From the NCBI GenBank assembly GCA_044361155.1, contig JBIKJF010000011.1:69-64068 (forward strand): a DNA stretch of 64,000 bases, written 5' to 3'. The position numbers and the translations under genes were made by a program. Every line of letters starts with the position of its first letter. The stretch's first letter is position 1. Below the pieces are notes generated by a model. It made no database searches and was not told the DNA's origin. It worked only from the letters and a program-made list of their open reading frames with translations. Below are positions 1-64,000 of the stretch, one piece after another. The DNA is from Flavobacterium sp. (lineage in GTDB: Bacteria; Bacteroidota; Bacteroidia; Flavobacteriales; Flavobacteriaceae).

Positions 1-168
1 TAATTTTAAAGCTTTTTTAGCTAAATTAGCTTTGCCCATATCAAGATAATGAAGAATAATTTCTTCAAATTCTTCTGAATCGAAAAAGAAAACTTTATTG
101 GTTTTCAACATGGATTCAAACTTCGATAAGGATAGATTGTAGTCTTCTTCGTCGTGATCCAAATGCAT
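1..168 (-). CDS. TPR-type protein, N-terminal part (runs off window start)
   Basis: Manual translation from ATG at 168: MHLDHDEEDYNLSLSKFESMLKTNKVFFFDSEEFEEIILHYLDMGKANLAKKALKL, an N-terminus I recall from a conserved Flavobacteriaceae TPR protein; co-oriented downstream of the aminotransferase. Confidence 0.7.
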   Translation of the reverse strand, partial: MHLDHDEEDYNLSLSKFESMLKTNKVFFFDSEEFEEIILHYLDMGKANLAKKALKL

Positions 169-268
169 AGCTTTTTGTTTAAAATTATCCTTAATAAAAG
201 TAGTTAACTAATGTCGTTATTTAAGGAAAACAGATTTTTGTTTTGAACAATTTAATTAACATTGAACA

Positions 269-348
269 GTTTCGAGTTTCGGGTTTCGGGTTTCGAGTTT
301 TTGGGAAATCTATAAAACTCGCAACTCGTAACTTTTAACCCGCAACTA
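269..348. repeat. Heptamer tandem repeats in inverted arrangement
   Basis: GTTTCGR x4 (269-296), then AACTCGC/AACTCGT/AACTTTT/AACCCGC (316-343); overlaps the stop codon of the aminotransferase. Confidence 0.85.
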
Positions 349-1549
349 TTTCATCCATCACTTCCAAAATAATCTTGCAACCTTCTCTAATTTCCTCTTC
401 AGAAATGGTTAATGGTGGCGTAATTCGGATGGCTTTTCCTTCAAACAATAACCAAAATAGAATTAATCCTTTGTCTTGACAACGCAAAATCACCTGATTT
501 GTTATTTCTTCATCAGATGTCATTGCGGCTAACATCAATCCTTTTCCTCTAACTTCTTGTATCAAAGGATGTACCAAAAGTGTTCTAAAAAGTTTTTCTT
601 TTTCTAAAGATTGTTTGGCGTAGTCTTTTTCTAAAACTTCTTTTAGTGTTGCCAAACAAGCTGCAGCAATCACAGGATGACCGCCAAAAGTTGTAATATG
701 TCCTAATTTAGGATCGTGACTTAATAAATCCATATGTTTTTCGTTGGCAATAAAACCTCCAACAGGCATTCCGCCAGCCATTCCTTTTCCAATAATGACT
801 AGGTCAGGAACGACATTATAATTTTCAAATCCAAACAATTTTCCTGTTCTTCCAAAACCAGGTTGGATTTCGTCCACAATCATTAAAGCTCCAACTTCTT
901 CGCAACGTTTTTTAACTTTAGCCAAAAAGTCATTCTGAGGTTGTATAAAACCAGCTCCACCTTGAATACTTTCTAGAATAATTCCAGCAGTTTTGGTTGT
1001 TATTTTTTGTAAATCGTCTTCATTATTATAGGTGATGAAATCAACATCAGGAATTAAAGGTCTAAAAACCTGTTTGCGTTCTTCAAATCCCATTACGCTC
1101 ATCGAACCCATCGTATTTCCGTGATAAGCATTATGACACGAAATCAATTGACTTCTTCCTGTTACACGTCTAACTAGTTTTAACGCGCCTTCACAAGCTT
1201 CAGTTCCTGAGTTTACTAAATAAACTTTGTTTAATTCTTTTGGTAAATTTTCAACCAATAATTTGCAATATTGCACAGCAGGACTTTGAGAATACTCGCC
1301 ATAAACCATTACGTGTGAATATTTATCCAATTGGTCTTTGATGGCTTGATTTACTCGCGGATGTTGATGTCCAAGCGAGCAAGCCGAAACGCCAGCAACA
1401 AAATCTAAATATTTTTTATTGTTAGTATCGTAAATATAAGAACCAATTGCATGCGAAACCTCCATTCCCAATGGATAAGGTGATGTTTGTGCTTGGTATT
1501 TTAAAAAATCGTTCAATTTTTGTTTGTTTATTTGTTCAATATTATACAA
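335..1549 (-). CDS. Class III PLP aminotransferase (acetylornithine/ornithine aminotransferase-like)
   Basis: Motifs IVDEIQPGFGRTG, IGKGMAGG (PLP lysine), TTFGGHP, YHGNT. Confidence 0.9.
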   Translation of the reverse strand: MYNIEQINKQKLNDFLKYQAQTSPYPLGMEVSHAIGSYIYDTNNKKYLDFVAGVSACSLGHQHPRVNQAIKDQLDKYSHVMVYGEYSQSPAVQYCKLLVENLPKELNKVYLVNSGTEACEGALKLVRRVTGRSQLISCHNAYHGNTMGSMSVMGFEERKQVFRPLIPDVDFITYNNEDDLQKITTKTAGIILESIQGGAGFIQPQNDFLAKVKKRCEEVGALMIVDEIQPGFGRTGKLFGFENYNVVPDLVIIGKGMAGGMPVGGFIANEKHMDLLSHDPKLGHITTFGGHPVIAAACLATLKEVLEKDYAKQSLEKEKLFRTLLVHPLIQEVRGKGLMLAAMTSDEEITNQVILRCQDKGLILFWLLFEGKAIRITPPLTISEEEIREGCKIILEVMDEIVAG

Positions 1550-1587
1550 TTTTTAATCTGTAATTTACAATCGACCAACCTGTATAA

Positions 1588-3255
1588 TTATTTCTTCTTT
1601 TTTTTGTCATAATCCAAAGTTTCCTTTCTAGGTTTCATTGGAAGTTCGTCGTTTTTTAGTTGCTCTTTAGCATCAACGGCGGCTTTTATATCATATTCGT
1701 TTTCTTCGGGTGGAAAAATATCTTCTTTAGATTTAATTCGTTCATCGCCTCTCCAAATAAAGTCTTTTAATTTTCGTGCATTTTCAGGTAACTCTTTTTC
1801 AGGAAAAATTTCTCCTTCAACTTCCTTAAAAAAAGTGATAGTATTAATTACATTTTCTTCAAGTTGCATGTTGATGCTACTACTTTTATTTTTGTTAATG
1901 CCAATCAACTCTTGATTGTCATTTCGCATAAAATAAATTACTTCTGTGTTTTTTACGACGTCTACTTCATACATTTTATTATCCCGAAATTTTCCATATA
2001 AATTTTGTCCTTTTACCTGATTAAAACCTGTGCCAACCGTGTCTTTGGATATAATAAAAGCGTTATTCATAACTTTTAATGAGTCGAGTTGCTCTGTCTT
2101 ATTATTTCCAATTAAATGCATAACCTCACCTGTCAATTGGTTTTCATAATTCCATAAAATTGGTTTTCGTATTAATTTGGTTAAACCAATTTTCTGATTG
2201 GAATGTAAAGAATCACATTTACCGCTCATGTCTGTTTTGTAAAATCTAACATTGTTATACCCTCTTATTATACGCTCGCCAATTTTTCCTGTAACAACTA
2301 ATCTTTTTCCATGAATGAACATAGAATCTTTTTCCATCAAAGTGCGAACAGAAGCTCTTTTGGTGATGAATAAAGAATCTTTATTTTTATATACTTCACC
2401 ATAATGCCCAGTTATAATGGCATTATTTATAGAATCTGTTATTTTTACATTTCTTGTTGCTGAGGCAAACTCTTTTGTTCGATCATAATATAAACTGTCG
2501 CCTTTTATTAAACGGTCGTTATATTTTATATACGATTTTTTTATAAAATGAGCTTTGTTTTTCTTAGTATCATAAAACCCTTTTTCGGTGTAAATAAAAT
2601 TTTCTTTTCCAGTTATTGTTGATGGTCCAAAAAGATAAGAATGTCCAGAATTAGTGTAATAATCTAAATGATTTGACTTAATTACATACTGTGGATTGGT
2701 TAAAACTACTGATGTCAAAAATTGATATTTTTTTTGAGCCACGTAGTATTTCCCAGATTTACTTTTTAAAGTATTTTCTTTGTTAATAATCGTACCATAG
2801 GAGTTGTAATAAGCCTCTTGACTAACTCTATCGAAGTGAATGGTGTCTGTTACTAAAGACATTTCTGGAGAAGTAAGCGATACGTTTCCTGTAGCAAAAG
2901 CACGCTTTACATTTCCATTATATTCAGCATATTTTCCGTTTAAATATAGTGTATCACCTTGCACCATTTGTACATCGCCAAAAGCTTTGATGTAATTTTC
3001 ATCTTTGTAATAGTAGGCTTTGTTGCAAGTTAATGTAATACCATCATGAACTGCACGAACATTTCCAGTTAGCAAGAATGCGCCAGGAAGTTCATATTCG
3101 TTTAAGTCAGAAAAATCAGAGTTTTCAATAAAAATTTTACTTGGTTCTTGAGCAAATACTAGAGTAAAATTAAATAAAAATAATGCGATAACGATAAGTT
3201 GTTTTTTCAAGGAAATTATTTTTGAAGCAAATTTATAAAAATAGAACCAACACAA
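1588..3255 (-). CDS. OstA/LptA-LptD-like beta-jellyroll envelope protein (true start probably TTG at 3210)
   Basis: Signal peptide after 3210 (KKQLIVIALFLFNFTLVFA); repeated AFGDVQMVQGDT / ATGNVSLT / ATRNVKITDS OstA-type strands; TAnnTTTG at 3228-3235 on the minus strand lies inside the longer ORF. Confidence 0.8.
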   Translation of the reverse strand: MCWFYFYKFASKIISLKKQLIVIALFLFNFTLVFAQEPSKIFIENSDFSDLNEYELPGAFLLTGNVRAVHDGITLTCNKAYYYKDENYIKAFGDVQMVQGDTLYLNGKYAEYNGNVKRAFATGNVSLTSPEMSLVTDTIHFDRVSQEAYYNSYGTIINKENTLKSKSGKYYVAQKKYQFLTSVVLTNPQYVIKSNHLDYYTNSGHSYLFGPSTITGKENFIYTEKGFYDTKKNKAHFIKKSYIKYNDRLIKGDSLYYDRTKEFASATRNVKITDSINNAIITGHYGEVYKNKDSLFITKRASVRTLMEKDSMFIHGKRLVVTGKIGERIIRGYNNVRFYKTDMSGKCDSLHSNQKIGLTKLIRKPILWNYENQLTGEVMHLIGNNKTEQLDSLKVMNNAFIISKDTVGTGFNQVKGQNLYGKFRDNKMYEVDVVKNTEVIYFMRNDNQELIGINKNKSSSINMQLEENVINTITFFKEVEGEIFPEKELPENARKLKDFIWRGDERIKSKEDIFPPEENEYDIKAAVDAKEQLKNDELPMKPRKETLDYDKKKKK

Positions 3256-3304
3256 ATGTTTATTAAGATTTTTTTATTAATAGTTAATTTTAAATTTCCT
3301 TTTT

Positions 3305-3312
3305 TATATTTG
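3305..3312 (+). promoter_or_regulatory. Bacteroidota -7 promoter element (TATATTTG)
   Basis: Exact TAnnTTTG match upstream of the GH13 gene. Confidence 0.55.
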
Positions 3313-3319
3313 TTGATTA

Positions 3320-5215
3320 ATGTTTATAACACGTTACATTATGAAGAAGCTAGTTGTTATCGGATTGCTTGGTTTGGCTTTAAATGCTCAATCACAAGTA
3401 AATAAAGTACTTACAAATTCTAAAGAAAATAAATCAAAAGTTAAGTCATTGGAAAGAAAAAAAGTTGTTTATCAAGTTTTTACAAGATTATTCGGAAATA
3501 AAAATACAACTAATAAGCCTTGGGGAACCATTGAAGAAAATGGGGTAGGGAAGTTTAATGATTTTACAGATAAAGCATTACAAGAAATTAAAAATTTAGG
3601 TGTTACTCACATTTGGTATACAGGTGTTCCACATCATGCTTTAGTGAGAGATTATTCTAAATATGGTATTTCAAATGATGATCCTGATGTTGTAAAAGGT
3701 AGAGCAGGTTCTCCCTATGCAGTGAAAGATTATTATAATGTAAATCCTGATTTAGCTATAAATCCAGATAAACGTTTGGAAGAATTTGAATCTTTGATAG
3801 CTAGAACGCACAAAAATGGTTTGCAATTATTGATTGATATTGTTCCCAATCATGTTGCTCGAAAATATGAAGGCAAAAACAATCCACAGGGTGTTAGAGA
3901 TTTTGGTGCCGACGATATTACCAACGTAGATTATCACCGCGACAATAATTTTTATTACATTCCAAATGAGCCTTTTCAGGTACCAACATCAAATAATTAT
4001 AAACCTTTGAATGGTGATGAATATCCAATGAGTGATGGTAAATTTAATGAAAATCCGGCAAAATGGACAGGAAATGGTTCTAGAATGGCCAAACCAGACA
4101 TCAACGATTGGTATGAAACTGTTAAAGTGAATTACGGAATGACTCCAGATGGTGACAAAGATTTCCCATTGCTGCCAGCAGGTTTTGATTCTAAATCGTA
4201 CCAAGAACATTTTGATTATTGGAAAGATAAAGATATACCTAGTTCGTGGAAGAAATTTAAAGATATTGCTTTATTTTGGACAGGCAAAGGAGTTGATGGG
4301 TTTAGGTATGATATGGCAGAAATGGTTCCATATGAATTTTGGAGTTATATGAATTCTGCAATAAAAATGAAAAATCCTAATGCTTTCTTATTGGCTGAAG
4401 TATATAACCCGGCAGAATATAGAAATTATATTCATCTTGGGAAAATGGATTATTTGTATGACAAAGTAGAAACATATGATTATTTAAAAGCCATAATTCA
4501 GGGTAGAGCTGTAGCAGATGGTTTAACAGATATTCAAAAAGGATTAGAAGATATTGAACACAATATGTTGCATTTCTTGGATAATCATGATGAGCAAAGA
4601 TTGGCAAGTCCAGAATTTGCTAAAAGTGGTAATAACGGTAAGCCCTTAATGGTGGTTTCAGCAACATTGAGTACGTCACCAACTATGATTTACTTTGGGC
4701 AAGAAGTTGGCGAAGCAGGCAATGAAAATGGCGGATTCGGAACCCGTTCTAGAACATCTATTTTTGATTATGTTGGTGTTCCAAATCACCAAAGATGGAT
4801 GAATGGTGGTAAGTTTGACGGCGGACAATTATCTGAAAGTGAGAAACAGCTTAGAGCATTTTATAAAAAACTATTAAATTTCACTATTTCAAGTGAGGCT
4901 TTGATGGGAGCATTTAGAGAGATTCAATCGGCAAATGTGAATATTACAAATCGCTATGAAACTACTATTTACTCTTTTGTTCGTTGGTCTCAGAATGAGA
5001 AATTAATTATATCTTGTAATTTTTCTCCAGATAGAACACATGCTATTGATTTGAGAATTCCAAACGAAGTAATTTCAGAGTGGCAAGTAAAAGATGGATC
5101 ATATCTAGTAACAGACCAATTATCTGGAAGTAAAAAAACAATGTTAGTTGAAAACGGTGTAGGAATTATAAAATTAGTTTTAGGAGCTAGCGAAAGTTTT
5201 ATTTTAAAAATGTAG
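3320..5215 (+). CDS. GH13 alpha-amylase family glycoside hydrolase, secreted (start probably 3341)
   Basis: Catalytic motifs DGFRYDMAE, AEVY, FLDNHDE; DIVPNHV; signal peptide. Confidence 0.92.
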   Translation: MFITRYIMKKLVVIGLLGLALNAQSQVNKVLTNSKENKSKVKSLERKKVVYQVFTRLFGNKNTTNKPWGTIEENGVGKFNDFTDKALQEIKNLGVTHIWYTGVPHHALVRDYSKYGISNDDPDVVKGRAGSPYAVKDYYNVNPDLAINPDKRLEEFESLIARTHKNGLQLLIDIVPNHVARKYEGKNNPQGVRDFGADDITNVDYHRDNNFYYIPNEPFQVPTSNNYKPLNGDEYPMSDGKFNENPAKWTGNGSRMAKPDINDWYETVKVNYGMTPDGDKDFPLLPAGFDSKSYQEHFDYWKDKDIPSSWKKFKDIALFWTGKGVDGFRYDMAEMVPYEFWSYMNSAIKMKNPNAFLLAEVYNPAEYRNYIHLGKMDYLYDKVETYDYLKAIIQGRAVADGLTDIQKGLEDIEHNMLHFLDNHDEQRLASPEFAKSGNNGKPLMVVSATLSTSPTMIYFGQEVGEAGNENGGFGTRSRTSIFDYVGVPNHQRWMNGGKFDGGQLSESEKQLRAFYKKLLNFTISSEALMGAFREIQSANVNITNRYETTIYSFVRWSQNEKLIISCNFSPDRTHAIDLRIPNEVISEWQVKDGSYLVTDQLSGSKKTMLVENGVGIIKLVLGASESFILKM

Positions 5216-5450
5216 TTAAAGTAAACAACTGTTATTTATAAGTACAATTTTGTTAAAATTGATGCGGTAGATTTATTTATATACTACTTTTGATTATATT
5301 TTTGGATTAGGAAATTGCCATTAAGAAAAAGTTTGCGCATGCAATTTATAAATCATCGAGATCTAATAAAACAAATACTATAGTGCGTTAATACCGATGA
5401 TGTAAAAGGCGATTTACATATGTTATCTATAAAAAATAAAATTTAAATAT

Positions 5451-5972
5451 ATGAAACTACTATTTTTATTTTCGATTTTGCTTAATCCTGTTGTAATATT
5501 TAATTTTTCTAAAGAAAGTACTATTTCTAATTGGAAGATTGTTGATGATGGTGTGATGGGCGGACTTTCATCTAGTGAATTCTTTGTTGATAAAGGTGGA
5601 AATGGAACCTTTAAGGGCAACGTTTCTACAGAAAACAACGGCGGCTTTTGTTCTGTTCGTCATTTTTTCAAAGCTGTGAAACTTGCCGAAAAAAGTGTGT
5701 TTAAAATTCGGTTGAAAGGTGATGGTAAAAAGTATCAATTTAGAGTAAAAAAAGATCTTAACGATTATTATTCATATATTTACGAATTTCAAACGTCGGC
5801 GGAATGGGAAACAATCGAAATTCCTTTGGATAAATTTTATGCTTCTTTTAGAGGACGAACGTTGCAACTCCCTAATTATGATGGTCAAAACTTAGAAGAA
5901 GTTGCTTTTTTAATAGGAAACAAAAAAAATGAAAGTTTCGAATTACTAATCGATAAAATTGAAGTGGAATAA
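5451..5972 (+). CDS. CIA30 family protein
   Basis: WKIVDDGVMGGLS, GNVSTENNGGF, LKGDGKKYQFR signature segments. Confidence 0.9.
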   Translation: MKLLFLFSILLNPVVIFNFSKESTISNWKIVDDGVMGGLSSSEFFVDKGGNGTFKGNVSTENNGGFCSVRHFFKAVKLAEKSVFKIRLKGDGKKYQFRVKKDLNDYYSYIYEFQTSAEWETIEIPLDKFYASFRGRTLQLPNYDGQNLEEVAFLIGNKKNESFELLIDKIEVE

Positions 5973-6036
5973 AATATCCAATTTGTTTCAGACAAAAATG
6001 TAAAAACAAATATAATTTCATTTTCTTCTAAAAGCA

Positions 6037-6071
6037 AAAATCCCAAACTTCATTCAAAAATTTGGGATTTT
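6037..6071. terminator. Bidirectional intrinsic terminator between CIA30 and purA
   Basis: AAAATCCCAAA ... TTTGGGATTTT inverted repeat between convergent genes. Confidence 0.7.
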
Positions 6072-6081
6072 ATTAGCTATT

Positions 6082-7353
6082 TTATCTCGTAATAGTTTGT
6101 TTTCTATCGGGTCCAACAGAAACTATTTTTATTGGTACTTCAACTTCTTTTTCTATAAATTCAATATATTCTTTTAATTCTTTTGGTAAACTTTCAAAAG
6201 TTGTTAAACCTGTTAGATCGGCTTTCCATCCTTGGAATTCTGTATAAATTGGTTTTACGTTTTCTTCCTCAATATTATAAGGTAAATGTTGAATAACTTT
6301 GCCTTTATAATTATAAGATGTACAAACTTTCAAGGTTTCAAATCCTGATAAGACATCGGCTTTCATCATCATTAATTGCGTTACGCCATTCACTTGAATT
6401 GCATATTTTAAAGCTACTAAATCTAGCCAACCACAACGCCTTTTTCTCCCTGTAACTGATCCAAATTCATTTCCAACTTTTGCCATAACATCGCCAGCAT
6501 CACCAAAATCTTCTGTAGGAAATGGTCCAGAGCCAACTCGAGTAGTATAAGCTTTGAAAATTCCGAAAACTTCTTTGACTTTATTTGGTGCAATTCCCAA
6601 ACCGGTGCAAGCTCCTGCTGCCGTTGTATTTGATGATGTTACAAATGGATAGGTTCCAAAATCGACATCTAAAAGCGAGCCTTGTGCACCTTCGCAAAGT
6701 ATTGATTTTCCTTCTTTTTGTGCTTGTGCCAAATATTCTTCGCTGTCAATGAATTTAAGTTTTTGTAAATCGTTGATTGCTTCAAAGAATTCATTCTCTA
6801 ATTCAGGTAAGTTGTATTGAATATCAACGTTATAGAAGGCAATCAAGGCTTCATGTTTGTCTGCCAAAGCTCTATATCGTTCTTTAAAATCTTCTAATTC
6901 AATATCGCCAACTCTGATTCCGTTTCTACCAGTTTTGTCCATATAAGTAGGTCCAATTCCTTTTAAGGTAGATCCAATTTTAGCTTTTCCCTTAGAAGCT
7001 TCTGAAGCAGCATCGAGTAATCTATGTGTTGGAAGTATTAAATGGGCCTTTCTAGAAACAATTAATTTAGATTTGATGTCTATGTTAAATTTTGCTAAAC
7101 CATCAATTTCACTTTTAAAAACTACAGGATCAATAACAACACCATTACCAATGACATTAATATTGTTATCATGAAAAATCCCAGAAGGAATAGTTCTTAA
7201 AACGTGTTTTATTCCGTCAAATTCTATAGTGTGTCCTGCATTTGGTCCTCCTTGAAAACGAGCAATAATATCGTAATTAGAGGTAAGTACATCTACGATT
7301 TTTCCTTTTCCTTCGTCACCCCATTGTAATCCGAGTAGTAAATCTACTGTCAT
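6082..7353 (-). CDS. purA: Adenylosuccinate synthetase
   Basis: GLQWGDEGKGK P-loop, GGPNAGHT, EGAQG, GSVTGRKRRCGWLD, SVGPDR. Confidence 0.98.
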   Translation of the reverse strand: MTVDLLLGLQWGDEGKGKIVDVLTSNYDIIARFQGGPNAGHTIEFDGIKHVLRTIPSGIFHDNNINVIGNGVVIDPVVFKSEIDGLAKFNIDIKSKLIVSRKAHLILPTHRLLDAASEASKGKAKIGSTLKGIGPTYMDKTGRNGIRVGDIELEDFKERYRALADKHEALIAFYNVDIQYNLPELENEFFEAINDLQKLKFIDSEEYLAQAQKEGKSILCEGAQGSLLDVDFGTYPFVTSSNTTAAGACTGLGIAPNKVKEVFGIFKAYTTRVGSGPFPTEDFGDAGDVMAKVGNEFGSVTGRKRRCGWLDLVALKYAIQVNGVTQLMMMKADVLSGFETLKVCTSYNYKGKVIQHLPYNIEEENVKPIYTEFQGWKADLTGLTTFESLPKELKEYIEFIEKEVEVPIKIVSVGPDRKQTITR

Positions 7354-7395
7354 TTTTTTATTTTTATTGTTAGTAGTTAGTTGTGATCTTTAGTT

Positions 7396-7860
7396 TTAGT
7401 TTCCTACGCTTGATTTTTTGGTAGCATAAAAGTACAACGAGTGGTTGTGAATTTCAACGCCAAAAATATCTTCCATGGTCTGTTTTATGGTTTGAATTCT
7501 TGGGTCGCAAAACTCTATAACTTCACCAGAATCAGTCATAATAATATGATCGTGTTGTTTATCAAAATAAGATTTTTCGTAATGTGCCTGATTTTGACCA
7601 AATTGATGTTTTCTAACCAAACCACAGTCTAAAAGTAGTTCGATAGTATTATATAAGGTAGCTCGTGAAACTCTATAATTTTTGTTTTTCATTTTAATAT
7701 ATAAATTTTCTATATCAAAATGCTCCTGACTATCATAAATCTCCTGCAGAATTGCATATCGTTCTGGCGTTTTGCGGTGTCCTTTATTTTCTAGATAAGA
7801 GGTAAAAACGTTTTTTACTGTTTCTTGATTTTTGCTATTATCTGATGCTATTTGTGTCAT
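7396..7860 (-). CDS. fur: Fur family transcriptional regulator (ATG at 7860 preferred over TTG 7869)
   Basis: [28 protein letters not shown]; the TTG start overlaps a TAnnTTTG promoter element. Confidence 0.88.
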
Positions 7861-7866
7861 ATCTTG

Positions 7867-7874
7867 CAAAGATA
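7867..7874 (-). promoter_or_regulatory. -7 promoter element (TATCTTTG) of fur
   Basis: Exact TAnnTTTG match ending 7 nt before the ATG. Confidence 0.6.
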
Positions 7875-7941
7875 AATTTTAGTTTAAAATTTTAAAAGTT
7901 TAATTGTTTAAAGTTATAAACCGTTGTTAATAATATTTGTA

Positions 7942-10161
7942 TCAGTTCTTGTTTACCCTAGAAACTTTATCAATTCCGTCAATTTTTTTTATGTTATCTA
8001 TTAGTTTTTTCAAAATAGTATTGTTTTGAACTACAACAGTAACTTGACCATTAAATATTCCAGCATCACCATTCAAGGAAATACTTTGAATGTTAACATG
8101 CATTTGGTTAGAAATTACTTTTGTTAACTCGTTGGTAAGTCCTAATATATCCATTCCTGTAATTTTTAAAATCGCTTTAAATTCTTGTTGTGAAGAATCT
8201 ATCCATCTCGCTTGCATAATGCGATAGGCATAATTAGATTGTAACGAAATGGCATTTGGACAGTCTTTTTTGTGTACTTTTATACCTTCATTTATAGTTA
8301 CAAATCCGAATACTTCATCGCCAGGAATAGGATTACAACAAGTTGATAGTTTGTAATCTAGTCTATCTTGCTCTTTTCCAAACACTAGTAAATCATAATT
8401 ATTACTAAGTTCTTGTTTGTGAATTTCATCAGCATTTGAACTAGGTGTTCTCTTTATCTTATTTTTGAAAAAGTTTATTAATGTATTGCTTTTTTGTGCA
8501 GCATAGTCTTTTAACTGCTGGTTTTCAATAGAACCAATTCCCATTCGATAAAACAAATCCAGACTGGTCCTTAATTTAAAAAAAATTACTAATTCATTTA
8601 CAACGGTTTCATTTAATGTTATTTTTAAATGTTTAAGTTTTCTAGTTAGTACTTCTTTTCCTTCTTCTGCAATTTTTTTAGTATTTTCGTTTAGAACGTT
8701 TCTTATTTTTGTTTTGGCTCTAGATGTTGTTACATAATCTAACCAATTGATAGTTGGTTTCTGATTTACAGATGTTATAATTTCTATTTGGTCGCCACTT
8801 TTTAGCTCATAGTTTAAGGGTACAAGTTTACTGTTTACTCTTGTTCCTCTTGTTTTAATTCCAATTTCGGAGTGAATACTGAAAGCAAAATCGAGTGAAG
8901 TTGCACCTTTTGGAAGTGATTTAATTTCTCCTTTTGGTGTGAAGACAAAAATTTCTTTGGCATACAAATTCATCTTAAAATCTTCAACAAAATCTACCGC
9001 ATTTGTCTCCGAATTTTCTAATGCTTCTTTAAGTAAATTAAGCCATACATCTAAACCATTTTCTTCTGTTGACCCTTGCTTGTATTTATAATGTGCTGCA
9101 TAACCTTTTTCAGCAATTTCGTCCATGCGTTCGCTTCGAACCTGAATTTCGACCCATCTACCTTTTGGTCCCATAACAGTAATATGAAGGGCTTCATATC
9201 CAGATGATTTTGGTGAGGAAATCCAATCGCGCAAACGACTTGGACTTGGTCGATAGTGGTCTGTAATCAGGGAATATATTTTCCAAGCTAGAAATTTTTC
9301 ATCATGAGGATTTGATTTATAGATAATTCGTAATGCAAATTTGTCGTAAACTTCATCAAAGCTTACATTTTGAGCCAACATTTTTCTACGAATAGAGTAA
9401 ATTGATTTTGGACGACCTTTTATAACGTATTCAACAGCTTCTTCATTTAACGATTTTTTTAAAACATCAGAAACAAGTTTGATATACTCATCTTGCTCTT
9501 CTTTTGTTTCTTTTATCTTACTTACAATATCCTTATAGACTTCTGGTTCGGTATATTTTAATCCTAAATCTTCAAGTTCAGTTTTAATATTATATAATCC
9601 TAAACGGTGTGCGAGAGGTGCGTAAATATATAAAGTTTCTGACGCTATTTTTACTTGTTTGTAATCTGGCATCGAATCCATTGTTTGCATGTTGTGCAAT
9701 CTGTCAGCAATTTTTATTAAAATTACACGAACATCATCATTCAAAGTCAATAGCATTTTCCGGAAATTTTCCGCTTGCATCGAAATGTTCATGTCTTTTT
9801 TAACCTGCGATATTTTAGTTAATCCCGCTACAATTTGAGCAATTTTTGGATTGAACATTTTCTCAATATCTTCTATAGTAATTTCAGTATCTTCAACGAC
9901 ATCATGCATCAATGCTGCTGCGATACTTGTTGCACCTAGTCCGATTTGAGAAGCTACAATTTTTGCAACTCCAATTGGATGAAAAACATATGCTTCTCCC
10001 GATTTACGCCTCTGATCTTTGTGAGCATCAACAGCCACGTCAAAAGCCTTTCTAATAATTTTTTTATCTTCAGGCGTAAGTGTTTGATAACTTATTCTAA
10101 GGAGCTCTTTATATTCGCGTGCTAGTGCTTTTTTTTCTTCTTCTAATTCTAATTCTGTCAT
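7942..10161 (-). CDS. rel: Long bifunctional RelA/SpoT (p)ppGpp synthetase/hydrolase
   Basis: HD domain (HDVVED), synthetase GRPKSIYSI / EIQVRSERM, TGS (DFAFSIHSEIG), CCNPIPGD, C-terminal ACT. Confidence 0.96.
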   Translation of the reverse strand: MTELELEEEKKALAREYKELLRISYQTLTPEDKKIIRKAFDVAVDAHKDQRRKSGEAYVFHPIGVAKIVASQIGLGATSIAAALMHDVVEDTEITIEDIEKMFNPKIAQIVAGLTKISQVKKDMNISMQAENFRKMLLTLNDDVRVILIKIADRLHNMQTMDSMPDYKQVKIASETLYIYAPLAHRLGLYNIKTELEDLGLKYTEPEVYKDIVSKIKETKEEQDEYIKLVSDVLKKSLNEEAVEYVIKGRPKSIYSIRRKMLAQNVSFDEVYDKFALRIIYKSNPHDEKFLAWKIYSLITDHYRPSPSRLRDWISSPKSSGYEALHITVMGPKGRWVEIQVRSERMDEIAEKGYAAHYKYKQGSTEENGLDVWLNLLKEALENSETNAVDFVEDFKMNLYAKEIFVFTPKGEIKSLPKGATSLDFAFSIHSEIGIKTRGTRVNSKLVPLNYELKSGDQIEIITSVNQKPTINWLDYVTTSRAKTKIRNVLNENTKKIAEEGKEVLTRKLKHLKITLNETVVNELVIFFKLRTSLDLFYRMGIGSIENQQLKDYAAQKSNTLINFFKNKIKRTPSSNADEIHKQELSNNYDLLVFGKEQDRLDYKLSTCCNPIPGDEVFGFVTINEGIKVHKKDCPNAISLQSNYAYRIMQARWIDSSQQEFKAILKITGMDILGLTNELTKVISNQMHVNIQSISLNGDAGIFNGQVTVVVQNNTILKKLIDNIKKIDGIDKVSRVNKN

Positions 10162-10301
10162 AGCAATTCTTCAATTAGCTAAAAATAAGAAATATTATTT
10201 GAATTACAAACAAAATTGTCAATTTCTAATAAAAATAGTACAATTTAAAAAGTACATCTTTTTTGAGAATTAAGTACAATCGCATTAGAAGTCCTCATTT
10301 G

Positions 10302-11090
10302 TCAAAAACCTCTTTGTCTTTTGGCTTCAAAAATTAAAATTGCAGACGCAACGGAAACATTCATAGAATCGATTTCGCCTTGCATTGGAATGATTATATT
10401 TTGAGTTGCATTGTCGCGCCAAGCTTGTGTTAAACCTGTAGCTTCTGTACCAACAATTAGTGCTGTTGGAGTTGTATAATTTATTTCGTGATAGGAGTTT
10501 GAATTTTGTAAAGTTGCTCCATAAATATTGATGTTGTTTTGTTTTAAAAATGCAATAACTTCATCAGTTGTTCCAGACGCAATTTGATTAGTAAACAAGC
10601 ATCCAACGCTTGAACGCACAATATTTGGATTGTATAAATCGGTTTTTGGATTGGCTAAAATTACAGCATCAACTTTTGCAGCATCACATGTTCGTAGTAT
10701 TGCTCCAATGTTTCCTGGTTTTTCAATAGATTCCATTATAAGAATCAAAGGGTTTTTAGGTAATTTTAAATCTTGTAATTGTAACGATTTTGTTTTTGCA
10801 ATAGCAATAATTCCTTCTGTAGTATCGCGATAAGCTAGTTTTTGATAAACTTCTTTGATGATTTCGATGAGTTCAAATTTATTTTTAACTAATTTTTTTA
10901 ACTCATTTTCAGAAATTAATTCAGGTAAAAATAAAATCGTTTCAAGTTCGTAATTTCCTTTAATGGCAAGCTCGATTTCGCGTTTTCCTTCAATTAAAAA
11001 AGTACCTGATTGTTTTCGAGATTTGGCTTTTTCTTGAAGTTGAATTAAAGATTTTAGATATTGATTTTGTAAAGAAGTAATTTTTTTCAA
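10302..11090 (-). CDS. TrmH/SpoU family RNA methyltransferase
   Basis: EKPGNIGAILRT, GTEATGL, IPMQGEIDSMNVSVA. Confidence 0.93.
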   Translation of the reverse strand: MKKITSLQNQYLKSLIQLQEKAKSRKQSGTFLIEGKREIELAIKGNYELETILFLPELISENELKKLVKNKFELIEIIKEVYQKLAYRDTTEGIIAIAKTKSLQLQDLKLPKNPLILIMESIEKPGNIGAILRTCDAAKVDAVILANPKTDLYNPNIVRSSVGCLFTNQIASGTTDEVIAFLKQNNINIYGATLQNSNSYHEINYTTPTALIVGTEATGLTQAWRDNATQNIIIPMQGEIDSMNVSVASAILIFEAKRQRGF

Positions 11091-11148
11091 TGGAAATGTT
11101 ATTTTTTATCGCAAATATACTGCCTTTTTATTTTTTTCTTTCATGATA

Positions 11149-12951
11149 CTACTTTGTATAATAGAGGTAGCCAGTCATAGGCGCAGGATAGTCTTTATCG
11201 TTTAGGTATAAAATATAGTAGTAAGTACCTTTGGGCGAGTTGTTGTCATCAATTCTATAATTTTGATTAGAAAAACCGTTCCAGTCCTCGGTATTATTAT
11301 TCCCTTTCCAAATCAGTTTTCCCCACCGATTGTAGATATTGAGTTCAAAATTTAAAAAAACATTTCGCAATCCTTTTATAAAAAAACCTTCATTTAAATT
11401 ATCATAATTAGATGAAACATAATTGTAAACTAGCGGGGGACAATTTTTTGTAATTAAACTAAATGAAGTTATACCGTAACAATTAGAACTATTTATTCTA
11501 ACAAAAATTTCTTTAGGAGTTGCTGTTGCTGTGTACAATGAAGTATTGAAAATTTCATTTATTTGATTTTGAGCATCTGATAAAGTTTCATAAAAAGCCA
11601 CTTCATCTGATTGATTTATCTTAACTAATTCTTCATAATTTGAAAAATTGAAAGTACCACTTGAAAGTCCTTCATTGCAAACTGTCAAATCTTCTAAAGT
11701 ATTGAAATTTGGGACAACCCAAAAACTTAATAGTTCTGCATCGGAATTATTATTTTCAATTAATTCGGTTACAATTCCATTTCCATTTCCGTCATCGTCA
11801 ACAACAAAAGTTAGTTCAACTGTATTTGGTAATCCATCAGGAATCGTTATTGTTATTTGACTGTTCCAACTTCCGTTTATAGCAATTGGTAAAAGCGTTT
11901 CTGTATATTCTATAAATTGACCGTTTGCATAAATTGCTATTGGTGTTCCCGAAGGCAATTCATTGGTACTATTGGTGTTGTAAACTGTAAAATCAACTTC
12001 AATTATTTTAGAACTACATTCTTGTGTAATAGAATCGATACTAATTGTGGCATCTGCTAATTGACTATTTAATTTTGTTACAACGGTATTAATCATTACA
12101 AAATCTTGAGCAGAAGTAAGCTGAATTATTGCTGAAGTATCACCAATATTTATGTTATTTTCGATGCTGTAAATATCTAAATCCATATTGTACATATTGG
12201 CATTTCCTGTAACACTATTAGTTCCATTAAATGCATTATTTGCTGGATTTAATGGTGGATTACTAATGATATTTCCGTTTATCGAAAGTGTTTCGTTATT
12301 AGCAAGATTTCTATCGCCTTCCCAAGCTACAAATCCAATTTTTGCATCTGCATTATCGATTACATTTAAACTATTCAAATTAATAGTTAAAACACTTGGA
12401 ACATTTTGCAAACCATCATAAATATTAAGTTGATTTAATGGTAAAGCATCATTTTTGTATACAATTACAAGTGCCCAACCTGCAAAGTTGGTTCCGTTGA
12501 TGCAATAATCTTGTGGGTTTAAAAAACTAGAAACATCCAAATCAGATAAAGTATAAGTTGCGCTTCCAGTGGCTTGTACTAAAGGCGTTACATTTGCAAA
12601 AGCACTAAAAAAAGGTTTACCCATATTTGGCCATGTTAGTGCAAAAGTTCTTTCTGCAACAATTGGATTTCCGTTTAACGTTACATTAAAATCGCCAGTT
12701 CCAGAACCAGCCCAATATAAGTAAGCGCTTTCAATGACATCTCCAGAATTCATACTGTAGTTTTCTGAGGAACTTGTCAAAATGAGGCAAGGATCATTAG
12801 CACCATTTTCAGCAACGTTCATTGTATTTCCGACAAAAGTGAAATCATAACGTCCGTTAAATTGACTGTATAACGAAACGTTTTGTCCAAAAGTCGAACA
12901 AAAAGTTATCAAAATTATACTAAAAAACACGAATCGTAGTTTTAAATTCAC
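11149..12951 (-). CDS. T9SS type-B CTD (gliding motility-associated C-terminal domain) surface protein with CARDB-like domain
   Basis: Signal peptide; C-terminal NEGFFIKGL...IYNRWGKLIW...WNG...GTYYYIL...GYLY. Confidence 0.85.
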   Translation of the reverse strand: MNLKLRFVFFSIILITFCSTFGQNVSLYSQFNGRYDFTFVGNTMNVAENGANDPCLILTSSSENYSMNSGDVIESAYLYWAGSGTGDFNVTLNGNPIVAERTFALTWPNMGKPFFSAFANVTPLVQATGSATYTLSDLDVSSFLNPQDYCINGTNFAGWALVIVYKNDALPLNQLNIYDGLQNVPSVLTINLNSLNVIDNADAKIGFVAWEGDRNLANNETLSINGNIISNPPLNPANNAFNGTNSVTGNANMYNMDLDIYSIENNINIGDTSAIIQLTSAQDFVMINTVVTKLNSQLADATISIDSITQECSSKIIEVDFTVYNTNSTNELPSGTPIAIYANGQFIEYTETLLPIAINGSWNSQITITIPDGLPNTVELTFVVDDDGNGNGIVTELIENNNSDAELLSFWVVPNFNTLEDLTVCNEGLSSGTFNFSNYEELVKINQSDEVAFYETLSDAQNQINEIFNTSLYTATATPKEIFVRINSSNCYGITSFSLITKNCPPLVYNYVSSNYDNLNEGFFIKGLRNVFLNFELNIYNRWGKLIWKGNNNTEDWNGFSNQNYRIDDNNSPKGTYYYILYLNDKDYPAPMTGYLYYTK

Positions 12952-13026
12952 CTTTTATAAAAAATTGAGGTCTAAAATTAAGCATTTATTTTTAAATATA
13001 ACTACTTTTGAAAATGGAATGGGTTA

Positions 13027-14043
13027 GTGGAAATTGTCTCATTTTCTAAAGTTTTAAATTTTATTGTGAAGAATTACCAAGTAAGACAATACCAGCCAAA
13101 CGATTTTGAAATTTGGAATGCTTTTATAAGTGTTTCCAAAAATGCTACTTTTTTATTCCACAGAGATTTTATGGAGTATCATTCCGATCGATTTCAAGAT
13201 TTTTCATTACTGGTTTTTGATGATGAAAAATTAGTTGCTGTTTTACCCGCTAATAGAGTAGGAGAAGCACTTTTTTCACATCAAGGATTGACTTATGGAG
13301 GTTTGGTTTTAGGAGAAAATGCTAAGTTGAGTTCCACTATTTTAATTTTTCAAACAGTTTTAGATTTTCTGAAAAGTAATGGTATTGAAACATTAATAAT
13401 CAAAGAACTACCAAGTTTTTACTCGGATAATTTTTCTAATGAATTAGACTATTGCCTTTTTATTTTAAATGCCAAATTGATAAGGAAAGATTCCCTTTCT
13501 GTTATTGATTTGACAAAACCATATTTTATTACAAAAACGCGAAAAGAAAGTATTCGAAGAGGTCAGAAAAATAAATTGGTCATCAAAGAAGAATTGAATT
13601 TCGAGTTATTTTGGAATGAAATATTGATTCCAAATTTGGATAAAAAACATCAGGTTAAACCAGTTCATACTGTTGATGAAATTAAATTACTGCAAACCCG
13701 ATTTCCAAGAAACATTCGTCATTTTAATGTGTATCACAATGATAAAATTGTAGCTGGAACAACTGTATTTATAACCGATAAAGTAGCGCATCCTCAATAC
13801 ATTTCGGGAAACTCACAAAAAAATGAATTAGGAAGTTTAGATTATCTTTACCATTATTTGATTACAGAAGTTTTTAAAGATAAAAATTTCTTTGATTTTG
13901 GAATTTCCAATGAAGCACAAGGAACAAAAATAAATGAAGGTTTGCTTTTTTGGAAGGAATCCTTTGGAGCCAAAACAGTTACGCAAGGGTTTTATGAAGT
14001 TGAAACTAAAAATTATAAATCATTAGAATCGGTTTTGATATGA
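13027..14043 (+). CDS. GNAT/FemAB-like acyltransferase of glycan locus
   Basis: ATFLFHRDFMEYH, SHQGLTYGG, FDFGISNE...GLLFWKESFGA (FemABX-like C-terminal motif). Confidence 0.75.
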   Translation: MEIVSFSKVLNFIVKNYQVRQYQPNDFEIWNAFISVSKNATFLFHRDFMEYHSDRFQDFSLLVFDDEKLVAVLPANRVGEALFSHQGLTYGGLVLGENAKLSSTILIFQTVLDFLKSNGIETLIIKELPSFYSDNFSNELDYCLFILNAKLIRKDSLSVIDLTKPYFITKTRKESIRRGQKNKLVIKEELNFELFWNEILIPNLDKKHQVKPVHTVDEIKLLQTRFPRNIRHFNVYHNDKIVAGTTVFITDKVAHPQYISGNSQKNELGSLDYLYHYLITEVFKDKNFFDFGISNEAQGTKINEGLLFWKESFGAKTVTQGFYEVETKNYKSLESVLI

Positions 14044-15158
14044 TTAAATTTCTCGATTTACAAAAAATAAATGCACAATATCAGGAGCAATTTCAAGAAA
14101 AATTGAAGTTGGTTTTAGATAAAGGCTGGTTTATTTTGGGCGATGAAGTCAAGTTATTTGAAACTAATTTTGCCACCTATTGTGGGACAAAATATTGTAT
14201 TGGAGTTGGAAATGGTTTGGATGCTATATTTTTAATTTTAAAAGGTTATATAACTCTCGGTAAACTTCAAAAAGGTGACGAAGTTATTGTTCCAGCAAAT
14301 ACCTATATTGCTAGTGTTTTAGCTATTTTACAAGCTGATTTAGTTCCGGTTTTAGTTGAGCCTGATATTGAAACTTACAACATCAATCCTAGTTTAATTG
14401 AAGCAAAAATTACGGATAAAACCAAAGCTATTTTACCTGTTCATTTATATGGTCAGTTGTGTGAAATGGACAAAATAAATGACATAGCATTAAAATATGA
14501 TTTATTGGTAATTGTAGATGCGGCTCAAGCGCATGGAGTATTCAAAAATCAAAAATCAAATAACAACTGTCACACTGAGCTTGTCGAAGTGCGCAACCCA
14601 TCTGCGTATAGTTTTTATCCTGGTAAAAATCTTGGTGCTTTAGGTGATGGAGGTGCAATTACTACTAATGATGATGATTTGTATAAAGCCATTTTATCTT
14701 TAAGAAATTATGGTTCAGAGAAAAAATATCATAATGAATTTATCGGAATCAATTCCAGATTAGACGAACTTCAAGCAGCTTTTTTAAATGTAAAATTGCC
14801 AAATTTAGACGCAGATAACGATAAAAGAAGAAGTATTGCCAAACGTTATTTGTCTGAAATTAAAAACTATAAAATCGTTTTGCCAACTTGGGATTTCTCC
14901 AACAATCATGTTTTTCATTTGTTTGTTGTAAGAACAGAAAATCGTCATGAATTTCAAGAATATTTATCTAAAAATAGTATAGAAACAGTAATTCATTATC
15001 CAATTCCACCTCATAAACAAAAGTGTTTTCAGAGTTGGAATTCCTTATCGTTTCCAATTACCGAAAAGATTCATGAAGAAGTTTTGAGTTTGCCAATTTC
15101 TCCTGTAATGACTTCACAAGAAGTTGATTATGTAATTCAAATTATAAACAACTATTAA
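14040..15158 (+). CDS. DegT/DnrJ/EryC1/StrS aminotransferase (FdtB/QdtB-like)
   Basis: GVGNGLDA, PVHLYGQ, DAAQAHG, SFYPGKNLGALGDGG, NSRLDELQAA; coupled to the upstream gene by an ATGA overlap. Confidence 0.93.
   Translation: MIKFLDLQKINAQYQEQFQEKLKLVLDKGWFILGDEVKLFETNFATYCGTKYCIGVGNGLDAIFLILKGYITLGKLQKGDEVIVPANTYIASVLAILQADLVPVLVEPDIETYNINPSLIEAKITDKTKAILPVHLYGQLCEMDKINDIALKYDLLVIVDAAQAHGVFKNQKSNNNCHTELVEVRNPSAYSFYPGKNLGALGDGGAITTNDDDLYKAILSLRNYGSEKKYHNEFIGINSRLDELQAAFLNVKLPNLDADNDKRRSIAKRYLSEIKNYKIVLPTWDFSNNHVFHLFVVRTENRHEFQEYLSKNSIETVIHYPIPPHKQKCFQSWNSLSFPITEKIHEEVLSLPISPVMTSQEVDYVIQIINNY
14569..14591 (+). repeat. REP-like palindrome inside the DegT coding sequence
   Basis: GTCACACTGAGCTTGTCGAAGTG, near-identical to the intergenic copy at 26074-26097. 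Confidence 0.75.
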
Positions 15159-16445
15159 TTGAATTTTATTAAAAACATAGTCAACTCTAATTTGTTTAAA
15201 GTCACCTCTTTAAATAGTATTAGTATTTTTATAAAGATTTTAGTTGGATTCGTAACTTCCAAAGTTATTGCCATTTTTGTCGGTCCGAGTGGAATGGCAT
15301 TAGTTGGTAATTTACGAAATTTCATGAGTTCTTTAGAAGCATTTTCAACATTAGGATTTGAAAATGGAGTAGTGAAATATGTCTCAGAAAACAAATCGGA
15401 CGAGGCAAAACTGCGAATTACTTTATCAACAGTTTTTTTTAGCGTTTTAGTTTCATGTTTGATAGTTTCGGTTAGTTTATTTTCATTTTCTGAATATTTC
15501 AACGCTAAGATTTTCGGACATTTAGAGTACAGCTATTTAATTAAAGCACTTATTATAATCATTCCTTTTTACATTGGGAATATTTTTTTAGTTGCCGTAA
15601 TAAATGGTTTAGGAAAGTATAGAAAAGTGATTTTAATTAATATTTTAGGTTCTCTACTTGGGCTATTTGTTACTATAATATTAATTACTCAATTTCAGGT
15701 TTCTGGAGCTTTATTTTCAATTGTTATTACACCTTCATTGTTGTTTTTTGTATCTTTTTATTTTATTAATAAAGAACTAAAGATTTTAAAATTCATTAGC
15801 AAAAAAGAAGTGAAGTTTGTTGCGTTAAAGAATTTTTCTTCATTTACTATAATGGCTTTGGTTTCTTCTGTTTTTGGACCTTTAGTTTTACTTTCCATCA
15901 GAAATCATGTTATTGGTTCACTTGGAATAGATGCTGCTGGCTATTGGGAAGGATTGAACAGAATATCGTCGTATTATTTTTTATTCATTACTTCAATTCT
16001 GGGTATTTACTTTTTGCCTAAACTTTCAAATTCCAAATCTGTTAGAGAAACAAATTCCCTTATTATTTCCTATTTCAAAACGGTTCTTCCCATATTTGTT
16101 GCAGGTTTAATTGTAATTTTTATCTTTAAAGATGTTATCATTCAGTTACTTTTTACTAAAGACTTTTCTCCAATGAGTACACTATTTTTTTGGCAAATAG
16201 TAGGTGATATTTTAAAAGCAGCTTCTTACATTTTAGCTTTTCAATTTTATGCAAAAAAAATGACAAAAGCGTTTGTTTTATTTGAAATAGCGTCTCTTGC
16301 AGTACTTTATTTTTCGAGTATATATTTTATTTCAATCTATCAAATAGAAGGTGTAGTAATTGCTCATGCTTTTACTTATGTCATTTATTTTGTTGCTTTG
16401 GTGGTTTATTTTAGAAGAAATTTATTTTTAAAGGCAAGTAGTTAA
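15159..16445 (+). CDS. wzx: O-antigen translocase (Wzx, WzxE-like)
   Basis: Polytopic membrane protein with about 12 hydrophobic segments; GPSGMALVGNLRNF, AAGYWEGLNRIS, WQIVGDILKAAS. Confidence 0.88.
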   Translation: MNFIKNIVNSNLFKVTSLNSISIFIKILVGFVTSKVIAIFVGPSGMALVGNLRNFMSSLEAFSTLGFENGVVKYVSENKSDEAKLRITLSTVFFSVLVSCLIVSVSLFSFSEYFNAKIFGHLEYSYLIKALIIIIPFYIGNIFLVAVINGLGKYRKVILINILGSLLGLFVTIILITQFQVSGALFSIVITPSLLFFVSFYFINKELKILKFISKKEVKFVALKNFSSFTIMALVSSVFGPLVLLSIRNHVIGSLGIDAAGYWEGLNRISSYYFLFITSILGIYFLPKLSNSKSVRETNSLIISYFKTVLPIFVAGLIVIFIFKDVIIQLLFTKDFSPMSTLFFWQIVGDILKAASYILAFQFYAKKMTKAFVLFEIASLAVLYFSSIYFISIYQIEGVVIAHAFTYVIYFVALVVYFRRNLFLKASS

Positions 16446-16520
16446 TTAAGTTCTAAATTATCTCATTTATTTAATGAATTTTCAAATTTTTCTGTTTTGA
16501 AATTATTGTTTTACTTTTAA

Positions 16521-17804
16521 TTATATTTCCTTTTTTCTAAAGAAATAGCTAACACAATTTCCAATTAATACATACCCTAATAACATAAACGGCATGTACC
16601 AAACTATGAAATTCATGTGGGTATGAATAAATGAATGACTTTTAAAGATTGTAAACCATGATAATGGCGCAAGAATAGAAACCCAAAGTGTGATTGTTAA
16701 TCCTAAAGTTTTTTTGGATTTGTATTTTGATAAAGTAAATATTGTTGCAATTATTAAAACACAAATACATTGAAAAAAGCTTACACTTAAATCGAGATCA
16801 TGGTATTTAAATACAAATTGATTTCCTTCAAAATATATTTTTAAAACATCCAAAACAGCACTTTTCATCGATTGATTATATACAGGGTCAAGGTACTTGC
16901 TAGGATTATCATAACTTCTTCTTAAAAAGGTTTCCATTAAATAATTCCAGCCATTTAGTTTTTGACTGTTTAAATGTGAAAGTTGAAGGAGTAATACAGC
17001 AAGTGACATGACAATTCCAATAATAGCTCCAAAAGCTGCACTAGATGATATCTTTAAAAATTTTAAAAAGCTCCAATTATCTGATATACTATAAAAAATG
17101 ACTGGCATTATAAACATTATTAACGTTGTTGTAATGTATTCATATCCAGTAAAAAAGCATTTAATAAAGATTAAAACACTTGAAAATAATCCAATTTTAG
17201 TCAAAGATAATTGTATGGTTCTACTTTTTTCAAAATATCTTAAAAGCAAAATAAATGGTAAATAAAACGACCATAAACTCCACCAAATATTTTTACTAAA
17301 AATGATAATCCAATAAGACGAAATAATTAAAATTAAAGTAATTAAAGAAGTAATTAATCCGAATTGTTGCACAACCCATTTCAAAAATAAAGTAAAAATT
17401 AAACTTGTTAAACCTGCAGTTATGAGGTAAAAAAACATCAAATTGCATTCATTTGAAAACGGTGATATTTTATCAAGAAATGAGAATAAAATCGCTTGAC
17501 CACCAATTTGACTAAAATAAGTTGTGTAGTTTTCTTTTGGAGCAGCTTTATTATTTATGTAAATGTCATATTGATTTGTATCAATAAATGTTCCATAAGT
17601 CCCAGTTAAACCGCTTTCATAAAAGATGCCTTCGCGTTCTGAAAGTGCTAATTTTCCTATTACTAATGATTCAGAATCTTTTTGAAAATCCTCAAAATTA
17701 GTGTTTAAAATCCCAAATAAATTTGTGAAAAATACTGTTGTAAGAATCAGGAATGACAGTAAATAATAAATAGTTAACTTACTGAGCCTTGTCATATTTA
17801 TCAA
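16521..17804 (-). CDS. Polytopic membrane protein, probable GT-C-type glycosyltransferase/modification enzyme
   Basis: Many hydrophobic segments with periplasmic loops (DFQKDSESLV, YFSQIGGQ, GYEYIT, HSFIHTHMN); overlaps the upstream GtrB-like gene. Confidence 0.5.
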   Translation of the reverse strand: MINMTRLSKLTIYYLLSFLILTTVFFTNLFGILNTNFEDFQKDSESLVIGKLALSEREGIFYESGLTGTYGTFIDTNQYDIYINNKAAPKENYTTYFSQIGGQAILFSFLDKISPFSNECNLMFFYLITAGLTSLIFTLFLKWVVQQFGLITSLITLILIISSYWIIIFSKNIWWSLWSFYLPFILLLRYFEKSRTIQLSLTKIGLFSSVLIFIKCFFTGYEYITTTLIMFIMPVIFYSISDNWSFLKFLKISSSAAFGAIIGIVMSLAVLLLQLSHLNSQKLNGWNYLMETFLRRSYDNPSKYLDPVYNQSMKSAVLDVLKIYFEGNQFVFKYHDLDLSVSFFQCICVLIIATIFTLSKYKSKKTLGLTITLWVSILAPLSWFTIFKSHSFIHTHMNFIVWYMPFMLLGYVLIGNCVSYFFRKKEI

Positions 17805-18711
17805 TTTGTAATTTTATGTTTTTCTTGTCTATATTGGTGATTAAATCTAAAATTAAACCACAACAAAAAAGCAATAATGACATGATTATTAAACTTATAG
17901 CTAAAATTGCTGTTGGAACTTTATAGACATATCTATATTCGATATATTCATAAACTGGAAATGATGAAAGTACACAACCAACTATGAAAAATACTGATGA
18001 AAATAAAGTAAAAAATGACAAGGGTTTATACAAACGATACAGTTTAAAAATCGTTTTTATCACTTTAAATCCATCTGAAAATGTATTTAGTTTAGAAATA
18101 CTTCCCTCAGGTCTATCATTATATTGTATTGGAACTTCTTTTACGATTAAATTGTAATTTAATGAAAAAAGCGTTAAATCTGTTTCTAGTTCAAATCCTT
18201 TGACTAAAGTTGAATAATTTTTTACAAATGCTTTATTAAAAACTCTGTAACCACTTAAAATATCATCTAATCTTGAATTGAAAATAGTATTTATTAACCA
18301 TTTTATCAGCCAATTCCCAAAACCATGAAATTTTCTTTTGTTGTTATTTTGATAGGATTTATTTGTAATTCTATCACCAACAACCATATGAGCTTCATTT
18401 TCTTCTAATTCGCTAATCAATTTTAACACTTCTGAAGCTGGATAGGTATCATCACCATCAACCATTACATAAATATCGGCATCAATGGTATTAAAAAGTT
18501 TTAAAACGGCATTTCCTTTTCCTTTTCTGAATTCTTTTAAAACTTTTGCACCTGATTTTTTGGCTAGCTCAGCAGTTTTATCAATTGAATTGTTATCGCA
18601 AACATAAATTTCTGCATTGGGCAAAACAGCTTGAAAATCAGTTACTACTTTTTCAATTGTTTTTTCTTCATTTAAACAAGGAATTAATATGGCTATTTTA
18701 TTATTTGTCAT
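17779..18711 (-). CDS. GT2 polyprenyl-phosphate glycosyltransferase (GtrB/DPM1-like)
   Basis: IPCLNEE, DNNSIDKT, VMVDGDDTY, DILSGYR, two C-terminal TM helices. Confidence 0.88.
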   Translation of the reverse strand: MTNNKIAILIPCLNEEKTIEKVVTDFQAVLPNAEIYVCDNNSIDKTAELAKKSGAKVLKEFRKGKGNAVLKLFNTIDADIYVMVDGDDTYPASEVLKLISELEENEAHMVVGDRITNKSYQNNNKRKFHGFGNWLIKWLINTIFNSRLDDILSGYRVFNKAFVKNYSTLVKGFELETDLTLFSLNYNLIVKEVPIQYNDRPEGSISKLNTFSDGFKVIKTIFKLYRLYKPLSFFTLFSSVFFIVGCVLSSFPVYEYIEYRYVYKVPTAILAISLIIMSLLLFCCGLILDLITNIDKKNIKLQIDKYDKAQ

Positions 18712-19598
18712 GTTGTTACTATTTTAAATCTAACCAATATTTCCAAATGAATGTATTTTAGAACTAAACTGTAATGTGAGTTTTTTAAATTTAGTAAAAT
18801 TTCAAAATGAACTCTTTTCATTAAAGCACGATGTTCTTCACTTGTTTTATTTAATGCTAAAGCTTTTTTAAGAATGATGAAAGTTGAAAGATTGATTTCA
18901 TGCTTTTTTTTGTAAAATTTTGTACCATGCGAATTTTCAACGATTCTTTTTTGTACAATCGGAGCATCTATAAAATCAAATTCATAAATTCTTGAAGCTC
19001 TTATCCAAAAATCTAAATCTTCATAAAATAGAGATTCATCGTAACCATTTAGTTTGTCATAGACCTCTTTTTTTATCATAGAAGAAACAGCACACATTGA
19101 TGCGCCACCTCCAGCAAGAATTCTTAAATATTCATCACCACTGGTTCTTTCTTTGATAAGTTTTAAGTTTTCATCTACAGGAAAATAATAGGAAGAATGA
19201 TTTCCTCTTTCATCAATTAATTCAGCATTTCCATAGACAATTCCAAGGTTTTTATAATCGCTGTTTTGAAATTTTTCTATTTGTAATTCGACACACTTTA
19301 GATTTAATACATCATCTGCCGCCAAATCAATAATATAGTCACCTTTAGCAAGATTAAGTGCTTTGTTAAAAGTTTTTGTATTACCAATATTTTTATCATT
19401 TTTTATAAAAGCAACCGCTTGATTAGTTTCTAACCAATGGGTAATAACTTTTACTGAATCATCGGAACTAAAGTCATCAACAATAATAATTTCAATAGAA
19501 GGGTAGGTTTGATTTTTTATAGAGTTCAAGCATTCAATCACAAATTCACTATGATTGTAATTCATACAGATAACAGAAACAAGAGGGAAATTTGTCAT
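18708..19598 (-). CDS. GT2 glycosyltransferase
   Basis: VSVICMNYNH, VDDFSSDDS, DLAADD, EDLDFWIR. Confidence 0.9.
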   Translation of the reverse strand: MTNFPLVSVICMNYNHSEFVIECLNSIKNQTYPSIEIIIVDDFSSDDSVKVITHWLETNQAVAFIKNDKNIGNTKTFNKALNLAKGDYIIDLAADDVLNLKCVELQIEKFQNSDYKNLGIVYGNAELIDERGNHSSYYFPVDENLKLIKERTSGDEYLRILAGGGASMCAVSSMIKKEVYDKLNGYDESLFYEDLDFWIRASRIYEFDFIDAPIVQKRIVENSHGTKFYKKKHEINLSTFIILKKALALNKTSEEHRALMKRVHFEILLNLKNSHYSLVLKYIHLEILVRFKIVTT

Positions 19599-19729
19599 TG
19601 AAATAAAGTAATTGAGGCAAAAATCAATTTTGTAAAAGTATGAATTTTGTATAAATTGAAGATAGAATTTGATTTATTTCTAAACAATCAAATAAAAATG
19701 CTATTTTTGATTTATTCTTTTTATAAAAT

Positions 19730-20134
19730 ATGACCACATTACAAGATATTTCACTAATAAATTTACCTGTTGTAGAAGATGCCAGAGGTAATTTAGCCTA
19801 CATTCAACCAGGTATTTTGCCTTTTGATTTTAAGAGAGTTTATTATCTTTTTGATGTACCAAGTTCTTCGTTTCGTGGTGGTCATTGTCATATCAATCAG
19901 CTAGCAGTTTTAATTGCTTTAAGTGGAAGTTTTGAGGTCGTTCTTGATGATGGAAAAAACAAAAAAACTATTTTGTTAAACAAACCCAATGTAGGATTAC
20001 TTATTCCAAGGCAAATTTGGAGAGAATTGCAAAACTTTTCTTCGGGCTCGGTTTGCTTAGTTTTAGCTTCAGATGTTTTTGATGAAAATGATTATATAAG
20101 AGATTATAACGTCTTTTTAGAAAGTAAAAAATGA
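19730..20134 (+). CDS. FdtA/QdtA (WxcM-like) cupin sugar 3,4-ketoisomerase
   Basis: DARGNL, KRVYYLFDVP, RGGHCH, GSFEVVLDDG, CLVLASDVFDENDYIR. Confidence 0.92.
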   Translation: MTTLQDISLINLPVVEDARGNLAYIQPGILPFDFKRVYYLFDVPSSSFRGGHCHINQLAVLIALSGSFEVVLDDGKNKKTILLNKPNVGLLIPRQIWRELQNFSSGSVCLVLASDVFDENDYIRDYNVFLESKK

Positions 20135-21228
20135 AAATTTTATACATTACGCCAACAATTAATACTGAAGGCGGTTTGGAACGAGTTTTGTCAATAAAAA
20201 CCAATTATTTTATTGAGAAATTTGGCTACCAAATTGACGTTATAACTTGTAATAATGGTTTTCAAAATTCATTTTTTAATTTCAATTCAAAAATTAAGTT
20301 TCACGATATACTATTAAATTCAAATAAGTTAGGTAACTTAATTAACTACAAAGTAAAAATTCAAAAACTTATTAATGCAATAAACCCAGATTGCATTGTC
20401 ATTTGTGATTTCGGATTAAAAGGATTTTCCTTTCCAATTTTATTTAACAATAAAGTTCCAATAGTTATTGAAGCTCATGGTTCAATTTACAACGAATCAC
20501 AATATTATAAAGTCAATTTTTTTTCTAGAAATGCTAGAAGATTAAAGTATGAGTATAAAAAATTTTGCTCCAAAAAATTTGATTATTTTGTGGTACTTTC
20601 TAATGAAAGTTTAAAAGAATGGCCCGTTGTGAATTATGAAATTATTCCAAATCCAAACATAGGAAGTGCTATAATCTCAGATTTGACAGCTAAAAATGTC
20701 ATTTTAATTGCAAGACATTCACATGAAAAAGGAATTGATTATGCTTTGCAAATTTGGAAGAGAGTCACTCAAAAATATCCTGATTGGACCTTGTCTATTT
20801 TTGGAAAAAAGGATGAGCAAAATACTTTTATTAATTTAGCCAAACAATTGCAAATTGATGATAAAGTTAATTTTTTTGAACCTGTAAAAGAGATTCAAAC
20901 TCAATATAGTAAATCCTCAATTTCAATAATGACCTCCAGAACAGAGGGATTTCCAATGGCATTGATAGAGGCAATGAGTTGTGGTTTGCCTGTTGTAGCT
21001 TTTGATTGTCCAATTGGTCCAAGATCGATTATTACAAATAAAGAAGATGGTTTTTTAATTGAAGCTTTCAATTGCGATGCATTTGCCTCCAAAATTGTTC
21101 AATTGATTGAAAGCGAATCTTTACGAAAAGAAATAGGAGTAAAGGCTAAACAAAGTGTTTCTAAATATGATATTGATAAAGTTATGCTTCAATGGAACAC
21201 TTTTTTTGAAAAGATTACTTCTCGTTAA
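20131..21228 (+). CDS. GT4 glycosyltransferase
   Basis: GGLERV, ARHSHEKG, SRTEGFPMALIEAMSCGLPVVAFD. Confidence 0.92.
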   Translation: MKILYITPTINTEGGLERVLSIKTNYFIEKFGYQIDVITCNNGFQNSFFNFNSKIKFHDILLNSNKLGNLINYKVKIQKLINAINPDCIVICDFGLKGFSFPILFNNKVPIVIEAHGSIYNESQYYKVNFFSRNARRLKYEYKKFCSKKFDYFVVLSNESLKEWPVVNYEIIPNPNIGSAIISDLTAKNVILIARHSHEKGIDYALQIWKRVTQKYPDWTLSIFGKKDEQNTFINLAKQLQIDDKVNFFEPVKEIQTQYSKSSISIMTSRTEGFPMALIEAMSCGLPVVAFDCPIGPRSIITNKEDGFLIEAFNCDAFASKIVQLIESESLRKEIGVKAKQSVSKYDIDKVMLQWNTFFEKITSR

Positions 21229-22108
21229 GCATACAGAAATAGCCTAATTTATAAAAATCTAAAATCCTCAATTTTGGATTGTTAGAAAGAAGATGTCTTT
21301 CAAGTCTTTTTTCTAGTTTTTTGAATAAAAATGAGACGATTGATGTTGTGTTAGTTTTTTCAAGAAAAGTAAAGGCAGTAACAATTTTACTTTCGTCAAT
21401 TTTACTTTTATCAATTTTATAAAGCATCGATAAATTTTGAAGTGACGCTTTAATTTTTTCTAAATAAATCGCCGATGTTTCTAAATTGAGATGATAACCT
21501 TCATTTTCAATATGTTGAATGGCTTCCGACTTTTCTTTCAAATTTTTTATGAATAATAAATCTTCATAACCATATTTAGTTATATTTTCATCAAATTGGA
21601 TGGTCGTAAAAAGCTCTTTTTTAATGAGTAAATTAGAAGTTAGCGCCGATTTGTATGGATTTTGTTGTCTTTCTTCCGATGGAATAGCTTCTCGTTTTAT
21701 GCCATAAATCCAGCGTAACATTTCATTGTCATTTGGTTTTTCAGGTTTATAACAAATACCTCCAAAGACAACACTAAAGTAGTTTCTTTCAATGCATTCA
21801 AAATATTTTTCTATAAAATAATTTTGCTTCGGAAAAACATCGCAATCTAAAAGTAAAAGCCAATTGAACGATGCTTTTTCAGCCAATGAATTTATGTTTT
21901 TTCCACGTCCTAAATTTTCAGGGTTGATGTGAAAATAACAATTTTTAAAGGATGTGATTTTTAAATTTTCTACATTTAATTCCGAATGGGAAGCATCATC
22001 TTGAACAATTATTTCAAAAGGAAAACCTGATTTGACACATTGATTATACAATTCGCTAACCAAGGAATAGCAATTATAATCGTATGTCGGAATTAAGATA
22101 GAAAGCAT
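21215..22108 (-). CDS. GT2 glycosyltransferase
   Basis: LSILIPTY, VQDDAS, LLLDCD, YGYEDL. Confidence 0.88.
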   Translation of the reverse strand: MLSILIPTYDYNCYSLVSELYNQCVKSGFPFEIIVQDDASHSELNVENLKITSFKNCYFHINPENLGRGKNINSLAEKASFNWLLLLDCDVFPKQNYFIEKYFECIERNYFSVVFGGICYKPEKPNDNEMLRWIYGIKREAIPSEERQQNPYKSALTSNLLIKKELFTTIQFDENITKYGYEDLLFIKNLKEKSEAIQHIENEGYHLNLETSAIYLEKIKASLQNLSMLYKIDKSKIDESKIVTAFTFLEKTNTTSIVSFLFKKLEKRLERHLLSNNPKLRILDFYKLGYFCMLNEK

Positions 22109-22791
22109 TAAACTGTTCTTTGAACCACTTCAAATATAGAACCATCTTCACATTTTAATGTTTTAGATGGGAATTTCATAAGTAAAGCGTAATCGTGCGT
22201 TGCCATGATGATAGTTTTTCCGTTAGAATTAATGTTTTTCAACACTTCAAGTACTTCTGCACTAGTTTGAGGGTCAAGATTTCCTGTAGGTTCGTCGGCT
22301 AAGATTATTTCAGGATCGTTTAGCAAAGCTCTTGCAATCGCTACACGCTGTTGCTCTCCTCCAGAAAGTTGATGTGGCATTTTGGCAGCAAAACCTTTCA
22401 TACCAACTTTATCTAAAACTTCATCAATTTTATTTTGCATTTCAACTGGATCAATCCAACCAGTTGCTTTTAATACAAAAAGCATGTTATCGTTTACACT
22501 TCTATCTGGAAGCAATTGAAAATCTTGAAAAACAATTCCGATTTTTCTTCTCAAATAAGGAATATCGTCATCTTTTAAACCGTTTAAATCAAATTCTACA
22601 ATATGTCCTTCACCTTCAGTTAAAGGTAAATCTCCATAAAGCGTTTTCATAAAACTACTTTTTCCTGTTCCTGTTTTTCCAATAATATAAAGGAATTCTC
22701 CATGATTTACCTCAAGATTTACTTGTGACAAAATCACTTTATTTTCTTGATAAATAGTAACGTTTTTTAATGAAAGTACAGGTTGTGACAT
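22108..22791 (-). CDS. ftsE: FtsE-like ABC ATP-binding protein
   Basis: Walker [44 protein letters not shown]. Confidence 0.8.
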
Positions 22792-22826
22792 AAGAAATTT
22801 TGTTTATTGGGTAAAAGTAATAAATT

Positions 22827-22948
22827 TTAGATATTAGATATTAGATTTTAGAAATATAAATTTTTGGGTTTACTTATTTTTAAACTTAAAAGCTTGATTT
22901 TTATTGTTTAAAATCTTTTTAATATCTAATATTTAAAATCTAATATCT
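22827..22948. repeat. Heptamer tandem repeats in inverted arrangement (divergent intergenic region)
   Basis: TTAGATA/TTAGATA/TTAGATT/TTAGAAA (22827-22854) and AATATCT/AATATTT/AAAATCT/AATATCT (22921-22948). Confidence 0.75.
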
Positions 22949-23049
22949 TAAATTAGATTGTTAAGAAAAATGTTTATAATAAAACCAAACAAATGCTCGT
23001 TATACCTAAGTATAGTAATATTTTTGAATGATTAATAAAAATTTAAGCA

Positions 23050-26000
23050 ATGCAAAAAATAATAGCGATTATAGTTCTAAATTTCCTAGTTGGATTTACA
23101 ACAATTTCGGCTCAAAAAACAGAGATTTACAATCATCAATTAGCGGAATTTGACAAAGCCGTTTTATTGTATAATGACAAGCAATATTTGGCAGCTCAAA
23201 TTATCTTTGATAAAGTTAAACAAGACAATAAATCACTTGATGTTCAGTCGGATTGTGCTTATTATATTGCGTTTTGCGCTATTAAGTTAAATCAGAATAA
23301 TGCCGAACAATTGATGGAAAATTTCGTTACAGAATACCCAACAAGTTCAAAACAAAATCAGGCTTATATTGGAGTTTCTCAATATTATTTTGCACAAGGA
23401 AATTACCCAAAAGCGTTGCAATATTTTGATAAAGTTGATGAAAGCGGACTAACTTATGATGAGTTAGAAAAGTATAACTTTCAAAAAGGTTATGCTTATT
23501 TTACAGCCAAAAAGAAAAAAGAAGCAACAACCTATTTCAATAAAGTTCAAAATTCGAAAGAATATGGATCACAAGCCAAATATTATTTAGGATTTATGGC
23601 TTATGAAGAAGATAACTATAAAGAGGCAACTAAGCAATTTGACCAAGTTTCTGGGGAAGAAAAATATAAAGAAAAGTTATCCTATTTTCAAGCGGATATG
23701 AATTTCAAACTTGGAAATTTTCAAAAAGCAATCGATTTAGGAAAAGCAGCAATGGCAAAATCTAACGCTGCTGAAAAATCGGAGTTGAATAAAATTATTG
23801 GTGAAAGTTATTTCAATTTGAAACAATATGGTGAAGCATTACCTTATTTAAAGGAATATAAAGGCAAAAAAGGAAAATGGAGCAATACCGATTTTTATCA
23901 GTTAGGATATACTTATTACCAACAAAAAGATTACGAAAATGCTATTTCACAATTCAATAAAATCATTGATGGAAATGACTTTGTAGCTCAAAATGCGTAT
24001 TATCATTTGGGAGAAAGTTATATGAAAACCGATAAAAAGCAACAGGCTTTAAACGCATTTAAAATTGCTTCGGAAATGGATTTTGATAAAAAAATTCAAG
24101 AAGATGCCAATTTGAATTATGCTAAAATCAGTTATGAAATTGGAAATTCATTTCAATCGGTTCCTGATGTTTTATCTTCATTTTTGACAAAATATCCAAA
24201 CTCACTTAGCAAAAATGAAATTGAAAACTTATTGATTAACTCATACATCACTTCTAAAAATTACAAAGAAGCGTTGACTTTGTTGGAAAAAAATAAAAAT
24301 CCAGAAAACAGATTGGCGTATCAAAAAGTAACTTTTTATAGAGGTTTAGAATTATACACAGACGGAAATTATCAAGAAGCACAAAAGATGTTTGCCAAAT
24401 CGTTGAAAGAACAAAAAGATGCAAAATTCTCAGCAAGAGCTACATTTTGGAAAGCTGAAACAGAATTTACTTTAGATAATTTCAACGAAGCATTGTTAAG
24501 TTTCAAACAATTTGAAGGAATGGCAGAAGCTAAAAATACTCCTGAATTCAAAAATGTAAATTACAACATCGCTTATTGTTATTTCAAACAAAAAGAATAT
24601 GAGCAAGCAGGAAATTATTTTCAAGCACAAATTGATGCTGTTAAAGACGACAAAATTAGATTGAATGATTCCTATTTACGACTTGGAGACAGCCGTTTTG
24701 TAACTTCTAAATATTGGCCAGCAATGGACGCTTACAATAAAGCAATCGAATTAAAAAGCGTTGATGCTGATTATGCTGCGTTTCAAAAAGCAATTTCTTA
24801 TGGTTTTGTAAGTAAAAATGATAAGAAAATCGAAGATTTTACTAAGTTTTTAGCAACTTTCAAAACCTCTCAATATCGTGACGATGCTTTGTTTGAACTA
24901 GGAAATACTTATGTTGCTGATAATAAAACTGATTTAGCAATTAAAACCTACGATCAATTATTATCAGAATTTAAAAATGGTTCTTATGCTTCAAAAGCGG
25001 TTTTGCGTCAAGGATTGATTTATTACAATGCTAATAAAGACAACGAAGCCATAGTGAAATTCAAAAAAGTAGCTGCTGATTATCCAAGAACTCCAGAAGC
25101 AATCGAAGCAGTTTCTACAGCAAGATTGATATATGTTGATAACGGAAAAGTAGACGAATATGCAACTTGGGTTAGAACTTTAGATTTCGTAGAAGTTTCA
25201 GATGCTGAATTAGATAATGATACTTATGAAGCGGCTGAAAAACAATATTTGCAAAATAATACTAAACAAGCCATTGCGACTTTAAGTGGTTATGTTGCTA
25301 AATTTCCAAAAGGAATTCATGCTTTGAAAGCCAATTTCTATTTAGCGCAATCCTATTATGCTGATGGATTGGAAGCTAATTCAGTTCCAAATTATGAATA
25401 CGTAATTGCGCAATCGAAAAGCGAATTTACAGAACAATCGTTAGCTCGTTTATGTGAAATTCATTTGAAAAAAGATGATTTTAATAAAGTAATTCCGGTT
25501 TTAAAGCGATTAGAAACTGAAGCTGATTTTCCACAAAACGTAACTTTTGCTCAAGCTAATTTAATGAGAGCTTATTATTCACAAAAAGATTATCCAAATT
25601 CGGTAGTTTATGCTGATAAAGTTTTGGCGAATCCAAAAACAGATAATAAAGTAAAAAGTGATGCTCAAATTATTGTAGCACGTTCAGCAATAAAAGCTAA
25701 TGACGAAGCTAAAGCAAGAATAGCTTATGCTAATTTATTAAAAATCGCCAAAGGTGAATTAGCTGCTGAGGCATTATTTTATGATGCTTTTTTCAAAAAT
25801 AAAGATGCAAAATTTGCTGAATCCAATAAAGTAGTTCAGAAAATCGCTAAAGATTATTCAGGATACAAGTATTTTGGAGCCAAAGGTTTAGTAGTAATGT
25901 CAAGAAACTATTATGGATTGAAAGACAGTTTTCAAGCGACAGCAATTTTAGAAAGTGTTATAGAAAATTTTGCTGAATTTACAGATGTTGTTGAAGAAGC

Positions 26001-26064
26001 CCAAGCCGAATTAAACACAATAAAAGCAGAGGAAAGTAAAACGAATTCATCAATTGAAAAATAA
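23050..26064 (+). CDS. Large exported tetratricopeptide repeat protein
   Basis: Signal peptide, then many TPR units (AYYHLGESY, ALFELGNTY, ANFYLAQSYY). Confidence 0.88.
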   Translation: MQKIIAIIVLNFLVGFTTISAQKTEIYNHQLAEFDKAVLLYNDKQYLAAQIIFDKVKQDNKSLDVQSDCAYYIAFCAIKLNQNNAEQLMENFVTEYPTSSKQNQAYIGVSQYYFAQGNYPKALQYFDKVDESGLTYDELEKYNFQKGYAYFTAKKKKEATTYFNKVQNSKEYGSQAKYYLGFMAYEEDNYKEATKQFDQVSGEEKYKEKLSYFQADMNFKLGNFQKAIDLGKAAMAKSNAAEKSELNKIIGESYFNLKQYGEALPYLKEYKGKKGKWSNTDFYQLGYTYYQQKDYENAISQFNKIIDGNDFVAQNAYYHLGESYMKTDKKQQALNAFKIASEMDFDKKIQEDANLNYAKISYEIGNSFQSVPDVLSSFLTKYPNSLSKNEIENLLINSYITSKNYKEALTLLEKNKNPENRLAYQKVTFYRGLELYTDGNYQEAQKMFAKSLKEQKDAKFSARATFWKAETEFTLDNFNEALLSFKQFEGMAEAKNTPEFKNVNYNIAYCYFKQKEYEQAGNYFQAQIDAVKDDKIRLNDSYLRLGDSRFVTSKYWPAMDAYNKAIELKSVDADYAAFQKAISYGFVSKNDKKIEDFTKFLATFKTSQYRDDALFELGNTYVADNKTDLAIKTYDQLLSEFKNGSYASKAVLRQGLIYYNANKDNEAIVKFKKVAADYPRTPEAIEAVSTARLIYVDNGKVDEYATWVRTLDFVEVSDAELDNDTYEAAEKQYLQNNTKQAIATLSGYVAKFPKGIHALKANFYLAQSYYADGLEANSVPNYEYVIAQSKSEFTEQSLARLCEIHLKKDDFNKVIPVLKRLETEADFPQNVTFAQANLMRAYYSQKDYPNSVVYADKVLANPKTDNKVKSDAQIIVARSAIKANDEAKARIAYANLLKIAKGELAAEALFYDAFFKNKDAKFAESNKVVQKIAKDYSGYKYFGAKGLVVMSRNYYGLKDSFQATAILESVIENFAEFTDVVEEAQAELNTIKAEESKTNSSIEK

Positions 26065-26073
26065 ATAGTTGTT

Positions 26074-26097
26074 GTCACACTTAGCGCAGTCGAAGTG
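26074..26097 (+). repeat. REP-like palindrome
   Basis: GTCACACTTAGCGCAGTCGAAGTG; its terminal GTG supplies the probably false ORF-track start at 26095. Confidence 0.75.
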
Positions 26098-27882
26098 AAA
26101 TGCTTAAAAATGAAAAACATGAAAATTAATTTCCAATATAAAATCGCAATTGTAACTTTTCTTTTAGGAACTCAAATTACTTTTGCTCAAAAGAAAGACG
26201 AAAACATCGGAACCGAAGTTGTAAATGTGGTAAAGCCATATACGCCAGCTATTTCGGATGCTTTTAAAGTAAAAGAAACACCTTCTTTAGAAGATGATGA
26301 TAATTCTAAAAAAGAAGACATTCAATACAATATTTTCTCTTTTCCTGTAGCTTCAACTTTTACACCTTCTAAAGGAAAAGCGGCTGGAGTAGACAAAGAA
26401 AAAGAAGAAAAAATATTTAGTAATTATGCCACATTAGCAGCAGGAAATTACGGAAATATTAACGCTGAATTATTCGTAACGCAAACTCTAGAAAGCGGAA
26501 ATTATATTGGTGCCATGTTACGTCATCTTTCTTCGCAAGGCGGAATTAAAGAAGTTGAATTGGATGATAATTTTTCAAATTCTTCACTAGATTTAACTTA
26601 CGGAAGTAGAACCAATGCTCTTTCCTGGAATGCTGATTTAGGATATCAAATGCAATCTTATAATTGGTATGGTTTAAATCCTGCATTGTATGAAACTTTA
26701 TTACCGACGGATAAAGATATATTTATCAATCAAATAAATGAAAAGAATGCTTATCAAACTATTTCAGTAGGAGGAAGACTTTCTATGAATAAAAGTATTT
26801 TTAAGGAAGCTAACATTAAATTCAATCGTTTTACTGATGATTTTACAATTGCTGAAAATAATTTTGTTGCCAAACCATCTTTCGAGTTTGACGTTATGGA
26901 AGAAACGGTTAAAGCTGAATTTATAGTTGATTATATTAGTGGTAACTTCAATGATTATACAAACAAAACTGTTGAAAATAAATATGCTTATACCAATTTT
27001 GGTTTCAAACCGAGTTTTCAAATAAACAAGGAAGATTTATCCGTTAATGTTGGTGTTGGAATGTTTTATAGCGGAGCTTCTCAAGGAGGCGAAAATAAGT
27101 TTTTTATCTATCCAAATGTCACTGCTTCCTATAAAGTTGTTGGTGATTTAATGATAGGATATGCTGGTGCAGAAGGTGGTTTAATTCAAAATAGTTACAG
27201 AAATTTTGTCGATACCAATTTTTTTATGTCACCAACATCGATGATAGCCCCAACAGACCAAAAGTATGATTTATATGTTGGTTTAAAAGGAAAGCTAGCC
27301 AGTTCGATCGCTTATAATGTAAGAGGTTCTTTTATAAACGAAGACAACAAAGCGCTTTTTAAAAGCAATTCATACTTTGTAGATAATACAAATACAGAGG
27401 GTTATGCTTTTGCAAATTCTTTTGGGTTGGTTTATGACAATGTAAAAACCATCACTTTCTTTGGTGAGTTAAAAGCCGATTTTTCAAAAAATACTACGTT
27501 TGGTATTAATGGCGAGTTTAATAGTTTTTCTACGCAAAACGAAAGAGAGGCATGGAATTTACCTACACTGCGAATAGCAAGTAACCTAGATATTACTATT
27601 ACAAATAAATGGTCTGCAGGATTAAACGTGTTTTTTGTTGGAGAACGATTAGACCAATTTACTAGAGCCTCTTTAGGTCCGACTTTCCCCACAATAAGTA
27701 CCGATGTAAAATTGGAAAGCTATTTTGATTTGAACACTAATCTTCTTTATAAATACAGTGAACGTTTGAGCTTTTGTCTTAAAGGCAACAACTTGGCAAA
27801 TCAAAATTATCAACGATGGATTAATAGCCCCGTACAAGGAATTCAAGTTTTATTAGGTGCTAATTACAAATTTGATTTTTAA
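26095..27882 (+). CDS. Outer-membrane beta-barrel, TonB-dependent-receptor-like (start probably ATG 26119)
   Basis: Signal peptide, amphipathic beta strands, TBDR-like C-terminus GNNLANQNY...LLGANYKFDF. Confidence 0.75.
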   Translation: MKCLKMKNMKINFQYKIAIVTFLLGTQITFAQKKDENIGTEVVNVVKPYTPAISDAFKVKETPSLEDDDNSKKEDIQYNIFSFPVASTFTPSKGKAAGVDKEKEEKIFSNYATLAAGNYGNINAELFVTQTLESGNYIGAMLRHLSSQGGIKEVELDDNFSNSSLDLTYGSRTNALSWNADLGYQMQSYNWYGLNPALYETLLPTDKDIFINQINEKNAYQTISVGGRLSMNKSIFKEANIKFNRFTDDFTIAENNFVAKPSFEFDVMEETVKAEFIVDYISGNFNDYTNKTVENKYAYTNFGFKPSFQINKEDLSVNVGVGMFYSGASQGGENKFFIYPNVTASYKVVGDLMIGYAGAEGGLIQNSYRNFVDTNFFMSPTSMIAPTDQKYDLYVGLKGKLASSIAYNVRGSFINEDNKALFKSNSYFVDNTNTEGYAFANSFGLVYDNVKTITFFGELKADFSKNTTFGINGEFNSFSTQNEREAWNLPTLRIASNLDITITNKWSAGLNVFFVGERLDQFTRASLGPTFPTISTDVKLESYFDLNTNLLYKYSERLSFCLKGNNLANQNYQRWINSPVQGIQVLLGANYKFDF

Positions 27883-27978
27883 TTATTAACCACAAAGTTT
27901 ATACAGTTTATACGCAGTTCACTATATAATTTGTGCTTCTTGTGCTTTCTTCGTGAACTCTGTCGTTAAATTATTTAT

Positions 27979-28422
27979 ATGAAACAACAAATTCTTAAGC
28001 AACACCAACAATTACTTCAAGATAAAATCGATGTCTTCCGTGACATGATTTCTGGACTAACCGAAGATGCTCAAAACGATGCTAAAGGTTCGGCAGGTGA
28101 TAAGCATGAAACCGCTTTGTCGATGATGCATATCGAACAAGAAAAACTGAACCACAAGTTAAAAGAAATTCTCGGCCAAAAAGCAATTCTAGATAAAATT
28201 GACGCTTCTGCAAATCATACTAAAATCGCTTTAGGAAGTTTGGTTCAAGCCAATGGAATGCTTTTATTTATTAGTGCAGCTTTACCTAAAATCACTGTTG
28301 AAGATAAAACTATTATCGCAGTTTCTCCACAATCACCACTTGGAAGTAAGTTGATGGGAAATGAAGTGGGTTTTGAGTTTGAAATTAATACAACAAAATT
28401 TAAGATAGAATTTGTTTTATAG
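27979..28422 (+). CDS. GreA/GreB-like protein
   Basis: N-terminal coiled coil with SAGDKHET tip; C-terminal IALGSLV and VSPQSPLGSKLMG. Confidence 0.7.
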   Translation: MKQQILKQHQQLLQDKIDVFRDMISGLTEDAQNDAKGSAGDKHETALSMMHIEQEKLNHKLKEILGQKAILDKIDASANHTKIALGSLVQANGMLLFISAALPKITVEDKTIIAVSPQSPLGSKLMGNEVGFEFEINTTKFKIEFVL

Positions 28423-28691
28423 CTCTTAATGAAACTTAATTACTTAATGGTTTAAAAAAATATTCATTGTAATTTATTAACAATTTCTAACCTAAAACCA
28501 CAATTTAAAACAATTTTACTTTATAATTTTTATATAAAATCAATTTTTAGTTTAAAATTATAACTAATTATTCTTTTTTGGTTTTAATATTTGAAGTATT
28601 ACCTCAATTTTGCTTCATCAAATAAAGAATATAGTTTTTGAGATAACCTTATAAACTCTTAAACTTTTTTAAACTTTTAAACTAGAATAAA

Positions 28692-30365
28692 ATGTGTGGA
28701 ATTGTATGCGCCTTTGATTTAAAACAAAAATCAGAATCATTAAGACCTCAAGTATTAGAAATGGCTAAAATCATCCGTCACCGCGGACCAGATTGGAGCG
28801 GAATTTTTAGTAACGATAAAGCTATATTAGCTCACGAAAGATTAGCTATTGTAGATCCAGCTTCAGGGAAACAACCTTTGTTTAGTCAAGATAAAAGTTT
28901 GGTTCTTGCAGCCAACGGAGAGATTTACAATCACAGAGAATTACGCAAACAATTTGAAGGCAAGTACCAATTTCAAACAGAAAGTGATTGCGAAGTAATT
29001 CTTGCTTTATATAAAGAAAAAGGAGTTCACTTCATAGACGAAATGAACGGAATTTTTGGATTTGCAATCTACGATGTTGAAAAAGATGAATATTTCATTG
29101 CTCGCGACCACATGGGAATTATTCCATTATACATCGGTTGGGACCAATACGGAACATTTTATGTAGCGTCAGAACTAAAAGCTTTAGAAGGATACTGTAC
29201 AAAAATAGAATTATTTCCACCTGGACATTATATGTCAAGCAAAGATGGCGAATTCGCAAAATGGTACAACAGAGAATGGACTGAGTATGATGCTGTAAAA
29301 GATAACGCAACAAGCATTGACGAAATAAAAGTAGCATTAGAAGCAGCAGTTCACCGTCAATTGATGAGTGATGTTCCTTATGGTGTTTTACTTTCAGGTG
29401 GTTTAGATTCTTCAATTACATCGGCTATTGCCAAAAAATATGCTCAAAAACGTATTGAATCAGGAGACACAGTTGATGCTTGGTATCCACAATTACACTC
29501 ATTTGCAGTTGGTTTAGAAGGTTCGCCAGATTTAGCTGCTGCACAAGTTGTAGCTGACCATTTAGGTACAATTCACCACGAAATAAAATTCACCATTCAA
29601 GAAGGTTTAGATGCTGTTCGTGACGTAATTTACAATCTTGAAACTTACGATGTTACTACAATTCGTGCATCAACACCAATGTATTTAATGGCAAGAGTTA
29701 TTAAATCAATGGGAATCAAAATGGTGCTTTCAGGCGAAGGTTCTGATGAGTTGTTTGGTGGTTATTTGTATTTTCACAAAGCTCCAAATGCGAGAGAATT
29801 CCACGAAGAAACCGTACGTAAATTAAGTAAATTACATATGTACGATTGCTTGCGAGCTAACAAAAGTTTGGCAGCTTGGGGAATTGAAGGACGCGTACCA
29901 TTTTTAGATAAAGAATTTATGGATGTTGCCATGCGCATCAATCCACAAGACAAAATGATTAACGGAGAACGCATGGAAAAATGGGTTTTGCGTAAAGCAT
30001 TTGAAGATATGTTGCCAGCAAGTGTTGCTTGGAGACAAAAAGAACAATTCAGTGATGGCGTTGGATACAGTTGGATTGACACTTTAAAAGAAATGGTCGT
30101 AAAAGAAATTTCCGATGAGCAATTGGAGAATGCAAAATTCAAGTTTCCAATTCAGACGCCAACATCTAAGGAAGAGTATTATTATCGTTCTCTTTTTACA
30201 GAGCATTTCCCAAGCGATATGGCAGCATTGTGCGTTCCTCAAGAAGCAAGCGTTGCTTGTAGTACCAAAATTGCATTAGAATGGGATGAAGCTTTCAAAA
30301 ACATTAATGATCCATCGGGTAGAGCAGTGGCAAACGTGCACGAAGACGCCTATATAAAAGTTTAA
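28692..30365 (+). CDS. asnB: Asparagine synthetase B (glutamine-hydrolysing)
   Basis: N-terminal MCGI, RHRGPDWSG, HERLAIVD, LLSGGLDSS, SGEGSDELFGGY. Confidence 0.98.
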   Translation: MCGIVCAFDLKQKSESLRPQVLEMAKIIRHRGPDWSGIFSNDKAILAHERLAIVDPASGKQPLFSQDKSLVLAANGEIYNHRELRKQFEGKYQFQTESDCEVILALYKEKGVHFIDEMNGIFGFAIYDVEKDEYFIARDHMGIIPLYIGWDQYGTFYVASELKALEGYCTKIELFPPGHYMSSKDGEFAKWYNREWTEYDAVKDNATSIDEIKVALEAAVHRQLMSDVPYGVLLSGGLDSSITSAIAKKYAQKRIESGDTVDAWYPQLHSFAVGLEGSPDLAAAQVVADHLGTIHHEIKFTIQEGLDAVRDVIYNLETYDVTTIRASTPMYLMARVIKSMGIKMVLSGEGSDELFGGYLYFHKAPNAREFHEETVRKLSKLHMYDCLRANKSLAAWGIEGRVPFLDKEFMDVAMRINPQDKMINGERMEKWVLRKAFEDMLPASVAWRQKEQFSDGVGYSWIDTLKEMVVKEISDEQLENAKFKFPIQTPTSKEEYYYRSLFTEHFPSDMAALCVPQEASVACSTKIALEWDEAFKNINDPSGRAVANVHEDAYIKV

Positions 30366-30442
30366 AGCCAAATGTAGTCTCTTGATTTTATATTGAAGTT
30401 TAGTTTGTTTGTTTGTTTAATCTGAACTTGTTTCAGATTCTT

Positions 30443-30471
30443 AACGCTTGTCATTTATGATGAGCGTTTTT
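30443..30471 (+). terminator. Intrinsic terminator after asnB
   Basis: AACGCT-TGTCATTTATGATG-AGCGTT followed by a T run; flanked by two AATCTGAA..TGTTTC.GATT palindromes. Confidence 0.6.
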
Positions 30472-30864
30472 GTTTAATCTGAAATTGTTTCTGATTCTCA
30501 TTAAACTTATCAAGATAGTTTGTCGTTTAGAAATAATCGGGAGCGGATAGTAAGTTTTTTATCAGCAATCCATTTTCCTGCTTTCCATTCCAAGTTTTTC
30601 TTTTGTTGACTTTGAGTAACCTCAGGCAAAAAAAGAAAAAGCTTTGCATTTGAAACTTAGTTCACTGAACGCAAATAGAAATAAACGTTATGTAAAGTAA
30701 TCTGGGCTAGCTAGCATTTGTCAGTATATCAATTAGTTGTAAAAAACACTTTATGTGTAACTTCAAAAAAGCGTTTTAAATCAATTAAAATTTATTAAAA
30801 GCTAAATGTTAATAACTTCTACTTCAAAATGCTTTAAAATGCTTTAAAATCACCTCAATTATTA

Positions 30865-30872
30865 TATATTTG
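30865..30872 (+). promoter_or_regulatory. -7 promoter element (TATATTTG) of gyrB
   Basis: Exact TAnnTTTG match 38 nt before the ATG. Confidence 0.6.
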
Positions 30873-30904
30873 CGTGTTAGACAAAAATCATACATACGAT
30901 ATAA

Positions 30905-32851
<1,947 letters not shown>

Positions 32852-32880
32852 TTAGTTTTGATATTTTATTAATATATAAG

Positions 32881-32922
32881 GTGAAATCTACGACTATTAT
32901 TGTTGTAGATTTTACTTTTTTT
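32881..32922 (+). terminator. Intrinsic terminator after gyrB
   Basis: GTGAAATCTACGAC-loop-GTTGTAGATTTTAC followed by a T run. Confidence 0.7.
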
Positions 32923-32971
32923 TGTGTCAGCAGTAATAAATACTAAGTACTAACCAATCAAATAAACTAAA

Positions 32972-33973
32972 ATGAAAAAAACTAAATTGTATTTTGCCTT
33001 TTTTGGGTTTTTAATTTTTCCATTTACATATTCTTTTTCACAAACAATACAGCAGGCAAATGCTTTTATCAATGATGCACTATTTTATTCAGATAAATTT
33101 ATAACTCCTGCCACCGATGGTGTGGTTTATCAATCTTCTTCAGCATGGATTACTTCACCCAAAAAACGAAAAATGTGGGATGTTACACTCGGTATTCATA
33201 CCAATTTATTTTTTGTACCCAACAAGAATAGAGATTTTCAAATAAATAATTCTGATTTTTCTTTTTTTGAAATTGAAAATGCATCAACAGCAATGGTTCC
33301 ATCTGCTAATGGCGGTTCTGGACAAAATTTTTTAACTGGTGAAATTGCAGGTCAAGATATTCGAATAAAAGCACCTAATGGTGTGCGACAAGATGTTGTT
33401 TTTTATCCGCATTTGTCTGCAGGAGTTTCGGCGTGGTACGGAACAGAGGTTTTGTTAAAATATGCGCCAAAAACAAATTTAAAAAACGGTGATTTTAAAG
33501 TATTCGGATTTGGATTAAAACACAATATAGATCAATATTTTAAATCACTTGAAGCAAAAAAAATACATATTTCTGGACTTTTAGCCTATACAAAATCTGA
33601 TATGAACTTCGATTTCATAGATTCGAATTCTGACTTTGGAAGTATCGGAATCAATAGAATTTCTGCTTTAGTAGATACTTATCAATTTCAAGTAAATGCT
33701 TCAAAAGAGTTTAAACGATTAGAACTTATGACCGGAATTATTGCTAATACAAGTACTTTTGATTACAAACTTTCTGGCGATGTTGGATTTCTAGAAGCTA
33801 TTTTTCCTTTGCAAAGAACATTGAATAGTAGATTACAAGAAATTCAATCAAATAAAACAAATGTGATGGGTGAATTTTCGGGTAGATACCAATTTAGCAA
33901 AATTTATGTGCAAACTACAATTGCTTTTGGTAAATTTGTAAATTCAAATATATCAGTTCAGTACGAATTTTAA
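32972..33973 (+). CDS. Outer-membrane protein, DUF6588-like
   Basis: Signal peptide, GFGLKHNIDQY, beta-rich body, terminal YEF. Confidence 0.6.
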   Translation: MKKTKLYFAFFGFLIFPFTYSFSQTIQQANAFINDALFYSDKFITPATDGVVYQSSSAWITSPKKRKMWDVTLGIHTNLFFVPNKNRDFQINNSDFSFFEIENASTAMVPSANGGSGQNFLTGEIAGQDIRIKAPNGVRQDVVFYPHLSAGVSAWYGTEVLLKYAPKTNLKNGDFKVFGFGLKHNIDQYFKSLEAKKIHISGLLAYTKSDMNFDFIDSNSDFGSIGINRISALVDTYQFQVNASKEFKRLELMTGIIANTSTFDYKLSGDVGFLEAIFPLQRTLNSRLQEIQSNKTNVMGEFSGRYQFSKIYVQTTIAFGKFVNSNISVQYEF

Positions 33974-34001
33974 TTTTTTTTAAACATAAACACACAATAA
34001 A

Positions 34002-34934
34002 ATGAAAGTTACCATTGTAGGAGCAGGGAATGTTGGTGCTACGTGCGCTGATGCAATTGCTTACAGAAGAATTGCGAGTGAAATCGTATTATTAGACATC
34101 AGAGAAGGTTTTGCAGAAGGTAAAGCTTTAGATATTATTCAAACTCAAACAACTTTAGGATTCAATACAAAGGTTTCTGGAAGTACAAATGACTATTCAA
34201 AAACTGCGGGAAGTGATGTAGTAGTTATTACATCTGGAATTCCAAGAAAACCAGGTATGACTCGTGAAGAGTTAATCGGAATTAATGCAGGAATTGTAAA
34301 AGGAGTGGCTGAAAATTTATTAGCACATTCGCCAAATGCCATTGTTGTTGTAGTTTCTAATCCAATGGATACCATGACTTATTTGACATTAAAAGCAACT
34401 GGTTTACCAAAAAATAGAATTATCGGAATGGGTGGAACGCTAGATAGTTCACGTTTCAAAACCTATTTATCGCTTGCATTAAATAAACCAGCCAACGATA
34501 TTCAAGGAATGGTTATTGGAGGTCACGGTGATACAACTATGATTCCTTTAACTAGATTAGCATCTTACAACGGCGTACCAGTTTCAGAATTTTTATCTGA
34601 TGAAGAATTGGAAAAAGTAGCTGCAGATACTATGGTTGGAGGTGCAACTTTAACGGCTCTTTTAGGAACTTCTGCTTGGTACGCTCCAGGTGCTTCTGTT
34701 GCATATTTAGTAGACAGTATTTTAAACGATCAAAAGAAAATGATACCTTGCTCTGTTATGCTTGAGGGCGAATATGGTCAAAGTGACATTTGTATTGGTG
34801 TACCTTGTATTATCGGTAAAAACGGAATAGAAAAAATCGTTACTATTGAATTAAACGAAGACGAGAAAGCTAAATTTGCAAAGAGCGCAGACGCAGTAAG
34901 AGCTATGAATGCTGATTTGAAATCAATTTTATAA
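34002..34934 (+). CDS. mdh: Malate dehydrogenase (LDH-like)
   Basis: GAGNVG, GIPRKPGMTREEL, VSNPMD, GGHGD. Confidence 0.95.
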   Translation: MKVTIVGAGNVGATCADAIAYRRIASEIVLLDIREGFAEGKALDIIQTQTTLGFNTKVSGSTNDYSKTAGSDVVVITSGIPRKPGMTREELIGINAGIVKGVAENLLAHSPNAIVVVVSNPMDTMTYLTLKATGLPKNRIIGMGGTLDSSRFKTYLSLALNKPANDIQGMVIGGHGDTTMIPLTRLASYNGVPVSEFLSDEELEKVAADTMVGGATLTALLGTSAWYAPGASVAYLVDSILNDQKKMIPCSVMLEGEYGQSDICIGVPCIIGKNGIEKIVTIELNEDEKAKFAKSADAVRAMNADLKSIL

Positions 34935-34995
34935 AGCTTTAATAGTCAAAAATAGTTGGTAAAAATGCTTTAAAGCTTTGTATAATATAATGTTT

Positions 34996-35033
34996 AAAAA
35001 AGTTTATTGAAATTCGTTTCAATAAACTTTTTT
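34996..35033. terminator. Bidirectional intrinsic terminator
   Basis: Perfect AAAAAAGTTTATTGAAA-TTCG-TTTCAATAAACTTTTTT. Confidence 0.85.
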
Positions 35034-35187
35034 ATTAAATGGTAATTCACATTAAAAAAGTAAAATTCAAAAAATAATAACAATAGAAAAATACAAATCT
35101 AATTTCACTTTCTCTATTAATTAATATTATACTTGGGTTTAAGTTTTTGAATATTTTAATAAACTACAATTTAGTTTACACACAGAA

Positions 35188-35955
35188 TCATTCATAAACT
35201 ATATAACCTGCATTTGCTCTATAAATTGAATGATGTACCTTAAAATTATTGGTTCCAAGAACTTCCCTAAATGCTTTTGTTTCTCCAGGGAACTCGTGAA
35301 CATTTATTTCGTCAAAGGCAATAACCGCTCCTCGACTTAAGTAGGGTAGGATTTTTTCTAGACATTCTTTTGTTGGTTTGTATAGATCAAAATCGAAATA
35401 TACGAATGAAATTATACTTTCTTGGTGTTTGGTCAAATATTCGTCGATAGTTGTAATGGCATCACCTTTTACTAAAGTATGTTTTTTTATATTTGGTATG
35501 GGAGCCATTTGTTCATGAATGTTAATTACTTTTTCAAGATATAATTCGTAGTTTTGTGGAACTCCAAAATCCCCAGAGTCCCAATTTTCTGTATCTTTTG
35601 AACTGTCAACAGATGTAAAGCCCTCCCAAGTGTCAAATCCTATTATTTTCCTATTATGATTAAAAGGTTCATAAATTCCTCGCAAACTTGTTAGTAAAGC
35701 TATATTTTGACCATATCGAACACCAAATTCAACAATACTTCCGTGAATAGTTAGTATTTTCTGATACAATTCATTCATGTATAAAAAACGTGATAAATTA
35801 CGTCTATCAACAAACAATCCCATATTATTAAATAATTCTTCTTTTGGTATTGGAGTTTGCTCAAATAAATCTTGAAGTGCATTCCTTTTTTGGACATCAT
35901 CTTCATTATAAAAAGTATTTATCTTTACCTCACTTTTGGTATCAATCTTTTTCAT
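35188..35955 (-). CDS. TylF/MycF-family O-methyltransferase
   Basis: GSIVEFGV, GFDTWEGF, LVKGD, VYFDFDLYKPT, FDE...FPGET. Confidence 0.8.
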   Translation of the reverse strand: MKKIDTKSEVKINTFYNEDDVQKRNALQDLFEQTPIPKEELFNNMGLFVDRRNLSRFLYMNELYQKILTIHGSIVEFGVRYGQNIALLTSLRGIYEPFNHNRKIIGFDTWEGFTSVDSSKDTENWDSGDFGVPQNYELYLEKVINIHEQMAPIPNIKKHTLVKGDAITTIDEYLTKHQESIISFVYFDFDLYKPTKECLEKILPYLSRGAVIAFDEINVHEFPGETKAFREVLGTNNFKVHHSIYRANAGYIVYE

Positions 35956-36190
35956 TTATTTTGTTTTTATTAGATTGTTATCAAAACTACCAAATTAAAT
36001 TTATTTATTGCTGTTTAGTTGTAATTAGTTTAATTTTAGATTGATTAGTCTCAATAATAGGCAACTTTAGTGCATCTTACTATTTAGATTATTTGTTTGG
36101 TATAACGTGCTATGTTTCATAGTCTTCAGATTGCTTATATCTTTATTATTTTAAATAATTCCGTTTAGGAGAACAATACTACTGATAGAG

Positions 36191-37222
36191 TTACATTTTT
36201 TGATAACCAGATTCGCCATTTCGTTTAAGCTTGACTTTATAATTGTCGCAACGATCGCAACGATAAGTAGATTGCCAAGTAAGTGAAAATTCATGAACAC
36301 CCTGTGTATTGCCTATTCGGGAAGTATTGTAATCATAAGAATAACCAAATGTGAATTCACTAGATTTGAAAGATAGTACTGGGTTTAATGATGTAAGCAT
36401 ATGGCTATTTGATGTTTTCCCCTCGGGATTGATTGCAAAAATTAAACCAAAACTAAAACGACTATAATCCATAACTGTGCCTATGTCCAATCGATTATAC
36501 TCTCCTTGTCTCATGTAATTTCCTGTAATCAATAAGTTTGTCCCTTCTGGAATCAAAGAAGTGGGTGAATTCAAAAATTCATAATAGAAACCACCATGAA
36601 CTGTTAAAAATAAATCTAAGGGAACATTTGCATTTTCTCTAAATGAAATATCAGGTCTGTTTAAATGTTTTACAGCAGCACCAAACCAGGCATTTTCCTG
36701 ATCAAATACAAATCCAGCTGAAAAGTCAACAAAATTAATATTATTAGTAGTATTAAGAACCCCGGGATCGATACTTACAGGATTTATAGCACCAGTATTA
36801 ATATTAATTTGATCTTCCAATAAAAGGTTACTAAAATTAAAATCTTTTCTTCCATAACCAGCTTCCAATCCTAATCTAAGACGCCAAGTGTAATCTAAGT
36901 CAATTCTATAAGCAAAAGCACCGTTGAAGTTAAAATAATTATATCCTGTAAAAACTTCACTATGGTTCAATACTGATATTCCAACCCCAATTTCATCACT
37001 AATTAGGTTATTAGCAAAACCAAATTGAGTATCAATTCTTCGATTACCGTCAGGCCATTGTCTTCTATGTATAATTCCTGCATTCCATGTATTTGATATT
37101 CCTGTAAATGCAGGATTTAAAGTTTCGGGTACAAGATAAAATTGTGTGAATACTGGATTTTGTGCATTACTTATGCTAATAATCAAACATAAAGTCACCG
37201 CTAAGATAAATTTTAATTTCAT
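36191..37222 (-). CDS. PorP/SprF family T9SS membrane protein
   Basis: QNPVFTQFY...LNPAFTG, HRRQW, FGYSYDY, GVHEFSL; adjacent to a type-B CTD cargo gene. Confidence 0.92.
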   Translation of the reverse strand: MKLKFILAVTLCLIISISNAQNPVFTQFYLVPETLNPAFTGISNTWNAGIIHRRQWPDGNRRIDTQFGFANNLISDEIGVGISVLNHSEVFTGYNYFNFNGAFAYRIDLDYTWRLRLGLEAGYGRKDFNFSNLLLEDQININTGAINPVSIDPGVLNTTNNINFVDFSAGFVFDQENAWFGAAVKHLNRPDISFRENANVPLDLFLTVHGGFYYEFLNSPTSLIPEGTNLLITGNYMRQGEYNRLDIGTVMDYSRFSFGLIFAINPEGKTSNSHMLTSLNPVLSFKSSEFTFGYSYDYNTSRIGNTQGVHEFSLTWQSTYRCDRCDNYKVKLKRNGESGYQKM

Positions 37223-37233
37223 ATTATTTAGTG

Positions 37234-40200
37234 TTACTTAATTAAAACAAATGTTTGATTTTCATTTACAATAGTTCCATAGAATGTTTCTGCTGTTACT
37301 TTACTGTAATAGTTTCCGTTTTCAGCATTCAAACCTTTTATTTTGCCATCCCATCCTATAATTACATCTCCCTTCTCAGCATAAATAAGGGAGCCCCAAG
37401 TATCATAAATTTCCAATTGAACCTCTTTCAATCTTTTAGTTACTGGTCGGTAAGTATCATTTAAAGTATCGTTATTTGGAGTAAATGCCGTGGGTACTAC
37501 TAATAAATATCCCTTTTCAACTAGTAGAGTGATGGTTTGCACATATACACAACCAAAAGGATAAGTAACGGTTTGTGTTACTACATAATCTCTTGGGATG
37601 AGATAAGTGTGCACAGGGTTTAACTCAGTTGAAAATGTTCCATCTCCAAAATCCCAAGAAACTGATAAATAATCCCCTGTAATGGTACTATTGAATTGAA
37701 TTGGATCTCCGATGGAATAAATACCGTAGGTAGTATATCCGAAAGAGGTTGCTTCAAAAGAAGTATTACCAATTACAGGGTTGTCTACATCTACAGTATA
37801 ACTAGCTGAACAACCAGCACCATCTGTAACTGTTAGAATTACTGTCCCATTTGTTGTTGAATTCATTATTTGATTGTTCACACCACTTATATTTCCACTT
37901 GACCATTGGTATTGATAAGGGGGAAGGCCACCACTTGCTTGTGCCACAAAATTTTGAGTTACTTCGCGTGTTGTACAATCAAAATCTGTTTGGGTTGTAA
38001 CCGCTATTATCACTGGAGTAGGTCTGACTAAGGAATATTGACCCGAAATGACGCAGTTGTTAGCATCGGTTACTGTTACTAAATAATTTCCTGCATTCAA
38101 ATTGGTCAGGTCTTCTATTGTTGAACCATTTGACCAACTGTAATTGAATGGAGCAGTGCCACCCGATACAATTAAATTTATTGCTCCGCTATTAGCAATA
38201 GTACAATCTAGTGGATTAGTGATATTTGCTGAAAGTACCAAGGGTTGAGGCTGTATTATATTAAATGTTCTCACAATGAAACAAGGCGTGCCATCTGATA
38301 TTGTAGCTACATATGTTCCTGGAGCCAGATTATTTCTTATTAATCCTGCAGTACTACCATCACTCCATGTCAATGCTACCGGAGCAATTCCTCCTGTTAA
38401 ATTAAGATTAATACTTCCATTATTTGCGCCGAAACAAGTTACGTTTGTTACTATCGGATTTACGGTAAATATTGGTGCTTCTGGAATTATTATATTTTGA
38501 ACTTTACTACATCCTAAATTATCTGTTACAGTTATTACATAGGTTCCGGCAGATAGGTTTGTTTGGTTTAAAGTAGTAGCTAAGTTATTCCATTGGTATT
38601 GATATGGGGCGTTTCCACCCGATATTGTTGCGGTTATTGATGCATTGTTTCCACCAAAACAGGTAATTGGTGTTGTAGTAAAACTAACAATAATTTCAGT
38701 TGATTGTGTAATTATAACTACCAAATTTGCAGAACATCCTTGATTATCAGTAACTGTTAGATTGTAAGTTCCTGCTGCAATTGAATTTAAATTTTGATTA
38801 TTATTAGTAAAACCATTTGGTCCAGTCCAAGCATATGTGTAATCTAATGTAGAAGGGTTTGGTGTTCCTCCAACTACATTTATTGTAATAGCTCCTGTTG
38901 CTGTACCAAAACACAATACATTGGTTTGACTCACTAAACTTACCACCAAAAGCGGTGGCTCTGTTATAGTAAACGTGTCTGTTTTTGGACCGCAATTATT
39001 CACGTCTGTAACTGATACAACATAAGTTCCTGGTGTGAGATTAGAAATATCTTGAGTAGTGGCAAAAGGAACATTATTTTTTGTCCAAGTATAAGAATAG
39101 CTCCCTGTTCCACCGGATACCGAAATCGCAATGCTCCCATTTTCACTACCAAAACAAGTACTATCATCTTCATTATCAACTGTAACTACAATATCAGCAG
39201 GTTCACTAATGGTATAAGAGTTTGAAAATGGACAACCTCCAACATCATCAATACTAACATTATAAACTCCTGGTAATAAATTAGTAATATTCGCCGCGGA
39301 AGAAGTAAATCCATTTGGCCCTGTCCAATTTATTGAATAAGGAGGAATTCCACCAGTGATATTGGTAGTAATAGAAGCTGTATTGATACCAAAACAAGTA
39401 TTGTTATTAGCAACTACATTTGGATTAATAGCAGGATTTACAGTTACAGTAACTGTAAAGTTATCACCAGTACATACACCCGAAATTGGCGTAACTGTGT
39501 AAGTAACTGTTGCAGGACTAGTAGTGGAATTCACTAATGTCTGGCTTATATTGGTCTGGGGAGTGTTTTGAGCTGATGCTCCTGTTATGGAACCTGCGGG
39601 AGATATCGTTGGGTTTGACCAAGTATAGGTTGTGCCCGAAGGTATAGTATTTCCTGAAGCAGTAGTCGGAGTAATGGTAAAAGTAGTACTGCTGCAAATG
39701 GTAGTTATTTCTGGCACTATAACGGGATTTGGATTAATGGTTACCTCAGCAGGATTGGATACAATCAATGAGCAAGAACCTGATATAGCGGGAAAAGTAA
39801 CTTCACAGTAATAAAATGTTGTCCCAGTTGGAGTGGCTGGTGGATTATAAGTAGCATTTGTTGCCCCAGAAATTAAAGTTCCACCAATATTAGCACTAAT
39901 GGTGTTGGAATACCATTGATAATTTGGCGTACCTGCACCATTAGCGACGGTTAATGATAAAGTTGTAGGCGTTGCACCTAAACAAATAATACTAGATTGA
40001 GGTTGATTGACAATAGCAGGAGCCAAATTAACATTAACTGTTGCAATAGCGCTCGTTACATTACAGCCTATTCCTGCCGGTTGGGTTATTAAACAGTAAT
40101 AATACAAAGTGCCTGCAATGGTAGTTGAAGGTGTAAAACTATTGTTAGTTTCCCCGACTAATAAAGTACCCGCAGAAGTGTTATTAACTAATGAACTGAA

Positions 40201-43200
40201 CCATTGATAGGCATAAGTAGTACCAATTCCTCCAGAAGCTACTACTGATAATACTGTAGCAGGTGAGTTTTGACATAACGTTTGAGATGCCAATGGTTGA
40301 GTCACTATTATAGGGTCGTTAATCACATCAACTTGTGCTACGGTACTTGTTATTGAACCACATCCACTTCCGCTAAAACTAATCACCACGTAATAATAGT
40401 AAGTTCCTGATATGGTATAGATTGGTGGTGTGTACGATGGTGAATTTATTCCCACAGTTGTTCCACCTGTTGTAGAACTACTTGTATTGCTATACCATTG
40501 ATAACTCGCTGTTCCTGTTCCGCTAGTATAAGAAACTGTCAGCGGATTGGGTAAACTTCCTCCAATACATATGCCTTGATTTGGTATTGGTTGTTGATCA
40601 ATAGTTGCTCCAGGCGTTATTGTCACAACTGCAGTATTAGTAGATACTATAGCACAACTTCCTGATATTCCTGAAAAAGTGATAATACAATAATAATATA
40701 TCGTACCTACAGCCGTAGCTGGAGGGTTAAACGTTGGATTTGTTTCACCAGTTATTGCTACTCCAGTAGTAGTATCATTAACAGTATTAGAATACCACTG
40801 ATAGCTTGGAGTACCAATACCAGTAGTAAAAGTAAATGATAAAGGTGTAGGTGTACCACCAGTACAGACCGTACTTGATACTGGTTGATTAACTATAGTT
40901 GGGGAAGCATTTATTATTACAGTTGCCAAATTACTAGTAACACTACAACCTGGCGTAGACTGCGTAATTATACAATAATAATAAGTTGTCCCTACAGTTG
41001 TTGTAAGTGGGATATAAGTTGCACTATTTGCGCCCGGAATAGCAATACCACCAGTCGTATTGTTAGTAGTATTTCTATACCATTGGTATACAAAAGTTCC
41101 ATTTCCGCCAGATGCAGCAACTATCAAATTACTTGGAGTTGCTCCTTGACATAAGGTTTGCGATATGAGAGGTTGAGTAGTAATTATAGGGTCATCAAAA
41201 ACAGTGACTTGAGCATTATTGCTTGTTACAGCACCACATCCATTTCCTGATAAATTAACTATCACATAGTAATAAAAAGTTCCTGAAACAGTATAAACGG
41301 GAGGTAAATATGTTGCATTAGTTGCACCTGTTATCAATGTTCCACCTGAAGTTGAATTGGTAGAATTGGAATACCATTGATAGGTAGCCGTTCCTATTCC
41401 TCCTGAATAGGAAACCGATAATGGTGTTGGAATAGTTACTCCAACACATAAGTTTTGCGAAACTAAAGGTTGGGTTGTAACTGTTGGCAATGGAGTTATT
41501 GTGACTGTAGCTACATTAGAAGTTATATTTGAACATCCACCAGAGGTTAATGTAATAATACAATAGTAATATAGCACTCCAACTGCACTAGCAGGAGGAT
41601 TATAGGTGGCATTGGTTGCACCAGTAATCAAAGTTCCTCCTGTATTGGAATTAATTGTATTGGAATACCATTGATAAGTTGGTGTAACAGTTGAACTACT
41701 TAAAACTACAGACAATAAAGTAGGCGTTCCTCCCAAACAAACTGTGCTTGAAGCAGGCTGTGTAGTGATTGATGGAGCTGGATTAACAGTAACAACATAA
41801 TTAACGGGTGTCCCGATACAACCTCCCAATGTTGGCGTAATGACATAAGTAACCGTTCCAGGAGATGTATTAGTAGTAGTAATAGTCTGTACAGGTATGG
41901 TGTTAGTACCAGAGGATAAAAACCCAGTTATTCCTGCTGTGGATGTGGCTGTCCAGCTAAATGTGGTACCCGCTGGAGTTGCAGTTAAAGTAACTAATGA
42001 TGTTGATGAACCCGAACAAATGGTTTGACTTAAATTGGTGTTTGTAATTGTTGGTGCTGTATTTACTGTAAAAGTTCGTATAGCAGTACTGGAAGGACCA
42101 CATTCATTACTAACTATTAATGAAACAGTATATGGGCCACCTGCTGGATAACTAATAATTCCTGGGTTAGCGGTATTTGCCGATGATGGTGTACCTCCGG
42201 GGAAACTCCATGCATATGCTAATGTACTTCCTGTTGGCGCACAACTATTTACTGTTGCTGTTGGATTTATAGAAGCTGTACCACATGCATTTGGTATCGC
42301 TGCAATTGCTGCTGTTGGTGGTTTTTTTACGGTAACTGTTTGTGTTGTGTTAAAACTTCCACACGAATTAGTTACCGTTAATCTAATCAAATACGTTCCT
42401 GGCTCTGTAAAGTTATAGGATGCATTTGGTGCCGTTTGATTTGGAATAGTAGGTATTGTAGTTCCGCAAAAAGCAGGTGTGTACTGTACCGACCACACAT
42501 AAGTTGGCGGTGCACATTGATTTGTTAAAGTAGTAGTATTAGTTGCTGTTATCGATAAAGGTGTACATCCTGAATTTGTGTTTAATGTGAATTGAGGTGC
42601 TAATGGCGGTTCTATGCAGATTGTTTTTGTTTCAATATCTGCGCCACATTTATTACCTGTTTTTATTGTAATTGTATAGGTGCCTGGTTGAGTAAAATTT
42701 ATACATAATGGACTTGTACCAGATGTCCAAAGATCAGGATTATTACTTCCAAAATCGTTTCCAAGGGAACCTGATGTTACTGTAAATCCTATCGATGGAG
42801 AAATTGTCCACACAAACTTTGGGCTTGTATTACAATTACTACTACTTCCTAAGTTATCAAACGCACCTATTGATGTATTATTTAAACAAACTTGAGTATT
42901 TACACATGCAGAAGTTGGTAACGTAAAATTTGCAATGGGAGGTGTTGAAACATAAATTGGTACAACACCAATTGCCGACACTCCGCAAGGATTAGCTGCT
43001 ACAATATTAGCTGAAAATGAATTTTGGAAGGTAGTAGTACCATTAGAACTTGAAACTCCACAAGATGTAGTTAAAAACGTATGTGTTACTGATGGTGGTG
43101 GTGGATGACTAAAAATTTGGGATGCAGAACCATCATTGAAGGAAACAGTGTAGGTTGTCCCTGGAGGATTATTATTGGTACCTGTTATTGGAAATGTTAA

Positions 43201-43920
43201 AGGACTTGAACTACAAATATCCGTATTCCCCGGATTTCCCAATGAAACAGCCGGATTTGAACCAACAAATACAATGTAATTTTTTGTAATGCTACATCCA
43301 TTGCTACTTTGAATTGTATATACCAAGTTCCATAAGCCAACTTGATAAGTGTGCGTTAATGGTGTTGTCCATGTATTTGAGGTGAAATTTGGAGAACCAT
43401 CACCCCATGCAATTGTATAATTAGTATTCAATGTGGATGATGTGTTCGATCCATTAGTAAATGTAAAAGTAGAGACATTGTTATTGCATATTCTAAAAAC
43501 AGGAACTCCTCCAAAAGTAGTTCCAGAGCCTGTCCCATTAATTGTAGCATCTGGCTGCGGATTTACTGTTATCATAGCACTATTTGATACTGTTACTGTT
43601 ACGGGTGGTGTCGCCGAGTCCGTAACACTCACCAAAGCATAAGTAAAAGTTCCTGCAGTTGCTGTTGGAGCATTTAAAGTAACAACACTATTGGTTCCTG
43701 TTGTTGAAATTGTTTGATTTGCTCCGCCATTTATAGTATAAGTAAACGTATAAGGAGCTGTTCCACCACTACCTGTAAAAGTAATCAATGGGCTAGCGGC
43801 ATTTTGACAAACGGTAGTAGTACCTGCTATAGTAGCACTGGGCGGAAGAATTACCACATTGGCATGAGCAACACCCATATTTAAAATTAAATAAAAAATA
43901 AAAAAATATAAATGCTTCAT
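37234..43920 (-). CDS. Giant T9SS type-B adhesin (PKD, Ig-like and SprB repeats)
   Basis: Signal peptide; PKD (WGDG/WDFGDG); seven ~98-aa Ig-like repeats (39733-41781); SprB repeats (GGTAPFNYSWSNG...VTVTDANNC); CTD VPTAFTPNNDTLND...IYDTWG...WDG...GNY. Confidence 0.92.
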   Translation of the reverse strand: MKHLYFFIFYLILNMGVAHANVVILPPSATIAGTTTVCQNAASPLITFTGSGGTAPYTFTYTINGGANQTISTTGTNSVVTLNAPTATAGTFTYALVSVTDSATPPVTVTVSNSAMITVNPQPDATINGTGSGTTFGGVPVFRICNNNVSTFTFTNGSNTSSTLNTNYTIAWGDGSPNFTSNTWTTPLTHTYQVGLWNLVYTIQSSNGCSITKNYIVFVGSNPAVSLGNPGNTDICSSSPLTFPITGTNNNPPGTTYTVSFNDGSASQIFSHPPPPSVTHTFLTTSCGVSSSNGTTTFQNSFSANIVAANPCGVSAIGVVPIYVSTPPIANFTLPTSACVNTQVCLNNTSIGAFDNLGSSSNCNTSPKFVWTISPSIGFTVTSGSLGNDFGSNNPDLWTSGTSPLCINFTQPGTYTITIKTGNKCGADIETKTICIEPPLAPQFTLNTNSGCTPLSITATNTTTLTNQCAPPTYVWSVQYTPAFCGTTIPTIPNQTAPNASYNFTEPGTYLIRLTVTNSCGSFNTTQTVTVKKPPTAAIAAIPNACGTASINPTATVNSCAPTGSTLAYAWSFPGGTPSSANTANPGIISYPAGGPYTVSLIVSNECGPSSTAIRTFTVNTAPTITNTNLSQTICSGSSTSLVTLTATPAGTTFSWTATSTAGITGFLSSGTNTIPVQTITTTNTSPGTVTYVITPTLGGCIGTPVNYVVTVNPAPSITTQPASSTVCLGGTPTLLSVVLSSSTVTPTYQWYSNTINSNTGGTLITGATNATYNPPASAVGVLYYYCIITLTSGGCSNITSNVATVTITPLPTVTTQPLVSQNLCVGVTIPTPLSVSYSGGIGTATYQWYSNSTNSTSGGTLITGATNATYLPPVYTVSGTFYYYVIVNLSGNGCGAVTSNNAQVTVFDDPIITTQPLISQTLCQGATPSNLIVAASGGNGTFVYQWYRNTTNNTTGGIAIPGANSATYIPLTTTVGTTYYYCIITQSTPGCSVTSNLATVIINASPTIVNQPVSSTVCTGGTPTPLSFTFTTGIGTPSYQWYSNTVNDTTTGVAITGETNPTFNPPATAVGTIYYYCIITFSGISGSCAIVSTNTAVVTITPGATIDQQPIPNQGICIGGSLPNPLTVSYTSGTGTASYQWYSNTSSSTTGGTTVGINSPSYTPPIYTISGTYYYYVVISFSGSGCGSITSTVAQVDVINDPIIVTQPLASQTLCQNSPATVLSVVASGGIGTTYAYQWFSSLVNNTSAGTLLVGETNNSFTPSTTIAGTLYYYCLITQPAGIGCNVTSAIATVNVNLAPAIVNQPQSSIICLGATPTTLSLTVANGAGTPNYQWYSNTISANIGGTLISGATNATYNPPATPTGTTFYYCEVTFPAISGSCSLIVSNPAEVTINPNPVIVPEITTICSSTTFTITPTTASGNTIPSGTTYTWSNPTISPAGSITGASAQNTPQTNISQTLVNSTTSPATVTYTVTPISGVCTGDNFTVTVTVNPAINPNVVANNNTCFGINTASITTNITGGIPPYSINWTGPNGFTSSAANITNLLPGVYNVSIDDVGGCPFSNSYTISEPADIVVTVDNEDDSTCFGSENGSIAISVSGGTGSYSYTWTKNNVPFATTQDISNLTPGTYVVSVTDVNNCGPKTDTFTITEPPLLVVSLVSQTNVLCFGTATGAITINVVGGTPNPSTLDYTYAWTGPNGFTNNNQNLNSIAAGTYNLTVTDNQGCSANLVVIITQSTEIIVSFTTTPITCFGGNNASITATISGGNAPYQYQWNNLATTLNQTNLSAGTYVITVTDNLGCSKVQNIIIPEAPIFTVNPIVTNVTCFGANNGSINLNLTGGIAPVALTWSDGSTAGLIRNNLAPGTYVATISDGTPCFIVRTFNIIQPQPLVLSANITNPLDCTIANSGAINLIVSGGTAPFNYSWSNGSTIEDLTNLNAGNYLVTVTDANNCVISGQYSLVRPTPVIIAVTTQTDFDCTTREVTQNFVAQASGGLPPYQYQWSSGNISGVNNQIMNSTTNGTVILTVTDGAGCSASYTVDVDNPVIGNTSFEATSFGYTTYGIYSIGDPIQFNSTITGDYLSVSWDFGDGTFSTELNPVHTYLIPRDYVVTQTVTYPFGCVYVQTITLLVEKGYLLVVPTAFTPNNDTLNDTYRPVTKRLKEVQLEIYDTWGSLIYAEKGDVIIGWDGKIKGLNAENGNYYSKVTAETFYGTIVNENQTFVLIK

Positions 43921-44077
43921 AATTTTACAACAAGATTAACTTTATTATACTTATTTTTTAGCGTAAGATTTGTAGCTATATTTTTTTTAAGATAAGTAAA
44001 AAACAAAAAAAATCTATTTATGCAAATGCCTACAATGTTGTGGCTCTGCATGAAATAGTAACTACCAATAAAAAAAA

Positions 44078-44413
44078 TTATAAAATTTTCTCAATTTTTT
44101 CAGGTTCAATTGAATGATGTGAATCTTTAAAAATCACTTTTTTATCTTTTAGAACAATAATTTGTGGTGATTGATGCGTAACGTTTAGCTGTTTGGCGAT
44201 GTAATTCGATACCGAGCGATACGTAAGTAAATCTAAGTAATTAAAATCGGCGGTTGCGGTCATTAGATCAGAGCCTTGCTCTAATCGTTCTTTGGCATAC
44301 GCACTAATGCCGCAAGTGGTACTATCTTTAAAAATAATTTGAGGCTTTAGTTCCGATGCGTTTATTATTGCGCTAACATCTTCGTCGCTTGTAATTTTTT
44401 TCCAGGTATTCAT
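44078..44413 (-). CDS. ytxJ: YtxJ-like monothiol thioredoxin-fold protein
   Basis: IFKDSTTCGIS, YLDLLTYRSVSN, VTHQSPQ. Confidence 0.85.
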   Translation of the reverse strand: MNTWKKITSDEDVSAIINASELKPQIIFKDSTTCGISAYAKERLEQGSDLMTATADFNYLDLLTYRSVSNYIAKQLNVTHQSPQIIVLKDKKVIFKDSHHSIEPEKIEKIL

Positions 44414-44623
44414 AGTTTTATCTTGTAATTTATTTATTTGTAAAGTAATTTTTGTGTTGCAACCAGTTTATAATTTAAGCGAATTATTAAACAATGAAAC
44501 TTTCAAACACCATTTGTGTAGTTTCTTTTGAAGGTATTTTTGTCGATACTAAAAATTCGATAATTTTTGACTTTCTGTAAAATTGGCGACATTTTCTTGC
44601 TTTTATATAGAGCTAAATGATTA

Positions 44624-44866
44624 TCAAACATGCTCTACTATCTCAATTTCTTCTTGTATCAACCCTTGCATCTTATAAAACATGAAATCTTCTTCTCTTT
44701 CCAATAAACTTGATTCTATTTGCGTTTTGTTTTTTCTCTTTTTTAAAGGGTTGATTGTACTGTAAAATCTATTATCACGTTCAAACTTACCAAAAATAAA
44801 TAACTTTAATAAAAGTTTACTGGGTAGCTTTAAGTGATTTGGTAAAGGTAAAAAAGAAGTTTTATA
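44624..44866 (-). pseudogene. Start-less fragment resembling the C-terminus of a type IIG/Eco57I-like R-M protein
   Basis: Open frame without ATG ending ...KTQIESSLLEREEDFMFYKMQGLIQEEIEIVEHV*, like the IDQLVYKLYGLTEEEIKIVE tail of such enzymes. Confidence 0.4.
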
Positions 44867-45058
44867 CTATTTTACGGTTTCCCGCATTTTATTAAAAAAA
44901 GTTTAGATTTTTTTTTAATAACGTTAGGTAGCCATTGATGGTACAAGTTAAATTATTTTTAAATTTATTGACGGCCTAGTTTTTTTTAATTTTGTAACCC
45001 AACGATGCAATGAAAAAAAGCTAAAATTTGAAACAAAAAACCTAATTTTTAGAATCAA

Positions 45059-45190
45059 TTAAAAAAGTTTAAACGTCTTGATTAAATGTTTTTTACCTTT
45101 TGCTTGTTGGGCAGATAATATGCCAATGATTTTGGGTTTTGGCATTTCTTGCCAATGTGCATAAACGTATATATCGGTTTTTGTTGACAT
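45059..45190 (-). pseudogene. hipA: Truncated hipA toxin (N-terminus only)
   Basis: MSTKTDIYVYAHWQEMPKPKIIGILSAQQAKGKK matches my recollection of Bacteroidota HipA N-termini; it then diverges and stops after 43 aa; lies directly downstream of the HipB-like HTH. Confidence 0.75.
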
Positions 45191-45220
45191 CTTAGATTTT
45201 TAGAAGGTTAGGTTGTAGAT

Positions 45221-45246
45221 GAGATTGCTTCGTTCCTCGCAATGAC
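45221..45246. repeat. REP-like palindrome
   Basis: GAGATTGCTTCGTTCCTCGCAATGAC (ATTGC...GCAAT stem), a repeat type I recall as common in Flavobacterium. Confidence 0.7.
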
Positions 45247-45247
45247 T

Positions 45248-45538
45248 TTATTTTAGTAGTTCAAGGTCTTGGAGTTTTCTTCCTAGTTCATCGTCTGCTG
45301 CTAGTTGTAGAAAATCATCTTGTAGGCCTAAAACACGTAGCACATTGAAATAGGCTCCCATTGCTACACTTGTGTTTCCTTGTTCAATTAAATGCAATGT
45401 TGACCGAGAAATAGCTGCTCGCTCTGCTACTTGAATCATAGTGAGTTTTCGCCTTTTACGAGCTATCTTGATATTTTCTCCCATTTGTTCTAAAACCTTT
45501 TTATACTTTGGGAAAACAATTTGTTCTTTGGTTGCCAT
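45248..45538 (-). CDS. XRE-family HTH protein, HipB-like antitoxin
   Basis: IKIARKRRKLTMIQVAERAAISRSTLHLIEQG; precedes the hipA remnant. Confidence 0.88.
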   Translation of the reverse strand: MATKEQIVFPKYKKVLEQMGENIKIARKRRKLTMIQVAERAAISRSTLHLIEQGNTSVAMGAYFNVLRVLGLQDDFLQLAADDELGRKLQDLELLK

Positions 45539-45615
45539 TTCTTGTTATTGTATTTTAATTTAAATCTTTCTATCTCAAATTGCAATAGATAAATAACTTA
45601 AGCAAAGATTTTGTT

Positions 45616-45717
45616 TGGCGACTGGCAGTAGACCATCCCAACCAAAAAGTACCACCATGCATTCAAAGAGCACCAATAGAAAAGGATGGTGAATATCGGT
45701 TGTTGTTGATTTGTTAG
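45616..45717 (+). pseudogene. C-terminal fragment of a DUF1826-like gene
   Basis: WRLAVDHPNQKVPPCIQRAPIEKDGEYRLLLIC*; in-frame stop at 45586-45588 and no start codon. Confidence 0.6.
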
Positions 45718-45735
45718 AAGATTAGATATTTTTAT

Positions 45736-46119
45736 TTAAAAAACATTCTCACTAAAAGTCAATATTGGTAAATAATCGACTTTGCTTAATTCATATTCAT
45801 CACAATACTCTTTCATCCATTTTTTGATGTTTGGATTGTTTTCTATCGAGATATCTTCTGAGAAATTTTCTTTTAGTTTTACTTCAAAATAATATTCGGT
45901 TGTAGAGTTTTCTTTACCTTTTATTTTTGATTTATGTTTGTGTTTGATAGATTCAATTTCACCAAAATAGGAGGTAAGGTGAAATGCTTTTGCACGACCA
46001 CCAGAATAGATTACAAGCTTTTTAGCATTGTATAAATCGTAAGGAAACTCCAATAAATTATTTTGTTTGTGTGTAGAATGAAAATAAAATATTTTTAATA
46101 CTAAATTGATTAAAAACAT
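45736..46119 (-). CDS. Hypothetical protein (start uncertain, may be a fragment)
   Basis: 127-aa ORF with protein-like composition after about residue 24; no recognised motif. Confidence 0.4.
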   Translation of the reverse strand: MFLINLVLKIFYFHSTHKQNNLLEFPYDLYNAKKLVIYSGGRAKAFHLTSYFGEIESIKHKHKSKIKGKENSTTEYYFEVKLKENFSEDISIENNPNIKKWMKEYCDEYELSKVDYLPILTFSENVF

Positions 46120-46242
46120 TTTTTTTATTTAAATAATTGAAAATGAATAGGTTTTAATTTTGTTTGTAAAATATTGATTTTGATCACATTATAATTTGTT
46201 TTTATGAAATAATGATCTAATATTTGCATTAAATCATTTATT

Positions 46243-46722
46243 ATGAATACATCTTTTGAACGTTGTGAAAACACTAAAGTTGAATGGTTAACACCACCAG
46301 AATTAGTAGAAAAATTAGGTAAATTTGATTTAGACCCATGTAGTCCAATCAATCCGCCATTTTTACATGCAACAAATAATTTCACAACTAATGATAATGG
46401 ATTGACTAAAAAATGGTTTGGTAGAGTTTATCTAAATCCACCATATGGAAGAGGAATGGAATTGTGGATGGAAAAATTAAAAATTCACGGAAATGGGATT
46501 GCATTAATTTTTGCAAGAACAGAAACAAAGTGTTTTTTTGAGCATGTTTGGAATGATGCAGATGCTGTTTTATTTGTAAAAGGTAGAATCAGATTTTATC
46601 ATGTTACAGGAATTCAAGCAGGTACTCCTGGAGCTCCAAGTGTATTTATAGCTTACGGTAAAGAAAATTCAGAAATACTTATGAATTCAGGAATTGAGGG
46701 ACGATTTATAAAATTGAAATAA
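46243..46722 (+). CDS. Phage-type DNA N6-adenine methyltransferase (Dam, PF05869-like)
   Basis: EWLTPPEL, FDLDPCS, DNGL...W, VYLNPPYG, LIFARTET, FVKGRIRF. Confidence 0.9.
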   Translation: MNTSFERCENTKVEWLTPPELVEKLGKFDLDPCSPINPPFLHATNNFTTNDNGLTKKWFGRVYLNPPYGRGMELWMEKLKIHGNGIALIFARTETKCFFEHVWNDADAVLFVKGRIRFYHVTGIQAGTPGAPSVFIAYGKENSEILMNSGIEGRFIKLK

Positions 46723-46929
46723 TTATAAAATTTCATAACAAATAAATTCTGCAACATTAAACTCAGAATCAATAATCCAATCATTTTCTAATAATAACTT
46801 TTTATAAGCTTCATTTTCATCAGAAACATTTTCGACAATACCGATTACTTGCATATTTTCAATTTCATTTCCGTTTGGTGAAAATGTACTTCCTTCTGGA
46901 GTTATAAATATGTATTTTTTCATTTCCAT
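46723..46929 (-). CDS. Small acidic hypothetical protein
   Basis: 68 aa, overlaps the end of the PLD-wH gene by 10 nt; its stop abuts the Dam stop. Confidence 0.6.
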   Translation of the reverse strand: MEMKKYIFITPEGSTFSPNGNEIENMQVIGIVENVSDENEAYKKLLLENDWIIDSEFNVAEFICYEIL

Positions 46930-47714
46930 AGTTTTCTGTAATGACCATTTCCTAAAAATTCAACTAATCCCAAATCTCTTAAATATTGAAGTTGTTGTCT
47001 TATTTTATCTGTTATATGCTCATTATTAGGATAAATTATTTTCAATTGGTTTTCAAATTTATTTATTTCAGTTGATGTAAATACCTGATTTGGAATTATA
47101 TTAATACATTTAAAAACTTCTAATTTCCAGCCTTTTAATGATGAAGATATTGTTTGGTTAGGTATTTCCAGAGTATCATAATTGTTTTCTGGTGATTCAA
47201 AATTAAAATTAGGAAATTTTACTGATTCATTTGATGGAATTTTTGATAATATTTCTTTTACTTTTTCTAAATGAGAAAGATTCAATTCACCAGTTCTTTT
47301 GTTATCAGATAATAAATTAAAATCGTTTGATACTTTAGAAACTAGGTTTTTCTCATTTGAATAAATTCCATACTCATAATTATTAACTAAACCTCCATAA
47401 GTTAAATTTCCGGAACTAATTATCACTTCTTTATCATCAAATAAATAAATTTTAGAATGAAGTTTTGAAAAATTTTTTACGATTCCTTTTTGGTTAATTA
47501 TCTTCTCAATTGCAGCAATATCCAAAGAACCTGAATAAATATTTCCAAGTTTGAATGAAGTTATTAGTTCTAATTTTACATTAGATTGTTTTGCAGATAA
47601 CATTTCATCACAAATATTTTCTTTAACGAAAGGAGATGTTATTTTTATTGATTTTTTTGAATTTGAAACTAATTCTAGAAAATCTGATTTCCAAGGTGTT
47701 GTAATTGTCTTCAT
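46920..47714 (-). CDS. PLD-family nuclease fused to a DpnI-type winged-helix m6A reader
   Basis: Single HKD motif LHSKIYLFD...ISSGNLT; C-terminal KGWKLEVFKCI...YPNNEHITDKIRQQLQYLRDLGLVEFLGNGHYRKL closely follows the DpnI C-terminal domain. Confidence 0.88.
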   Translation of the reverse strand: MKTITTPWKSDFLELVSNSKKSIKITSPFVKENICDEMLSAKQSNVKLELITSFKLGNIYSGSLDIAAIEKIINQKGIVKNFSKLHSKIYLFDDKEVIISSGNLTYGGLVNNYEYGIYSNEKNLVSKVSNDFNLLSDNKRTGELNLSHLEKVKEILSKIPSNESVKFPNFNFESPENNYDTLEIPNQTISSSLKGWKLEVFKCINIIPNQVFTSTEINKFENQLKIIYPNNEHITDKIRQQLQYLRDLGLVEFLGNGHYRKLWK

Positions 47715-47923
47715 TTTTTTATTTACAACTAATGAGTTAAATTCAAAAATGGTTTCGCTTGCATCTATAAAATATTTATCTCCAAACTTAATGATAATCC
47801 ATCACACTAAAAAATATTTTTAAGTTGAATAATCATAATAATTATGTCAGAAGAATAGTGTGCTTGGGTATTTTAAAACTAAAGTATAGTCAAATAAATA
47901 ATTGATTTTAGGGTTTTACTTTT

Positions 47924-49843
47924 TTAAAAACTTACTTGTCTCAAGATGGTTTTACCAAATGGAATAAGCGTGATGTTTTCTATTTGTTGCGTAGTTTTAT
48001 TTTTTGCTTTGATTGTAATTTGACCCTTATTGAAGGAAGCTTGGTTTTCTTCAATAAATTCAAAACGATGGTTGTCTTTTGGTTTATAGGTTAAATCATC
48101 AAAATTGGTGAAATAAGATTTACCTTTTTGTTCAAAAGCTTCGATAGGTTTAGCATAAAATAATGCACCATAGCTGAAATAGTTTTCGTTGTTCAAGTCT
48201 TTTTTTATTTCAACCTCGGCTTTGAATTCTAAAGTTAGCGCCTCTTGTTTTTTAAATTTTCTATTGAATACAATAAAGTCGTTTTCAATGGTATATTTTT
48301 CATTCGTTACAATCTGTTTCACCCATGATGGTTTTCTAATTTTTAAAACAAAGGAAGCTTGCTTTGGATTTGAAATTTTGAAAACGAATTTGTTCTCATA
48401 AGGATATTCCGTTACTGTCTCGATAGTGATGGGTTTATTTTGAATCTTAGTGGTAACACTATTGGGCATTAGAAGCACATTTACTAAGGTGTTTTTATTT
48501 TCTTTCAACCATGCTTTTTCTATAAAGTAAGGCGTAATTCGTCCAGCATTAGGATTGCAACAAACCGCTACATCTTGGTGCGCAGGAGAATATTTGTAAC
48601 GTGTTTGTTTTCTGTCGGCTTCGATTTCACCATTTTTTGTGCCTTCCATTTCAAAGGAATTATCGGTTTTAAGATAAGCAATACAAGAATGATTTGGATT
48701 ACGTGAACCTTGAGCCGCATTGTAAAAAATAGTTTCAATGGCTTCAGCAGTTTTTGGATTTCCTTGCTTTTGAAACACTACAGAATAGCTATCTAATAAT
48801 TCTTGAAGAGAACAATATTCATAACCAGTGTGAGTAGCATCGGCAGTTCGTTTAGCAATCCATTCGTCACCAATGGCACCACCAGTTAGGGTTGTAGTAT
48901 TTTCAATTCGTTGAATGTAAATTTGAAGTGCTTTTTGTAGTTCTTTATTATCAGAAGCATATGCAGCAACTAGTAGTGGTCGCAAATGCTCATAGGTATG
49001 CACACCATGCGATTGTAATTTGTAATTGGGATTTAAAATATTGCTCAATTGCACATCTTTTTCTGATTGATAGGTTTTGCTAAAATCTTGATATAGAAAC
49101 AGCGCATAATCGGTATATTTTGTGTCACCTGTAATTTGATACATTTTATCCAAAACATCGGTAAAAGTCAATCCGTGAGAAACGCCACCATTAAATGCAG
49201 TACCCGAAGAAAACGGACTGGATGTTCCAATAGGATAATTGGTCATTACATTGTCAACCGCTTTCACAATAGCGTTCCACAATTTTTTATCTTTGGAGTA
49301 TTCGTAATAGGCAAGTAAACCTCTATACATTGTTGCTTTAGACCATAATTCACCATTTTCAGAGTTGAATTGGTAGCGTAATTCCTTATCGTAAATGCCA
49401 ATATAACCGTCTTCATCTTGCGTTTTCAAAACCTCTTGAATGTACTTTTCTACTTTTTTAAGACCTACCTTATCGTTGATTAAAATTACGTTTCTGATGT
49501 AACCATCCCACCAATTGGATTGGGTTTCGCTGTTCCACCATTTGTATTGTTCACTGCCTTCCGCATCGCCTTCTTTATTGTTTCCTAAATCTTTAACTGT
49601 GCTATTTTTGTGTAATCTACCTGTGCTGTAAATAGGGTCATTGATTAAGTCAGGCACCAATTTATCCAAATTACCTACAAAACCATCAACATCTTTTTGC
49701 ATTTGTTCTTTAATCCAGCCAGTGGGTTTTATGCTTCCAAAAGGTAATATCTGATATTTTTCTGCTGTTTTAGTTGCATTTTTTTCTTGTGAATTCATTG
49801 TGAATGACGCTAGAATTACTATTGATAAATATAAATTTCTCAT
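47924..49843 (-). CDS. GH127/GH146-like beta-L-arabinofuranosidase-family glycosidase
   Basis: Signal peptide; PFGSIKPTGW, HGVHTYE, GYEYC and VAVCCNPN (Zn-Cys3 site). Confidence 0.8.
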   Translation of the reverse strand: MRNLYLSIVILASFTMNSQEKNATKTAEKYQILPFGSIKPTGWIKEQMQKDVDGFVGNLDKLVPDLINDPIYSTGRLHKNSTVKDLGNNKEGDAEGSEQYKWWNSETQSNWWDGYIRNVILINDKVGLKKVEKYIQEVLKTQDEDGYIGIYDKELRYQFNSENGELWSKATMYRGLLAYYEYSKDKKLWNAIVKAVDNVMTNYPIGTSSPFSSGTAFNGGVSHGLTFTDVLDKMYQITGDTKYTDYALFLYQDFSKTYQSEKDVQLSNILNPNYKLQSHGVHTYEHLRPLLVAAYASDNKELQKALQIYIQRIENTTTLTGGAIGDEWIAKRTADATHTGYEYCSLQELLDSYSVVFQKQGNPKTAEAIETIFYNAAQGSRNPNHSCIAYLKTDNSFEMEGTKNGEIEADRKQTRYKYSPAHQDVAVCCNPNAGRITPYFIEKAWLKENKNTLVNVLLMPNSVTTKIQNKPITIETVTEYPYENKFVFKISNPKQASFVLKIRKPSWVKQIVTNEKYTIENDFIVFNRKFKKQEALTLEFKAEVEIKKDLNNENYFSYGALFYAKPIEAFEQKGKSYFTNFDDLTYKPKDNHRFEFIEENQASFNKGQITIKAKNKTTQQIENITLIPFGKTILRQVSF

Positions 49844-49851
49844 AGAATATA

Positions 49852-52005
49852 TTATTGTTTTGTCATTTGAAAATTTAGAGTGCCACCAGTCATGATTTCT
49901 GAATAGGTTATGAATGGTTTTGTTAGTGATGTACTGTTCAGTTTGGCGTTTTCTTGATAAATATTCTCGTTAGAGAAGTTAGTTGCTTCAATGGTAAAAG
50001 TTTTATTGTTTTTTAAATGCAAAGTTGCTTTTTTAACTTGTGGAGCACCAAGAACAAATTCGCCATTCGCAGGATTTACAGAATAAAAACCTAACGTAGA
50101 CAAAATATACCAAGCCGACATTTGTCCGCAATCGTCGTTGCCAATCATACCATCAGGCGTGTTGTTGTGAAATTCGTTAATGATTTTATGAATGTATTTT
50201 TGACCGAATTTAGGGGTTTCCGAAAAAGCATATAAATATACAATGTGATGGCTCGGTTCGTTACCATGAGCATACTGACCAATCATCGCTTCCTGACCTA
50301 AAAATTTGTTTGGATTTAAACTTTCAATAGTAAAGAAATCATTCAGTTTTTTTGTGAATTCCTTTTTTCCGCCCAATAGATTTTTCATACCATCGATGTC
50401 GTATTGTGCTGGAGTCCAAAAATACTGCCAAGCATTGGCTTCGGTATAATCGCCAGGATTGTTCATGGGTGAAGTTGCTGTTAATGGATCAAAAGGTGTT
50501 CTCCAATTGCCATTGGTATCTTTACCTCTAAATAACTTTGTTTCAGTATCAAAAAGGTTTTTATAATAATTGGCTCTTTTTTGAAAGGAAACTTGATTTA
50601 TTTTATCGTTTAAATTTTTAGCCATTTGCGCCACACACCAATCGTCATAACCACTTTCTAAAGTCCTTGAAACCGCTTCATTATCTAATTTATCAAAAGG
50701 ATAATAACCATATTGATTATACAATTCCCAATCGGAATTAATGTGACTTTTAGTTGAAGTTTTAATCATGGCTTTGAGTGCTTCGTCTTTATCAAAACCA
50801 TCAAAACCATTAGTATAAGCCGATAAAATCATAGGAATAGCATGATTACCAATCATACAATAATTATCTTGTCCCCAAGCCGTCCAAATGGGTAAAAAGC
50901 CAGCAGCTTTGTGATGCAGAAGTAAGGTATTTATAATGCCATCAATTTTTTCGGGAGCAATAATTTGAAGCAACGGAAACGCACCTCTATAAATATCCCA
51001 AATCGATAGAGTAGAGTAGTAGGCTTTATTTGGTGCTAATGCAATCTTATCATCGGCACCACGATAGTTTCCATCAAAATCAGCAATATTGGATGGTTGC
51101 AAAAGCAAATGATATAGCGAAGTATAGAAGACTTCTTTTTGTTTTTGAGGTGCTTCAATGTCAATTCTATTCAAATAATTATTCCAAACTTTTTCAGCAT
51201 TTTGTCTTACTTTTTGAAAGCTCCAATGCGGAATTTCAGACTTCAAATTTTGTTTTGCTCCAGCAAAACTTACCGTTGATAAAGCAATTTTTAGCTGCAA
51301 AATTCTATTTTTTGACAAATTAAAATCCAAAATGTATTTGGGTGCATTTTGCTTTTTCTCTTTCGGAAGTTCTTTTGATGCTACAAATGGCGTTTGAAAT
51401 TGAATTGTAAAGAAATACTTTTTGGTTACCCAACCTTTGGTTTTGCAATACCCAGAAATAGTGTTATTGTTTTCGATTTTGATGTCACTTTCCAAAACCA
51501 AACTATCGTTTAGAAATTGAAATCCATGTTGGAAATCTAATAATAATTTTGCTTTTTTGCTTGGGTAAGTATATTTATGAAATGCTACACGTTCTGAACA
51601 ACTTAATTCAACTTTAACTCCATCTTTTTTAAGCAATGAATAATAGCCAACACCAGCTTTTTCAGAATTTTTGAAATAACTATTTTTAAATTTTAACTTT
51701 TTTTCATGGAATGGAAGCAACAAAATGTTACCCATTTCACCAATTCCAGTTCCGCTGAAACGCGTTTGTGAAAACCCCAAAAGCAAAGTGTCTTTGTATT
51801 GATAACCACTCGTATGATTCCAACCAGCGATATTGTTATCAGGTCCGGGTTGTATCATTCCAAAAGGCATTGAAGGTCCTGGAAATGTATGTCCGGTGCC
51901 ATCTGTACCAATAAAGGTATTTACAAATTTGGCATTATTTTGGGCATTTATATTCCAAAAACAAAACAATAATAATCCGCTAAAGAGTGTTTTTCTTATT
52001 TCCAT
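49852..52005 (-). CDS. GH92 alpha-mannosidase family
   Basis: FIGTDGTGHTFPG, YTEANAWQY, QYAHGNEPSHH, GNDDCGQMSAWY. Confidence 0.93.
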   Translation of the reverse strand: MEIRKTLFSGLLLFCFWNINAQNNAKFVNTFIGTDGTGHTFPGPSMPFGMIQPGPDNNIAGWNHTSGYQYKDTLLLGFSQTRFSGTGIGEMGNILLLPFHEKKLKFKNSYFKNSEKAGVGYYSLLKKDGVKVELSCSERVAFHKYTYPSKKAKLLLDFQHGFQFLNDSLVLESDIKIENNNTISGYCKTKGWVTKKYFFTIQFQTPFVASKELPKEKKQNAPKYILDFNLSKNRILQLKIALSTVSFAGAKQNLKSEIPHWSFQKVRQNAEKVWNNYLNRIDIEAPQKQKEVFYTSLYHLLLQPSNIADFDGNYRGADDKIALAPNKAYYSTLSIWDIYRGAFPLLQIIAPEKIDGIINTLLLHHKAAGFLPIWTAWGQDNYCMIGNHAIPMILSAYTNGFDGFDKDEALKAMIKTSTKSHINSDWELYNQYGYYPFDKLDNEAVSRTLESGYDDWCVAQMAKNLNDKINQVSFQKRANYYKNLFDTETKLFRGKDTNGNWRTPFDPLTATSPMNNPGDYTEANAWQYFWTPAQYDIDGMKNLLGGKKEFTKKLNDFFTIESLNPNKFLGQEAMIGQYAHGNEPSHHIVYLYAFSETPKFGQKYIHKIINEFHNNTPDGMIGNDDCGQMSAWYILSTLGFYSVNPANGEFVLGAPQVKKATLHLKNNKTFTIEATNFSNENIYQENAKLNSTSLTKPFITYSEIMTGGTLNFQMTKQ

Positions 52006-53360
52006 AAGGCATCCATTTGTTCTAGACTTTTATTTTTGGTTTCAGGTACTTTTTTCCAAACGAAAAATAAAGAAAATAAGCAGATTAAAGAAAACAAATA
52101 AAACGGAAAAGCACCATTAAAATTATCTTTCAACCATTGGTTTTCAATCAAACTTGGAAAAACTTGTGTTACCACAAAATTGGCTACCCATTGAATAAAA
52201 ACACTAATCGCCAATGCCAAACTTCTTATCTTGTTTGGAAAAATTTCTGATAGTAACACCCAAACAATTGGTCCCCATGAAATACTAAAGGAAGCCATGA
52301 AAAGTATTAAAAAGGGTAGTACATAATTCCCAACAGCTTCATTGTAAATAAAAATACCTACTGCTGCCAATGAAATAGTCATTCCTGCTGAGCCAATGTA
52401 AAGCAATGGTTTTCTTCCCATTTTGTCAACCCATTTAATGGCTAGTAAAGTAAAAATTAAGTTTACAACACCTAAAATACTGGTTTCTAGCAAAGAAGCG
52501 TCGGTTGAACTACCTAAACTTTTAAAAATTTCTGGAGCATAATATAATATTGCATTGATACCGGTTAGCTGTTGTAAAATAGAAAGTCCAATGCCAACAA
52601 ACAGTGCTTTTTTATAGATTGGATTTACTAGATTGTTCCACTGACCTTTGTCTTCTTGTTCCAATGAATTTTGAATTTCAGATTGCACTTGAGCCACGTC
52701 TTCTGGTGCGTTTATTTTTTCTAATACAGCTACAGCTTGTTCCGATTTTCCTTTTTGCAATAACCATCTAGGGCTTTCGGGAATTAGAAATATAAAAACT
52801 AGAAATAGGATAGAAGGAATGATTTCAGAACCAAACATCCAACGCCATCCAATGTTCAAATTCCATTGGGCATCACCTTGCAAAGCAATGAAGTAATTCA
52901 CAAAATAAACCACAACAATACCGATAACAATGGCTAATTGATAGTTGCCTACCAAAGCACCACGTCTTTTTGGAGGAGCAATTTCTGCGATATACATCGG
53001 TACAACCATAGAAGCTATACCAACACCAATTCCGCCCACAATACGAAATAGCACAAACATTGTGAATGAATTAGGTAGCGCCGTTCCAACAGAATTTAGA
53101 ATAAAGAGAATTGCTGTAATTAGCATTGTAGCTCTTCGTCCCAGTCGGTTACTCAAATAATCAGAGAAAAAAGCACCAATTAAACAGCCAACCAATGCAC
53201 TTGAAATAGCCCAGCCAGTTTCAATAGGAGTCAAATGGAAATATTCGGTTAGATTACCAATGGCTCCAGAAATTACTGCCGTATCATAGCCAAATAATAA
53301 GCCGCCAAGCGCTGCACTTAAAGCAATAAAAAGAATATAATTTTTGTTGTTTTTATCCAT
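51996..53360 (-). CDS. Sugar porter MFS transporter (XylE-like)
   Basis: GGLLFGYDTAVISGA, DYLSNRLGRR, PESPRWL, QQLTGINAILYYAP, VPETKNKSLEQ. Confidence 0.93.
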   Translation of the reverse strand: MDKNNKNYILFIALSAALGGLLFGYDTAVISGAIGNLTEYFHLTPIETGWAISSALVGCLIGAFFSDYLSNRLGRRATMLITAILFILNSVGTALPNSFTMFVLFRIVGGIGVGIASMVVPMYIAEIAPPKRRGALVGNYQLAIVIGIVVVYFVNYFIALQGDAQWNLNIGWRWMFGSEIIPSILFLVFIFLIPESPRWLLQKGKSEQAVAVLEKINAPEDVAQVQSEIQNSLEQEDKGQWNNLVNPIYKKALFVGIGLSILQQLTGINAILYYAPEIFKSLGSSTDASLLETSILGVVNLIFTLLAIKWVDKMGRKPLLYIGSAGMTISLAAVGIFIYNEAVGNYVLPFLILFMASFSISWGPIVWVLLSEIFPNKIRSLALAISVFIQWVANFVVTQVFPSLIENQWLKDNFNGAFPFYLFSLICLFSLFFVWKKVPETKNKSLEQMDALWK

Positions 53361-53363
53361 TGG

Positions 53364-54194
53364 TTAAAGGTTTTGTTGTAAATAGTGTTTCATTTCAAGA
53401 TTGATTTCCCATTGATTCGAAAGCGGTTTCTTTGTGAAAGGCTCTTGAGGCATGTAAGGAAATGGTCCAAATTCGGGTGTAATGGTTATTTGAGAATAGT
53501 TTCTTTTCTTTTGAATTTCAATAATTTCTTTCCACCAACTTAAATAACGCTCTAAATGTGTATTCCATTCTGGTGCGAAAGGATGGTTCACTTGCGGACT
53601 TTGCTCAAAGCCAACACGAGCATGGATGTGTTTTATATTGGGATAAATTTTGGATAATAACTCTTTTTGGTCTTCTAAATTACTTTCTGAAACTACACAA
53701 AAATGTGAGAAATCGGCAATTAGTTTTAATTTGTGGTAGATGTCAATATATTTTAAAAGCGTTTTTAAATGAAATGAAAATCGCCCACGATGAATTTCAT
53801 GCCAAATGGGAATCCCTGAATTTCGAGCAATATGTTCTGTGATTTCAATTATTTTACAATTATCGCTGAAATCATAAAAATCTTTTCCTGTATGAGAGTT
53901 AATGTAATTGGGTTTTAAAGTGGTTAAAAATTCCAATCGTTTTGTAATTCTGTCAATGTATTCATCGACCGTTTCGTTTTTATTGGATAACACTTGTTGC
54001 GCAATAAAAATAAAATTAGGATTAATAGTATTTCTAATGTTCGCTAATTCTTCAAGAAATTCCGCCACAAAATTTGCATCATCAGGAAAATTGATTTCCA
54101 CACCATCATAACCATTGTTCACAACATTGGATAGAAATTCTTTTGCCGATTGATGCTCGCAACCCCAATAGGTACAGGTATATTTTACATCCAT
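53364..54194 (-). CDS. Sugar phosphate isomerase/epimerase (xylose-isomerase-like TIM barrel)
   Basis: YDGVEI, NSHTGKD, HEIHRGRF, ADFSHF, HIHARVG, TPEFGP; ATG 54194 lies 1 nt after the PhyH stop. Confidence 0.8.
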   Translation of the reverse strand: MDVKYTCTYWGCEHQSAKEFLSNVVNNGYDGVEINFPDDANFVAEFLEELANIRNTINPNFIFIAQQVLSNKNETVDEYIDRITKRLEFLTTLKPNYINSHTGKDFYDFSDNCKIIEITEHIARNSGIPIWHEIHRGRFSFHLKTLLKYIDIYHKLKLIADFSHFCVVSESNLEDQKELLSKIYPNIKHIHARVGFEQSPQVNHPFAPEWNTHLERYLSWWKEIIEIQKKRNYSQITITPEFGPFPYMPQEPFTKKPLSNQWEINLEMKHYLQQNL

Positions 54195-54195
54195 A

Positions 54196-55023
54196 TTAGT
54201 TTGAATATAAAATTGGATTAATAGGAGAGTTGATGATTTCACCAATTTTTGCACCCGGACACCAAGTATTCCAATCGTGTATCTGGTTTTTATTTTCAGG
54301 ATTTTTTAGAATCATGTCTTTGTCCATATAAATGATGGTCATGACTTTTCGCATTTCGTCAGTTACATTAGCACCAGCACGATGAAACACCCAACCGGAA
54401 TGAAAACTAATCTCGCCAACATCAAAAGGTTCAATAACATGTTTGAAATCAGTAACACGTAGTTTTTTCTGAATTACTTCTTCACTCTCGTCTCCAATTT
54501 CCAATTCGCGTCCTTCAACAATTGTATGACTTCCTGCACTGAATTCTAAAGGACCCATTTCTAGTGGTGTTGCTTGCAATGGCATCCAAGCCGTAACCGT
54601 TTTATCAGTTTCTAATGGCCAATAATATTGATCGGCATGCCAAGGAGTAATTCCACCGCCACCTTCTTTAAATAAAGCTTGGTCATGGTATAAACGAACT
54701 CCGTTTACTTCCATTAAATCGGATGCGATTTTAGCTATTCGTTTACTAAAAATTAATTCTTTTACAACATCATTTTCCAACCATAAATTGAATAATTGCA
54801 GAAATGCTTTTCCATACGTTGTTCTATCCTCAAGTGCTGTTTGCTCTTGATTCATTGCGTTTACTTGTTTTGTAATAGCATCGTTAAAGAATAGAACAGT
54901 TTCTAGATTTAGAACTTCCTTCAATTTGATATATCTATTTTTTTGATAGAAATCAATTTGTTCTTGCGAAAGCGAATAAGGCGTTTCAAGAAATTCTGAT
55001 ATTGATTTTGGTAGTGTTTGCAT
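54196..55023 (-). CDS. PhyH-family Fe(II)/2-oxoglutarate dioxygenase
   Basis: LYHDQALFKE, TPWHADQYYW (HxD), VTAWMPL, FHSGWVFHRAGAN (distal His, Arg). Confidence 0.9.
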   Translation of the reverse strand: MQTLPKSISEFLETPYSLSQEQIDFYQKNRYIKLKEVLNLETVLFFNDAITKQVNAMNQEQTALEDRTTYGKAFLQLFNLWLENDVVKELIFSKRIAKIASDLMEVNGVRLYHDQALFKEGGGGITPWHADQYYWPLETDKTVTAWMPLQATPLEMGPLEFSAGSHTIVEGRELEIGDESEEVIQKKLRVTDFKHVIEPFDVGEISFHSGWVFHRAGANVTDEMRKVMTIIYMDKDMILKNPENKNQIHDWNTWCPGAKIGEIINSPINPILYSN

Positions 55024-55210
55024 ATTCTAATTATTAAATTAAAGTAAATTAAAATGGAACATTCTATTTTAGGAATTTCAAAACTATTCATTCGTTTTGG
55101 TAAGATTTAACATTAATTTGTTTAATTATGACACTATATTGAATTATTTTTGAATGATTATATATTTTAAAGTTTATAGTATATTATGAAATCGCCATAA
55201 ACAAAATCGT

Positions 55211-56119
55211 TTGCTTGCAAACACCAATGAAAATAAAGCGATAACATATGACCTTAAAAACAATAAATATTTACATATGAAAGCTACATTAGAGAACATC
55301 CCATCAGAAAAAGGAACTTCAAGTTTTTATGCTTATCGTTTTCAGGTTCCCTTTTTTGAATTCAAATGGCATTATCACCCAGAATTTGAGTTGACTTACA
55401 TTGTTAAGGGAAGTGGCTACAGAATTGTTGGGAACTCTTATGAATATTTTAGCAATGGTGATTTAGTTTTGTTGGGAAGCAATTTGCCGCATACTTGGTC
55501 TGGTAAATTAGAGGATGACGTAAAATCGGATGCAATTGTAATTCAGTTTTCTAAGGAATTTATAGCACCATTCTTAGAACTAAATGAAAGTGTATTAATT
55601 AAGGACATGTTGCAACATTCTGAAAGAGGAATAAGTTTTGAGATTGATGAAGCGTTAGTTTCAAAAATTATTGATTTAACCGAAGCTAAAGGAGTGGATA
55701 GGGTATTAAAGTTGATTTCGATTTTGGATGTACTGTCTAAAAAGCAAGCAAGGTTGATTGCACCAAATGCTTTTCATAATGTTGTATCTAAAAAAAATGA
55801 GCTACGGATTAATAAAGTTTGTTCGTTTATACAAAACAACTTCTATAATAAAATCTCTCTAAAACAAGCAGCAGACTTAATTTATTTGACGGAAAGTAAC
55901 TTCTGTAAATTTTTCAAAAAGGCCACAGGAAAAACCTATTCTGATTATTTAAATGAGTTAAGAATAAACGAAGCTTGCCGAATGTTAATCCAATCAGAAA
56001 AAACGATTAGTCAAATATCTTTTGAATGTGGTTTTGAAACGCTTAGTTATTTTAACAGAGTTTTTTTCAATAAAAAAGGAATGACACCTTCTACATTTAA
56101 AAAAGAAAATCTAATTTGA
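55211..56119 (+). CDS. AraC family regulator with cupin sensor (start probably ATG 55277)
   Basis: WHYHPEFEL, LPHTW, FCKFFKKATG...LRINEACRML, CGFETLSYFNRVF; divergent from the sugar operon. Confidence 0.92.
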   Translation: MLANTNENKAITYDLKNNKYLHMKATLENIPSEKGTSSFYAYRFQVPFFEFKWHYHPEFELTYIVKGSGYRIVGNSYEYFSNGDLVLLGSNLPHTWSGKLEDDVKSDAIVIQFSKEFIAPFLELNESVLIKDMLQHSERGISFEIDEALVSKIIDLTEAKGVDRVLKLISILDVLSKKQARLIAPNAFHNVVSKKNELRINKVCSFIQNNFYNKISLKQAADLIYLTESNFCKFFKKATGKTYSDYLNELRINEACRMLIQSEKTISQISFECGFETLSYFNRVFFNKKGMTPSTFKKENLI

Positions 56120-56155
56120 TATTCGGATAATACAATTCAACTATTTAGAAGTTCA

Positions 56156-56503
56156 ACGTTGGCTGAGGCTCTCGAAACCAATGTGGGGATTAACTACGTT
56201 GTTCCCATATAGGGAATCCTGGGCAAAAGAAAACTTTACTGATTATTGCTATAATCAATAGTTTTTTGTTCATCACGTTGGCTGAGGCTCTCGAAGCCAA
56301 TGTGGGATTAACTACGTTGTTCCCATATAGGGAATCCTGGGCAAAAGAAAACCTAAATGATTATTTGCATAATCATTTGTTTTATACTTCACGTTGGTTG
56401 AAGCTCTCGAAGTCAATGTTGGGATTAACTTCGTTGTTCCCAGATAGGGAATCCTGGGCAAAAGAAAACCTAAATGATTATTTGCATAATCATTTGTTTT
56501 TTT
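56156..56503. repeat. Three tandem ~117-bp structured repeats
   Basis: Units start at 56156, 56275 and 56391; each has TTGG-CTGAGGCTCTCGAAG-CCAA-like, TTCCC-A.ATA-GGGAA and GATTAT-TTGC/TGCT-ATAATC hairpins plus a T-rich tail. Confidence 0.92.
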
Positions 56504-56560
56504 ATTTCAAAAAAACGACTTTCAAAAGCAAAGCTTTTGAGCCATTTTTTTGTAATAAAA

Positions 56561-56587
56561 AAACCGATTAGCTATGCTAATCGGTTT
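56561..56587 (-). terminator. Intrinsic terminator downstream of the tRNA 3' fragment
   Basis: Perfect AAACCGATTAGC-TAT-GCTAATCGGTTT, followed by a T run on the minus strand. Confidence 0.85.
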
Positions 56588-56592
56588 TCTTT

Positions 56593-56610
56593 TGCGGAGA
56601 AAGAGGGATT
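56593..56610 (-). other. att core: duplicated 3' end of a tRNA-Ser-like gene
   Basis: Minus strand AATCCCTCTTTCTCCGCA equals the T-arm 3' half, acceptor strand and G73 discriminator; the T-loop is broken (GGTT-AATCCC instead of GGTTCGAATCCC) and the rest of the tRNA is absent. Confidence 0.8.
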
Positions 56611-56666
56611 AACCTCGTGCCTTTATATTGCTGATATACAATGTAGTATATTTTGTTTTTAATTCA

Positions 56667-56687
56667 AGTACCCCTAATAGTACCCCT
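56667..56687 (+). promoter_or_regulatory. Direct repeats, candidate integrase arm-type sites
   Basis: AGTACCCCT at 56667-56675 and 56679-56687, about 60 bp inside the att. Confidence 0.45.
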
Positions 56688-56839
56688 CTAAATTATTGTG
56701 GTTTATCATCTATGTTGATACTTCAAATTTACAAAAAATACTTCAATTTAAATTCCGTTTTGTGATTAAAATTTGAATTGGTAGTTATTTATTTTACAGA
56801 CAAGTAAAGTTTGTTTTTTGAACAAGTAAACTTTAAAAA

Positions 56840-57043
56840 CTAACCAATAATAAGACGCTCAACTTGTTCATATTTTAAGCTAGTGTATTGGCAGAACTCC
56901 TCGATGCTCACAAGTTCATTTTGGAGCTTATTGAGGTCCTTTCTGATATTTTGCAACATTCGTATGCTTTGCCTGTAACTCTTCCCTGTAATACGTTGTA
57001 TGTCCTTTGGGTAGATACACAATCTCTTATTTTCAATTTTCAT
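56840..57043 (-). CDS. Small basic HTH protein, excisionase/RDF-like
   Basis: 67 aa, IYPKDIQRITGKSYRQSIRMLQNIRK (MerR/Xis-like HTH); first gene inside the att. Confidence 0.6.
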   Translation of the reverse strand: MKIENKRLCIYPKDIQRITGKSYRQSIRMLQNIRKDLNKLQNELVSIEEFCQYTSLKYEQVERLIIG

Positions 57044-57206
57044 ACACTATCTATAGCTTTAACTAGGCTTTGACTTACATGAAAGCCGTATAATCCAATT
57101 TTTTGAACAGGATAAAATTAGTAAAAAATCTATTTTGTTTAGAAGCTGCAATTTACTTTTAATTTTTAGGTTCAAAAACGTGTATTTATGTCGATTTCTG
57201 CCATTT

Positions 57207-57223
57207 ATGTCACAAAGTGACAT
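57207..57223. promoter_or_regulatory. Operator-like palindrome in divergent intergenic region
   Basis: ATGTCAC-AAA-GTGACAT. Confidence 0.45.
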
Positions 57224-57355
57224 ATTGTATTGGTGCTACTTTTTTAATCGGTTTAATTGACTAAAATTTGTTTTTGAAATCAATCGATGGATGTTGCAAC
57301 AGAATGATGATTGAGGGAAATGATCACTGATTTTAATAATTAAAATTTTGAAGTT

Positions 57356-58114
57356 ATGGCTAGACAGAAAGGCATAATTAAACTAAAAGGTACTATCGGA
57401 GATATTACTTTTTACAAAACGCAAGATGGACACTTAGCAAGAGAAAAAGGCGGAATTGACGCTAGTAGAATTGCCAGTGACCCTGCGTTTCAAAGAACGC
57501 GTGAAAATGGTTCGGAGTTTGGCAGAGCTGGCAAAGCCGGAAAGGTTTTGAGAACGGCATTAAGAGCATTGCTTTTAAATTCTGCTGATGGTAGAATGGT
57601 TAGTCGTTTGACGCAAGCGATGGTAAAGGTTATTCAAGCGGATTTGGTGAGCGACAGAGGCTTGCGTAACGTGATTGATGGTGAAGCGGAATTGCTTACG
57701 GGATTCGAGTTTAACATTCGTGGTAAATTAGGAACTAGTTTATTCGCTCCTTTTGTTGCAACAATTGACCGTGTTGCTGGAGAAATAAGTGTTGATTTGG
57801 CTTCGTTTATTCCAGTTAATATGATTGCAGCTCCATCAGGAACTACTCATTTTAAAATTATTTCTGCTGGTGCTGAAATTGATTTTGAAGCTGAAACGTT
57901 TGTCGAAACGCATTCAGAAACTGCCATTTTACCATGGGATGCCACTGCAACTGCTGTGATAAGCCAAGTAAATGCAGTTACGCCTGCGAGTACAAAACCA
58001 TTGTTTTTGGCATTAGGTGTTGAATTTTATCAGCAAGTAAATGGAACTATGTACCCGCTTAAAAATGGTGCTTTCAACCCGTTATCGGTTGTGAAAGTAG
58101 ATAGCGGTGTGTAA
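57356..58114 (+). CDS. Hypothetical 252-aa protein (basic N-terminal arm, beta-rich C-terminal half); possible virion structural protein
   Basis: MARQKGIIKLKGTIGDITFYK...; no signal peptide; TAATG-coupled to DUF5675. Confidence 0.8.
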   Translation: MARQKGIIKLKGTIGDITFYKTQDGHLAREKGGIDASRIASDPAFQRTRENGSEFGRAGKAGKVLRTALRALLLNSADGRMVSRLTQAMVKVIQADLVSDRGLRNVIDGEAELLTGFEFNIRGKLGTSLFAPFVATIDRVAGEISVDLASFIPVNMIAAPSGTTHFKIISAGAEIDFEAETFVETHSETAILPWDATATAVISQVNAVTPASTKPLFLALGVEFYQQVNGTMYPLKNGAFNPLSVVKVDSGV

Positions 58115-58509
58115 TGGTTCTTGAATTGACCAGAACTTATTTCCCTAACGGAACTAACGGAAAACTCGAATGTAAAGGAAAATCGATTTGTAATACAATT
58201 GAGTTACCATGGAGAGAAAATGAAACGAGAGTTTCCTGCATTCCGGAAGGGAAATATTTTATTAAAAAACGATACAGCCAAAAATTTCAATGGCATTTGG
58301 AGGTTTTGGATGTGAAAAACAGAAGTCTAATTCTGTTTCATCCAGCCAATAATGCTTTGCAAGAATTGAACGGTTGTATTGCTCCAGTAACTAAACTTTC
58401 TGGACCAGGATTAGGGTTGATGTCCCGAAAAGCTTTTATAAGTTTAAAATCGATGGTTTATAAAGCTTTGGACAAAAAAGAAAGTGTTGAATTGATTGTG
58501 AAATCTTAA
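58114..58509 (+). CDS. DUF5675 family protein (L,D-transpeptidase-like His/Cys peptidoglycan enzyme, putative endolysin)
   Basis: TNGKL...CNTIELPW...SCIPEGKY, ILFHPANN...GCI; no signal peptide. Confidence 0.8.
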   Translation: MVLELTRTYFPNGTNGKLECKGKSICNTIELPWRENETRVSCIPEGKYFIKKRYSQKFQWHLEVLDVKNRSLILFHPANNALQELNGCIAPVTKLSGPGLGLMSRKAFISLKSMVYKALDKKESVELIVKS

Positions 58510-58521
58510 ATAGTTATTTTT

Positions 58522-58773
58522 ATGAATATACTAGAAAGAGCGAAAGCTCCAACTCCGAAATTTTTTAAGATTTTGAGAAGTATTGGATTGGCATTATTGG
58601 GTATTAGTGGTTCAATAGTAGCTGCTCCAGTTGTTTTACCTGCAGCAGTAGTTACTGCAGCAGGTTATGTAGCTGTTGCAGGTGGTGTAATTTCTGCAAT
58701 TAGCCAAATAACTGTTGATGATAAAGCCAAGAAAGAAATTGAGAACCTCAGCAAAGCGCGTGATGGAAACTAA
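58522..58773 (+). CDS. Small membrane protein, holin-like
   Basis: 83 aa, long Ala/Val/Gly hydrophobic stretch (about 2 TM), basic N-terminus, charged C-terminus. Confidence 0.6.
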   Translation: MNILERAKAPTPKFFKILRSIGLALLGISGSIVAAPVVLPAAVVTAAGYVAVAGGVISAISQITVDDKAKKEIENLSKARDGN

Positions 58774-58939
58774 TATTTCTTTAAAAGCTGGCACTGCATC
58801 AGGAACAGTATTGAGTATTTTACCCAATATTCTTTCTGAAGATATTGTAAAAACAATTATCTTAGCAGCGTTGGGAGCAACTGTTAGTTTTACGGTTTCG
58901 CTCTCATTAAAATGGTTGACAAAATCTAAAAATAAATAG
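58763..58939 (+). CDS. Small membrane protein, holin/antiholin-like (58 aa, ATG 58763)
   Basis: METNISLKAGTASGTVLSIL...IILAALGATVSFTVSLSLKWLTKSKNK; hydrophobic segments and basic tail. Confidence 0.55.
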   Translation: METNISLKAGTASGTVLSILPNILSEDIVKTIILAALGATVSFTVSLSLKWLTKSKNK

Positions 58940-58979
58940 TCCAGTTTTCGTGTGGTAACCTTTACTGGATTAACTTAAG

Positions 58980-59007
58980 AAGCCTAGTCGTTAGACCAGG
59001 CTTTTTT
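58980..59007 (+). terminator. Intrinsic terminator ending the four-gene operon
   Basis: AAGCCTAGTC-GTTA-GACCAGGCTT-TTTT; preceded by a second hairpin TAGTCCAGT...ACTGGATTA (58937-58972). Confidence 0.75.
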
Positions 59008-59429
59008 CATTTATTACAATAGCGGTATAAAATTACTCTTCGCATATCGTTTATGAGATTGATATTCTCATGAAACTGCTTTTCCTTTTGTTCTAGAAGC
59101 TTTAGTGCTGCAATATGCTTAACATGTTGCTCGTGCTCTTCCATCATGATTTTTGCTTTTGGAAAAAACTCTTTTTTGAAGTCTGGAAGACGTAAGAATG
59201 GAATTACGGAACCACAAAGAAATTGGTGCCAGAATTTTGTTTTCCATAAACTATAAGCAATGAAAAATAAACTTTCGCATTCATCCTCGTTTTGAAAAAT
59301 GATAACAAAACTGTTCGTAAATGGCTCTTTTTGTGGCTTTCCGCTGTTCATCCCTTTGTTAAGTACAAATAAATGAGGTCTTGAGTAAATCGTGTCTTTT
59401 CGGTGGGTTTTGATGATAAAATTCGGCAT
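59007..59429 (-). CDS. DUF6943-like protein
   Basis: FVLNKGMNSGKP...PFTNSF, LCGSVIPFLRL, C-terminal amphipathic helix. Confidence 0.7.
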   Translation of the reverse strand: MPNFIIKTHRKDTIYSRPHLFVLNKGMNSGKPQKEPFTNSFVIIFQNEDECESLFFIAYSLWKTKFWHQFLCGSVIPFLRLPDFKKEFFPKAKIMMEEHEQHVKHIAALKLLEQKEKQFHENINLINDMRRVILYRYCNK

Positions 59430-59569
59430 AACATTCGGCTTTAAAAATTGATTATATTTTCAATTTTCTGCGGATTTTCTCTTGAAATGCAGGTGTCTCT
59501 CGCTACGCTCGACCTATAAATTTTTCAAAAGAAAAAAAAGAAAAAAAGAAAGCCATTCGTTCAAGTGGA

Positions 59570-60689
59570 AGGTTTCAAAAAAGCAAGTTTTTTTGAAAAA
59601 ATACTACCCGAATGGGTGGAGATTTTTTCAAAAACCCGTAGGGCTTGAACTTGCTTTTTTGTAAACCTGGAACTTATCTTTGCTCTCTTTTTTTTTATTT
59701 TTTATTTTGATTTCATTTACTAAACATCATCGTATAATCTGAATTTGTTTGAAGGATTGGGTGTTGATGTGGAAGATGGTCGTCTTTGGAAGTGTATCAA
59801 TTTTTTGTAGATGGATGACTGAGTGTGATGAAAAAGAAAATGTGCTTTATCCATCTGAAAAATTGATACTCTTCCTTCTACAATTTGATTTTTGAGGATG
59901 CTTAAATAGTGTTCAGTTTTCAGGATTTAGTAATCAATCGGAATGTTGTTATGGAAATGGGAAGCATCTTCAAAAAACAATGCAAATACTTACCAAGTGC
60001 GTTGGCAGAAGCTCAGAGCAAGGGTATCATTTTTTTATTTGCTTATTGGGAGTTTCTGATTGCTTTTATTAATAGCTGATGCCACAAATAGTGTTCAGTT
60101 TACAGTTTTTAGTCTTCAGCATAAACTTGTTTAGTAACGTTATGGCATCAGCTATTGTGAAAGCAATTACCTCTGTGCGTTGTGGCAAATGAAAAATGAT
60201 ACTCTTGCTGGCTCTTTTGGTTTTGTGGGTGCCTGATTGATGTTCTGACGGAAGAAGTTATTGCCCAGAAAAAAGTTGTTATGAAAATGAAAAGGCACTT
60301 ACAAAAGCAATGAAAACACTACCGATTTAACAAGTTAGTTGCTAAAAACAGTTACCGTAAACGTTCTTGAAAGTAAGTATGACCGTAAAGTTTCCTATGA
60401 AATAGCGAACGTTGTTGAAGACAGTGGCGAAGGGTGGTTTTTTGAGTAGCCGGCTGGTGCGATGGAAGCTGCTCAAAAAGTTGCCCTAGAGCCACTGGCA
60501 AGCGCGTTGGGTGTGGCGGCTTTTTTACATAATGTTATTATAGTGCATCCTAATATTTCATTAGTAGCAGGGTGTTTCTTTATGCACTATAATGCCACAT
60601 TATGTAAAGAAGCTTGGGGAAAAAAATTACTGGCATGAGTCGCTTTGCGAACATGTTTTTGTTCCAAAAACCATGACAGTAATTTTTTT
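59570..60689 (+). other. Non-coding array of at least seven long imperfect hairpins (structured ncRNA or ssDNA element)
   Basis: Stems 59570-59668, 59788-59875, 59889-59976, 60017-60209 (nested 60059-60167), 60422-60497, 60519-60613, 60620-60689; no credible ORF. Confidence 0.8.
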
Positions 60690-60742
60690 GGAGCGTTGGC
60701 AAAGGAGTGGCATTTGAAAACTTAAAACGTAATTAAAAAAGA

Positions 60743-62341
60743 TTATTTTCTATGCCTTTTATTTATAAGTTTTTGTCTAATATTTTCTATTTTATCAATC
60801 TCCTCAACTGTTAAACCAAGTGTTCCGTTAAGTATTTGATAGTTATATTTATTTAGAATATCTTTTATAGAAGTCTTATTTTTAAATTCTGAGATATATT
60901 CTTCAAAGTTATTGCAATTGGTATAAGGAATTGGTAGTACTCTCAATTCATTTGGTGTCAATTCTAAAACTCCACCTCCATAATATCTTCCTTCTAATTC
61001 TGCAAAAGCTAATGTTAGTGAATTATAAAAAGAAAAAATAAAATTATTTAATTCAAAGCCTTCTTTAATTTCAATTTTGTATGCGCTGTCAGTAACAAGA
61101 ACATCTGCATCATTTCTTAAAAGTTTAGGATATTCATGTGCTCTCTTAAAAAAGAAAGCTTCAGGAATTGTAGCTATGTTTGGCACCTTGTACCATCTTT
61201 CCCTTTGTTTGCATTTGAACCTTGAAGGTAATTCCAATTGATTACCAATATTAAAATATTCGTTCATTTCAGGAGTAATTTCATTATCAATTAAAGAATT
61301 GAAATCAAGCAAATATGTTGGTTTACGCTCTTCAACTAATGTATCAAAATCTTTTTTATTGAATGTAACCGAACCGTTTACGAAGAATCCTTTTTGAACA
61401 ATTGGTTTAGCAAAATTTTGAAAATTATATGCTTGAACAACATCATTATTTACTATGAAATAATTGTTGGCAGCAGTAACTATTCCCGCTTTATTATTAA
61501 TGAAATGTGTAACATTTTGTATGCGCAGTTTTAAGTTTTCTAGAAACTCATATTCTTCGGGTGTTATAAAATGATGTGACCACTTCCTGTCTGAATTAGC
61601 AAGTGCGGTATTTTCATAAAACTCATAATTATCATTTTCTAAATCGTCTAATGCATTAATATTAGTATAGAATGTTCCTTGATTTTCATGTGCTTTATAT
61701 CCAATTAATAAAACCGTATCTTGTCCTTTACATTCCTGGAATTGAAGTTCATTAAAAGTAAAAATTTCTATTCTTTGAAATTCATTTATTAATAACGATC
61801 TTATTTCTTCAGTAAATTTGACTTGCAATAATTCTAATGGTAATATCATCGCCAAAATACCATTATCTTGTAGTTTAGTAATTCCGCTTATTAAAAAAGA
61901 TGTCCAAATATTATTAATACTTCTATCTGATAAATATTTTTCAGAATGAATCCTTTTTGCTAACTCTTTCTGCTCCTCTGACAAATGATTTTTTTTAACA
62001 TAAGGAGGATTTCCGATAATAAGTGAGTAGCGATTTTGGTCGTTGAAATGGAAATTTAAGTAATCTAAATTATTTGGAATTAAATTAATTTTTTGATTTA
62101 TTTCAAGATCAATTACTTTTTGTAATTCGTCATTTTCTTTTTCTACAACTGTATTGTTAATCGTTTCAAATCTTTCAAGTTCTTGACTTTTTGATATTGC
62201 ATTGATAAAAGCACCATCCCCAACACTTGGTTCAAGTATAGATATAGTTTGTTGATTGTCTATCTTGGATAAACAATAATCTGCCACAAAATCTGCTAAT
62301 CTTGTAGGTGTATAATAAGAACCTAACTTTTTTTTATTCAT
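60743..62341 (-). CDS. Gamma-class N6-adenine DNA methyltransferase (Eco57I/TaqI-like)
   Basis: LGSYYTP, motif I ILEPSVGDGAF, motif IV IIGNPPYV, C-terminal AELEGRYYGGGVLELTPNE. Confidence 0.92.
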   Translation of the reverse strand: MNKKKLGSYYTPTRLADFVADYCLSKIDNQQTISILEPSVGDGAFINAISKSQELERFETINNTVVEKENDELQKVIDLEINQKINLIPNNLDYLNFHFNDQNRYSLIIGNPPYVKKNHLSEEQKELAKRIHSEKYLSDRSINNIWTSFLISGITKLQDNGILAMILPLELLQVKFTEEIRSLLINEFQRIEIFTFNELQFQECKGQDTVLLIGYKAHENQGTFYTNINALDDLENDNYEFYENTALANSDRKWSHHFITPEEYEFLENLKLRIQNVTHFINNKAGIVTAANNYFIVNNDVVQAYNFQNFAKPIVQKGFFVNGSVTFNKKDFDTLVEERKPTYLLDFNSLIDNEITPEMNEYFNIGNQLELPSRFKCKQRERWYKVPNIATIPEAFFFKRAHEYPKLLRNDADVLVTDSAYKIEIKEGFELNNFIFSFYNSLTLAFAELEGRYYGGGVLELTPNELRVLPIPYTNCNNFEEYISEFKNKTSIKDILNKYNYQILNGTLGLTVEEIDKIENIRQKLINKRHRK

Positions 62342-62967
62342 TATCTTCTAATTTCTTTCAACTTATAAGGTCTTATTTTTTTTCTTTTTTCGGTTATATC
62401 ACTTAACTTTGAGAAAGCATCAATTAGATTTAATATAGATTGCTTATCTGCTAAAATTAAATCCAGTTTACCTAATTTTTCAAGGTCTTTTCTAACCGCT
62501 AAAGCTCTTTCATTTAATAATTGTTCCCTTCTTTCATATATAAGTTGTGCTCTATTTAAAAATAATCGTTGAGTAATATAACTGCTACTTATATAATTAC
62601 CTGCAAGTTTGTATGTTTTTGTATCTAGCGTAAATAATGTTGAATAGTCATATATTGATGGATCTGGATAGCAACATATATTTAAACTATATGCATCATT
62701 TGGCCAATCATCACTTTTAAATCTATTGCAAATAGGACATGCATAGAATAAATTTAAAATATTATTTTCTAAATGCTGAAATCGCGCAAACGACTTTGGT
62801 TTATAATGTTCAATATGGTAGTGGTCAATACCACCAAATTGTGTTTCATTTATCGAACAATAAACGCATTGATAAAAACATTCCTCTGCAATCTGCTCTT
62901 TCCAGTCAGAATAAATACCAGTTGTAGGTTGTTTGGCAGGATTTTTAATTATTAATTTCCAATTCAA
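62341..62967 (-). CDS. Zn-finger HNH endonuclease
   Basis: QCVYC, HIEHYKPKS, NLFYACPICNRFKS. Confidence 0.9.
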   Translation of the reverse strand: MNWKLIIKNPAKQPTTGIYSDWKEQIAEECFYQCVYCSINETQFGGIDHYHIEHYKPKSFARFQHLENNILNLFYACPICNRFKSDDWPNDAYSLNICCYPDPSIYDYSTLFTLDTKTYKLAGNYISSSYITQRLFLNRAQLIYERREQLLNERALAVRKDLEKLGKLDLILADKQSILNLIDAFSKLSDITEKRKKIRPYKLKEIRR

Positions 62968-63680
62968 TTTTGATTCAATTTTGATTGTAATTCAGTTTTA
63001 AGTTTTTCTAATTCCAATATTGTATTTTCATATTGGTCTAGCCATTCTTGCCTATCATTAAGTGTAGTGTCTAGCGGTAAATGCAATTTAGTTTGTAATG
63101 CTAACAAGCTATCATATTCATCTTGACTGTATTCACCAGACGCTACTTTTTCAGATAGTTTTTGAAACTCTTGTAATTCAATTTTATTCTCATCCAAATA
63201 CCTCTGTGTAGCTCTAATGATTCTATTAACATATTTATCTCCTTCATTTATGAATTCTTGTCTTTCTATTATATCTTCAAATTCACTGAATTTTGCAGTC
63301 AATTCATCGTCACCTTTATTAGATGTTATTACATAAATTGGAATGTCTTTAAAACGTTCACGAATTACTGAAACCAATTGGTCTCCTCTATAATTAACGG
63401 GTCCAATTCCCTTTTCAGTTTCATTATTCATCCTCTCGTCAAAAATCAAACATACAATGTTTTCATCTTTTATCCATTGGAAATATTCCTGAAATGTTTC
63501 AGTAACAAATGGGAAAATATCAATTATTTCAAAAGTTGAATCATTATTTTCTAAATAAGCTCCAAGAGAAAGTCTTAAGGTTTCTCTTTGGTCAAAATTA
63601 TCATCAATAATTCCAATTTTGTATATTTTGACAGTTTCTAGATTTTCAGTACCCTCGTTTTTAATATCAATTTTACTCAT
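62964..63680 (-). CDS. Response-regulator receiver protein with helical tail (no HTH)
   Basis: IGIIDD (D26-D27), LIFDERM (D81), IYVITS (T119/S120); R140 at the usual Lys position. Confidence 0.75.
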   Translation of the reverse strand: MSKIDIKNEGTENLETVKIYKIGIIDDNFDQRETLRLSLGAYLENNDSTFEIIDIFPFVTETFQEYFQWIKDENIVCLIFDERMNNETEKGIGPVNYRGDQLVSVIRERFKDIPIYVITSNKGDDELTAKFSEFEDIIERQEFINEGDKYVNRIIRATQRYLDENKIELQEFQKLSEKVASGEYSQDEYDSLLALQTKLHLPLDTTLNDRQEWLDQYENTILELEKLKTELQSKLNQN

Positions 63681-63683
63681 AAT

Positions 63684-64000
63684 TTATTTCTTTTCTAGTG
63701 GTAACCAAACTTTAAATCGTGCTCCTTTTAAAGTAGGATCAATATCAAAAGACACTTTTCCCTTTAAATCCCTTACAATTGAACTAACAACAGTCAACCC
63801 TAGTCCAGTTCCAATACTATTACTACCTTGTGTAGGATTTATTTTTGTAGAAAACAAAGGTTCAAAAACACGATGACTAAATTCCTTTGATACACCTGGA
63901 CCAGAATCTGATACAATTATTGAATACCCTTGTAATTCTGTTTTTTTATTGATTTTAGCATCTTCTCTTGTGAGCGAAACAATAATTTTTCTTTCGCCTC
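63684..64000 (-). CDS. Histidine kinase / HATPase_c, C-terminal part (runs off window end)
   Basis: Manual translation ...IIVSDSGPGVSKEFSHRVFEPLFSTK...GTGLGLTVVSSIVRDLKGKV...GARFKVWLPLEKK*, giving the G1, F and G2 boxes. Confidence 0.9.
   Translation of the reverse strand, partial: GERKIIVSLTREDAKINKKTELQGYSIIVSDSGPGVSKEFSHRVFEPLFSTKINPTQGSNSIGTGLGLTVVSSIVRDLKGKVSFDIDPTLKGARFKVWLPLEKK

What the first reader, a model, noticed from the sequence alone, without database searches (positions are those of the whole stretch)
60743..64000. Phosphorelay-gated restriction-like system: histidine kinase, receiver, HNH nuclease, adenine MTase
Seen: four minus-strand genes are translationally coupled (3-nt gap, 4-nt overlap, 1-nt overlap). 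The kinase keeps the G1/F/G2 boxes. The receiver keeps D26-D27, D81 and T/S, has Arg for Lys, and ends in a helical tail with no DNA-binding HTH. The Zn-finger HNH and gamma-class MTase have intact motifs. The operon is cargo of a tRNA-integrated island. Known: ordinary type II R-M systems have no two-component genes; GHKL/MORC-kinase fusions with receivers have been noted computationally near R-M genes, but I know of no characterised system with this composition. Inference: an anti-phage system in which a sensed cue drives Asp phosphorylation that switches the nuclease post-translationally, with the MTase marking self.
Basis: partly seen in the sequence, partly recalled or inferred. Interest (0 to 1): 0.82.

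Follow-up and report, generated by a model that had tools for sequence, protein, structure and literature searches.

The report
Ambrosia-like two-component restriction defence
Four tightly packed genes (a MORC-type histidine kinase, a stand-alone receiver protein, an HNH nuclease and an adenine DNA methylase) are a freshwater Flavobacterium version of 'Ambrosia', a phage-defence system validated in Pseudomonas in a 2025 preprint, so the locus is real and widespread but is no longer an unknown kind of system.

Summary
The four minus-strand genes and their junctions (3-nt gap, 4-nt and 1-nt overlaps) are as described, and all the catalytic motifs are intact. The kinase runs off the window. An identical metagenome contig gives its full 780 aa: an N-terminal MORC/Hsp90-type GHKL ATPase, a coiled coil, and a HisKA-type kinase core.

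The same four genes, in the same order, occur in all 24 Bacteroidota genomes found through the receiver. They also occur on Bacillus, Salipiger and Bacteroides plasmids.

Three of the four proteins are homologous to AbrB, AbrC and AbrD of Ambrosia (van den Berg et al., bioRxiv 2025), a five-gene Pseudomonas anti-phage system in which receiver D60A abolishes defence. D60 aligns with D81 here.

Differences from Ambrosia:
- The methylase is a non-orthologous Eco57I-like enzyme placed last in the operon.
- There is no XRE regulator, although sister loci have one.
- The phylum is different.

The receiver model shows only a helical tail, with no HTH. This favours protein-level gating of the nuclease over the transcriptional model proposed in the preprint, but it does not prove it.

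No tRNA or integrase is found in the window, so the 'tRNA-integrated island' claim is unsupported.

Verdict: a new variant of a known kind, of moderate interest.

The parts
63684..64000 (-). C-terminal 104 aa (catalytic ATP-binding domain, G1/F/G2 boxes) of an AbrB-like histidine kinase. The gene continues beyond the window end. The full 780-aa protein is L001:7655-9997: MORC/Hsp90-type GHKL + middle domain, coiled coil, H-box H552-E553, HATPase_c.
   Evidence: The window is identical to L001 over 11,037 nt. The PDB profile search matches ZraS/HK853 at 1e-29. Foldseek gives Hsp90 N+M for the N-half and HK853/CpxA for the C-half. 35% identity to the Ambrosia AbrB N-terminal 400 aa.
62964..63680 (-). 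Stand-alone receiver protein (AbrC-like, 238 aa): REC domain (about residues 21-140; D26, D27, D81, T119, R140) plus a conserved three-helix tail (140-237).
   Evidence: The profile finds 431 clusters, and the 150 best are all ~215-225 aa with a full-length match.
62341..62967 (-). PtuB/AbrD-like zinc-finger HNH nuclease (208 aa, TTG start) with a helical C-terminal half.
   Evidence: PADLOC PtuB 3.2e-18. Pfam HNH. Invariant C34 C37 H54 N72 C77 C80 N81 K84. Best solved relatives are retron I-A/Septu PtuB. 26% identity to AbrD, E 9e-16.
60743..62341 (-). Gamma-class N6-adenine DNA methyltransferase of the Eco57I-like family, with a C-terminal target-recognition domain (532 aa). It is not orthologous to Ambrosia AbrA.
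   Evidence: Pfam Eco57I 2.3e-15 and M_Eco57I_C 7.2e-33. PADLOC MTase_II 1.2e-131. M.BseCI is the best solved relative. 36-45% identical over the full length to the MTases of the Bacillus and B. finegoldii cassettes, 30% to Salipiger; no BLAST hit to AbrA.
60620..60689 (.). 18-nt inverted repeat (94% complementary, 34-nt loop, flanked by A/T runs) 54 nt after the MTase stop. It may be the end of the operon.
   Evidence: (I13) and the sequence. The simple terminator scan did not call it, so this part is tentative.

Best explanation
The locus is a Bacteroidota variant of the Ambrosia family: a restriction-modification-like anti-phage system whose nuclease is controlled by a private two-component phosphorelay.

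Shown by homology and sequence:
- A soluble kinase that joins a MORC/Hsp90-type GHKL ATPase to a canonical DHp + catalytic kinase core.
- A stand-alone receiver with a complete phospho-acceptor pocket and a conserved helical tail.
- A PtuB-type HNH nuclease.
- A sequence-specific m6A methylase.
- All four are inherited together as a mobile cassette.

Shown experimentally only for the Pseudomonas homologue (preprint): defence against phages needs the kinase's N-terminal ATPase, the receiver Asp, the HNH His and the methylase.

Inferred for this locus:
1. The N-terminal ATPase module engages DNA or an infection cue.
2. This drives autophosphorylation on H552 and transfer to D81.
3. The phosphorylated receiver then licenses the HNH nuclease through protein-protein contacts of its helical tail, rather than by binding DNA.
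4. The methylase, which has its own recognition domain, sets the DNA mark that the system reads.

The XRE regulator found in Ambrosia and in sister Bacteroidota loci is dispensable in this lineage.
For: - Homology to Ambrosia (sequences from Table S1 of the preprint): AbrB 35% identity over 401 aa (E 2e-62), AbrC 27% over 172 aa (E 7e-13, D60 aligns with D81), AbrD 26% over 191 aa (E 9e-16).
- Ambrosia genetics: N40A (AbrB), D60A (AbrC), H60A (AbrD) and T72A (AbrA) abolish defence.
- Cassette conservation: kinase, receiver, HNH and MTase in the same order in 24 of 24 Bacteroidota loci. Pairwise distances of the four proteins correlate at r 0.80-0.96.
- The same order occurs on Bacillus, Salipiger and B. 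finegoldii plasmids. Deinococcus and Klebsiella carry the Ambrosia order.
- Effector swap: in Burkholderia and Hymenobacter an MBL-fold hydrolase follows the kinase and receiver in place of the HNH; the Burkholderia one matches MBL modules of known defence systems. This marks the kinase and receiver as the control module.
- Both ATPase sites, the H-box and the CA boxes are invariant across phyla.
- For protein-level output: no HTH in the receiver by Pfam or in the model (helices 140-181, 186-198, 209-237, no strands). The tail is conserved over its full length in 150 of the 150 best family members, with invariant polar residues. No XRE gene is present here. All four genes are translationally coupled.
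Against: - Nothing was measured for this locus. The only experiments are on a 26-35% identical system, in one preprint that has not been peer reviewed.
- That preprint reports infection-induced expression of reporters placed in the operon, and proposes transcriptional control through a wHTH in AbrC.
- No receiver-nuclease fusion (Rosetta stone) was found among the 150 best receiver relatives, so a direct contact is not supported by domain fusion.
- I could not co-fold the receiver with the HNH.
- The methylase is not orthologous to AbrA, so its role may differ.
- AbrA-methylated phage was still restricted by Ambrosia, which argues against a simple self-marking role.
- RNA runs from the same lakes hold none of the sequence, so there is no expression evidence.
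Confidence: 0.72

Rival explanations
1. Transcriptional model, as proposed for Ambrosia. The kinase senses infection, and the phosphorylated receiver switches on transcription of the operon (methylase and nuclease), which is otherwise almost silent. The nuclease needs no protein-level licence.
For: - Reporters replacing abrA or abrD are induced on infection, and D60A abolishes defence.
- An XRE/HTH_3 gene abuts the kinase in 9-11 of 24 Bacteroidota loci and in Deinococcus. This shows that transcriptional control is part of the family's repertoire.
Against: - This locus has no XRE gene.
- The receiver has no detectable DNA-binding domain: no Pfam HTH, and an all-helical coiled tail in the model.
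- Kinase, receiver and nuclease are translationally coupled in every variant. The receiver could therefore only autoinduce the whole operon, itself included.
- The induction seen in Ambrosia could equally come from AbrR.
Confidence: 0.25
2. Type IV-like logic. The HNH cuts DNA that the system's own methylase has marked. The system therefore has to be kept off until infection, and then acts on phage DNA (or on the host, as abortive infection).
For: - The preprint's suggestion: AbrD was placed with type IV HNH enzymes, and AbrA-methylated phage was not protected.
- A methylase accompanies the kinase and receiver in most variants seen, whatever its family: Eco57I-like, N6_Mtase, type I M-like, or dcm. 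It is missing next to the IS-disrupted Pseudanabaena copy.
Against: - The HNH here is PtuB-like and has no recognisable modification-reading domain.
- No host toxicity was seen in Ambrosia during defence.
- In this variant the methylase is co-translated with the nuclease, which looks like classical self-protection.
Confidence: 0.15
3. An ordinary type II R-M pair (HNH + gamma-class methylase) that merely lies next to an unrelated two-component system.
For: Automated tools would file it so. PADLOC/REBASE-derived models call the methylase MTase_II and the kinase N-terminus REase_II. DefenseFinder labelled AbrA and AbrB as type II R-M.
Against: - The four genes are coupled and co-inherited in 24 of 24 loci and across four phyla.
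- All Ambrosia genes are individually required.
- The kinase has no membrane or periplasmic sensor, and the receiver has no output domain.
Confidence: 0.03

Closest known systems
Ambrosia (AbrR-AbrA-AbrB-AbrC-AbrD), Pseudomonas aeruginosa; van den Berg et al., bioRxiv 10.1101/2025.09.30.679545
   Same: - The same four functions in one operon.
- Kinase, receiver and HNH are homologous (35%, 27% and 26% identity) and stand in the same relative order.
- The kinase has the same HATPase_c_3 + HATPase_c architecture.
- The phospho-acceptor Asp aligns.
- The HNH is PtuB-like in both.
   Different: - The methylase is a different N6A family (Eco57I + M_Eco57I_C, 532 aa, NPPY, against 448 aa and NPPF). 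It lies after the nuclease instead of before the kinase.
- No XRE gene.
- Bacteroidota rather than Gammaproteobacteria; the preprint's census found 537 instances, all gammaproteobacterial.
- I see no wHTH in the receiver tail.
Response_reg_2 / HEF_HK 'two-component-like' pairs next to R-M genes (Bellieny-Rabelo et al. 2021, PMC8011034)
   Same: A soluble HATPase_c_3 + DHp + HATPase_c kinase beside a small receiver-like protein, enriched next to type II R-M genes, some of them HNH.
   Different: - That family is defined by Pfam PF19192 and PF19191, which do not match these proteins or AbrC.
- Its usual partners are C5 methylases and Vsr.
- It was described computationally only.
paraMORC1 GHKL proteins in R-M operons (Iyer, Abhiman & Aravind 2008, PMC2292703)
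   Same: A GHKL + S5-type module with a conserved C-terminal extension, co-occurring with HNH endonucleases and methylases. It was proposed to manipulate DNA in the way MutL does.
   Different: The C-terminal extension was not recognised there as a histidine-kinase core, and no receiver was noted. I did not compare against their alignment.
Septu / retron I-A PtuA-PtuB
   Same: The nuclease belongs to the PtuB HNH family, which works docked on an ATPase partner.
   Different: There is no PtuA ABC-type ATPase. The ATPase here is a GHKL kinase, and a receiver and a methylase are added.
Detocs (DtcA kinase, DtcB buffer receiver, DtcC receiver-effector; Rousset et al., bioRxiv 10.1101/2023.01.24.525353)
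   Same: An anti-phage system built on a private His-Asp phosphorelay (from the paper's abstract and my own knowledge; listed).
   Different: From my own knowledge: Detocs has two receivers, its effector (usually a PNP ATP nucleosidase) is fused to a receiver, its kinase sensor is TPR-like, and it has no methylase. Here there is a single unfused receiver.

Membership tests
Ambrosia | AbrB-type kinase: N-terminal HATPase_c_3 plus C-terminal HATPase_c, homologous to AbrB | tested here: met
   Pfam 3.4e-25 and 5.8e-22. BLASTP 35% identity over 401 aa, E 2e-62, against the 400 residues of AbrB that are available.
Ambrosia | AbrC-type stand-alone receiver with a phospho-acceptor Asp | tested here: met
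   27% identity over 172 aa, E 7e-13. D60 aligns with D81. The REC fold is confirmed.
Ambrosia | AbrD-type (PtuB-like) HNH nuclease directly after the receiver | tested here: met
   26% identity over 191 aa, E 9e-16. PADLOC PtuB 3.2e-18. The catalytic His is aligned.
Ambrosia | N6-adenine methyltransferase homologous to AbrA, upstream of the kinase | tested here: not met
   An N6A methylase is present, but it has no BLAST similarity to AbrA, belongs to a different Pfam family, and lies at the 3' end of the operon.
Ambrosia | AbrR XRE-type regulator as the first gene | tested here: not met
   tblastn with the XRE of sister loci finds nothing in the window or L001. An XRE is present in 9-11 of 24 related Bacteroidota loci.
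Ambrosia | Protection against phage that depends on each gene | not testable with these tools
   Known only for the Pseudomonas system.
Response_reg_2 / HEF_HK two-component-like pairs | Receiver matches PF19192 and kinase matches PF19191 | tested here: not met
   Neither family appears at E <= 0.1 for the receiver or at E <= 1 for the kinase, nor for AbrC or distant family members.
Response_reg_2 / HEF_HK two-component-like pairs | HATPase_c_3 + DHp + HATPase_c soluble kinase adjacent to a small receiver and to R-M genes | tested here: met
paraMORC1 (Iyer 2008) | GHKL + S5-type middle domain with intact ATPase motifs and a C-terminal extension; HNH neighbour | tested here: inconclusive
   GHKL motifs are invariant. 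The N-half of the model aligns with Hsp90 N+M over ~480 columns, but at pLDDT 71 and TM ~0.3. It was not compared with the authors' family alignment.
Classical type II R-M | Methylase and endonuclease suffice; no further obligatory genes | tested here: not met
   Kinase and receiver are co-inherited in 24 of 24 loci and are required in Ambrosia.
Septu | PtuA ATPase partner of the PtuB nuclease | tested here: not met
   There is no PtuA-like protein. PADLOC finds nothing for the receiver and only REase_II/MzaB-type GHKL hits for the kinase.
Detocs | Two receivers, one fused to the effector | tested here: not met
   There is one receiver gene. All 150 best relatives are unfused, at ~220 aa. No PADLOC hit, though I do not know whether that library holds Detocs.

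The most novel reading that the evidence does not exclude
The family is a 'signal-transducing restriction enzyme'. A MutL/MORC-like ATPase clamp fused to a histidine kinase reads the state of DNA (unmethylated or invading) and converts it into Asp phosphorylation of a small adaptor. The helical tail of the adaptor then directly unlocks a PtuB-type nuclease. This would be phosphorelay control of DNA cleavage at the protein level, with no transcription factor involved. It would apply to the whole cross-phylum family, including the variants with an MBL-fold hydrolase in place of the HNH.
Probability: 0.35. Interest if true: 0.8.

Novelty: new variant of a known kind. Interest (0 to 1): 0.45.

Why it matters
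Ambrosia is so far known from one preprint and was thought to be confined to Gammaproteobacteria. This locus and its relatives show that the kinase-receiver-nuclease core is a mobile module found in at least five phyla, with at least 431 receiver clusters at 50% identity. The methylase and the nuclease are interchangeable, and the XRE regulator is optional.

The XRE-less, fully coupled variant found here is the natural test case for how a His-Asp phosphorelay controls a restriction nuclease: through transcription, or directly at the protein level. The second would be a new mode of regulation for restriction enzymes.

The locus also shows that PADLOC and DefenseFinder models file such loci as plain type II R-M, so their numbers are underestimated.

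Tried and rejected
- tRNA/integrase island: ARAGORN and Rfam (gathering threshold, and E-value mode on 55900-60800) found no tRNA. tblastn with integrase, RteC and HTH_17 from related elements found nothing in the window or L001.
- PF19191/PF19192 membership: no match.
- PADLOC on the kinase and receiver: no defence-system model for the receiver, and only REase_II/MzaB GHKL hits for the kinase.
- Rosetta-stone search for receiver-effector fusions with a profile against 1.84 billion representatives: none among the best 150.
- Viral contigs: no relative of the receiver.
- Promoter and terminator scans (sigma-70 consensus, and the Bacteroidetes TTTG...TAnnTTTG pattern): not above chance.
- Transcript evidence: metatranscriptomes of the same lake samples hold none of the sequence.
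- PADLOC and Pfam on ten neighbouring genes: only DUF5675 and DUF6943.
- The 1.3-kb gene-free stretch next to the methylase: no similarity to ORFs of related loci.
- DefensePredictor paper: its figure legend lists HATPase, REC and SKA1 domains in a predicted system, but the text gives no details. I kept it as a lead only.
- Co-folding the receiver with the HNH was not possible with the single-chain tool.
Full report
**1. What is in the sequence**

The minus strand of 60743-64000 carries four ORFs:
- a 532-aa methyltransferase (60743-62341);
- a 208-aa HNH protein with a TTG start (62341-62967);
- a 238-aa receiver-like protein (62964-63680);
- the last 104 codons of a kinase that runs off the window (63684-64000).

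The kinase stop is followed by 'att' and then the receiver ATG. The receiver stop and the HNH start share TTGA. The HNH stop and the MTase start share TAATG.

A metagenome contig (L001, ENA ERZ27272040) is identical to the window over 11,037 nt and extends it. It supplies the full 780-aa kinase.

**2. The four proteins**

*Kinase*
- Pfam finds a MORC-type HATPase_c_3 at residues 64-185 (3.4e-25) and HATPase_c at 654-778 (5.8e-22).
- The region between them is helical and holds an H-box, FGHETEG.
- In an alignment with homologues from five phyla, the following are invariant: the N-terminal ATPase motifs (N72, D97-G99-G101, K135-G136-G138), H552-E553, and the catalytic boxes N663/N667, D707-G709-G711 and G739-T740-G741-G743.
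- A profile of that alignment hits the DHp + CA cores of ZraS, HK853, FixL and CpxA at 1e-29 to 1e-19.
- The AlphaFold model has moderate confidence (pLDDT 71). Its C-half aligns with HK853/CpxA and its N-half aligns with Hsp90 N + middle domains over about 480 columns. This fits a GHKL + transducer module of the MutL/MORC/Hsp90 type.
- No Pfam membrane or periplasmic sensor domain is found, and the model shows no transmembrane-like segment.

*Receiver*
- Pfam Response_reg is sub-threshold (E 0.0088).
- D26 and D81 are invariant. D27, T119 and R140 are nearly invariant among 24 homologues, with Lys at 140 in a few.
- The model (pLDDT 77) matches receiver domains of PhoP, HupR, Spo0F and XynC at TM 0.70-0.77.
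- Residues 140-237 form three helices (140-181, 186-198, 209-237) with no strand.
- No HTH family is hit.
- The longest structural matches are to PorX, which also carries a helical bundle after its receiver.

*HNH*
- It has a CxxC...H...N...CxxCN zinc-finger ββα-Me core (C34, C37, H54, N72, C77, C80, N81, K84 invariant).
- It matches PADLOC PtuB at 3.2e-18.
- Its best solved relatives are retron I-A/Septu PtuB.

*Methylase*
- It is gamma-class (GSYYTP, EPSVGDG, NPPY in that order).
- It matches Pfam Eco57I and M_Eco57I_C and PADLOC MTase_II at 1.2e-131.
- M.BseCI is its nearest solved relative.

**3. It is one inherited unit**

- A scan of one genome per species, using a receiver profile, returned 24 loci. 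They come from Flavobacteriaceae, Chitinophagaceae, Cytophagales, Saprospirales, Sphingobacterium and Bacteroidales.
- Every locus has kinase, receiver, HNH and methylase in this order and tightly packed. Three are cut by contig ends.
- Pairwise distances of the four proteins across 20 complete loci correlate at r 0.80-0.96.
- The flanks differ between genomes, so the cassette moves as a block.
- A full HMMER pass over 1.84 billion representatives finds 431 receiver clusters at E <= 1e-3. The 150 best are all ~215-225 aa and match over their full length, so the helical tail is an integral part of the protein. No fusion to an effector is seen.

**4. Beyond Bacteroidota**

tblastn of the kinase against plasmids gave 103 records. 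The annotated contexts were:

| Organism / record | Gene order |
|---|---|
| Bacillus sp. AR4-2, Salipiger profundus, Bacteroides finegoldii | kinase, receiver, HNH, Eco57I-like MTase (the window's order; methylases 36%, 30% and 45% identical to ours over the full length) |
| Deinococcus gobiensis | HTH, Eco57I-type MTase, kinase, receiver, HNH |
| Klebsiella variicola | N6 MTase, kinase (fragmented), receiver, HNH |
| Burkholderia aenigmatica, Hymenobacter volaticus | MTase, kinase, receiver, then an MBL-fold hydrolase in place of the HNH |
| Pseudanabaena | kinase, receiver, IS-disrupted MBL-fold gene |
| Campylobacter plasmids | kinase, a 340-aa response regulator, and a dcm gene on the opposite strand |

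The Burkholderia MBL-fold hydrolase matches defence-associated MBL nucleases such as LmuA and DRT-linked MBL.

So the kinase and receiver are the constant control module, the nuclease is exchangeable, and a methylase of varying family is nearly always present.

**5. Prior art**

- Iyer et al. 2008 described paraMORC1 GHKL proteins with a C-terminal extension next to HNH genes in R-M operons.
- Bellieny-Rabelo et al. 2021 described HATPase_c_3-DHp-HATPase_c kinases paired with Response_reg_2 proteins next to R-M genes. Their Pfam families (PF19191, PF19192) do not match the proteins here.
- Van den Berg et al. (bioRxiv, 30 Sep 2025) validated 'Ambrosia' from P. aeruginosa. It consists of AbrR (XRE), AbrA (N6 MTase), AbrB (HATPase kinase), AbrC (REC) and AbrD (HNH), and it is active against sipho- and myophages. 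Point mutations in every gene abolish defence, including D60A in AbrC.
- Their Table S1 gives the sequences. By BLASTP, AbrB (first 400 aa) is 35% identical to our kinase (E 2e-62). AbrC is 27% identical to our receiver (E 7e-13), with D60 aligned to D81. AbrD is 26% identical to our HNH (E 9e-16). AbrA has no significant similarity to our methylase.
- I found no later paper on Ambrosia.

**6. How this locus differs from Ambrosia**

- The methylase is non-orthologous (Eco57I-like, with its own recognition domain) and lies last rather than first.
- The XRE gene is absent from the window and its close relatives. An HTH_3 gene abuts the kinase in 9-11 of the 24 Bacteroidota loci.
- The host phylum differs. 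The preprint's census found 537 instances, all in Gammaproteobacteria.
- The preprint attributes a wHTH to AbrC and proposes that the phosphorelay acts on transcription. Neither Pfam (on AbrC or on our receiver) nor the model shows a DNA-binding domain in this family's tail.

**7. Mechanism**

Shown by sequence or by homology:
- a complete His-Asp relay;
- two intact ATPase sites in the kinase;
- an intact metal-finger nuclease;
- an intact m6A methylase;
- a genetic requirement for each function in the homologue.

Inferred:
1. The MORC/MutL-like N-terminal module engages DNA or an infection cue. I draw an analogy with MutL, which activates the MutH nickase at Dam sites; this rests on established knowledge of MutHLS and on Iyer et al. 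2008.
2. This controls autophosphorylation at H552, followed by transfer to D81.
3. The phosphorylated receiver acts through its conserved helical tail on the nuclease.

I favour protein-level gating here for four reasons:
- There is no DNA-binding element in this variant.
- The nuclease is co-translated with its supposed regulators in every variant.
- PtuB-type nucleases are known to work docked on an ATPase partner.
- The effector can be swapped while the kinase and receiver stay.

The reporter induction seen in Ambrosia could also come from AbrR. It keeps the transcriptional model alive at about one chance in four.

The role of the methylase (self-protection, or marking for cleavage) is unresolved. 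The Ambrosia experiment with AbrA-methylated phage argues against simple protection. It was done with a non-orthologous enzyme, expressed alone.

**8. Context**

- The claim of a tRNA-integrated island is not supported. There is no tRNA in the window or in L001, and no integrase or RteC homologue.
- There is still evidence of mobility. Six small genes downstream of the methylase (DUF6943, two small proteins, DUF5675, a 252-aa protein and a 67-aa HTH-like protein; 56840-59429) are syntenic with the cassette in Lacinutrix, Corallibacter and Mesoflavibacter.
- In Mesoflavibacter the block is bounded by RteC and HTH_17 on one side and by a CTn-type tyrosine integrase on the other.
- In a Chitinophagaceae genome a tRNA-Ser and an integrase lie directly upstream of the kinase.
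- In L001, an AbiEi/AbiEii pair ends 60 nt before the kinase, with TPR-peptidase and CHAT-TPR genes further on. This is typical defence-island company.
- The sequence occurs in lake, river and wastewater metagenomes.

**9. Verdict**

The locus is a new variant of a known kind: different gene order, a different methylase family, no XRE and a new phylum. Its main value is as a natural test of whether the phosphorelay controls the nuclease directly. Interest 0.45.

Noticed in passing
window 56156-56502 (and 56600-56618): Three tandem copies of a ~117-nt unit (71-87% identical), plus a partial fourth. Each carries two short hairpins. They lie between the AraC-type gene and the variable region. They are not tRNA or any Rfam family.
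   Followed up: partly
window 59430-60742: A 1.3-kb stretch without any ORF of 60 aa or more between the DUF6943 gene and the methylase stop. It has several internal direct and inverted repeats and a G+C-richer patch around 60400-60640. It has no similarity to ORFs of related loci. Its nature is unexplained.
   Followed up: partly
window 56840-59429: Six small genes (67-aa HTH-like, 252 aa, DUF5675, 83 aa, 74 aa, DUF6943) keep their order next to the cassette in three other genera at 42-61% identity (DUF6943 in only one of them, at 37%). In Mesoflavibacter (L019) the block is bounded by RteC/HTH_17 and a tyrosine integrase. This is probably the backbone of a Bacteroidetes integrative element, here without its integrase.
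   Followed up: partly
L001:5998-7595 (just beyond the window end): An AbiEi/AbiEii toxin-antitoxin pair ends 60 nt upstream of the kinase start on the same strand. Four unknown genes, an M48-TPR peptidase and a 1234-aa CHAT-TPR protein follow. This looks like a defence island.
   Followed up: no
L040:6168-7190 (Campylobacter jejuni plasmid CP132133.1): The MORC-type kinase is followed by a 340-aa response regulator whose C-terminal ~220 residues match nothing in Pfam, PADLOC or the PDB. It lies next to a dcm methylase. It is a candidate receiver-effector fusion in a sister family, common on Campylobacter plasmids (41 records).
   Followed up: partly
L016:6027-7277: A HipA-like kinase gene lies directly upstream of the XRE-kinase-receiver-HNH-MTase block in Corallibacter.
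   Followed up: no
L024:6679-9986 and L035:4971-7241: The kinase gene is split or interrupted in an Aequorivita MAG and on a Klebsiella variicola plasmid, while the other genes stay intact. These are possible decaying or phase-variable copies.
   Followed up: no
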